DNA from: Heteronotia binoei
Taxonomy: Eukaryota
Direction: 5' to 3'
DNA length: 64,000 nucleotides
NCBI RefSeq assembly: GCF_032191835.1
Contig: NC_083239.1
Span: 20,832,001-20,896,000 of the forward strand
Below the pieces are notes generated by a model. That model worked only from the letters and a program-made list of their open reading frames with translations. It did no database searches and was not told the origin of the DNA. Below are positions 1 to 64,000 of the stretch, in pieces. Numbering within the stretch: the stretch's first letter is position 1; each line of letters begins with the position of its first letter. The translations under genes and the position numbers were made by a program.

Positions 1-175
1 CCTTTGCATATTAGGCTGCACATCCCTGATGTAGCCAGTCCTCCAAGAGCTTACAGTAGGCCTTGTAATAAGAGCCCTGTAAGCTCTTGGAGGATTGGCT
101 ACATAAGAGGGGTGTAGCATAATATGCAAAAGAGTTCCCACTACCAAAAAAGCCCTGGTCTTAGTCAAACACCAA
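1..175. repeat. Interspersed repeat fragment (family unassigned), related to 21330-21520
   Basis: Shares 'tttgcatattagg..cac..cctgatgt' with two copies at about 21367 and 21449. Confidence 0.35.
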
Positions 176-204
176 ACCAGGCTATGGCCACTTGCCCCAA
201 TTCA

Positions 205-600
205 TGAGCTTGAGTAGGAACATGACAGATGTTTATAAAATTATGCATAAAGTAAAGAAAGTGGACAGAGATGAGTTTTTCTTCTCCCTCTCCCATAATA
301 CTAGATCACAGGCGCACTCAATAGTAAGGAATGCAACATGGTATAGTCGATCTTGTCAGATCTCAAAAGCAAAGCAGGATCGATTTTTAAATAGATCACC
401 AAAAAAAGGCACTGCAGAGGAAGACAATGGCAAACCACCTCTGCTTCTCAGTTGTCAGGGTGGGCAATGGGTAATACTACTTTACTCAATGAGTAATTGA
501 CTTGCGGAATTCACTGCCAGTGGACATAGTAATGGCCATGAGGGTAGATGGTTTTAAAATGGCATATAGGTCCATCAACAGCTACTGGTTATGCTGTAGT
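205..600 (+). mobile_element. CR1 LINE 3' fragment, degraded and interrupted
   Basis: Translates as DVYKIMHKVKKVDRDEFFFSLSHNTR, then a WNSLP-like 'gcggaattcactgccagtgg' segment and a CR1-like 3' UTR. Confidence 0.6.
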
Positions 601-1267
601 TAAGCTCCATAGAGGCAGTAAACATCAAAAATGCAACTATGTGAAACAGGACACGGGCCTAGAGGTACCACAGGTCTGGCTTGTCAAGACTCTTATGTCC
701 AGAAAAAAATGAGCCTGTTCAGGCTGAGACTTGCTCCTTGTTTAGGCTTCTAGAGGGGATACAAATTAGGAGTTTCACTGCAGTGTTGGGAGGGGCAGCT
801 ATAGTCTTTTGGCAGCTCATGACCCAGGATGAACAGCAGGTGTATTATTTTAATTAATTAATTAAATTAATTTTATTTGGGGCTTACTGTGGTGTGCCAG
901 CAGCAGACTGCCATTGTGACTTATTGGGAATGTTTCCATTGGGCTGATTTACCAGGCCAGCTCATACCCAGCCCAAGGGAATGACAGCACCACCACCCTG
1001 ACTATGGGACTGAGCATGCTGAAGTGCTGCTTTCACATCCCACTCTGCCAGTTCTCTGATGATTCTCTAAGACATACTTGCTTTAAAAATGATGTACCGA
1101 CATAAATAGCCACTGATGCACCCCTTTCTCCTTCCCATCACATTTTGACAATTGCTCTCCTGAGGCCTACAAGTAAGAAGCAACCAAAAGGAGGGAAAGC
1201 AAGTGGCTAAGGAGATGGTGCTTGATCCAGTTTGTTATCTCACACGCACATCACATTAGGGCCTCAG

Positions 1268-1620
1268 ACCATAAGATGAGACCTGCTGGATCAGACCCAG
1301 GTCCATCTATTCCAACATAAAACTGTTTGACAGCAGCCAATCAGTTGCCCTGGAGGGCTGAATAAACGGCACAGAGACTGAAACCCTTCCCTACTGCTGT
1401 CTCCCAGCACTGGGATTCAGAGGTGTGCTGCCTCTGTATATGGAAGTCCCCTTCACTCATCACAGCTAGCAGACAGCCATTGAAGGATCTCTCCACTGCC
1501 ACTTTCTGTAACTCTGTTTTAATACTATCTATGCCCATGGCCATTGCCACCTTCACTGGCATTTAATTCTACAGTTAAATTACTTGTTGAGAAATATTTC
1601 CATGTTTGTCTTGAACTTAT
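1268..1620 (-). mobile_element. CR1 LINE 3' end fragment
   Basis: Reverse complement of a CR1 3' UTR (cataaga...ctgctggatcagacc...) plus the ORF2 C-terminus (PVKVAMAMGIDSIK). Confidence 0.55.
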
Positions 1621-3384
1621 TTCTCAACAATTTCATTGAGTGACCCACCCCCAGTTCTATTCTGCTTCTTCAGTAACATTTTAGACCCAGATCTGTAAGA
1701 CTTATAAGCATTCAGCAAACACAGAAAAGGCTATGGGCTTCACCTTGTCTGTGGTGAATGCACACAGTGAAATTGTGGCAGGATGCAGCAAAACTCTTTT
1801 CTTCTTCCCCCACCCTGCCAGTCCACTGGGGGAATGGAAGCCTGTGAGTCTAGTCCTCTCCCTTCCCTCAGGCAAAGAGCACAAGCTAAGACTAGTTTGC
1901 ATTCCATGCCTGAGTGGAAGGGCAAGAGGTCAGCAAGGGATAGGTGAGGCATGCAGGGGTCACCCACTCTCTGTAGCACCGGTGAATGTAAATGGGCAGA
2001 GAGAAGAGGAAAGCGGGTGCTGTTGGGATCCCCCTCTCTGCAGGCCCACATTAAGAACTCAATGTTAAGAAAACACCATCTACCTCAAAGCAGACGGAGA
2101 GGCCCTTGGCTCTCTCCATCTCTGCTCCTGGCACTCTTGGAAGTTGTAAGTGTACTTGGTGCCTTGAGCAGAGACAGGCAGGTAAACAACCAAACTGGAT
2201 TTTTATTGTACCCAACTTCCCCTGCTGTGCAAGAGCATCAGCACTCAGTGGCCCCAACGATGACTGCTTTACATTTTAAAACCACGATGTTTAATGTTCT
2301 TAAAGTTATTTTAACTTTTTAAACCCTCCTTTCTGCCCGTGATTTGAACATTGGAAATTTATTTTGTCTTTAATCAACAGCAAGGGTACATCTCCCCACC
2401 CAGCCCCCACCAGTGCACATAATGGAACTATGCAGTGCAAGAAAGTAAAAATCCAGCATGCAAGGACTGATGCAGAATATTGTGCCAGGCAGTACCCTCT
2501 TGTCACAAAAAAGGCCGGATTTCTACTACTAGATGGAGGGTAGCAGAATTCAGCTAATCCTCAGAATCCAGGTCTGTTGATATTAATATGCTGTTGCCAA
2601 GAAAATGGCACTGGGGGGGTCCAATCCCAATGTAAGCCTGTTAAACCCACAACCCAAATCAGTACACATGTACAGAGATGAACTCTAAAATGCTCTTTCC
2701 AACACCAATGGAAAAGAGCACAACTGCAAAAATAGAAACACAAAGAATTCTCTTCTGCAGTTTTTAGGGCTAAGTGCAAGTATTAGGTGACTGGGACCTG
2801 CAGGCATTCTTCTTTCCCACCCCAGTTTATTGTAACCATGGTGCATTGTTACATCTTCACCCATGTTGGCTATGCTGAAGTTTAAGCCTTGATTTGAAAT
2901 AGGGAGGGGGACAAGCAGTTTGTGTTCCTTGACTAGTGGAGAGGAGGAAGCATGCTGCCTTCATTCTCTCTTACCATGGTTTAGGAGATTGGGCACATTA
3001 TATTTGTATGGAACACAGAGCGTGCTGCTTCCTAAGGGGGCGAACAAGGAGACAGAAACAAAATCATTCAGTGGTGCCCCCTCTGGCAGAAAGGATGTTG
3101 CAAGGAACGCCATTTGACCTGAGTGATGGGTTTAAAATGATAAAAGGAAGTAGAAGAAGAAAGGCTGGCAGTATTCAGGACAGCACAGAATCAGCCCATA
3201 TTTTCAAAGGGTAACCGTGTCGGTCTGCAATAGAAAAGCCAGATTTGAGTGCTGTAACACTTCAGAGGGCACCTCTCAAAAGCCCAAAGATCATGTAGCG
3301 CTCAAATCTAGCTTGGTCCATACTGACATTCTAATTCATTGTGCCACCTTTATCCTCATTGAAAGAAATATTTCCCTATCTTAA

Positions 3385-3390
3385 TTTATT
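3385..3390 (-). promoter_or_regulatory. Candidate poly(A) signal AATAAA for ZBTB8OS
   Basis: First AATAAA I found on the minus strand after the stop, about 260 nt downstream; more lie further 3'. Confidence 0.35.
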
Positions 3391-3648
3391 CTAAGAAGCC
3401 AGCACCAGCTGGGTATTAATCTTTCCACATGCTCTTCAGAGCATTCCTGGTGCACTTCATCTTCCACAAAGGCATTCCAGAATGACACGTTCCCTGAGAA
3501 TCTCTCCTGTTCAGCTGCTCCAGATATCTTAATGCCCTTGCAGGACTGCAAGTCAGCTAGCCCACGTTATCCTCCAGAGGAACAGGCCCTCTGCTTGGGA
3601 GCATCTGGTCTGTCTGCCAAAGCATGAGGACAGGCCATTTTTCTTCTT

Positions 3649-6600
3649 TTAGATGTCAATGATGACAAAGACCTCAGGTTTTTCATCCTCATGGATCTGC
3701 ATTGCTGAGTATGTTATCGCTTTGACCTCTGTGCCCTGAGGGGGAATAAGAAAAGCAAATGCAATTGTGCAGCTATGTTCCTAGATTCCTGTGTACAAAG
3801 GATTTTTTTCAGTCAAAACATCCTCATTCCCCTAGAATTCCTTCAATTCTGTGTTCAATTGCATCTTTTCATCCAGATATTGTCCCATTTTCCAAGGCCT
3901 AGCACAGACAAAATGCCATCCAGTTTCCAAACAGTGGTTTTGCAAATGGGAGCACTTAATGGATTTCCATGTTCATGTGGGCATTCTCCCTTCCCTTCTA
4001 CTTTGCAGCCTTTCCAGGGTTATCATTAAGTCTTGTCTTAACTTATTGCCAGCTACATTTACCAAGCTGATTTGCAAGTGGGTTTGTAGGCCATACCCTA
4101 AGTTTAATGATCATTAAAAACTAATAATATTCTGGCCCTAAATTACAGGCCAAAGTTTAAAGTCTAAAGGACAGGCCAAGACCTGCAACTGTAGAGTCGT
4201 TCCTCTTTTTAGTACTGTCAACAAGAACCCACATGTCTGATTTACCCAACTGACACATCTTGTGGTTAGCTTCGCTTGAAAAACATAAGTTTTCAGAGGC
4301 TTTTGTAATAACAGGTGACCCCAGGCAATGTTAGGACATCACATAATGGTTATAGATAATTAGACGCTAAAGAGGCTGGGTCCATGAGAATAGAGGTAGC
4401 CAATCAACCGCAGGAATATTGATGTAAGAGTGGTGGCATGATGCTGAATAACCAACCAATGTTTGCAAAGTTGTGATTTCTATGTGTGGAATAAAGAGGA
4501 AGTACCTTAAATTCATTTTACCACTAATATGTCCTGTGCGGGTTATTCTGGCTGAACCCCAAAGGGACACACTTTTGTGTAACAATAGTTACCGAAAATG
4601 TATTTCTTCTACATCTCCCCAATGGGGACCCAAAGCAGTTGACAGTGTTCTCTGCTCCTCCATTTTATCTTCACAGCAGCCTTGTAAGGCAGGATAGGCT
4701 GAGAGTAAGTGACTAGCCCAAGGTCACCCAGCAAGCTTCTATGGCATAGTAGGGATGTGAACCTGCGTTTCCCAGATTCTATACTGACACTCTAACCACA
4801 ACACCACACTGGCTTCTGTGCAGTTGTATTATTATATTATTATAACCACTACTTCCAAAACTAAAAGGGACAGAATGAATGCCCATGCAGGAGAGAGGAA
4901 GAGGAATGGGTGGGGACTCCTAAGCAACAAGCCACGTTTGAGTGAATGCCCCGTGGAACATCCACAGCAGGCCCCAAAGGAATAACAGCAGCAATATCTT
5001 TCAGCAATATCTTTTAAGGAAGACTGTGGGATAGCATACTGATTAATTGTGTTTATTTTATTGTGTAAATTATTAATGTATTTTAATTCTTAATTTTATT
5101 GTTAGAATTTTTATGTTGTGAGCCGCCCTGAGCTTGCTTTGGTGGGGTAGGGCGGGATATATATCAAATGAAATAAATAAACTGAATACTAGGAAGGGAC
5201 ATGTTATCACAATCAGTAGCTTCTGCTGTAACCTCCCCACCCCAGCCTCCATTCTGAGGACATTCTCCATGTCAGAGGCACCATCTCTTCTTATTGTCTT
5301 CCAAAGAATCTGAGGCAGTAACATGCCTTGTGGGTTGTGCTGTTAAGCTTTTTGCAATATTTCTGACAGGAGACCCTGGAGATTAGAGAAAATTGGGGAC
5401 AAGGAAATAAGGCAGCCACAGGAGCCTGAGACATACATGGACGTAGAAGTTTGAGTCCCAGAATGGCTAGTAATGCTTGCCCTGCTTCTAGCACATAGAA
5501 CCACATGCACACATACACATACACACACACACATAACAATTTATAACATACCTGAGGATGTTTGAGCAGAGAGAATTCTTCCCCCCACCTTAAAAGGCAA
5601 ATAATAACACATAATAATACTAATACTACTAATTAGTACTACTAATAGTAATAATAAATGTATTAGTAAAGTGCTGAATGAAATTATACGGTTTGAACAA
5701 ACAAAAATCACCGGTCCTTTTCAGGCAGATGTCTAGAACAGTGGCTCCCAACCTTTCTGGCACCAGGGACCAGTTTCATGGAAGACAATTTTTCCATGGA
5801 CCGTGGGGGAAGTGACATTGGACTTTTTGCCCCCCCAGGCTGCCCCCCCTGCCTGCGCCCCATTCCTCCCCCCCCCAGGGGGTCTTTAAATGGGGGAAAG
5901 ACCAGGGTTGCTTCTACTGCCTCCTGCTAGGCAGCCAGGCAGAAGAGGCCAATCTGCCGCCCCCTCCCATTTAAGGACGCCCACTGATCAGCGGGGGTCT
6001 ATAAATGAGTGGTAGGCAAATGTAGCAGCAGTGCTGTCCTGCCCGCCCAGGAGCTGGGCAGATGAAAGAGATGGTGTGGCCTCGTTCCAAGGCTGCCTCC
6101 CTTCAGAGCGAGGCAGCACTGCCTCTTTCGTTCACCTGAGTTCCAGGCAGGTGAGAGGGGCAGTGCGGCACCTCTGCCCCGTGGCCCAGTTGTTAACAGG
6201 CCACAGACCAGTACCAGTCCATGGCCCAGGGACTGGGGACCCCTGGTTTAGAATGCCAGTTCTGAGGGACTAAATGCTAAATGACCACCAGCACATGACC
6301 AATACCCAAGGTCAGAGGAACCAGACTACAAAGTGTGAGAGAATACAGATGAGCAGTGCTAATGCAGTAAGCACACCCCAGAATCAAGAATCAGATGAAC
6401 CTCAAAGTCAAGCCAGAACCCAAAGCGGGCAATTTTTTTTAAAACAGGATGACTACATCTAGAAAGAGGGAACATTAGTATCCAAATCAGCACCCTCCAA
6501 AGCAAGTAGAGCCCCAGATGTGGTCTCTCTCCCACTCCACTGCTCTTATTTAATTTTACTCTTCTCTCCGATGGAAAGACAAAGCAACTTACACTGTTCC

Positions 6601-9600
6601 CCACTGATGAGAACGGCTGCGTATAAATGAAGCAAATAAATAGCTGAAATACTGTTTCAAGAAATGTAGCATATATATTTAATAAACAAACACAAAGTAA
6701 AGTCTCTGTGGGAAATTTGGTGCTGAAAATCCCACTTTGAGACTTCTGTTTCACAGTGCACAGACAGTCTTGGCACTGGACAGATGTGTCTTATTCCATC
6801 AAATTCCAATATTTCTCTTTGAAATTTAATTCTTCTGCTTACTCACCCAATGGACCTTAATCTGAAGCTTGTTCGATCAATAGAAAGCACTTTCACTTCC
6901 TACAAGAAAAAAGAGGATTTTTTTTCTTCCCCCCCACACTTAAAAAAAAGTTATTAAATGCCTTGCCCTTTCACAGAGCTCTATCATTTTGCAAATGCGC
7001 CTTGACATCTTAAATCCAAACAAAAGAATTTCACCTATCTCTAAGACTTCCCAGCAGAAGTACAATGGAATTCAGAAAAGGGAAGGGAACCTCAAATCCA
7101 CCTTTGTCTCCATCTATCTCTTTCCCCCAGCTTCAACATCTTCTACAACTTTCCATTTAAACATCTGCATAAATATTCTAAATTACCATCTGAATACTGA
7201 TAACATATTGCAGGCAATCCCCCTCTCGGAAGCACACCTTAATGGGGTGAGGGAGTTTCTGTGTGTCAGCAAAGCTGAAAGCAATACTGTAAGGAGTCTA
7301 AACTCCTAACAGAGTCACTCAAGGTGGAATGGTCACAGCTGAGACACCAGAGGAAGATGCATCCAACTCTGTTGGGGATCAACGGCAACACCAGCAGAAG
7401 AGAACAGACAGTTCCAGTGGTGATGGGGGCTGAAGAATACTTGAAGGGTAGCTACTAGGGGTGTGCAAAAAACATGGTATTATTTGGGTTTGGGTATACT
7501 GAAAAAAATTGATATTTCCTGATATTCCCCAAAGCCCAATACTGGTGTGGTATTTGGATTCAGTAAATATTCGAGATTGCCAAATTTTTCTTATCCAATG
7601 AACCTGAGAAGAAAAAAACTCCAAGAGGATCAGCCGGAGCTCCTGGGCTGGCACCTCTTTGCTGCTCAGTTTAAACCAAGTAGCAAAGAGGAGCCAGTCC
7701 CAGTTAAGGTGGTGCAGAGCTGTCAGTTCCTGCCACCCTGGCTAATCTTGGGTTGGCTCCTCTTTGTAGTTCAGTTTGAGCTGCAAAGAGGGGCCAACCC
7801 CAGCCAAGGGTTTTCCCCACAGACTCTGCTGAGCAGCCCAGTTTAAACAGAACTGCCCAACAGAGCCTGCCAAGTAACCGATCCTGCAGTGAATATTTTA
7901 CCCACAGGCTCGGCTGGGGTGCTGCTGGGCAGACCAGTTTAAATTGGACTGCCCAACAGAGCCGCCCTCATCCTTCATTGTTTCCAATTGTTTCCAATGG
8001 AAGGGAGAAAGGCATTTATAAGGATCATGGTCTCTTTAATTGCCTTTTGCAAGCTACAAATGAACTCCAAAGCATTTAAAGGTCTTGTGGCTCTTCACAA
8101 CTGATTACATAGATGGTATCATCAGGAAAGGTTTGGTTTTTTGGACCATGGCTTACTTTCAAGATGAAGCTTGTCCATCAGGAGATGGTTTGCACCTTAC
8201 GATGGTAGGAAAGAAATTGTTTGGCAAGAGCCTTGCAAACCTAATAAGGAGCACTTTTAACTGAATCCTATTGGGAAGTGAGACAAAAATTCAAAGCCTA
8301 GAATGATGCCAATAACTGCAGATAAGAACACTAAAGTTTTGCAGGGAGTGACACATATACTAGGTAATAACTTGCGGCAAAGTACAGAAACATAAACTAT
8401 GGAATCTGATGTCTCTATGCTAATGCACAGAGTATGGGAAACAAGCAGGAGGAACTTGGAGTCCTAATATAGGAAGGAAACTATGACCCTTATTGAAATT
8501 TGGTGAGATGAAGTAACAGTTGGAATATTAGGCCTGAGGGGTACAGCTTGTTTAAAAAGGACAGACAAATAAAGGGAGAGGAGCAGCATTATATGTAAAA
8601 GAGGTATATGCTTGTGTAGAAATATGTGAATCTGAGCATGGACGTTTCATTGAGTCTCTGGGTAGAAATAAAAGGAATAAGAAATAATACTGATATTATG
8701 GTGGGGGATCTGCTATAGACCACCAAGCCAGGCAGAGGAATTGGATGAGACACTCCTAGTACAGATTTCAAAGTTCTCAAGGAGATGGAATACAGTGTCA
8801 TGGGAGATTTCTTTTTTTTTACTAGAGTTACTTTCCAATAACTCGTTTACTGGCCATTCCTATGCAATAGTTAATGAATCCATATAATAAACTTATACTT
8901 TTTTTTAAAAAAATCACAGCTCTGAAAGAAGAGGGCAGTCAACACGTTCTCTTCTTTACAGGACAGGAGGAAGGGGAAATAAGATTACACATAGATTTGA
9001 AGGCAGGGACACAATCCTATTTGCATCATTTGGCTTTCATTTCCAAGGGGAGAAATAAGGAGGGACAAAACAGAGGCAAGTTTGGTATGGACTGGATTCC
9101 AGATCTCCAGCTTAAAAGTTCATCCATGAATTCACATTATCTCAGCAGTCTCTCCAACAACAGTGAAATAGCTCTCCTGAACAGCAGGTGGTCCTTATCC
9201 TCAGTCCAGATACTATATACGCCTTGCCATAACGCATATGGTACTTGCACTTACAAGAGTGCAGTAATGCCATCAGAGGGGTTATCTGGAAGTTACATCC
9301 CCCGCCTTGCTTGAAAGCCAATGCCTTCAGCTGCAGCCATGGGATACTTATTTGACTTTCTGTGTGCTGCAAATTAAATACGAGACCAGGAATCCCAGGA
9401 ATATCACAGCACCAAAGACAATGAGCACGGCTTCTAGCAGTTGTAGCAATTTGATCTTATTTGTCACCTTGGATCGGAAGAACTCTGCGTTCCTGTCATC
9501 AATTATTGCTGTCTCGTTGAGCCAGAGAATGGGAAAGAGGAAAGGAATCTTTACCTTCTGTAAAGCCATAATTTTTGGAGCAGGTCTCACGACTAAGTTG

Positions 9601-12600
9601 ATCTGCAGCCTACTGGCAAATTGTAATGTAAACCCTGTTGTTGGCTCAATATCTAAATAAGTCATATGCTCTTCTTTATTTGGGTTCATTCCTTCAACAC
9701 CTTCCCTGATTTCTTCACTTGCATACAATAAGTGAGGCAGTGTAATCACCACTGGCTTGCCTTGTTTACATGTACTGATGTCCAGAGCCCCAGCTATTGT
9801 GCAGTTCATTGAAATAACTTTCTCTAGGCAGAAGCAGAGGTTTTCCGGATTGATGAGGGGTGAGGCAAAAGCTCCTGGAGGCACTATGAAGCGATAGAGG
9901 GGGATTCCCTTCACAACCTGATCACTATCAAACTCCCCATAAAAGGACCTGCAGATGTCAGAAGAGAAGAAACGCAGCACATCATCCCTCCTGACAAAAG
10001 GGGGGAATGATGCCCCATCTGTCCCATTGACCATGTCACAAGAACCTTCCCAGAATGACAGGGTGCTCTTGTTTTTATAGCTCTGGATTAGTGCAGTCTT
10101 GTATATATTATCTTTTCCGCTGTAGACAGTGTAAAGGCCGTCAAGTGTTTCATTGTATGGAAGGAAAATTCCCACTTTCTTATCAGTTGGAAAGGGAACT
10201 TTCTTCAAAAAAGGATCTTCATAACCCCAGAGCAATTCATTCACTGTTCTGTTCTGAAGCAGGAATGACTTTGAAGACTTCATCCAAACATTCAACAGCA
10301 TGTGTACAAAATTATTTGGGTACAGGACAGGTGCAGTTACAAGTGCAAGGTTGACAACGGTGAAAGTGTCGTTTTCTGGCCCAATTGAAAGAGCAGGTTC
10401 AAAGCGAGCAATGTTTGGCAAGAAGTAAGACAACGTCAAGTCTGGATTTTCAGTGATATTTTGTTTGGGTAAAAACCGCACCCTGTACGTGTAAGGGCCC
10501 CTTTGTTTCAGAATTGGGCGTGACCCATTCTCCATCACTGCTGATGGGTTCTCCACATTAAAGATCCAGAACTGTCTGTAGACAGCACTTCCAGGTACAA
10601 TCCAGTTTTCATATGCAATTGTACCTTTTTCAATTATTCTTTCCTTTTTTATTGCCTTCTCAATGAAATAGTTTCCAACTGGTATCAGGGCACCTCCAAG
10701 TACAGCCACAATTGCACCAATGATTGCAGCAGCTAACAGGCCACAGTTCTGGTCACAGCCCATTCTCTTCCTTGAAGGCAAGCCTTCAAAGGTGAAACCT
10801 CTTCTGCTCCTGGGTGAAGCCTTCAAAGGTGAAGCCTCTTTTGCTCCTGGAGATTCTCTTTGAGCTCTCTTGTTCTGATGCACGGGCATCATCAGAGCAT
10901 GGGGTCATGCAGTCGGCCTGGGTCATGGGAGATTTCAATTACCCGGGTATCTGTTGGAAGTCCAACTCTGCTAAAAATGAAAGGTCAAATAAATTCCTGA
11001 CTTGTCTTGTTGACAACATCATTTCCCAGAAAGTGGAGAGGGAAACAAAGGGATCTGCTATCTTGGGCTTGATTCTCACCAAAAGGGAAAACCTGATTCT
11101 CACCAAAAGGGAAATAGTGGGCACCTTGAGTAGTAGCAACCATGCAATTTTGGAATTTACAGACCTGGGGAAAGGAAAAGCTGTACATAGACAGACATAT
11201 AGGTTGGACTTCAGGAAAGCAAATTTTGACAAAGTTATGCTGGGTAGAATCCCATGGTTAGAAATACTTAAGGAGAAGAGAGTTCAAGAGGAATGGGAGT
11301 TTGTTAAAATGGAAATATTGACACCACAATCACAAACGATTCCTATGAGAAGGAAAAACTGAAGGAGCCTAAAGAAGTCAAGGTGGCTCCATATATAGTT
11401 TTCTAAACCTAAGAACTAAAAAAAAAAAAAATCATTTAGGAACAGAAGGAGGGCCTTATAACCAAGGATGGATATAAACAAATAACCAGTGCTTGTAGAG
11501 AGAGAATTTGAAAAGCTAAAGCTCAGTATGAGCTTTTAGTACCCCATCAGTGCTTAGTTTTTGTGGCATACAATAAGTGAGGTCTACATGCTGGTACAGA
11601 GCCAGAGAACTGCTTACATGCCCATGGTAATGCTGATCACCACTTTGGGGTCAGGAAGCAATTTTCTCCAGGCCACTTTGGCCAGGGATCCTGGAGGTTT
11701 TTTGCCATCTTCTGGGAATGGAGCAGAGGTCGTGGGGCTGTGAGCCAGTTTGGTGTAGTGGTTACGTGTGCGGACTCTTATCTGGGAGAACCGGGTTTGA
11801 TTCCCCACTCCTCCACTTGCACCTGCTAGCATGGCCTTGGGTTAGCCATAGCTCTGGCGGAGGTTGTCCTTGAAAGGGCAGCTGCTGGGAGAGCCCTCTC
11901 CAGCCCCACCCACCTCACAGGGTGTCTGTTGTGGGGGAGGAAGGTAAAGGAGATTGTGAGCCGCTCTGAGACTCTTTGGAGTGGAGGGCGGGATATAAAT
12001 CCAATATCTTCTTCTTCTTCTGTGAGGTGGAGGTATTTGTGAACTTCTTCCACTGTGCAGGAGATTAGACTAGATGACCTTGGAGGCACCTTCCAACATT
12101 GTTATTCTAAGAACTGAGAGCTTTGAGTAACAGGCTACTCCAAGCACTCTGATTGGCCAACTCCATCTAAGGGCAGAAATTTTTATTAGCTGGGTGCTGA
12201 AGGGAATGGGCATTCTGGCACAATTCCTGATTGAGAGAAGAGAGACAATTCTATACCTTAATTGTTTAAAATCTGCTCTAAAAAAGACTTCAATTGAGGG
12301 TCTGAAAGAATCTTGAATCTCAGCCTGTGCTGAAAGCAGTTTTACACAGACACAAAAACTGGGACTGAGATTTGGTAAGGTTGTTGGTTAGTGAGATGAG
12401 ACTCCCATTCAGGCCAAAAGAAAAGAATTATATCTTCCAGGGAAATAATCCTTGCCCAGTTAAACAGAGAGAGTTATCTCTGGGAGAAGGAGATCCCTGG
12501 TCTGTTGTGAAAGGAAACTGCTTGAGACAACTCAAGTGCTAAACAGAAATTAAAGAATTATAAGAAAGGGAGGTACTGAAGGGAGATACCAGCCTCAAGG

Positions 12601-15600
12601 AAACAAGAGAAGAAATAGGAAACTCCATTTTAAAACATTGTAATGTTTGTAGATCCAAGCGGGCAGCTGTGTTGGTCTGAAGCAGTTGAACAAAGCAGGA
12701 GTCAAGTTGCACCTTTAAGTCCAACCAATTTTTATTTAGAACGTAAGCTTTCGTGTGCTCTTAAGCACACTTCATCAGATGAAGAATCCAGCACAGTGAG
12801 CAAAGCCATACATAGTTGAGCAAAGCCATACATAGCTGGTAGGCAGTGGCCCAGAATGTAACACAGTACAGATTTAAGAACCAATGACAGTGAAGTGAAA
12901 TTATCTGGTAGGCAGTGGTTTAAAATGTAAAATGGTACAATGATGGAATAGTAAAATTAACAAATCGAGCAAACCTTTGATCATGCTACTCAGATCAAAG
13001 GTTTGCTCAATTTGTTAATTTTACTATTCTATCATTGTACCATTTTACATTCTAAACCATTGCCTACCAGATAATTTTACTTCACTGTCATTGGTTCTTA
13101 AATCTGTACCATGTTGCATTCTGGGCCACTGCCTACCAGCTATGTATGGCTCTGCTCAGCTATGTATGGCTTTGCTCACTGTGCTGGATTCCTCGTCTGA
13201 TGAAGTGTGCTTGAGAACACACAAAAGCTTACGTTCTAAATAAAAATTGGTTCATCTTAAAGGTGCAACTTGACTCCCGCTTTGTTCAATTGTAATGTTT
13301 GGGAAGACACAGGGACAAAATATTAAGATCTCAATAACTAAGAAAATAATCTTCAGTAACTCTCATTACAATCTGTACCACCACTGATTTTTGCCTTGGT
13401 TATCAACTCCTGCTTACACCTGACCTTCTGCTGTCTTTTAAATAAAATCCTTTGTTGTGTTTGACTTTTACATTGTCTCATTTGCCATTTGAAGGGGTTC
13501 AACCCAAGTGGGCACCTTGTTCTTCCCTAAGGTTCCCTAGTTGGGCTAAAAGTCAAATTATATCTCTGTGACAGAGTGGGACAGTCAGTCTTTTAAAGAC
13601 AAAAAAGAAAACCACAGTACTTAAGGCAGCTTAGTCACAGAAGAGAACAAAATTTTGGAGCACCCTGAAATTCAAGTTAGCTCACTGCTTTACAATTCTC
13701 AGCTGCAACCCCCACACTGCTTTGTGATTCTCACCTGCACTCCACTCCCTATTTGGACTGTCATATTCCACGCCATATGCTGGCTCGTATCTTATCACTT
13801 TGCTCAACCAAGTTTGGAGCCTTCCTCCAGCCTAAGGAATCTCCTCTGTCTGAGGAAGGCTTTAAACTTGGCTGAGCAGATAAGAAACTGCTGAGAAGAG
13901 AATGGGGCTGAGCCAACAGTTCAGCAGTGCAAATGTGTGTGGCTGGCAGATGACCAATTCTGTGTCATCACTACAGATCTCATCCTTAATGGCGTGGGTC
14001 AGTCAGTCCTCAGCGATACCAAGGACTCCTCAGCCTCGTGTATCCAGACTTGAGTTAACAGAAGCTGACCAGCAGGAAAATGAGCTGCAGGCTTGTCAGG
14101 ATTCACAGCCAACAGCTGGTACAGAGCCACTACTCCCTCCAGTCCTGATTCAGCAAGTGAACCTCAGTTGGCCATTCCCAGCCCACTAGTATCACCCACA
14201 GCCCTTAGAGCACCAAAGATAGAGGCTGAGAAGAGAGCTACAGGGAAGACAGTGAAGTGCATGCCTCCTGGCCCAACACCAGCTGCTTGCTGATAACGAA
14301 GATGAGTAGTTGCAGGATTGCTTCTGAGCAGCTGTAACTTAGGCATGAGGCTATAAAAACCAGCCAAGAGAGGCTGTTATGCATGGACACAATGAGTATG
14401 ATAGATGCTAAGTCAATGACTCTGCCTTGCCTGACTTCTGAATCCGACCCTAGACTGGCCAACCCTGCCTTGTCTGATACTTAGAGCCTGCAAGCCAGTA
14501 CACTTAAGAAATTGGGATCCACCCTCTTCCACAAGATGACAAAAAGATAAGTACTTACCCTGGGAATGAAAAACTCATTTGCACTAAATTTATACAGCCA
14601 CTCATCCAGAAAGTGAAATAGAAGAGACATCATGTCATGGCCTGTTGGAACAGAAGAAGGAAAAGCTCAGAAGTTCTGGCAGTGCATCACCTTGAGCACC
14701 AGGAAGGCCTCCCAAACAAGAGGCAGGCCTCTGAGGAGGCATAAGCTGTTCTCTGATCCCATCTGAGAACCTTTCTTAGATGGGTCAGGAACCAGAACAT
14801 AGCCCCTTACACTGACTCCCTGCAGCTGGCATCTGCACAATAACAGAACATCTCTACACACACACCCCCTCACTGACTCTTTCCCCCTCCCAAACTGAAC
14901 CTGGAGGAGCATTTTAATCTCAATTTTTTTTGCTTGCTTATCTTTCATTACTGGAGTTTTTAGCAAATATACCCATACTATGAACAGGCCTGTTAGGAGA
15001 AAGCTGGGATCTCCATTCCTACTTGTATCTGACAGAACCATCAACCTGACAATGAACAAATCTATGCAATAAATTTTCTGGACATTGTTAATCCCTGTGG
15101 TTAGAGGCCTTAGCCTAAATTTTCAAGAGGGGATCATTAACTGAGACTCTGGGAACACCCTTTATAGAAAGAGAAACAACAGACTCAGTCTTTAGATGCA
15201 TAGCCATTTATTCAGAAGTACTTGCTAATACATAGTTCTAAGATCAGAATTCAATTACAATTCAGGAATCTTTATAAAGCATGAAGAATGAATACATGGT
15301 TTTATGTCTAATGTCCCATAGTGTCTCGCCTATTGTCTTTAGCAAAGCAGAGTTTTATTTATTGCAAAGCATGGTAGCATTTGGTATCTCACCTGTTTTC
15401 TAAATAATTGTCTTCACAGAGGCTGGAGGATTCAAGACCTGTTCAGGCTAGTCCTGCCTTTACTGGTCTCTTCTCCCTTCCTTTTATACCAATTTCTGAG
15501 CGATCTGACCACACAACTCAACCAGTCTCGTGTGAGGGGTTGGCTCTAAAATCCATTACTCATTGTACCAAAAGTCCCTTCCACGTCAAAACTAGATGGC

Positions 15601-18600
15601 AAATTTCCAAACTCTTTCCCCATTCCCACTATGGCATTTCTCCACATGTCAGAAGGTTTCATTCTATATCAAAGAATCCATTTTTGGGCCTATTCTAAGC
15701 TTTAAACATCTTCTTTCATTAATCTATCATGAACATAACTCCACTAGGACAGGTGAGTTGGATTTCTACCATTAGAAGCTTAGAATTCTTTTCCTTGTTT
15801 GAACAGAGAATGTGTAATGAAAAACCATGACTAAGTACTGGGAAATAGTGGATAAATGTGTGCTAATGTATGTAGATATATGTATTCTTTACCTAAAAAT
15901 ATACCATTGAAATGTATTAAATCCAAGAATTTCCCTTAAAAATCCAATTCTTAAGACCTGACATCATCCCCAATCACTTTTAATCACTTATGATCAATTC
16001 ACAATTTTCTAAAACATTCTATGATCACCTTCTTTCAGTAATAAGTACCTATGTATGATTGAAACAACTTTTATACCAATTCTATATAGTTAATAGACTG
16101 CTGTAATTAATCCTTGTATAGATCACTGTATTTCTGTGTGTGAGTCATGCTGCGACCCTTTTCATGACCTCTTACATGTAATCCAGACAGTCTGTGAAAA
16201 ACAACTCTGTCTCTCATTCCCTCCTCCCTCTCGAAAAGGGAAAGCTACACTATGGCTGAAATTGCTGGATCATTGCCATTTCATATTTCTCCCTATATAC
16301 AAGTTAAAAAGGGTTTAAACTTGGTCCGTTCTTTCTCCCACCCTTCTCACACAGCAGCATTATCGGGGCATATATTTAAAAGCTTAAAAGACATTTAATT
16401 CTCATTGTAAAGATGCCTCTGCCGCCTTCTCTTCACAGGACAAATTTCTAAAGGGTTCTGGCACCGAATTCCAGTATTTGAACATGACAGATCGATAGTC
16501 CAGCCCTTGGCTATGTTTGCCTATAGCCACTGTTTATTCTGCCATGCTTACTTTACCACAAGAGTTCATCATGAACTCTTTCCTGTAAAAATCCACAATT
16601 AACGCATAGACATCACCTGAAACCTACTAACCAACAAGCATACCTACGTCTCTAGCCACTGTCCTAAACATATCAAATGATCCATTGTATACAGCTAGGC
16701 TCTATGCTACAACTGCATCTGCTCCAATCCTACAGAGATTTCCATCGGAGGGATTTACAACAAGCCTTCTTGGAACTAAAGTATCCACCTGATAAAATAT
16801 CAGTTTCTTACCTCATTACATATACAAAATTCATTTTTACCAAGGACTATATATCCTCTGTAAGGACTATACAGCCTTTATATTTTTATGCATTCCTCTC
16901 TCTTTTCTATACATCCTCTACAAGAATTATACATCCTATGTATTTTATGCACTTCTCTCTCTCTCTCTTCTCTTTTGAATAATATAATGGAATACTGTTT
17001 GTATTAGAATGCAATATATAGGTATAGATTGTTTCAGACACAACAACTCTAAGAATAACACACTGGCATAGTATTTAGAACAACATACAGTGATCGTTAC
17101 CTTCACATTTGAGGCGAGGCAGATGGGCATTATAAAGTTAACTTTCCCACAATTAGAAAAGGTTCTCTTACAAACTTATCTCCGATTTTGACATATTTAT
17201 TGCATTAACTGTTGTTTCCCCTGATTTGGATTCATACAGCTGTTGACCCTGTTGTCCCTGCTGTGTCTAAAAATGTCTACATCATGTTATATGCTAATTT
17301 GATTTTTTCCTCAACCCTGTCTATAAGTTTGAATGCTTTTCTCACATTTCATTGTATCTGAAAAAGTGTACATACAAAAGCTTATACCTTGAATAAAACT
17401 TTGTTGATCTTAAAGGTGCTACTGGACTCTAACTTAATTCTGTATCTTGCAAAATGAGCTTTGGCTGATGAAAGCTTATACCTAGGAAATTTTGTTGGTC
17501 TTTAAAGGTGTTGCTGAACTCGAATCTTGCTCCTATAGTCTCTGCTGACAACCTACAGTTCCTGTCCACACAATGTAGTAGTGCTTTATGAATGGGCAGT
17601 ATCCAATGTCTCATTTGGGTAGCATCACCCCCTTCTCCTTTACATACTCCCCCCCCCTCAATTAAATGCAGCACATCTACAAACCCATGCACTGCTTTGC
17701 AATACACAGCAAATATCAGAACAGGTAACTCCTGCACTCTCTATTATGTGTTTAATTGTTGCACAAAAAATTACAAACAGGAAAGACAAACTGTCAATTT
17801 TTGGATGGTGAGGGCAGATCAAGGACAGGCAGTGGTAGAAAGGGATTGTGGGAAGTTTGTGCAGATATCTTTGCAAAAGAAACCAAGGTGAGGTTGTCTG
17901 AAATAGGTGGGGAGGTGATTCTAGGAGGGAAAACCCTTTCTGTTGGCTAGAGTAAACAGCACCAGAATAGCTAATAATCAGAGAAGGCACAAAAGTTGCA
18001 GGCAGATCAATGGTCTAATTCAGTACTGGGCAGCTGCATGCCTCAGGAAGCCAACGCTGGATGGATTTCCATGTTTTGCTTTCCAGCAATCAGATCCAGG
18101 TCCATAAGCAACCTCTTACCCTCAGCCTCCACCTCAACCGTGTCCAGGGGCTCAACCGTCTCTGTGTCCGTCATGTACCCAAACATAGCCATCACGCATT
18201 GCTCAAAGGCCTCTTCCAGAGTGTCTCCCCAGGCATGCAACCTAAGGGAATATCAGCACTCATTAGCCCTCTGTGGAACAGCTCTAAAAAGCAAAACACA
18301 GAAGCCTGCAGGCAAGAAACTTGAGGACATCATACTGGAAACAGCAGAGGAGCTCCACATCTTACAAGAATATTAACTATTTATTATAAGAAAAAAAAAA
18401 ACCTGAACTCTGTTTTGTTGGCCCTTGAATTGTTGCCCTCTCCCATCTGCAGCCTTTAGGGGTTACCCATACTCTCGTGAAGCCAGATATGTAAACATGT
18501 AAAACTCACTGCTACAGAATGTAATGATGATTATTATCCCAAGTAGCTTTAGAAGGAATACATTCATGGCCAATTCATGGTCCATCAATTAGTTATAATG

Positions 18601-20548
18601 TCTAAGTGAAACTTCCATATTCAGAGGAAATGTACCTGTAAATACCAGTTACTTGGGAACAACATAGTTTTGGCCTCTATACCCTGCTTGCAGGGATTCC
18701 TGGGGGCATCTGACTAGCCTATAAGGAAAACATGATGTTGCACTAAATGGACTAATGGTCTGGCCCAGCCGGGCTCTTATTTGACCCAAGAAAAGAAGGT
18801 ATGTGGATACGATAGTTATTCATATAATAACAATAATTATGCTTAAAATCCTGAGCCATAACAAGCCTTTAACAGATATAGAATTTTTTGGACATTATCC
18901 ACATGCAGGTCATGTGAATACAGTAACCAAGAGCATCCAACTACACTCACTGCTGTCATCTTTGAACTTTACAATGAAGTTAGTGAAGCTGGATGCTCTT
19001 GATTAACTATACTGACATGATTTTTGAGATCTTTAAGCCTTTGGTGGATTTGTTATGCTGACAAGTATGTTGAAATCTGTCTGACTTTGAAGAAGGTTAC
19101 ATAAGGAAATGCGTGAGGAGCTGCCCGGCACCCCATTGATGAATTGCTGAAGTGGAATTTTACAGTTCTTTACTGGTTGGATTGTAATATTACTGACTGG
19201 ATTAGAGTTTCACTTTCATAGACCTGGATGAAGTTCTATACTAGCTGAATTATAATAAGGTCCATGATTAGGTAAAAGTAGTCCCCTGTGCAAGCACCAA
19301 GTCATAACCGACCCATGGGGTGATGTTACATCATGACATTTTCATGGCAGATTTTTACAGCGTGATTACTTATACTGAAAAAAACTACGCTGTTTAAAGG
19401 ACACATATTTTACAATGATTAGGCATTGATAAAAGTTTCCATTAATGTATAGTGATCAAATGTAGATAATGTCCAAAATGTTTGGTCCTCAACATTTTCT
19501 ATATTTGGTGAATTTTATCTGCATTAAATAAGTCTTGTGGAGTGGTGGCTTAATCGTTAGAGCTAAGGATTTTAAGCACAATCCAGTAATAGCACCAATT
19601 ACTGGATCCACATACTCTGTATTCTTGTCAACAGTTTAGATGCAGTTCCACCACAGTTTTTCTTTTTCCAAGCAAAGAAGGGTCACTTGCAAAAAATTAG
19701 ATATTTAACTCAAAGTATGTTGCCTGATCTCTCCATAAAAAGTGTTCAAGACAGCTTACAATACTGAAATATTCAACACAATAAAATAGCAGTAATAAAA
19801 CATATAAAATATATAACATAAGCAATAAATAGGAACAACTGGTAATGTAGCATTTGAAATATTTTCCCCAGAGTGCAGAAAAAGACTTGTACAAGTGAAG
19901 AACCCAAACTATATAGATATATGCACACACACCACCCATCCCTTAGACTACCTCTAAGGAAAGATAAAATTCACCAGGTATAGAAATACTTACTGCACAT
20001 CAGCAGTATGATCCAAATCTAAAAAGGGATTTAAATCAGGGAGGAAAATGAGATCATTTTTGCAACGTCATAAGTAGATTTAAGACCTTCACAGTAAACA
20101 AGTGACCCCGAACCCCATCAACTACCCCACCACTTTTTTTTGGGGGGGGGGTCAGTTAACAAGGCCCAAGGGGGCAGGCTAACTTCTTACAAGTGAACCG
20201 CATAGAGCGGCAAGTTCCCGCAAAGGGCCGGCTCATTTCCGGTCAGAGCGAACGTGGACGTCGGCCTCTAAAGCCTTCGCTCCCCTTGCCCACCAAAACT
20301 CGCAGCAGCGCATCCACGGGGAGCGCCTGATAATTCCCCAGAGGCTAGGCCAGAACCTTGCAGGCTTAAGCCCGCATGTGGAGAAGCAGCTGGACCCCAC
20401 CCCCACCAGGAGCTCGCGATCCCCCCGCCTCCGGGCTCTAACAGCCACAGAGACACTCACACTCGTATTTCCTCTGGATGGGAGGATACTTGGCTTTGAT
20501 GCCTTTTTGCGCCTCGTTCAAGTTATAATCTCGCTGATCGTCTGCCAT
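3649..20548 (-). CDS. ZBTB8OS: Protein archease (RtcB tRNA-ligase cofactor), 164 aa, 7 coding exons
   Basis: Exons on the minus strand: 20461-20548, 19994-20018, 18120-18241, 14559-14641, 6847-6899, 5552-5588, 3649-3735. All introns GT-AG, total 495 nt. Translation MADDQRDYNLNEAQKGIKAKYPPIQRKYEYLDHTADVQLHAWGDTLEEAFEQC...EVKAITYSAMQIHEDEKPEVFVIIDI* contains the archease DHTAD and VKAITY motifs; head-to-head with RBBP4 as in other vertebrates. Confidence 0.97.
4615..4815 (-). mobile_element. tRNA-derived SINE (Squam3-like), degraded
   Basis: Minus strand reads agccagtgtggtgttgtggttagagtgtcag...gggaaacgcaggttcacatccc (A-box and B-box like), followed by the typical core and tail. Confidence 0.6.
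5050..5185 (+). mobile_element. L2 LINE 3' tail
   Basis: AT-rich run followed by 'gttgtgagccgccctgagc...gggcgggatat...aaataaataaa'. Confidence 0.5.
5508..5533. repeat. (CA)n microsatellite
   Basis: Read directly from the sequence. Confidence 0.8.
5739..6245. mobile_element. Non-autonomous hAT (Charlie-type) DNA transposon / MITE
   Basis: Termini CAGTGGCTCCCAACC ... ACTGGGGACCCCTG; 8-bp TSD gtctagaa (5731-5738) and gtttagaa (6246-6253) with the central TA typical of Charlie elements. Confidence 0.75.
7456..7965. mobile_element. Probable degraded MITE / DNA transposon
   Basis: Starts TAGGGGTGTGCA; internal repeats (cagtttaaa..g.actgcccaacagagcc twice). Right end not defined. Confidence 0.3.
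8085..8811 (+). mobile_element. CR1 LINE, 5' part (end of ORF1 esterase domain and start of ORF2 endonuclease), decayed; split by the CD36 retrocopy
   Basis: ORF1 remnant ..GFLDHG...DGLHLTMVGKKLFGKSLANLIRSTFN*; ORF2 remnant CYRPPSQAEELDETLLVQISKFSRRWNT.VMGDF ending at 8811. Confidence 0.85.
8846..8851 (-). promoter_or_regulatory. Variant poly(A) signal AGTAAA of the CD36 retrocopy
   Basis: 25 nt upstream of the A9 tract on the minus strand. Confidence 0.55.
9348..10763 (-). CDS. CD36: CD36-like scavenger receptor class B / fatty-acid translocase, intact intronless ORF, 471 aa
   Basis: MGCDQNCGLL... N-terminal TM helix, YRQFWIFNV, QRGPYTYRV, LLWGYEDP, CDMVNGTDGASFPP, FFSSDICRS, LDIEPTTGFTL, ILWLNET, C-terminal TM helix; six ectodomain Cys and both N-terminal Cys retained. 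No stop or frameshift. Confidence 0.95.
   Translation of the reverse strand: MGCDQNCGLLAAAIIGAIVAVLGGALIPVGNYFIEKAIKKERIIEKGTIAYENWIVPGSAVYRQFWIFNVENPSAVMENGSRPILKQRGPYTYRVRFLPKQNITENPDLTLSYFLPNIARFEPALSIGPENDTFTVVNLALVTAPVLYPNNFVHMLLNVWMKSSKSFLLQNRTVNELLWGYEDPFLKKVPFPTDKKVGIFLPYNETLDGLYTVYSGKDNIYKTALIQSYKNKSTLSFWEGSCDMVNGTDGASFPPFVRRDDVLRFFSSDICRSFYGEFDSDQVVKGIPLYRFIVPPGAFASPLINPENLCFCLEKVISMNCTIAGALDISTCKQGKPVVITLPHLLYASEEIREGVEGMNPNKEEHMTYLDIEPTTGFTLQFASRLQINLVVRPAPKIMALQKVKIPFLFPILWLNETAIIDDRNAEFFRSKVTNKIKLLQLLEAVLIVFGAVIFLGFLVSYLICSTQKVK
10922..11535 (+). mobile_element. CR1 LINE, continuation of ORF2 endonuclease and linker, decayed
   Basis: Reads [29 protein letters not shown]...LDFRKANFDK...IPMRRK, continuing exactly from the 8085-8811 piece; contains a 21-bp internal duplication (11070-11090, 11094-11114). 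Confidence 0.88.
11742..12020 (+). mobile_element. tRNA-derived SINE (Squam3-like), full length
   Basis: gagccagtttggtgtagtggtta (A box) ... gggtttgattccccac (B box) ... gggcgggatataaatccaata(tct)n tail. Confidence 0.8.
12650..13288. mobile_element. Penelope-like element-derived inverted repeat (arms of about 300 bp)
   Basis: Arms 12684-12982 and 12993-13292 with a 10-nt spacer; 13-bp direct repeat attgtaatgtttg at 12637-12649 and 13289-13301. Confidence 0.8.
12742..12781 (-). ncRNA. Minimal hammerhead ribozyme motif (Penelope type), partly degenerate
   Basis: Minus strand: cat-CTGATGA-a-gtgtgc-ttaaga-gcacac-GAAA-gctt-acg. The mirror copy on plus at 13194-13233 has GAAA changed to AAAA. Confidence 0.55.
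13930..14490 (+). mobile_element. Possible degraded Gypsy-type LTR
   Basis: Composition resembles an LTR, with a TATA-like ctataaaa at about 14351. No clean termini or TSD found. Confidence 0.25.
16555..16800 (+). mobile_element. Penelope-like element ORF fragment (RT thumb / linker)
   Basis: Broken translation resembling ..YVSSHCPKHIK*SIVYS*ALCYNCICSNPT..RDLQQAFLELKYPPDK. Confidence 0.55.
17350..17535 (+). repeat. Two tandem degenerate Penelope terminal remnants
   Basis: 'aaagcttatacct...ttgttg(a/g)tctt(t)aaaggtg' occurs twice and matches the arm sequence near 13225-13270. Confidence 0.45.
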
Positions 20549-20760
20549 GGCTGGAATCGCTTCCTCGTTTGCAAAAAGGGGTGGGGAAAATGGCCTCAGC
20601 TTCGGGGAAGTTTGCAACAGCCGATGCCCCGATTTAAAAGGACAGCTACCTAAAAAAAAAAAGCCTTACATCCCACCTCGCCACACTCCGCGGGGACCAG
20701 AGTCTGATCACGATCTACTATCCGCGGACATTTCCAAAGCAGTAATACATAAATAAACGT
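20180..20760 (-). promoter_or_regulatory. CpG island / promoter of ZBTB8OS
   Basis: CpG-rich tract spanning exon 1; ETS-like ttccgg and YY1-like aaaatggc motifs. Confidence 0.65.
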
Positions 20761-21329
20761 AATAAATATAATATACTAATATAATATAATACCGATATAA
20801 TAACCAATTTTAACCTAATAAATATAATAAAATGTAACAATAAAAAAATATACAGTTTTAATTAAGCAGGTTTAATGCAAGGATTAAGTAAGGTACTGAA
20901 AAGGCTTCATTTCCCTCCCCACCACCCACGGGAAATCTTGGCGTGAGCATTTACCGCAATTGAGCAGTTATGGTGCTTTTTTGCATAACTTTGGAGCAAC
21001 GCGGTTGTTTTAAACTCCGTTACCCGAGAACTTCTGTCCGTCTCTCTCCTCTTGCAGGATAACCACCTTGCTGGCTCTTCTTAGCAGTCCTCATACCCTC
21101 ACCGCAACAGTTTGGAGATGAGTGATTTTACTGGCCGACCTTACAAGACAATTAAAGAATACCTGAAGTGTTTTTCGAGATCTGCATAGAGCTCCCCAGA
21201 TTCCCCCCAGGTAACTGCAGCAAAGGCGCCAGGCTGCCACTGACCAGAGGGGGCGCAAAAGGCAATTTACAGTGCCATCCTAAACAGTCGCACCCTTGTA
21301 AAGTTATTGACGTCAACAAAATTAGAAGG

Positions 21330-21520
21330 GAGCTGAGCTTTTGTTATAGAAAAAGCCCACAGGAACTTATTTGCATATTAGGCCACACCACCTGATGTCA
21401 CCATTGTTTTGCACAGGGCTTTTTTGTAGAAAAAGACCAGCAGGAATTATTTGCATATTAGGCCACACATCCCTGCTGCCAAGGCAGCTGGAACTGCCTT
21501 CCTGTTTAAAAAAAAACCCT
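21330..21520. repeat. Interspersed repeat with an internal direct repeat containing ATTTGCAT
   Basis: 'tagaaaaag.cc..caggaa.ttatttgcatattaggccacac' occurs twice; related to 1-175. Confidence 0.45.
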
Positions 21521-22559
21521 GGAAGGGAGTAACTTCGTAATTTTAGAGGGAGGGGGGTTAAACTGTAGAGGCTCTGTCCTCTAATCGAAGGTCCTAAACT
21601 ACAGTATATTCATGTACTGTCCCAAACCAGTTTTGCCACCCACCTCCTTCCCAGCAAGATCAGCAGCAGGACCCACCCCCCCACATAGACAAATGCTGGA
21701 TCGCTCCTTGCCCCTTTGCACTACAAATGTGAATCCAGTTGCCTGCCTCAGTTTGCATGTCTTTTTATCAGCCTAGGGCCTGACTGCCAATGGCATTGAC
21801 TGCTTAATGGTAACTACCGTCAGTTTACTTTGTGTCTGAAAAGTGGGATACAAATGGAACAACATATTCTGAATAATGTTTAGAGTGGGCTATGGGAAGT
21901 TCAGAAACTTGGGACAAGATTGTTAGATGGAATTTATATAGGAAAACATAGCTCACTCCCTTTTCTCCCCAGAGGGCCCATAGAAGATTACATCATTCTC
22001 CAGTTTATCCTGACATCTTTGTGAGTTAGATTAGGCTGAGAGCAACTCCCACAGTCACCCCAATGAGTTTCCAGAGGAGTGGGAGATTCAGACCTGGGTG
22101 GCTCCCCAGATCCTACTCCAGCATTTGCTTTGTCTTGATGTGGTCATACCACATTGATAACATTGTAGCAGGGAAATAACGAGGCGCACACTTACTGATT
22201 GAAAACGAGGTATTTTACTATTTGGCACCAATAGCAAGGTTCATTTGAGCATCAAGGCTCCCAAAAATAATGAACCCCGGACACTTCTCAAACCATCTGC
22301 TTTAAGCAAAAGCGAGCCTGCAGGCTGGCCTCTGATTGTGCTTATCTTTATTCAACAAGGAGTTTCCTGCTATCAATACACATTCGTGACTCACACCCAT
22401 TTGGGCTGCCTGGCTTTAACAGTTTAGCAAAAGCTCCTCTGAGGGGCCTCCCAACAGTCACTCTAAATGTTGCATCAGACATTCTCTTTTGAAGGCACAA
22501 AACCATATTTTCATTTATTATTATTATTAATCATTCAGGGGTCTCCCCTTCAACATTAG

Positions 22560-22830
22560 CAAATGCACATTTGGGCATATCAGTGAAGAGCTGTCAGATT
22601 CACCCCATGGTCCATCTAGTCCAGCATCCTCTTTCCTACAGGGGCAACACAAATACCCACAAGGCCTACAAGTGAGAAACCAGAGACCCAAGCCACCTCC
22701 TTGCTTTACTCCAATCACCTAGCAGCTTGCATGTTGACTCTGAGCACAAAGGTTCTATCCAACCCTGCTGACCAATAACCATCAATGGACCTTTACTTCT
22801 CCATTAATTTCTCCAAACCCTAGTGGGTAT
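22560..22830 (-). mobile_element. CR1 3' UTR fragment
   Basis: 'tcagattcaccccatggtccatctagtccagcatcct...ccatcaatggacct' is the reverse complement of a CR1 3' end. Confidence 0.45.
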
Positions 22831-23980
22831 CACTAACCCCTAGCAGAGCATTCTGGTATGTGAATTATGTAGTGTTATTATGTACTTCCAGTACACATTT
22901 TATTGTTCCCAGTAGGGTCACCAAGCCTGTGTTGGAAAATACCTGCTGACGTTTGGGGTACATCCAGGAAAGTGAGGGGTTTGGGGGGCCTTCCAAAGCA
23001 GCCATTTTCTCCATGGGAGCTGATCTCTGCCAGCTAGAGATCAGTTGTAAAAGCAGATGTCTGGGCCCCACCTGGAGGCTAGCAACCCTAGTTCATAGCA
23101 TGCCCTTATTCGGTTTTGTAAGCCACTTTTATTACATTGGTGATTCCACTATACTTCTATTGCAATTTTAGACTTAAGCAACCCAAGTCCCAACCAAAAC
23201 TGCATTATATAAAGGACGTAAATAAAATAAGAATGTTGTCAGGCCTGTATTTTCTACCTATCAGCTTCATCAGGTGCCCTCCAGCACCAGGTTTTTCTCC
23301 CTCTTGCCCAGACCATGGATAATTGTATGCGTCTGGATGCTGCCCTCCCTCCGCCTTTGGCATACGAAAGGTAGGGACATACATTATAAGCACTTACAAA
23401 GTTTTATTTCGCCCTAATGTGATGCGGAGTCCATTTTTCCTCCCATTTTACACAGGGAGGCCTGAGCTAGCAGCAGTGTCCCCCCTTCCCAACAAAAAAA
23501 GTTCTTGCAGGACCCCTGGGGCTTTCAGCCTGAATGCGTTTACAAGAACGGTTCCGCTTCTCCCCATCCTGCCTAACATGGAGGAAAATGGCGACTTCGC
23601 ACAGAAGCCTCAGCTCACGACTGCCCTCTTTCCAGCTCAGGGGCGGAAAAGCGCATGGGCACTATCCCCCTTGAGGCCGAGTACTCAACTCCGCCCCTCC
23701 ACCTTCGTCGGGAACTCGTGATTGGTAGGGGGCTTCAGCAGCTGCTCTGTGATTGGTTGGCGTTGGCGCGAACCATCTCGAGCAGTTGCTGTGAGGTGAA
23801 TTTCCGAGGGGCGAAAAAAGACTCAGGAAACAATAGAGCGGCGACGGCCGGTAAGGCGCGAGAGTCCACGGAGGCGAGAGAACGGTTGGCGGAACAAATC
23901 CTGAGGTAAAAAACAAACCGAGATCCAGACGTAAAGTCGGCAGCGTTTTATCATCTGCGCTGCGGAAGACAGTCCCCATC

Positions 23981-31849
<7,869 letters not shown>

Positions 31850-32607
31850 ACATTTGATCTCTTTCCTTTTCTTGCTGTTCTTTTCCCCCTCCTGTTGTCC
31901 TTCCCCTGTCATCTTCCAGTTTTCCTGAATTGTCAGCACTGGTGCTTGAGAGAGACAAGCACTGCATTCAACAAATCATCTGTAGATAACAGTCTATCAG
32001 CCTTACTTCTAACCCAGAAAGTGAACAGTTTCTGTCAAGGGTTTGGTGTGACATGAGTTATCACATGGTGGCTGTTTGACCATTTTCCTCCCCAAATGTT
32101 GGATGAGCCAGTTTGTACACTGTTTTGCCTCTTCTACAACATAGATTTTAGGGAGGTGAGCTACTATCGGTGATTGAGGTGCAGTTCTATTCCAGTTAAT
32201 ACCTGAGTTTCTCCCCATCACATCTTGGTCCTTCAGTGCTTTTTTTTTTTTTTGACGGGGCATCTCAGGATGTGGATATGAATATGGTAGATCATATCTG
32301 CACATCACTTTGCACTCTTGGGTGTTTCCTAAACTGTGTTCTAACATCTTTCCTCTGCTTTCTGTGAAATGTTTTGTTGTTTATCTTGGGGGACCACCAG
32401 ATTGTTGAAGAAATCCATTTCATTTGAGTAGTATACCACAGATGGCATGTCCAGTAATCTGGAAATACACAGTGGTAGCTGGTATATGTATAAAAATAAC
32501 ATGTAAATGACATGCTCCTCCCCGTGTCAACACTTGTCCTGTGAGGATGAACTGTTCCACCAGCAGCCCATTTAACTCTTCATGACCCTTGCAACTGCTT
32601 TAAACAA

Positions 32608-33681
32608 AATAAATTTTGGTTTTCTATGTAATATGTGATGTTTTTTTCTTTAACTTAAATTGAGATTTAAATGGTGTAAATTCTAATGCATTACAGTTCT
32701 GCTGGTATCAAGAACAGTCTGAAGCGTTTTGAAATGATACAGAAAGTATTTTGCTGATGGGATTAAAGATGGAGAAGTGTAAGGTTTGATACCAGGGTTT
32801 CTGTTTGGGTAGGTTTTTGAGGAACATACTGATTTTGACATGTTGACAGACATCAGCATTACCTATTGTAAAGACTTCATGAGCTGGGGAAATAAACCGT
32901 GTAGGAATGCTATTGACTGACAGCAGAAAGTCTGTTTAATAAATACTGTTTGGAAGTTTGCTGCCTGCAGATGTGGGGACCACTTTGCTTCCGCAGCTCA
33001 GGGATGATTTTCACAGCTCCTTGTTGGGGCTTTTAACTTGGATTGTCTCCTTTCCCAATGTGGTTTGAAACAAGTCCCCAAAGAATGGAGTGTTACTTCA
33101 CAGAATCTTGAAGGCTTTCAGTACCCTTAGCAGCGCTAGGATTCTTGGCATTTCTCCCATCCCTATCCCCTTTCTTTGTTGTGAGAAGAGGGAAGCCACT
33201 GGCTGGGTATGGCCTGCCTGGCTAGTCAAATCTTTAAATGGCATGTTCTGTCCCTGTGAGAATATGGCTTAACTATATGTCCAGTGTTGAAGTATAGAGG
33301 TATAATTTCTAAAAATGATGGGGGCATGCGAAGCCACTGTCTCCACAGTGTTTAAAATACCAGAAAGCTGTTGAATTTTGAAGGCTGTCTGTATTATGCC
33401 TGTGGAGCTGCATGAAAGAAAGGACTGTAGTGTTTCAGGATGAAGACAGGTGCTCTTGAAATTTTTACTGAGGCAGAGTAGGGGGAGACATACCTGGTTC
33501 AGCTCAGGCAGTGGACTGCTGGTGATGGTGTCTTCAATGTTTAGAACCAATACAGCCCTGGTAAGTAGATTTTAGTCACTATAAAAGTATTCTTGTATTT
33601 TAAAAATTTAATTAAGATTTTACTTCTGTCTTCTTTTCTATAATACATCAAAGTTACAAGCAGATGCCTTAAAGAAATAAA
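32608..33681 (+). promoter_or_regulatory. Candidate RBBP4 poly(A) signals (AATAAA at 32608, 32891, 32938, 33676)
   Basis: Canonical hexamers downstream of the RBBP4 stop codon. Confidence 0.45.
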
Positions 33682-33984
33682 TCACTCATTCTCAAATAGC
33701 TTTTTATACCAAAGGCCAGTATTGGTACACTTGCGAAAACATTGGCTTTGTACCACCTTCAGCTTCAAAATGTACATAATTATTAAATGACAGTCTGTCC
33801 AGTGCAAAGTACTAAGCTTCAGAAGTTCATTCAAAACTCTTTTCAAAGTAATAGAAGATGCAAACCATCATCTAAAAGTCTTGTCTGTTAGTTGCTGCTA
33901 GATTTCAGGCCTGTTTCTGTCATTCTTACTAATGAGACTGCAGTTTAACTATATATAGATATAAAAAGTCCATGTTTACAAATT

Positions 33985-43060
<9,076 letters not shown>

Positions 43061-43244
43061 TCATAGCCCCATAGCTATCACTTGCCACCCCCTAACTTTT
43101 CTAAGCAGTTAGGGACATCTCAATTCCTTTTTTCTAAAAAGCTAAACTATCTGCTTTATGCAGTTAAATTGAAAAACGGTAACGGGGTTTAGGAAATTAG
43201 AACCACGTGACATCTCAGATTATTGCAAAAGCTAATGCTAAGAT

Positions 43245-43950
43245 GATAATAATAACATTTTATTTATATCCCGCCCTCCCCGCTGAAACAGGCTTAGGGC
43301 AGCTAACAGCATTTCATACAATAAGTTATACAATAGGTATTAAAAACAACATTAATCTTAAAACATTCTAGTTATAAGTTAAAAATCAACATTTCTGGTG
43401 CTATTCTATCAGCAAATATGATGGCGAAGTCACTTTAAGTGAATCCATCGATCATTCAATCGGCAAAGGCCATCTTAAAAAGGATGGTCTTGCAGGCCCT
43501 GCGGAAATGTTCAAGGGCCCGCACTTCTTCCGGGAGCTGGTTCCAAAGGTGTGGCGCTGCAATAGAGAAGGCCTGTGTACGAGTATTTTGGAGTTTTGCC
43601 TCCTTTGGCCCGGGGATAGTCAGCTGGTTCTTCCCCGCTGACAGTGCTCTCTGGGGTTCATATGGGGAGAGACGGTCCCTTAGGTAGACAGGTCCTCGGC
43701 CATATAGGGCTTTAAAGGTAATAACCAGCACTTTGTAATGAACCCGGTATATAACTGGCAGCCAGTGCATTCCGCGCAGGCCCGGCCGTATGTGCTCCCA
43801 CTTCGGGAGCCCTAATAACAACCTAGCCGCCGCGTTCTGCACCAGCTGCAGCTTCTGGGTTCGGCACAGGGGCAGCCCCATGTAGAGGGCATTACAGTAG
43901 TCCAATCTTGAGGTGACCGTTGCATGAAGCACTGTTGCTAGGTCCCGGCG
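43245..43950 (-). mobile_element. L2 LINE 3' fragment
   Basis: ORF 43456-43932: VTSRLDYCNALYMGLP...LQLVQNAAARLL...HWLPV...RAFS-like..APHLWNQLP, plus an L2 tail. Confidence 0.85.
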
Positions 43951-46269
43951 CTCTAGGAAGATCTTAAGTCACACAGTTGTCAGGATTAAGGTATGCTTTA
44001 AAAAATGGACCTCGATGGTATGGAAGGAGATAGGTGCACTGGCTTCCATTGTGATAAGTTGTGCAGGTTGCACAAGGAAGGCAAAAAAAAGTTTCTCCAC
44101 TGAAGTTACAACTGAACCCTGGTGCTGCCCAATTGTGCTCCTGCTCTTTCCTAAGAAGAATCTGTCAAGGAGAAAAGTGGAAGCTAAGCCTGTTTGGAGC
44201 TGGAACTATTAAATTATCAAATATGACAACGTTTGGGAAAAGCTGATCTGGATGTGATAAGGTATGACTATGAATGATGTTGTAGGGGAACTTCTTAGCA
44301 ACAGGACTAAAATTTGAAATGAAGGAAAGGGATGTATAGGCAGAATCCACAGGACCATGAATGGTGTGACAGGCCTCCTTAACAACCATGTGCATGAACA
44401 GAAAATTCAACTCTGGCTTGCCTAGCTAGTTTTCACTAGCTCTTAAAAATAGATTCTGGACCTTGGGAAAACATGAAAGACAGTCAGGCAGAAAGACTTC
44501 TGTCAAGCCAATGTGGCCATGTTCATTCTAGGTGCACCACAGAATGCTTGCCAAAAAAGACTAGTATTTGGGGCACTGAATAGCAGATGCTTCTGCTTTA
44601 TGGTAAATCCAGGCATTGCTAGGTATGAGAACACATGTAAGTGCTTATAAATCACTGTGCAGTTCCTACATATCTATATCTCCTCCAAACGTGTCTCTTT
44701 TGTATCCCTTGGGAATTGCACTGGATTTGCTAGTTATGTGGGTGTCTTGCTGAAAATGTTCCCTCTAAATGTGCTGTCCACTGGGTGAAATAACTATACC
44801 TGCATTCTCATGCAATCATTTAAACAGCCCTGCAAGGTCAGTCATTATGAGTCCCATTATTACTGCAAATGAGGATGAGGTTGAAAGAAAGTAGTGTGCA
44901 TTAAGTCATGTAACAAGGACTGAAGTAATAGGTGAACCAGGGACACTGGGTCAGTGCAATACCACTGCTGTATGTGCAATCCAGATATCCCCACTGAGAT
45001 TGGACATAGAAACAGGAATCTTTAAATAAAGACCTGAATATTTGCTTAACATAATGTTTATAATTTTCCCACCCCCTTCTTCCTTTGGAAAGTGTTAATT
45101 CAGTTCAGCATGGAATGGGTGTTTTACTTTGGTGCCAGAGAGAGAAATGAAAATCTACAACTCTGCATCAGCCCCTGGAACTAAGAATATGGTTAAAAAC
45201 TGAACATGTGACAATTTTATGCTCTTCAATAGTGACCAAAGATTGGCCCTGTGTTTAAGGACAGGACTGTAGATGGGCTTGACCCATGTTGAACTCCTTG
45301 GGGTGCCAGCTACAGAACGCGCGTAATGGCAGAAATGCTGAGGGTGGGGAAGGGAACCTAGAGGAAGTACATTGACTGCCCTAGCTAAAGTGAGTGCATG
45401 TCAGAGGCAAATATCATAATGCCCTGATAACTGGGAGAATAAACTTGAGAGTTTCTGGCTAAGCTACTTGTAGCTGGACAGCAACTGATGTCATTGATTA
45501 CTGAAAACAAAGGATTTTTTTAAATTAAAAATGCTGACATAGCCTTCACTCTCTGGAACATAATGCTGCCCGAATTGGAGATGTATGCCCGTTACACAAC
45601 ATGTCTGAGAATGGGCTGAGATTTATCAGCGGGCATAAAAGGGCTGTGGCTTCCAAAGGAATAGCCTGGAGCCATCCTTGTGAGCTGCAGCTGTTTGCAG
45701 AAGGGATGGGTCGCTGGCATCACAATGCTTGAATCGCACCATGTGCTATTTGAAGGGAGGGTAGGCTCCTGTTGCGGAGGGGAGGGGTGGGGTGCGATGC
45801 GAAAGACTGGAAAACTTGAAAAGAGTCCGTGTTTGGGGGGGTTAGAACCAGCCGCAGTGGGAAGAGGGGGCTGAAACCACACCCAGTCGGTCAGCAGCCA
45901 TGGCTGGATCGCCTTTTGCCGCTAGTGGTCCTTGCTTGGAAGACTCGCACCCCTTCCTAGGAAGAAATGAGAGCGCTTCAGCAGAGGCGAGGGGTGGATT
46001 TGCCGGAAGCATTAAGGGAGCCGGTGGGCGCGATGGACAAACTTGAACCCTTCCCACCGCCACCGCCACCGCCACCGCTCTAAGTTGGGCACACTCCATG
46101 GAAGCAGCGTTCCTGCGCATGCCCCACCGCATGAATGGTTCGTTCAATGGGACTTGCACAGGAGAACTTCCTCGGGACAGCTGCCTTCCTGCTATTGGCG
46201 GGGAGGGGAGGGGAGGGGAGAGGAAGGGATCTGGCCCCTCTGCAGCCTCAGATCAGCGAAAATGGGTCC

Positions 46270-46740
46270 CTATGCCCAACTCAAAAAAGGCACTCTCCCG
46301 CCCCCCGCCCCAAGCAAAGAGCCGGGGCGCGTCCCCCCCCCCCCCCCGCAGATCCAGCTCAGAGAGCGGAGGACCGGCCCCAGCAGCGCGCCTTCTCCCA
46401 TGTCTGGGGACGCGCCGGAGCACGCGGTTGGCCCACCCCCGCTGGCCTTACCTTGGTGGCGCCCGGGGCCGGGCCGGGCCGGGCTTTGGCGCGGGGTGGG
46501 CTGCGGCTGCTTGCTATTAATACGCGCGGTCCGAAACCGGAGCCCCTCTGGCCCCCCGCCTCGGCCTCCGGGGACCAGCTGCACTGCCGGTGCAAGGGCT
46601 GACAGCAGAGCCCTCCCTCGGGGAAGGAGGAGGAGGGAGGGAGGGAGGGAGGAGGCGGGCGGGCTGGCAGTGGCTGGCCCTCGCTCCCTGCTGGCTGCTT
46701 CTTCGCCGAGGAGCTTGCCCCGCTTCCTTTGCCCCCTTCT
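46270..46740 (-). promoter_or_regulatory. SYNC promoter CpG island with a TATA-like element and probable non-coding exon 1
   Basis: TATTAATA at 46515-46522; strong donor CAAG|gtaagg with exon end at 46452; GC-rich tract continues at 52769-53150 beyond the L1. Confidence 0.55.
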
Positions 46741-47012
46741 TTGAATAAACAATTTTATTAGTAACATATGGTAGTAGAACTATAACTACAACTTATAAAA
46801 AGCTTAATATATATTAAGAAAAAGACCATCATTCTACCCCACATCTTACTTTCTCCCACCCCTCCCCCAATTACTTGACCCCCGCCAGTGTTATTTTCTT
46901 TAAAAAAACAGATATTAAAGGTACCCTTAACTATCAAGAAAAAAAACGAAACAAAAAAGAAACATAGGGAAGAAGAACCCCCTTCAAGAATTGTATTGTT
47001 ATCTTAAAAATC

Positions 47013-50000
47013 TTAATCCTCAAAAATTGTCCAATGTCCTTTTATTTTCCACTCTTTCTCTACATATCTTCTGAATTTCTTCCACTCTTGGTTAAAAAGT
47101 TCTAAATCACAGTCTCTTAATTTTCTTGTTAATTTGTCCATTTCACTCCATGACATAACTTTCATAATCCAGTCCCATTTTTCTGGTATTTTTTCTTGCT
47201 TCCACAACTGCGCATACAATGTCCTAGCAGCTGAGAGCAAGTACCATATTAATGTTCTATCTTCTTTTGGAAATTTTTCCATTTGTAATCCCAGCAGAAA
47301 AGTCTCTGCCTCTTTATTGAATTCATATCCCAGGATCTTAGATATCTCTTGTTGAATCATTTGCCAAAACATTTTAGCTCTTTCACAAGTCCACCACATA
47401 TGGTAGAAAGAACCTTCATGCTTTTTACATTTCCAGCACCTATCTGGCATCTTATTGTTCATCTTTGCTAATTTTTTTGGAGTCATATACCATCTATACA
47501 TCATCTTAAAACAGTTCTCTTTAATACTATGACATGTTGCGAGTTTCATGGAATTTTTCCACAGATATTCCCAAGATTCCATCTTTATTTCTTTATTTAC
47601 ATTAATTGCCCATTTTATCATTTGAGATTTCACTACTTCATCTTCTGTAGCCCATTGTAAAAGTAATTTGTACACTTTTGAAATTAATTTCTCATTATCT
47701 CCAAGCAGAACTCTTTCCATTTCTGTTTGTTCTTTCCTTATTCCTTCAGCTTTGATATCATTCTCCATCAAACTTTTTATTTGTTGCATTTGAAACCAAT
47801 CATATTTATAGTTTAGTTCTTCTGCAGTTTTCAATTCTATTTTCCCGCTTTGTATTTTTAGTAACTGGTTGTATGATAGTTGTTTTTCCTTGACTGTTTT
47901 GGCCGTTAACTTTATCACTTCAGCCGGCACTATCCATAAAGGTCTCCTCTCATCACCATATTTCTTGTACTTTATCCACACATTTAATAAGCTACTCCTT
48001 ATATAATGGTGAGAGAAAAGACCGTCCATCTTCTTTTTTCCATAGTACAAATATGCATGCCAGCCGAATTTTTTTCCATGGCCTTCTAACATTAGAAGTT
48101 TTTTATTTAATAACGTTATCCATTCTTTTAACCATACTAAACAAATTGCTTCATGATACAGTTTCAAATCTGGTAATTGGAATCCACCTCTCTCTTTCGC
48201 ATCTATCAGGACTTTCATTTTAATTCTAGGTTTCCTCCCGGCCCACACGAATTCCGAAATTTTTCTTCGCCATTTATCAAATTGCTTAGCATCTTTCACA
48301 ATGGGGATGGTTTGAAACAGATACATAATCCTTGGTAAAATATTCATTTTTACTGCAGCTATTCTACCCAACAGTGACAAATTGAGCTTGTTCCACTTTA
48401 GCATGTCTTCTTCTATTTTACGCCATAGCTTTTCATAATTGTTCTTAAACAAATCAATATTTTTCATTGTTATCTCTACCCCTAGGTATTTTACCTTAGA
48501 GGTAACTTCACAACCCGTTAGTCTTTGTAGTTCTTGTTGTCTATTTTTCTGCATATTCTTACATAAGATTTTTGATTTGTCTTTGTTTATATAAAGTCCC
48601 GCCAACTCCCCAAACTCTTGTATTCTCATTAACAACAAAGGTGTAACTTGTAAAGGATTTTCATTTATAAACATTATATCATCTGCAAATGCTCTGTATT
48701 TATAGGTAAATCCTTTTATTTGTAGTCCTTCTAAATCTTTTTCTTCTTGAATCTGCATTAGTAAAATTTCAAGAGTCATTATAAACAGCAATGGCGAAAG
48801 CGGGCAGCCTTGTCTGGTACCTTTACTAATTTTCATTTCATCTGTAAGATCTGCGTTGATGCACAGCCTTGCACTTTGTTCAGAATATATTGCCTTTATC
48901 ATTCTTATAAAACTTTCTCCAAGCTCCATTTTTTCCATCACTGCAAACATAAAGTCCCAATTTAAATTGTCAAATGCTTTTTCTGCATCCGCAAAGAATA
49001 GCGCTACTTCCTTTTCTGGATGTCTTTCATAATATTCTACAATATTTACAACAGTTCTAATATTGTCTCTTATTTGTCTTTTGGGAAGAAAACCGGCTTG
49101 GTCCTCTTTTATAAAATTTATCAAATATTGCTTAAGACGTTCTGCCAGAATTCTTGTAAATATTTTATAATCATTGTTCAAAAGTGAAATTGGTCTGTAA
49201 TTTTTCACATTTGTAACATCTCTTTCTTCTTTAGGTATCAAAGAAATAACAGCTTCTTTCCATGTATTTGGTACCTTCCCTTTGACTCTTATTGCATTCA
49301 TCAGCTTCTGTAATTTTGGTATTAATTCATCTTTAAACATTTTAAAATACTTGGCTGTATAACCGTCTGGCCCGGGAGCTTTATCATTTTTCATCACGTT
49401 GATTGCTGCCTCAATTTCTATTTTTTCAATTGGGTCATTCAAAATTTTTCTCATATTCTCAGTTAATGGCTCAATTTTTATTTTCTGTAGATATTCATCT
49501 ATCTTTTTTCTCTTTACTTCAGCACCTTTAAACAGCTTGGCATAATACTTAAAAAATTCTCTTTTTATTCCCTCTTGAGTAACTACGTCTCTTTCATCTA
49601 TCACAATTCTATTAATTATTTTATTTTCCCTCTTTTTTTTCAGCTGCCACGCCAAGTATTTCCCCGTCTTATTTGCTCCTTCAAACGATTTTTGCTGGAG
49701 CCTTTTCAAGTTCCATTCTACTTCTTTGTTTAATAAATGTCTTAGTTGAGTTTGCAATATTGAAATTTCCCTTAGAATTTTCTTTTTCCCTGGTCTTTTC
49801 CTCAGCTCTCCTTCTTTTTTCTTTATTTCATTTTGAATATCCAGTAGTTGTTTTTCTTTTTCCCTTTTATCTTTATTGTTCAAAGTAATCAGCAACCCTC
49901 TCATTACTGCTTTATAAGCATCCCAGACCGTCTGAAAATCGATATCTTCTTTATCATTCACTTGGAAAAATTCTTTAGTTTCTTTTCCTAGGAAAGTCAC

Positions 50001-50771
50001 TGTTTCTTTGTTCTGTAGCAAGTCTTCATTCAATCTCCATCTTCTCAATCTTTTGGACAGTTTTGTAATCCACATTATTGGGTTATGGTCAGTGCCAATT
50101 TTAGGCAAAATCTCTATCTTTCTTGTTATGAGGCCTAAATCTCTGGTTCCCCATAGCATGTCAATTCTAGAAAATGTCTTATGTCTTGCAGAAAAAAAAG
50201 TATAGTCCCGCACTTCAGGGTTAAACTTTCTCCATATGTCCTCCAAATTTTCCTGTTTTACTAATTCAAAAAAAGACTTTGGCAATTTTCCTTCTTTTCC
50301 ACTATTTTTTTTCCCTCCGGATCTATCCAATGAGTTCTCAACTGTTCCATTAAAATCTCCCATTAAGAGTATTTGATCGTAGGTCAACTCATCTAGTTGT
50401 TGTGTAATGTCTTTAAAAAAAACATCTTTTGCACCATTAGGTGCATATAGTCCCAATAACAGCGTTTTTTTCCCATTTGATGTTATTTCCACTGCTACAA
50501 ATCTTCCATCCTTATCTTTAAATACCAATTTTGGCTCCAGGTCTTGTTTAATATAAAAAACTACTCCCCTTTTTTTCTGGTCAGCTAACGAAAAAAATTC
50601 CCTTCCCAATTGTTTGTTCCATAAAAATTTATAATCCTTTTGTTTAATGTGGACTTCTTGCAAACAAATTATATTACAATTTTGCTTTTTAATCCAATGA
50701 AAGGTTGCCCTTCTTTTTTGTGGTGAATTTAGTCCATTAACATTCCAAGACAATAGTTTGTAATCCATCAT
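47013..50771 (-). CDS. L1 ORF2p (APE endonuclease, reverse transcriptase, C-terminal cysteine motif), 1252 aa
   Basis: SWNVNG, CLQEVH, GDFN, SRID, TDH; YRPISLLN, DAEKAFD, QGCPLSP, FADD; CWKC...HMWWTC. Confidence 0.95.
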   Translation of the reverse strand: MMDYKLLSWNVNGLNSPQKRRATFHWIKKQNCNIICLQEVHIKQKDYKFLWNKQLGREFFSLADQKKRGVVFYIKQDLEPKLVFKDKDGRFVAVEITSNGKKTLLLGLYAPNGAKDVFFKDITQQLDELTYDQILLMGDFNGTVENSLDRSGGKKNSGKEGKLPKSFFELVKQENLEDIWRKFNPEVRDYTFFSARHKTFSRIDMLWGTRDLGLITRKIEILPKIGTDHNPIMWITKLSKRLRRWRLNEDLLQNKETVTFLGKETKEFFQVNDKEDIDFQTVWDAYKAVMRGLLITLNNKDKREKEKQLLDIQNEIKKKEGELRKRPGKKKILREISILQTQLRHLLNKEVEWNLKRLQQKSFEGANKTGKYLAWQLKKKRENKIINRIVIDERDVVTQEGIKREFFKYYAKLFKGAEVKRKKIDEYLQKIKIEPLTENMRKILNDPIEKIEIEAAINVMKNDKAPGPDGYTAKYFKMFKDELIPKLQKLMNAIRVKGKVPNTWKEAVISLIPKEERDVTNVKNYRPISLLNNDYKIFTRILAERLKQYLINFIKEDQAGFLPKRQIRDNIRTVVNIVEYYERHPEKEVALFFADAEKAFDNLNWDFMFAVMEKMELGESFIRMIKAIYSEQSARLCINADLTDEMKISKGTRQGCPLSPLLFIMTLEILLMQIQEEKDLEGLQIKGFTYKYRAFADDIMFINENPLQVTPLLLMRIQEFGELAGLYINKDKSKILCKNMQKNRQQELQRLTGCEVTSKVKYLGVEITMKNIDLFKNNYEKLWRKIEEDMLKWNKLNLSLLGRIAAVKMNILPRIMYLFQTIPIVKDAKQFDKWRRKISEFVWAGRKPRIKMKVLIDAKERGGFQLPDLKLYHEAICLVWLKEWITLLNKKLLMLEGHGKKFGWHAYLYYGKKKMDGLFSHHYIRSSLLNVWIKYKKYGDERRPLWIVPAEVIKLTAKTVKEKQLSYNQLLKIQSGKIELKTAEELNYKYDWFQMQQIKSLMENDIKAEGIRKEQTEMERVLLGDNEKLISKVYKLLLQWATEDEVVKSQMIKWAINVNKEIKMESWEYLWKNSMKLATCHSIKENCFKMMYRWYMTPKKLAKMNNKMPDRCWKCKKHEGSFYHMWWTCERAKMFWQMIQQEISKILGYEFNKEAETFLLGLQMEKFPKEDRTLIWYLLSAARTLYAQLWKQEKIPEKWDWIMKVMSWSEMDKLTRKLRDCDLELFNQEWKKFRRYVEKEWKIKGHWTIFED

Positions 50772-51523
50772 GGTGCAAATTCTTTATTTTCTTCAAAAAA
50801 TCTCCTCAGTTCTCGGGCATTTGTGATCGTGACTCTCTTCCCCTGAAGTTCAAAGCTCACACCCTCGGGGATTATCCATCTATACCTTGTGCCATTGTCT
50901 TTCAATTTTTCTGTCAACTTTTTATATGTTCTCCTGTCATTTATCACTTCTTTCGGTAGCTCCTTCATAATTCTCACTCTGCTACCTCTTACTATCAATG
51001 ATTGTTCAAAGTTTCTCTTCATAATCCTTCCCACCATTTCCTTTGTCATGAATCTTACAACCACATCTCTTGGTAAGTTATTTTTTTTGGCATATAGCGA
51101 GTTGACTCTATACATGTGATCATACATGCTTTTAGTCTTATCAGGGTCTTCTTCTAAGAATTCTGCGATTATGTTTGTTATATATCCTTTCAAATCATCA
51201 TTCTCTTCCTCAGGTACTCCTCTCAAACGTAGCTGATTTTCCATTAATTTGCAGTCGTGAATCGTCACTTTTTCTTGTACTTTCAGCAAGGTGGTATCAT
51301 GTATTTTAACTTTCTCCTCCACCTCCTGTACTTTCTTGTCTATTTTCCCAATTTGGTTTTTGAGGTCATCCACTTCTTTTTTAATCACTGTAGTAAGTTC
51401 TTCCTTCAACTCTTCCATCATTTTCTTAACTCCTTTCATAATCCTGGCTTCCATAGCCTCCATTTGGTCTTGCATTTTATCTAATGAAAGGGCTCTTGTT
51501 CGGGGCTGCCTGGGCTCTGACAT
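50768..51523 (-). CDS. L1 ORF1p (coiled coil, RRM-like and CTD), 251 aa
   Basis: Heptad-rich N-terminal half, QLRLRGVPE, PRDVVVRF, YRWIIPE; stop overlaps the ORF2 start (ATGA). Confidence 0.88.
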   Translation of the reverse strand: MSEPRQPRTRALSLDKMQDQMEAMEARIMKGVKKMMEELKEELTTVIKKEVDDLKNQIGKIDKKVQEVEEKVKIHDTTLLKVQEKVTIHDCKLMENQLRLRGVPEEENDDLKGYITNIIAEFLEEDPDKTKSMYDHMYRVNSLYAKKNNLPRDVVVRFMTKEMVGRIMKRNFEQSLIVRGSRVRIMKELPKEVINDRRTYKKLTEKLKDNGTRYRWIIPEGVSFELQGKRVTITNARELRRFFEENKEFAP

Positions 51524-52890
51524 TTAAGCAAAGAGCAAGGGGGATGCAATTAAAATACCAAAAATTTCCGTCGCACAATTTGCAAGTTTGACTACCAAGT
51601 TCAGAAGGTCTAAATTTTCTCTCTCAATTAAACTTTGTTCTGTTTTCTTCTGAGCTTCCCAGGCCCAGATATAAATTTTTGAAGAATTTTTCCCCTTTAA
51701 AAAAATGACGAAATTTTTGACCTCACCAATTTAAAATCTGACAGTCAGGTTCAATAGAGCAGGGCTTGCCCTTTCCAGCAAGCCCAATTTCGCTGGTTTC
51801 TGAGCCCCCAAAGCAAAGATATTTAACAAAAAAGTCTTTAAAAAATCCAAAATGGCGGCCGCGATTTTTTTTCCTTTTAAAGATTTTTTTTCCCCTTTTA
51901 AAATCACCCCAGGAGCCCACCAATAATGTAGTCAATAGTTCTTATCTTCTTACCCTTTTCCCTGTCGTTTCTGTCACTTTTTAAAGTCCCAAATCTTTTT
52001 AAAACGATGTTTTAAATTGGACCTCCCAGCAATGGCTGCCGATGTTTCTCTATGATGTAGAGTAGGCTTTTTTCTTTACTGCTTCCTGTCTCTGTCACCT
52101 TCAACCTTATAGATTGCTTGACGCACTTCCTGTCTTGCTCAGTAGAGTTAAAGGACTGTTCCAGTATATTCCTGCGCAGTATGGTTGTTTACATTCCACA
52201 AATCGTAAGTAGACACAACAATGATTTCTCTTCAATTTTTAGCAGTTTTTAACACTGTCTTTTATGTCAAAATAGTCCAAACTTCACCCTTCCCTTCTTC
52301 TACTTGCAAGTTTTATATTTTCCCCTTATTTCCACCTTTAAAACGTCTCTTTAGTCTGTAAATAGCTCCGGAGTGAAAGAAGAGTTTCTGTACCTTTTTT
52401 CCTCTGTTTATCCAAGTTCCACTGGTCTTCCAAGACTTTAGTTGTTTAAAAATGTCCCAGAAGGTTAGGATCGTGACGAGCTTATGCCAAATCCATGGCT
52501 CTGAGAGATCTTGCAGACGATAATTTTGCAAACTTCTGAGACTCCTCAAAGCCTCAAAGGACCCTTCTCCAAAGCTCCTTTTCAGCCAAGGTAAATCTCT
52601 TCTAAAGTTTTTAGTGCAAGTCTTGGACCTTTCTCTCACTGAGAAAGGTAGGCAGTGGGCTTTGGTTTGCCCTCCACTACCCCGAACAAGACCTTCAGCT
52701 TGCTCCCGTTACGAGAGACAACTCAGCTCGCCATTTTCCTCCCCGGAAGTCTCCCTTTGCCCCCTTCTGACGTCCATGCCCGCCGAACCGGGGGGGGGGC
52801 GATGCTCACGCCCACCTGTCGTCGTTCCCTGGGCGCGTCAGAAAAAGGGCGATCCGTTTCTGGCCTGGGACTGTCCGTGCGCCCACGTGG

Positions 52891-53712
52891 CTTGTCATAA
52901 AGAAACATAATTCTTCCAAGGGAGATTAGCATGGTTTGTCTCCCTTGAGCCCCTTAAAACACTTGCTGACTCTCTTCGGCTTGTGGTGTGAACCGAGGCA
53001 GGCTGCGCAAGAGGCATGGCAGAGGGAGAGGAGAGCGCCTTTGCACGCCCAAGGGATCTGATCTCTGCCCCCAGGTGCTTACAGGGCGGCGGACCTGGTC
53101 GGAGGGGAGAAGCTAGCAGAGGAATCAGCAAGGATGGAAGAGCGAGAACAGAAAGGGCAGAAGGGGAGAGCCAGCCTGGTTGTAGTGATTGAAGTGTGTT
53201 AGACTTGGATCTGAGTAACCCGTATTCCAACCCCCCACCCCACGCATGTGATGGAAGCTTCTTGGGTGGTCCTGCGCCAGTCACATGCTCTCCAGCTAAC
53301 CCACCTCACAGGATTGTTGTGACCGTAAAACAGAGGAGAATGATGTAACTCAAGGTGCTTTGGGTTCTCATGGGGTGGTGGTGAAAGGTGGGATATAAAT
53401 AAACGAGATAAATGATTCCTCCCTTCCAGATGGACATTGGTCTGCCCTTTCACAATGCCCCTGCCTGAGACAGGTCTCTTCCCCATAGAACTGCTCACAG
53501 GAGGGGGGGGGGTGAGCAAATGCCATTAGGACCATGAAATAAAAGATCTGTGGGGATGGGTCACAGCTGTTTGGAGGAGGAGGGTGTTTTATTCTTGTCA
53601 TAAAGAAACATAATTCTTCCAAGGGAGATTAGCATTGGTTGTCTCCCTTGAGCCCCTTAAAACACTTGCTGACTCTCTTCGGCTTGTGGTGTGAACCGAG
53701 GCAGGCTGCGCA
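52891..53712. repeat. Pair of 119-bp direct repeats (52891-53009, 53594-53712)
   Basis: Near-identical copies differing only at atggttt versus attggtt; 584 bp between them. Confidence 0.85.
53195..53410 (+). mobile_element. Degraded tRNA-derived SINE
   Basis: gccagcctggttgtagtgatt...ctaacccacctcacaggattgttgtg...gggatataaat. Confidence 0.5.
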
Positions 53713-55723
53713 TGCCTCTCCTTCTGCCAGCAGCAATCAGCCAGCCCTGCTTTGTCCTGAGCACCAGCTTCCTCCTTCTCCCTGGACCAACCATTAGTCA
53801 AAGGATAAAGTTACGACTCTGGCCTTGCTCCCTTTGCAGCTTTTGATCCAGGCTTAGAAGTGCAAGTTGTATGCTTGAAGATATGCACACACATCTCCTT
53901 TGCATGGACACAGCTTAAAAAAAAAAAACCCAGAGTCTTTTAAAAAGTGCTTTAAAAAATAGTACAACCCACACGTTTCTTCCCTCTATTTGTGGAACAG
54001 CGTTTGACTCAATAGCGTAGGAATGCTGTTAACTGGAACAATGTTGCATGTGTATAAATACCCACCTAAATCTGTTAAAACTGCCAGCAGAACTACAAAG
54101 TGTGGGTCAAGCAGAACAAAGCCTTGTATGGTGTGAAAATAAAGGGAAAAGGGGCAACTTGCTCCTTGCCAGGTTCACACACATCTTTTTTTGGTTTATC
54201 CTAGGAATTATTCAGAGGGTGGAGACAAAGAGAAATTAGAACCTTGGCTGGCTGTTCTCCGAAGTCATGTGTTAGTCCTGAGGGTCTGAACTCATCCTCC
54301 AGCTCTTTGTTTGTGGACATAACTAGGCAACCAGCTGCTGGAGCAGAGAAAGGGGCAGAGCCTAGGTGGATGCTCAAGGCCACTACCAGTCCCCAAGTAC
54401 AATGCAGGTAAACTAGGCAATTGCCTAGAACACAGGCCCTTTGGGAGTACCAAATTGGGCGCCCTTATGTGACTCAGGGATGTTATCACTGGGGGGGGGG
54501 GGGGCGGGGGTGTGCCAGAAGTTAGCCTTGCTTAGGGTGCCAGACAATCTAGGGACGGCCCTTGGCAGATCCAGGATGGAGTGGGGCTTTCAGATCCCGA
54601 GGAATCCTTACTGTAAAGGTCAGTGCATCAGACACTAAGACTAGGGATGCCCCCAGACTTGCCTGTTCAGTTCACATCCTGTTCACCGGTAGTGAGTGGG
54701 GGGGGGGGGGGGGCAGGTTTTTCAACACATTTTTAATCTGATGCCAAGATCGACAAGGAGATTGACAACAGGCTGGCAAAGGCAAACCGTGCATTTGGCC
54801 GACTGCACAAAAGAGTGTGGAGCAACAAGCATCTGAAAAAAGGCACAAAGATCAATGTTTACAAAGCAGTTGTGATGACAACTGTGGAGAAACACCATCT
54901 TAGAGTGCTGGTGCTTCATAGACCAGGGATCAGTAAATTCCTCAGCAGGCTTTGTAGCCTTCCCCTCACTCCCCCCTCCCTTCCAGAGCCAAACCAACAA
55001 CGCTAGGGGGAAAATCTCCTAGAGAGGCAGGAAGTGCTTTTGTTCTTGGCATGTGTGTTAGCAGGAAGAGAAGGGAGTTGGAAGCCAGCGCTCGAGCGAG
55101 CATGTGGTGAGCAATGGAGGCTCCTGCCTGGGAGGCCCCAGGCAGGCAGACTAAGTAAGTAATTCACAAGACAGGGCAAGTTTAGATCAGGGCCAGCAGG
55201 ACGCGTTTATAACACATTTTGTTTGTCAGGCTGTTTGCTGTGCGTGTGCTGTGCTGTGCTAACCTTTTAAACGCAACTGTTTTTGTTTTGTTTTTCTTTT
55301 CCTATCTTTTTCTCTTTTTAAATAAATATATTTTTACTGTTTAAATGCTGGCAGTCAATCTCTGTACCACCTAGATCCCCAGACCGCTTTAGACCACGCT
55401 GTGTTGAGAAGGGGGCCCCAGGTGAAGGGGGGGGAAGGCATGCAGTTGGATAAGGTGCCAATCCTCCAGGGGTGCCCCAAAGAAGTGCTGAGGTCTCTGT
55501 GAAACTCAAGTGCAGGGTGGCAGAGGACCTTGAGGCCTGGCCTCACAGCTGGAGAGGGGGATTGGGAGTCCTGTTCCTCTCAATCTGAACCCCGGGACTG
55601 AGCAGGTGGTGGCAGCGCGCCCAAGGGGCAGGAGGAGAAATAGCTCCCTCCAGGAGTTGGCGACTCAATAGGGAGCTGACGGGACCGGGTCTGAAGGCAG
55701 AATCGGGCCGGTTCCGCCCCACT

Positions 55724-55741
55724 TGGCGGCAGCGGTGGGAT
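55724..55741 (+). promoter_or_regulatory. Primer-binding site, tRNA-Leu type
   Basis: TGGCGGCAGCGGTGGGAT, 2 nt after the 5' LTR; 17/18 complementary to the 3' end of vertebrate tRNA-Leu(AAG/TAG) as recalled. Confidence 0.75.
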
Positions 55742-55870
55742 GAGAACAAACAGAGAACTTGATTGGCCAGGCATTTTTGGTTTTTGATGCGTGCAAGCAC
55801 CCAGAGGAAGCAACAGAGGTTTTGTTTTATTTTCGGGTCAACTGGAGTAGGGAAAGTTTAGCTAGTTAGG

Positions 55871-57154
55871 ATGGAGCGTGCTAAGAAACTGGAAATCCTG
55901 AAGATGACAAAGCCACAGCTCCAGGAAGAGTGCGCAAAACAAGAGCTGGAGTGTGACAACCTGACTGTAGCAGATATGCAAGTCCTCCTGTTGGAGCATC
56001 ATCAGCATGCAGGGGCACCTGCAGAAGTGCCCCCCACCCAGTCAGAAGCAATCTTGCGGCTACAGTTGGAACTGAAGAGAATGCGTATCGAGGCGGACCG
56101 AGACCGCAGACGGGAGGAAGCTGAGATCCGCAGACAGGAGGAAAGAGAGAAAGCTGAGCTCCGCAGACAGGAGGAAAGAGAGAGGGAGCTGAGACAAGCT
56201 GAGATCCGCAGACGGGAGCAGGAAGAGCAACGTCGCCATGAGCTTGAGGTGCTACGTCTGGAAGCTGAACTAAGCAAAGAGATCCAAGTCACCCCCAAGG
56301 ACTTTGCAGGGTACAAAGAGGGAGAAGACCCCTCCATATACCTCTCCAACTTTGAGAAGGCAGCCAAACAGTGGGGGATTGCAGAGGAAGACTATATGTC
56401 TTACCTCTGTAGCAACCTGACTGGAGAACTTTCAGCCATCTATCACAGCATGCCTATGGAAGATGGGGGGATAACTTTTGCGGCCTATAAAGCCACTGTA
56501 TTTAAAAGGTTTAAACTGGGGCCAGACCACTCCCGAAAGCAGTTCAGGGGTTTGGCTCCACAAGAAGGTAAATCCTATTCTGAATGCGGGGTAATGAAGG
56601 AACAAACAGTTCCAGTGTTATTGGGCCGGGATTTGTTGGTTGGCCAGTACTCTATCAATGCTGTAACCCGCAGCCAAACCCCCAGGGGAAAGTGGGAGGA
56701 GGAAGGCAACTTTAAGGAAGCCACCTCACCACCAACCAGGGAGGGGGAAATAACCCAGGTTACTGAGGACGAAGAGAGGGCAATCACCCAGGAGGGGGAG
56801 GACCAGCCTGTCTCAAGCCCTGGAGTAGGGTGTTCCCAAGGGGAAGAGGGGTGTAGCTTTCCCCAAGTGCAGCAAGAGGTTGTCGATGTTCCTAGCAAGG
56901 AAAGGAACCTGTCTAGCATAAAGGATGTGCATGCTGAAGAGACCAAGGTGGAGAGTGGAGATTTCACAGGAGGTTCTGAGAGCAGCAAGGCTAATGTGGG
57001 CTCAGAGGAGCACATAGCTGAAGGCTTGGGGGGACGGGAGCGGTTCCAGAAGGGGGTCCGGAGCGGCCTTAGGTTGGAACCGGTTCACCAAGTAGCTGTG
57101 GATCAGGAAGTGGGATCGTCCGAGACGCTCTCAAAACAGGTCATAAGAACATAA
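55871..57154 (+). CDS. Gag-like protein with a SCAN-related capsid region, fused to a protease C-terminal remnant and spacer; truncated by the CR1 insertion
   Basis: E/R-rich coiled coil, then FAGYKEGEDPSIYLSNFEKAA...LTGEL...LGPDHSRKQFRGL, then PVLLGRDL and NAVTRSQ; the stop lies inside the CR1 tail. Confidence 0.75.
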   Translation: MERAKKLEILKMTKPQLQEECAKQELECDNLTVADMQVLLLEHHQHAGAPAEVPPTQSEAILRLQLELKRMRIEADRDRRREEAEIRRQEEREKAELRRQEERERELRQAEIRRREQEEQRRHELEVLRLEAELSKEIQVTPKDFAGYKEGEDPSIYLSNFEKAAKQWGIAEEDYMSYLCSNLTGELSAIYHSMPMEDGGITFAAYKATVFKRFKLGPDHSRKQFRGLAPQEGKSYSECGVMKEQTVPVLLGRDLLVGQYSINAVTRSQTPRGKWEEEGNFKEATSPPTREGEITQVTEDEERAITQEGEDQPVSSPGVGCSQGEEGCSFPQVQQEVVDVPSKERNLSSIKDVHAEETKVESGDFTGGSESSKANVGSEEHIAEGLGGRERFQKGVRSGLRLEPVHQVAVDQEVGSSETLSKQVIRT

Positions 57155-57225
57155 GAACATAAGAGAAGCCATGTTAGATCAGGCCAATGGCCCATCCAGT
57201 CCAACATTCTGTGTCACACAGCGGC

Positions 57226-57296
<71 letters not shown>

Positions 57297-57739
57297 TGTG
57301 GCTAATAGCCACTGATGGACCTCTGCTCCATATTTTTATCTAACCCCTTCTTGAAGGTGGCTATGCTTGTGGACGCCACCACCTCCTGTGGCAGTGAATT
57401 CCACATGTTAATCACCCTTTGGGTGAAGAAGTACTTCCTTTTATCCGTTTTAACCTGTCTGCTCAGCAATTTCATCGAATGCCCACGAGTTCTTGTATTG
57501 TGAGAAAGGGAGAAAAGTACTTCTTTCTCTACTTTCTCCATCCCATGCATTATCTTGTAAACTTCTATCATGTCACCCCTCAGTCGACGTTTCTCCAAGC
57601 TAAAGAGCCCTAAGCGTTTCAACCTTTCTTCATAGGGAAGGTGTTCCAGCCCTTTAATCATTTTAGTTGCCCTTTTCTGAACTTTCTCCAATGCTATAAT
57701 ATCCTTTTTGAGGTGCGGCGACCAGAACTGCACACAGTT
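57142..57739 (-). mobile_element. 5'-truncated CR1 inserted in the Gypsy internal region; contains (TA)n(CA)n
   Basis: ORF 57302-57733: QFWSPHLKKDI..LEKVQKRATKMI..LGLFSLEKRRLRGDMIEVYK..WNSLP; (ttcttatg)n tail. Confidence 0.92.
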
Positions 57740-58830
57740 GAAGCAGGGCAGACAGGAGTCCTGGGAAGCTGTGGGACCTTCCAGGCAGGAAGGGGGTCAG
57801 TTGGGTAGTGCTGAAAAACCAACCGAGGGGACTGAGAACCCAAGCCAAACCCTCAGGGAAAGGTGGGGGGAGGAAGGCAACGTTAGGGAAGCCACCTCAC
57901 CACCAACCAGGGAGGGGGGGGACCAGCCTGTCTCAAGCCCTGCAGGAGGGTGTGCCCAATGGGAAGAGGGGTGCCAATCTCCGCAAGGGCAGCAGGATGC
58001 TGTGGAGCCTTCCAGGCAGGAAGGAGCTCAGTTGGCTGACACTGAAAAACCAACTGAGGGGGCGGAGAACCCAGATCAAACTTTGGCTGGGTGTTCTGGA
58101 AACAGTGGGACTAGGGGTGGCTTGAAGGAACAGGTGACAGGAAGTCTGGGGGAGCCAGAAATGTTCCTGTCTGAGGTTCAAAGTGCCCCTAGGCTGGAAC
58201 CACTGTGTGAGGTGGCAAGGGACCAGAAAGCGGAGTTCGCAGAAGCTGAGACAGGGGATAGGGTGATGGATTTCCTGCCACTTCATACTGGTGAACGGAA
58301 AGTGGAATGGGAGGGACCCCATATGATTGTGGATGACCTAGACGAGGCTACTTATGTGGTGGCTATGGAGAAGACGGGAAAGGCAGGTAAAGTGGTGCAG
58401 GTGAATATACCACAGCCATTCTCTGAGAGGTCCATGGTGTTGCATATAGTAGGAAGGAAGGAGACAAAAAGAAGCTGGGACAGCAATTGTTTGGAGCCCC
58501 AGAGGTGGTTTTCTGGGAGGTCAGAGTGGACAGAAGGAATATTCCACCAATGAGGGATAAAGAAGAAGCAACTGTGTGGGAACTGGGCAGTTTCCAACCT
58601 CATATGTGGGGCCAGGAATTTCCTCCTTTGATGGACCACTCACCCCAGCAACAGCAGCAACGAAGGGAGAGCACCAAACTCCAGAGGTGGTCCTGGGAGA
58701 TGGAGGAGTACATCTTAAAGACTGGACATTCCTTCTGCATGCAGCAATGCAACGTTTTGTCCAGAAAGGACATGGACACCGAGGTTGTGGGACTTTTGGT
58801 TAACGGGTTTTGGTTAACGGGTTTCTCCTT
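57740..58830 (+). pseudogene. Gypsy pol remnants: spacer repeats, integrase C-terminal GPY/F-like module, RNase H C-terminal remnant
   Basis: VEWEGPHMIVDDLDEATYVV...VQVN (GPY/F-like), then in another frame VWELGSFQPHMWGQEF..MDHSP...KLQRWSWEMEEY...VLSR (RNase H-like). Confidence 0.6.
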
Positions 58831-60880
58831 GTTTGATTGGATTCTGCTACGGGGTCACCTCTGTAGGAGGCAACCCCTCCGGCTCAGAATTTAAGGAGGG
58901 GGACGTGTGGAGAAACACCATCTTAGAGTGCTGGTGCTTCATAGACCAGGGATCAGTAAATTCCTCAGCAGGCTTTGTAGCCTTCCCCTCACTCCCCCCC
59001 TCCCTTCCAGAGCCAAACCAACAACGCTAGGGGGAAAATCTCCTAGAGAGGCAGGAAGTGCTTTTGTTCTTGGCATGTGTGTTAGCAGGAAGAGAAGGGA
59101 GTTGGAAGCCAGCGCTCGAGCGAGCATGTGGTGAGCAATGGAGGCTCCTGCCTGGGAGGCCCCAGGCAGGCAGACTAAGTAAGTAATTCACAAGACAGGG
59201 CAAGTTTAGATCAGGGCCAGCAGGACGCGTTTATAACACATTTTGTTTGTCAGGCTGTTTGCTGTGCGTGTGCTGTGCTGTGCTAACCTTTTAAACGCAA
59301 CTGTTTTTGTTTTGTTTTTCTTTTCCTATCTTTTTCTCTTTTTAAATAAATATATTTTTACTGTTTAAATGCTGGCAGTCAATCTCTGTACCACCTAGAT
59401 CCCCAGACCGCTTTAGACCACGCTGTGTTGAGAAGGGGGCCCCAGGTGAAGGGGGGGGAAGGCATGCAGTTGGATAAGGTGCCAATCCTCCAGGGGTGCC
59501 CCAAAGAAGTGCTGAGGTCTCTGTGAAACCCAAGTGCAGGGTGGCAGAGGACCTTGAGGCCTGGCCTCACAGCTGGAGAGGGGGATTGGGAGTCCTGTTC
59601 CTCTCAATCTGAACCCCGGGACTGAGCAGGTGGTGGCAGCGCGCCCAAGGGGCAGGAGGAGAAATAGCTCCCTCCAGGAGTTGGCGACTCAATAGGGAGC
59701 TGACGGGACCGGGTCTGAAGGCAGAATTGGGCCGGTTCCGCCACAACAACCCTCATCTACGGCTCCAAATCGTGGGTTTTATACCATCATCACCTGCGAC
59801 TCCTTGAGCGCTTTCATCAGCGCTGCCTTCGCACCATCCTCAGCATCCACTGGAGTGACTTTGTGACCAACACTGAAGTCCTCAAGAGGGCGGAGGTTAC
59901 AAGCATTGAAGCACTGCTGTTGAAGACGCAGCTGTGCTGGGTAGGGCATATTTCTAGGATGGAAAACCACCGCCTTCCCAAGATTGCTCTGTATGGCGAA
60001 CTTTCCACCGGCCATCGCAATAGAGGGGCACCAAAGAAGAGGTACAAGGACTCCTTGAAGAAATCCCTTGGCACCTGTCGCATCAACCATCACCAGTGGT
60101 CTGACCTAGCCTCAGATCGCAAAGCATGGAGGCACACCATCCACCAGGCTGTCTCTTCCTTTGAGAACGCACGCATAGCTGGTCTTGAGGACAAAAGGAG
60201 ATTGAGGAAGAATCACACTGCTACAGCACCAACCCCAAATCAGACTTTTCCCTGCAGCCACTGTGGCCGGATCTGCCTGTCCCGCATTGGTCTTGTCAGC
60301 CACCAGCGAGCCTGCAGCAGACGTGGACTACTGCACCCTTCTTAAATCTTCGTTCGCGAAGTCAAGCCAAGAGAGAGAGAGTAATCTGCTTGTTGACTTG
60401 TGCATGGCTGTTGGGCACACTGCTTAAGTGTAACAGTGCAGATGTTTCTAATAGCATATGTTAAATACTGGGTTCGATGCATGAGGAGTCTCATTGCATA
60501 GTGATCAAAACTCTTTATCAGTGATACAGCATGTTACTGGTTAAACTAAGACTGGCAAACAGGGACAACTATGTAAGGACGTCATCAAACGTCATTGGCT
60601 CATTTGAACCAGCAGGGGGTTGGCGATTGGTCCAGGGAAGCAGGGATTTGGATCCTGCTTCCCATTGTTTCAGTGTCTCCAAGCTCAGTCCTAAAGGCTT
60701 CAATGAGTCAGGCAGGAACTAACAATCTCAACGAGAGCCAGGGCTTTCTCAGTCCTGGCCCCAACCTGGTGGAACTCTCTCTGCAGGGCCTGTAAAACAG
60801 AGATGTTCCACCAGGCTTTTGGTTGAGAACAGTGACGGTTGCCGGGCTGGCACCCCCTGCTCTACTTAAGGGGGGGACTG

Positions 60881-61359
60881 TGTCAGCTATGTGCATTGAA
60901 GCTTGTCTTTATTACCTTAAATGTTTATCTGAATGCTAACTAAAACCCTCGCACCTCGCCTCACTAACCCTGAAACTGTAACGAAATGTGAAGAATAGCT
61001 GGGAGAGACAGTCCAGGTGCCAGAGAGCTTCCCAGAGAGCTTTGAAGTGTTATACATCTAACTAGTTCTCAGGCCGGCCTAGCAAGGCCACAGCGGGGAA
61101 GAGAGACAGGCCATGCCGGGGAGATAACAGATAAGAGAAATGCTCTCTGTCAACGAGACAGCCCAGGTTTTATTATGGGAAGCAACTTAAGGCTCCTTGC
61201 TTTGATGTGTATCCATAAATGCTTATGCTTGAACCCCTTTCGTCATTAGTATCAATGACTCTGCGCTGTGCAACATTGTTGTAATCAATAAATGGAAACT
61301 TATTTTTAAACTAAAGTAAGTCTATTCATTCTTGGAACTTCAATGCCCCTACGCTGACA
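60881..61359 (+). mobile_element. 3' LTR of a second LTR retrotransposon, preceded by a PPT
   Basis: Inverted termini TGTCAGC...GCTGACA, PPT aagggggggac immediately upstream, internal AATAAA; no TSD, no internal ORFs. Confidence 0.65.
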
Positions 61360-61399
61360 TTTTGATACGAATCCTCACAAGGGGCTTATCGGACGTGAG

Positions 61400-61561
61400 T
61401 GTCACGAGCTGGGGCTGAGTCAGGCAAAGTCCAGGGGCGGTCCAGGGTCTGCAACTGGTGAGCAAGGTGGGTCCAAGGCGCCAAAACAGAATCGTAATCC
61501 AGGTATCACAGGTCAGAGGTTCCGAAGCCGAAGTCGGGGTCCAGAGGTCCAAGCCAAAGTC
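61400..61561. mobile_element. Probable Gypsy LTR terminus interrupted by an L1
   Basis: Begins TGTCACGA with the ccaggg/caggtc/gtccag repeats common in vertebrate Gypsy LTRs; ends abruptly at the L1 poly(T). Confidence 0.4.
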
Positions 61562-64000
61562 TTTTTTTTTTTAATTTCAAATGATTTTATTAATGAAAAT
61601 TCTGAAAATGAACATATCATAGATAAGTATAAAAGTTACATACATTAATAAAAATAACCAATACAATAACACACATTAAACATAGAAAATAAAGGAGAAA
61701 AACCAATAGTAGGCTTACATAGTTAAATATATTAAAGTAAATTATAGCCACAAAAATCTTTATATAATTTAGATTTGTTGTAAGAATTAATATAAAATGG
61801 ATCACTATCAATTTTTTCTAAGATAGGGAACCAGGTCGCTATGTACTTGGAATAAGCCTGGTAGGGGTCGATAGTGTCTAATGTTGCCTGGATTTTGTCC
61901 ATTGCTATATGGTCCCAAATTTTCAGGAGCCAGGTATCAAGGGACAAGTTGTTAGCGTTTTTCCAAGATTGGGCTACCGTTGTTTTTGCAGCTGTTAAAA
62001 GTTTGGCAATTAGAGATCTTTTCGAAGGTGACAATTTAGAACCGGGCCAATGATTAAGAAGTATCACAGTGGGGTCTTCAGGAATTATGGTATCCAATAA
62101 AGTTGAAAGGTGAGAGCAGATTGCAGTCCAAAATGGTCTTATTTGGGGGCAATCCCACCAGCAATGAATGTAGGAGGCTTTGAGACCACAGTCTCTCCAA
62201 CAATCAGGGGAGTTCGAGGTGACCATATGTGAAAGTTGGGTAGGAGTAAGGTACCAACGGGCCATAAGTTTGAAGTTCTGTTGTGAAATATTTATTATGT
62301 TGGAGTGTAGAATTTCGCTAGCCCAGATAGAGTCCCATTGGTCTGGAGAAAGTATGGTCCCGCAGTCCCTATGCCAAAGGGCCATGTAAGAGGGAAGTGA
62401 GGATTCCAATTTGGTAAGAAGGATACGATATATTCGTGAAATAAGCCCCTTTGACTGCACGTTATCTTGCAAATGGAGAATGTTCAAAATCTGTCGTTGG
62501 GCGGGAAAGTGACGATTTTAGTTGGGTGTCTTGGAGAAGATGTCTAATTTGGAAATATTGGAACCAAGGCAATGGGGTTAGTAATTTTTGGTCTAATTTA
62601 TCTTTGGGTAGAATTTGCCTAGAAGAGGAAAGGAGGTCAAAAAGGAAGACAATTGAGGAGTCTCGCCAAGTTTTAAAAGAAGAGGGGAGTTGGGCCGGGA
62701 GAAACCATTTTTGACCGATAAACGAAGAAATGATAGAAAAACCTGGGGCAAGGTAAGAACGTTCTGAATCCCATGTAGAAAGAAGTGCCTTAAGAAATGG
62801 GTTTACAAAATGCCACAAAGGACGGTCATTTTTCTTGAGCCATAATAGTTCGTAATATTTAAGGGGAGTAAAATGGGCCTCTTTAATAAGTGCCCATGCT
62901 GGGGGAGGGCGTTGATATAAAATTTTAGTCATTTGGGAGAGAATAACAGCTTTGTAGTAGCGAGTAATGTCTGGGACCGCCAGACCTCCTTTTGCTCTAG
63001 ATCTGCAAATAGTAGTTAGTTTGATTCTGGCTTTTTTGTACTTCCAAATGAAGGAAGTCAAGGTTTGTTGCCAGGAGTTTAACATCTTTTGAGGTATCAC
63101 AATGGGAAGGGCCCGAAACAGATATAACAAACCTGGGAAAATAAAGGATTTGACCGTTTGGATTCTTTCCATCCAGGACAGTTGCAATTTGTCCCACTGT
63201 TTCAAAGTAATAGAAATGTCTGATAAAGTGGCACTATAATTTGTCTTTAATAAATTGGAGAGATTTAAAGGGATTTTTAGCCCTAAATATGGCCAGTTTT
63301 CGGTAACCCAAAGGAAGGGATATTTGGTGGATATTTCTTTCTTTGAGTTAGGAAAAATATTGATTGGGTAAAGAATAGATTTAGAATGGTTGACTTGGAG
63401 TCCAGAGAGTTTACCAAAATTGTCTAAAAGAGTGGAGATAGCGTCTAAGGATTGCAGAGGATTTGAAATATATAAAACTATGTCATCGGCAAATAAGCTA
63501 ATTTTAAATGTGGAGCCTTGAACCGACAAGCCTGGGATTTCAGGAGAAAGACGAATCAGGTTTGCGAACGGTTCAATAACCAATGCAAATAAAACCGGAG
63601 AGAGGGGACAGCCTTGGTGTGTCCCTCTCTCCAGACTGAACGCAGAGGACTGTTGACCGTTAATTTGTAAAAAGGCTGATGGGTCCAAATAAAGGAAATC
63701 AATAACCTTCATAAATTTTGGGCCAAAGCCCATATGGTATAGGACCTTGCGAAGAAAAAGTGGTTCTACGCTATCAAAGGCCTTTTCAATGTCCAGGGCT
63801 AAAATACAAGATTCAAAGTTTTGGAAGGTACAATATTGAATTAGGTTAATTGTTTGTCTCGTATTGTCTGTAATGTCACGGTTTGGTATAAATCCTGATT
63901 GATTTATATGGATGTAGGAACCAATGATTTTGTTCAGTCTAGCTGTTAAGATGGACGTAAATAACTTATAGTCGTTATTAAGTAAAGAAATAGGGCGATA
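61562..64000 (-). mobile_element. Second L1 family, 3' portion of ORF2 (runs off the window), one frameshift near 62470
   Basis: Open frame from 64000 (YRPISLLNNDYK...DIEKAFD...QGCPLSP...FADD) to about 62470, continuing in ORF 61732-62487 (CWRDC..HCWWDC); AATAAA and A11 tail at 61562-61572. Confidence 0.9.

What the first reader, a model, noticed from the sequence alone, without database searches (positions are those of the whole stretch)
8812..10921. Intact, full-length, intronless CD36 retrogene hidden in an intron of the archease gene ZBTB8OS
Seen: an uninterrupted 471-codon CD36-like ORF with both TM helices, the N-terminal Cys3/Cys7 and one C-terminal Cys, all six ectodomain Cys, the RGPYTYR site and many N-glycosylation sequons, plus UTRs, an AGTAAA signal, an A9 tail and a TSD. 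Known: vertebrate CD36 is a multi-exon gene at an unrelated locus, and the ZBTB8OS-RBBP4-SYNC block has no CD36 in mammals. Inference: this is an extra, potentially functional lipid or fatty-acid scavenger receptor gene created by retroposition. Either it is very young, or it has been kept intact by selection while the surrounding CR1 decayed. I recall, unverified, that single-exon CD36 copies have been noted in another lizard genome, so this may belong to a repeatedly expanding squamate CD36 retrogene family.
Basis: partly seen in the sequence, partly recalled or inferred. Interest (0 to 1): 0.9.

Follow-up and report, generated by a model that had tools for sequence, protein, structure and literature searches.

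The report
Selectively kept CD36 retrogene in gecko
A Bynoe's gecko (Heteronotia binoei) carries an old, intronless second copy of the fatty-acid/scavenger receptor gene CD36, made from spliced mRNA and dropped into an intron of the archease gene. Its reading frame has been kept intact by selection for tens of millions of years, but whether and where it is expressed is still not shown.

Summary
Window 8812-10921 (minus strand) is a 2110-nt processed copy of CD36 mRNA. It has a leader, a 471-codon ORF (9348-10763), a 3'UTR with AGTAAA, an A9 tail and a perfect 15-bp target-site duplication. It sits in sense orientation in a ZBTB8OS (archease) intron of Heteronotia binoei. The multi-exon parent lies on another chromosome of the same assembly, and all 12 coding-exon junctions plus a 3'UTR intron are precisely removed.

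The copy is old. It is 92.3% nt and 89% aa identical to the parent, the UTRs differ by about 21-24%, and its own branch has dS of about 0.10.

The ORF is constrained:
- Branch omega is 0.49, against 0.24 background; omega = 1 is rejected (p = 0.008).
- No indels, against about 13 expected.
- No stops (neutral P about 0.009).
- Replacements avoid invariant CD36 sites (3 against 11.7 expected).
- CDS polymorphism is lower than in the 3'UTR.

Expression is unresolved. Total-RNA contigs also cover the flanks, and two cDNA runs show almost no reads.

NCBI already annotates the locus as a 514-aa protein, so it is not hidden. I found no support for a wider squamate CD36 retrogene family. This is a new member of a known kind, of moderate interest.

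The parts
8797..8811 (.). Target-site duplication, copy next to the poly(A) end (GTCATGGGAGATTTC)
   Evidence: A perfect 15-bp direct repeat of 10922-10936.
8812..8820 (-). Poly(A) tail remnant (A9 in sense, T9 on the + strand)
   Evidence: It begins exactly where homology to the parent 3'UTR ends. Its length varies between individuals (+T or +TTT in X2 and X1).
8812..9347 (-). 3'UTR of the retrocopy (536 nt including the tail), with AGTAAA at 8846-8851
   Evidence: It aligns to the parent's separate 3'UTR exon (L001 about 86997-87479) at p = 0.208 with 9 indel events. The parent intron that starts right after the stop codon (TAA|GTAAGC...TAG|GTATC) is absent here. The parent's AATAAA is AGTAAA in the copy.
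9348..10763 (-). CD36 coding sequence: 471 codons plus TAA, with no intron
   Evidence: Pfam CD36 E = 3e-138 and human CD36 E = 1e-196. It is colinear with the 12 coding exons of the parent. Branch omega is 0.49, significantly below 1. There are no indels or stops.
10764..10921 (-). 5' leader derived from the parent 5'UTR. It holds a retro-specific tandem duplication of about 33 nt (about 10781-10850) and a retro-specific upstream ATG (10890-10892) that gives the 514-aa NCBI model
   Evidence: Alignments. The parent has GTGGTG and a TAG where the copy has ATGATG and CAG. In two other individuals, SNP 10831 turns leader codon 21 into TAA. The first 24 nt or so have no match within 3 kb upstream of the parent CDS.
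10922..10936 (.). Target-site duplication, copy at the 5' end
   Evidence: Identical to 8797-8811. In sense orientation the target reads TAATT|GAAATC, close to the L1 endonuclease preference TT|AAAA (the consensus is from established knowledge).
8500..8796 (+). Left part of the older, decayed LINE (CR1-like by motif) that received the insertion
   Evidence: Removing the insert and one TSD copy restores the frame ...KEMEYSVMGDFNYPGICWKSN.... Further upstream there are stops and a frame change. Pfam gave no hit to the right-hand ORF, so 'CR1-like' rests only on the remembered motifs CYRPP and GDFNxPxICW.
10937..11362 (+). Right part of the same LINE fragment (open frame continuing from the TSD)
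   Evidence: It is unrelated to the L1 ORF2 elsewhere in the window.
14559..14642 (-). ZBTB8OS (archease) exon upstream of the host intron
   Evidence: The NCBI archease gene range covers the locus on the same strand.
6846..6899 (-). ZBTB8OS (archease) exon downstream of the host intron
   Evidence: tblastn at 78% over 18 aa (EVKVLSIDRTSFRLRSIG).

Best explanation
This is a processed retrocopy of the Heteronotia binoei CD36 mRNA. It was fully spliced and polyadenylated, and was inserted by an L1-type target-primed reverse transcription event into a CR1-like LINE fragment. That fragment lies inside a 7.7-kb intron of ZBTB8OS, and the copy has the same orientation as the host gene. The insertion happened after the Heteronotia lineage split from the Gekko and Paroedura lineages, on the order of tens of millions of years ago.

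Since then the 471-codon ORF has evolved under purifying selection. That selection is relaxed about two-fold relative to the parent gene. The copy is therefore best read as a protein-coding retrogene: a second class-B scavenger receptor with CD36 topology. It keeps two terminal TM helices, a glycosylated ectodomain with three disulfides, and palmitoylatable terminal cysteines.

Shown here: the origin, structure and age of the copy, the constraint on its ORF, and its presence with an intact ORF in independent individuals.

Inferred: that it is translated and acts as a CD36-like lipid or ligand receptor. How it is transcribed is not known. The candidates are its own promoter or the host ZBTB8OS promoter through splicing into the leader.
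For: Origin. The window is H. binoei GCA_032191835.1, chromosome CM063341.1. The parent CD36 (P0001) is an 82-kb, 12-coding-exon gene on CM063332.1. The insert aligns block by block to every exon with the introns removed, including the intron just after the stop codon. The A9 tail starts at the parent's 3' end, and there is a 15-bp TSD with a TT|GAAA target.

Age.
- Retro against parent: 92.3% nt, dN 0.052, dS 0.19.
- 3'UTR p = 0.208 and 5'UTR p = 0.236.
- 5'UTR changes polarise to 12 in the retro and 3 in the parent per 100 nt.
- The retro is sister to the parent (UFboot 97 in the codon tree, 89/85 in the protein tree), with Gekko, Paroedura and another gekkonid outside.

Constraint.
- In a GY94 branch model, omega is 0.49 on the retro branch against 0.24 background. 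Omega = 1 is rejected (2dlnL = 7.06, p = 0.008). My M0 likelihood equals IQ-TREE's.
- The retro branch carries 30 synonymous and 38 nonsynonymous changes.
- There are no indels in 1416 nt, against about 12.9 expected from the UTR indel rate (P = 2.5e-6). P(no stop) is about 0.009 at d = 0.10.
- Only 3 of the 37 replacements hit sites invariant in 108 CD36 orthologues, against 11.7 expected (P < 2e-4).
- All 9 Cys and 9 of 10 sequons are kept.

Recent constraint. Contigs from two other studies bridge both junctions and carry an intact ORF. In X1 the CDS has 5 differences in 1416 nt (3 synonymous) and no indels. The 3'UTR has 10 differences in 536 nt plus indels (Fisher p = 0.0017). The only stop-creating SNP lies in the non-CD36 leader.
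Against: No discrete transcript is demonstrated.
- In two total-RNA (metatranscriptomic) runs, contigs cover the flanking intron and LINE as well as the insert.
- The roughly two-fold higher depth over the CDS is explained by 31-mers shared with the parent mRNA: 6-18% of words in those contigs, and none in the 3'UTR contig, which sits at flank depth in X2.
- Two H. binoei cDNA runs, each sampled at about 6% (about 10 million reads), give 0 and about 2-3 reads on the insert.

Other points against a working gene:
- Omega on the retro branch is significantly higher than background (p = 0.012).
- A few replacements hit nearly invariant residues (K384S, F345L, Y97F, K425N).
- The canonical AATAAA has decayed to AGTAAA.
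- The leader has acquired an upstream ATG.
- No orthologous copy in a second species could be examined, so constraint is inferred from one lineage only.
Confidence: 0.72

Rival explanations
1. A formerly functional retrogene that has recently lost expression or constraint and is now drifting. It is still intact only because too little time has passed for a disabling mutation.
For: - Omega of 0.49 is twice the background.
- Radical changes occur at nearly invariant sites: K384S, F345L, K425N.
- The reference allele carries two derived nonsynonymous CpG-to-TpG polymorphisms, S109L and T155M.
- The poly(A) signal is weakened.
- Two cDNA libraries show essentially no reads.
Against: Between the reference and the individuals in X1 and X2, neutral flanks differ by about 0.9-1.9% and carry 9 indel events. 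The CDS differs by 0.35% with no indel and no stop. That argues constraint persisted into the recent past. The cDNA tissues are unknown and only 6% of the reads were sampled.
Confidence: 0.18
2. An ordinary processed pseudogene that was never functional and whose ORF is open by chance.
For: Most retrocopies are dead on arrival. It lies inside a repeat in an intron and has no demonstrated promoter or transcript.
Against: Neutral divergence on its branch is about 0.10-0.12 per site. Under neutrality, P(no stop) is about 0.009 and P(no indel) is about 2.5e-6, or 1.6e-3 under a very conservative split. Omega = 1 is rejected. Replacements avoid invariant sites. The UTRs of the same insert have accumulated about 11 indel events.
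Confidence: 0.04
3. An assembly artefact or cDNA contamination, not a real genomic insertion.
For: Intronless copies with a poly(A) tail can come from contaminating cDNA.
Against: - The copy has a 15-bp TSD, and removing it restores a LINE reading frame.
- It is 8% (CDS) to more than 20% (UTR) diverged from the parent mRNA.
- Contigs from two independent studies bridge both junctions: X1 8726-9666 and 10365-10977, X2 8139-9398 and 10508-10982.
- DNA runs of the species hold it.
Confidence: 0.01

Closest known systems
Vertebrate CD36 (platelet glycoprotein 4, SCARB3), the multi-exon parent gene; human structure PDB 5lgd
   Same: The copy aligns full-length and colinearly, with 89% aa identity to the H. 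binoei parent and an E = 1e-196 match to human CD36. It shares the Pfam CD36 domain, the two terminal TM segments, C3/C7 and a C-terminal Cys, six ectodomain Cys, the RGPYTYR motif, and 9 of the parent's 10 N-glycosylation sequons.
   Different: - It is intronless and sits on another chromosome, nested in ZBTB8OS.
- It carries 37 lineage-specific replacements and its protein tip branch is about 3.7 times longer than the parent's.
- It has lost the N46 sequon.
- It has K384S, F345L and K425N at otherwise nearly invariant positions.
- Its cytoplasmic tail is altered (R466S, A467T).
- It has no inherited promoter.
L1-mediated processed retrocopies that became retrogenes (the class surveyed in mammals, e.g. 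PMC4772013 and PMC2584115; I saw only their titles and abstracts)
   Same: All parental introns are removed. A poly(A) tail sits at the parental cleavage site, and there is a 15-bp TSD with a TT|GAAA target. The ORF is intact with omega below 1. The copy lies in sense orientation in a host-gene intron. An apparently intact L1-type element with ORF1 and ORF2 is present in the same window.
   Different: This is a gecko, not a mammal. Expression and its route (own promoter or host-gene fusion) are not shown. I found no paper describing a CD36 retrogene.
SCARB1 and SCARB2/LIMP-2, the other class-B scavenger receptors
   Same: They share the same Pfam family and fold (LIMP-2 chains match at E of about 1e-72).
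   Different: They are far more distant than CD36. The retrocopy is unambiguously a CD36 derivative, not a SCARB1 or SCARB2 derivative.

Membership tests
CD36 / class-B scavenger receptor family (Pfam PF01130) | Full-length match to the family profile | tested here: met
   PF01130 at E = 3e-138, residues 14-461 on model positions 1-462 of 463. Human CD36 5lgd aligns 1-471 to 1-472 at E = 1e-196.
CD36 / class-B scavenger receptor family (Pfam PF01130) | Hairpin topology: one TM helix at each end with short cytoplasmic tails | tested here: met
   Exactly two hydrophobic segments (Kyte-Doolittle 19-residue mean above 1.6), at residues 3-35 and 436-470. This is a sequence-level prediction only.
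CD36 / class-B scavenger receptor family (Pfam PF01130) | Six conserved ectodomain cysteines (three disulfides) and terminal palmitoylatable cysteines | tested here: met
   Cys at 242, 271, 310, 312, 321 and 332, plus C3, C7 and C465. The set is identical to the parent's.
CD36 / class-B scavenger receptor family (Pfam PF01130) | Binds and takes up long-chain fatty acids, oxidised lipoproteins and similar ligands | not testable with these tools
   Needs expression and uptake assays.
Processed (L1-type) retrocopy | All parental introns precisely absent, with an intron-containing parent elsewhere in the same genome | tested here: met
   Twelve coding exons of L001 map colinearly and the exact CDS was recovered. 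The 3'UTR intron directly after the stop codon is also removed. The parent is on CM063332.1 and the copy on CM063341.1.
Processed (L1-type) retrocopy | Poly(A) tail at the mRNA 3' end, flanked by target-site duplications at an A/T-rich nick site | tested here: met
   The A9 tail starts where parent homology ends. There is a perfect 15-bp TSD, the target reads TAATT|GAAATC, and the empty site restores a LINE ORF.
Functional retrogene | Intact ORF with purifying selection on the retrocopy's own branch | tested here: met
   - Omega is 0.49, and omega = 1 is rejected at p = 0.008.
- No indels against about 12.9 expected; P(no stop) is about 0.009.
- Replacements avoid invariant sites, P < 2e-4.
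- CDS diversity is below that of the 3'UTR, p = 0.0017.
Functional retrogene | Transcribed as a discrete mRNA | tested here: inconclusive
   Total-RNA contigs cover the insert and its flanks alike. The excess depth over the CDS is explained by words shared with the parent mRNA. Two cDNA runs at 6% sampling give about 0 reads.
Functional retrogene | Conserved at the orthologous site, with an open frame, in related species | not testable with these tools
   No genome of a closer relative was reachable. Only runs labelled as the same organism hold the DNA. The gene tree places the event after the split from Gekko and Paroedura.

The most novel reading that the evidence does not exclude
Heteronotia geckos have kept a lineage-specific second CD36 receptor for roughly 40-50 million years. 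It was born by L1 retroposition and nested in sense orientation in ZBTB8OS. It evolves about twice as fast as the parent. It would be expressed from the host gene or a recruited promoter in a narrow tissue such as germline, yolk or skin lipid handling, with a shifted ligand or partner specificity. Replacements at otherwise invariant K384, F345 and K425, changes in the apex helix region 141-155, and the loss of one glycan hint at such a shift.
Probability: 0.45. Interest if true: 0.55.

Novelty: new member of a known kind. Interest (0 to 1): 0.45.

Why it matters
CD36 is a central fatty-acid, lipoprotein and pathogen receptor, and is normally a single multi-exon gene in tetrapods. A selectively maintained retro-duplicate offers a natural experiment on which parts of CD36 can change while the protein stays useful. 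It is also a clean, datable example of L1-type retrogene birth in a squamate, where retrogenes are far less studied than in mammals.

It has practical consequences too:
- The NCBI 514-aa model probably carries a spurious 43-residue N-terminal extension. That leader is interrupted by a stop in other individuals.
- RNA-seq quantification of CD36 in this species must separate the two copies.

If expression is never found, it remains an instructive case of strong sequence constraint without a known transcript.

Tried and rejected
1. The step-up in RNA-contig depth over the CDS (X1 278 to 613-687, X2 24 to 57) first looked like retro-specific expression. I rejected this. The contigs with raised depth share 6-18% of their 31-mers with the parent mRNA and break at those shared runs. 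The X2 contig holding the 3'UTR shares none and sits at flank depth.

2. I tested whether replacements cluster in the ligand-binding apex region (6 changes in residues 141-155). The scan statistic gives P = 0.06, which is not significant.

3. I looked for a squamate CD36 retrogene family. Lerista (506 aa), Pantherophis 'CD36-like' and Candoia 'CD36-like' are all 33-44 kb multi-exon genes. Only three were checked.

4. Pfam gave nothing for the flanking LINE ORF even at E = 10, and it does not resemble the window's L1 ORF2. The CR1 label therefore rests on remembered motifs.

5. The first 24 nt or so of the insert have no match in the 3 kb upstream of the parent CDS or in another gekkonid's cDNA leader. 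Their origin is unexplained, though an upstream non-coding exon is possible because the parent has CAG| at the boundary.

6. Earlier scan notes were blank.

7. Literature searches for a CD36 retrogene or retrocopy found nothing relevant.

8. ARAGORN found no tRNA in the SINE-like repeat at 11.7-12.1 kb.

9. I could not check the empty site in other geckos, because I had no usable reference for their archease proteins.


Full report
**What is there**

The minus strand of the window carries an uninterrupted ORF at 9348-10763. It has 471 codons from MGCDQNCG to the stop, and can be extended to 514 codons from an upstream ATG at 10892. Pfam's CD36 family matches end to end (E = 3e-138). Human CD36 (PDB 5lgd) aligns residue 1 to 471 (E = 1e-196).

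The protein keeps the main CD36 features:
- exactly two hydrophobic segments, one at each end;
- C3, C7, six ectodomain cysteines and C465;
- the RGPYTYR motif;
- 9 N-glycosylation sequons.

**Where it comes from**

An exact look-up shows that the 514-aa product is already in NCBI/UniRef (P0122). It is encoded on Heteronotia binoei GCA_032191835.1, chromosome CM063341.1, inside the gene range of a 206-aa archease protein on the same strand.

Archease exons map on the minus strand at about 20542-20462, 20016-19993, 18246-18109 and 14642-14559. The CD36 copy follows, and then come exons at 6899-6846, 5587-5552 and 3759-3652. The copy therefore lies in sense orientation in a 7.7-kb ZBTB8OS intron.

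**It is a processed retrocopy**

The same assembly holds a conventional CD36 gene (P0001) on chromosome CM063332.1. It spans 82 kb. I recovered its exact CDS from 12 coding exons.

The 2110-nt insert (8812-10921) aligns block by block to those exons with every intron removed. The parent also has an intron immediately after its stop codon (TAA|GTAAGC...TTTCTAG|GTATC). In the copy the stop codon is followed directly by GTATCC..., so this intron was spliced out too.

The A9 tail starts exactly where homology with the parent 3'UTR ends. The parent's AATAAA is AGTAAA in the copy.

A perfect 15-bp duplication (GTCATGGGAGATTTC) lies at 8797-8811 and 10922-10936. Removing the insert and one duplicate restores a LINE endonuclease-like frame (...SVMGDFNYPGICW...). 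In sense orientation the target reads TAATT|GAAATC, close to the L1 endonuclease preference (the consensus is from established knowledge). The receiving LINE is decayed, with stops and a frame change in the left flank. By remembered motifs it looks CR1-like, but Pfam gave no hit.

An apparently intact L1-type element lies elsewhere in the window at 47013-51523. It has a 251-aa ORF1 and a 1252-aa ORF2 with endonuclease and reverse transcriptase domains. The machinery that makes such copies therefore exists in this genome.

**It is real**

Contigs from two independent studies bridge both junctions (X1: 8726-9666 and 10365-10977; X2: 8139-9398 and 10508-10982). DNA runs of the species also hold the stretch. 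Together with the TSD and the divergence from the parent, this excludes misassembly or cDNA contamination.

**It is old**

| Measure | Value |
|---|---|
| CDS identity to parent | 92.3% nt, 89.2% aa |
| dN / dS (NG86) | 0.052 / 0.19 |
| 3'UTR difference | 20.8%, 9 indel events |
| 5'UTR difference | 23.6%, including a retro-specific tandem duplication of about 33 nt |

With three gecko outgroups, 12 of the 15 polarisable differences in the well-aligned 100 nt of the 5'UTR arose on the retro lineage. That agrees with a dS of about 0.10 on the retro branch.

In a codon tree the copy is sister to the H. binoei parent (UFboot 97). Another gekkonid cDNA, Paroedura and Eublepharis fall outside. A 16-taxon protein tree agrees (89/85) and also places Gekko kuhli outside.

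The parent's own branch since the split is about 0.56 of its path back to the Paroedura split. Using divergence dates I remember rather than measured, that puts the insertion at roughly 40-50 million years ago. This figure is an inference.

**Its reading frame has been under selection**

1. I fitted a GY94 F3x4 branch model of my own. Its one-ratio likelihood reproduces IQ-TREE's (-3870.257). It gives omega = 0.49 on the retro branch against 0.24 elsewhere. The parent branch alone is 0.24. Omega = 1 is rejected (2dlnL = 7.06, p = 0.008), and so is equality with the background (p = 0.012).
2. Parsimony counts are 30 synonymous and 38 nonsynonymous changes on the retro branch, against 23 and 18 on the parent branch.
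3. All five gecko sequences are 471 codons long with no gap. The copy's UTRs carry 11 indel events in 604 aligned nt. At that rate about 12.9 indels were expected in the CDS (P(0) = 2.5e-6, or 1.6e-3 under a deliberately conservative split). In simulations, neutral substitution at d = 0.10 leaves the ORF open only 0.9% of the time.
4. Only 3 of the 37 retro-specific replacements fall on the 150 sites that are invariant in 108 tetrapod CD36 proteins. Random nonsynonymous mutation would put 11.7 there (P < 2e-4).
5. Constraint appears to reach the recent past.
   - The X1 individual differs from the reference at 5 of 1416 CDS sites (3 synonymous, 2 nonsynonymous) with no indel.
   - It differs at 10 of 536 3'UTR sites and 36 of 3713 non-coding sites overall, with 9 indel events (Fisher p = 0.0017 and 0.033).
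   - Both nonsynonymous differences (S109L, T155M) are CpG transitions derived in the reference.
6. The one stop-creating polymorphism (10831 G>T, seen in X1 and X2) lies in the 43-codon leader, at its codon 21. The conserved unit is therefore the canonical 471-codon ORF, not the 514-aa database model. The leader's ATG is itself retro-specific: the parent has GTGGTG and an in-frame TAG there.

**What is not shown**

Expression is unresolved.
- Four metatranscriptomic RNA runs hold 58-74% of the stretch's words.
- When two of them were laid on the window, contigs covered the flanking intron and LINE as well as the insert.
- The roughly two-fold higher depth over the CDS coincides with contigs that share 6-18% of their 31-mers with the parent mRNA and that break at those shared runs.
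- The X2 contig covering the 3'UTR shares none and has flank depth.
- This pattern fits host pre-mRNA or carried-over DNA plus parent-mRNA words. It does not demonstrate a discrete transcript.
- Two cDNA runs of the same species, each read at about 6% (10 million reads), gave 0 and about 2-3 reads on the insert. Their tissues are unknown.

The elevated omega and the replacements at nearly invariant residues (K384S, F345L, Y97F, K425N) fit either relaxed constraint or a shift in function. An apparent cluster of changes at residues 141-155 is not significant (P = 0.06).

**Comparison with what is known**

By every sequence-level defining feature tested, the protein belongs to the CD36 family. 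The locus meets all structural criteria of an L1-type processed retrocopy.

As a functional retrogene, it meets the selection criterion. The transcription criterion is inconclusive, and orthologous conservation could not be tested.

I found no paper describing a CD36 retrogene. The three other squamate CD36 or CD36-like models I checked are multi-exon genes, so the suggested wider retrogene family is unsupported.

**Verdict**

This is an old CD36 retrogene in a gecko, kept intact by selection and already present in annotation, but not recognised there as a retrogene or as being under constraint. It is a new member of a well-known kind.

| Reading | Probability |
|---|---|
| Protein-coding retrogene still under constraint | about 0.72 |
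| Formerly functional, now drifting | about 0.18 |
| ORF intact by chance | about 0.04 |
| Assembly or contamination artefact | about 0.01 |

Interest is moderate (0.45).

Noticed in passing
window 47013-51523 (minus strand): An apparently intact L1-type LINE. ORF1 is 251 aa with a weak, below-cutoff match to the L1 Transposase_22 RBD domain. It overlaps ORF2, which is 1252 aa with Exo_endo_phos and RVT_1 domains. It may be a recently active element, and it is the kind of machinery that makes poly(A)/TSD retrocopies.
   Followed up: partly
window about 11742-12020: A SINE-like repeat upstream of the retrocopy has enormous depth in all four RNA runs (about 1.7e5 in X1 and up to 180x in the sampled cDNA reads). 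It shows many 'goes back' joints and loose ends, so it is an abundant dispersed repeat present in many transcripts. ARAGORN calls no tRNA there.
   Followed up: partly
window 10831: A G>T polymorphism in two individuals from two studies puts a TAA at codon 21 of the 43-codon N-terminal extension used by the 514-aa database model. The annotated start is therefore probably wrong.
   Followed up: yes
window 10898-10921 (first 24 nt or so of the insert, sense orientation): The 5'-most 24 nt or so of the retrocopy match nothing within 3 kb upstream of the parent CDS or in another gekkonid's cDNA leader. The parent has a CAG| acceptor-like site exactly where homology starts. The retrocopy may preserve a distant non-coding first exon of CD36.
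   Followed up: partly
window 7730-7780: A 51-bp deletion relative to the reference appears in contigs of both X1 and X2. It is an intronic indel polymorphism in the ZBTB8OS intron.
   Followed up: no
window 41957-43033 (minus strand): A 358-aa open exon with an intermediate-filament (PF00038) match.
   Followed up: no
window 62465-63733 (minus) and 55871-57151 (plus): There is a further reverse-transcriptase fragment (RVT_1, E = 1e-14) and a 427-aa ORF with no Pfam match. The window is rich in LINE-derived sequence.
   Followed up: no
window 11417-11432 (sense = minus strand): A T14 tract followed by AG lies about 500 nt upstream of the retrocopy's 5' end, in the sense orientation. It is a potential strong splice acceptor through which ZBTB8OS transcripts could splice toward the CD36 ORF. 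This was not tested.
   Followed up: no
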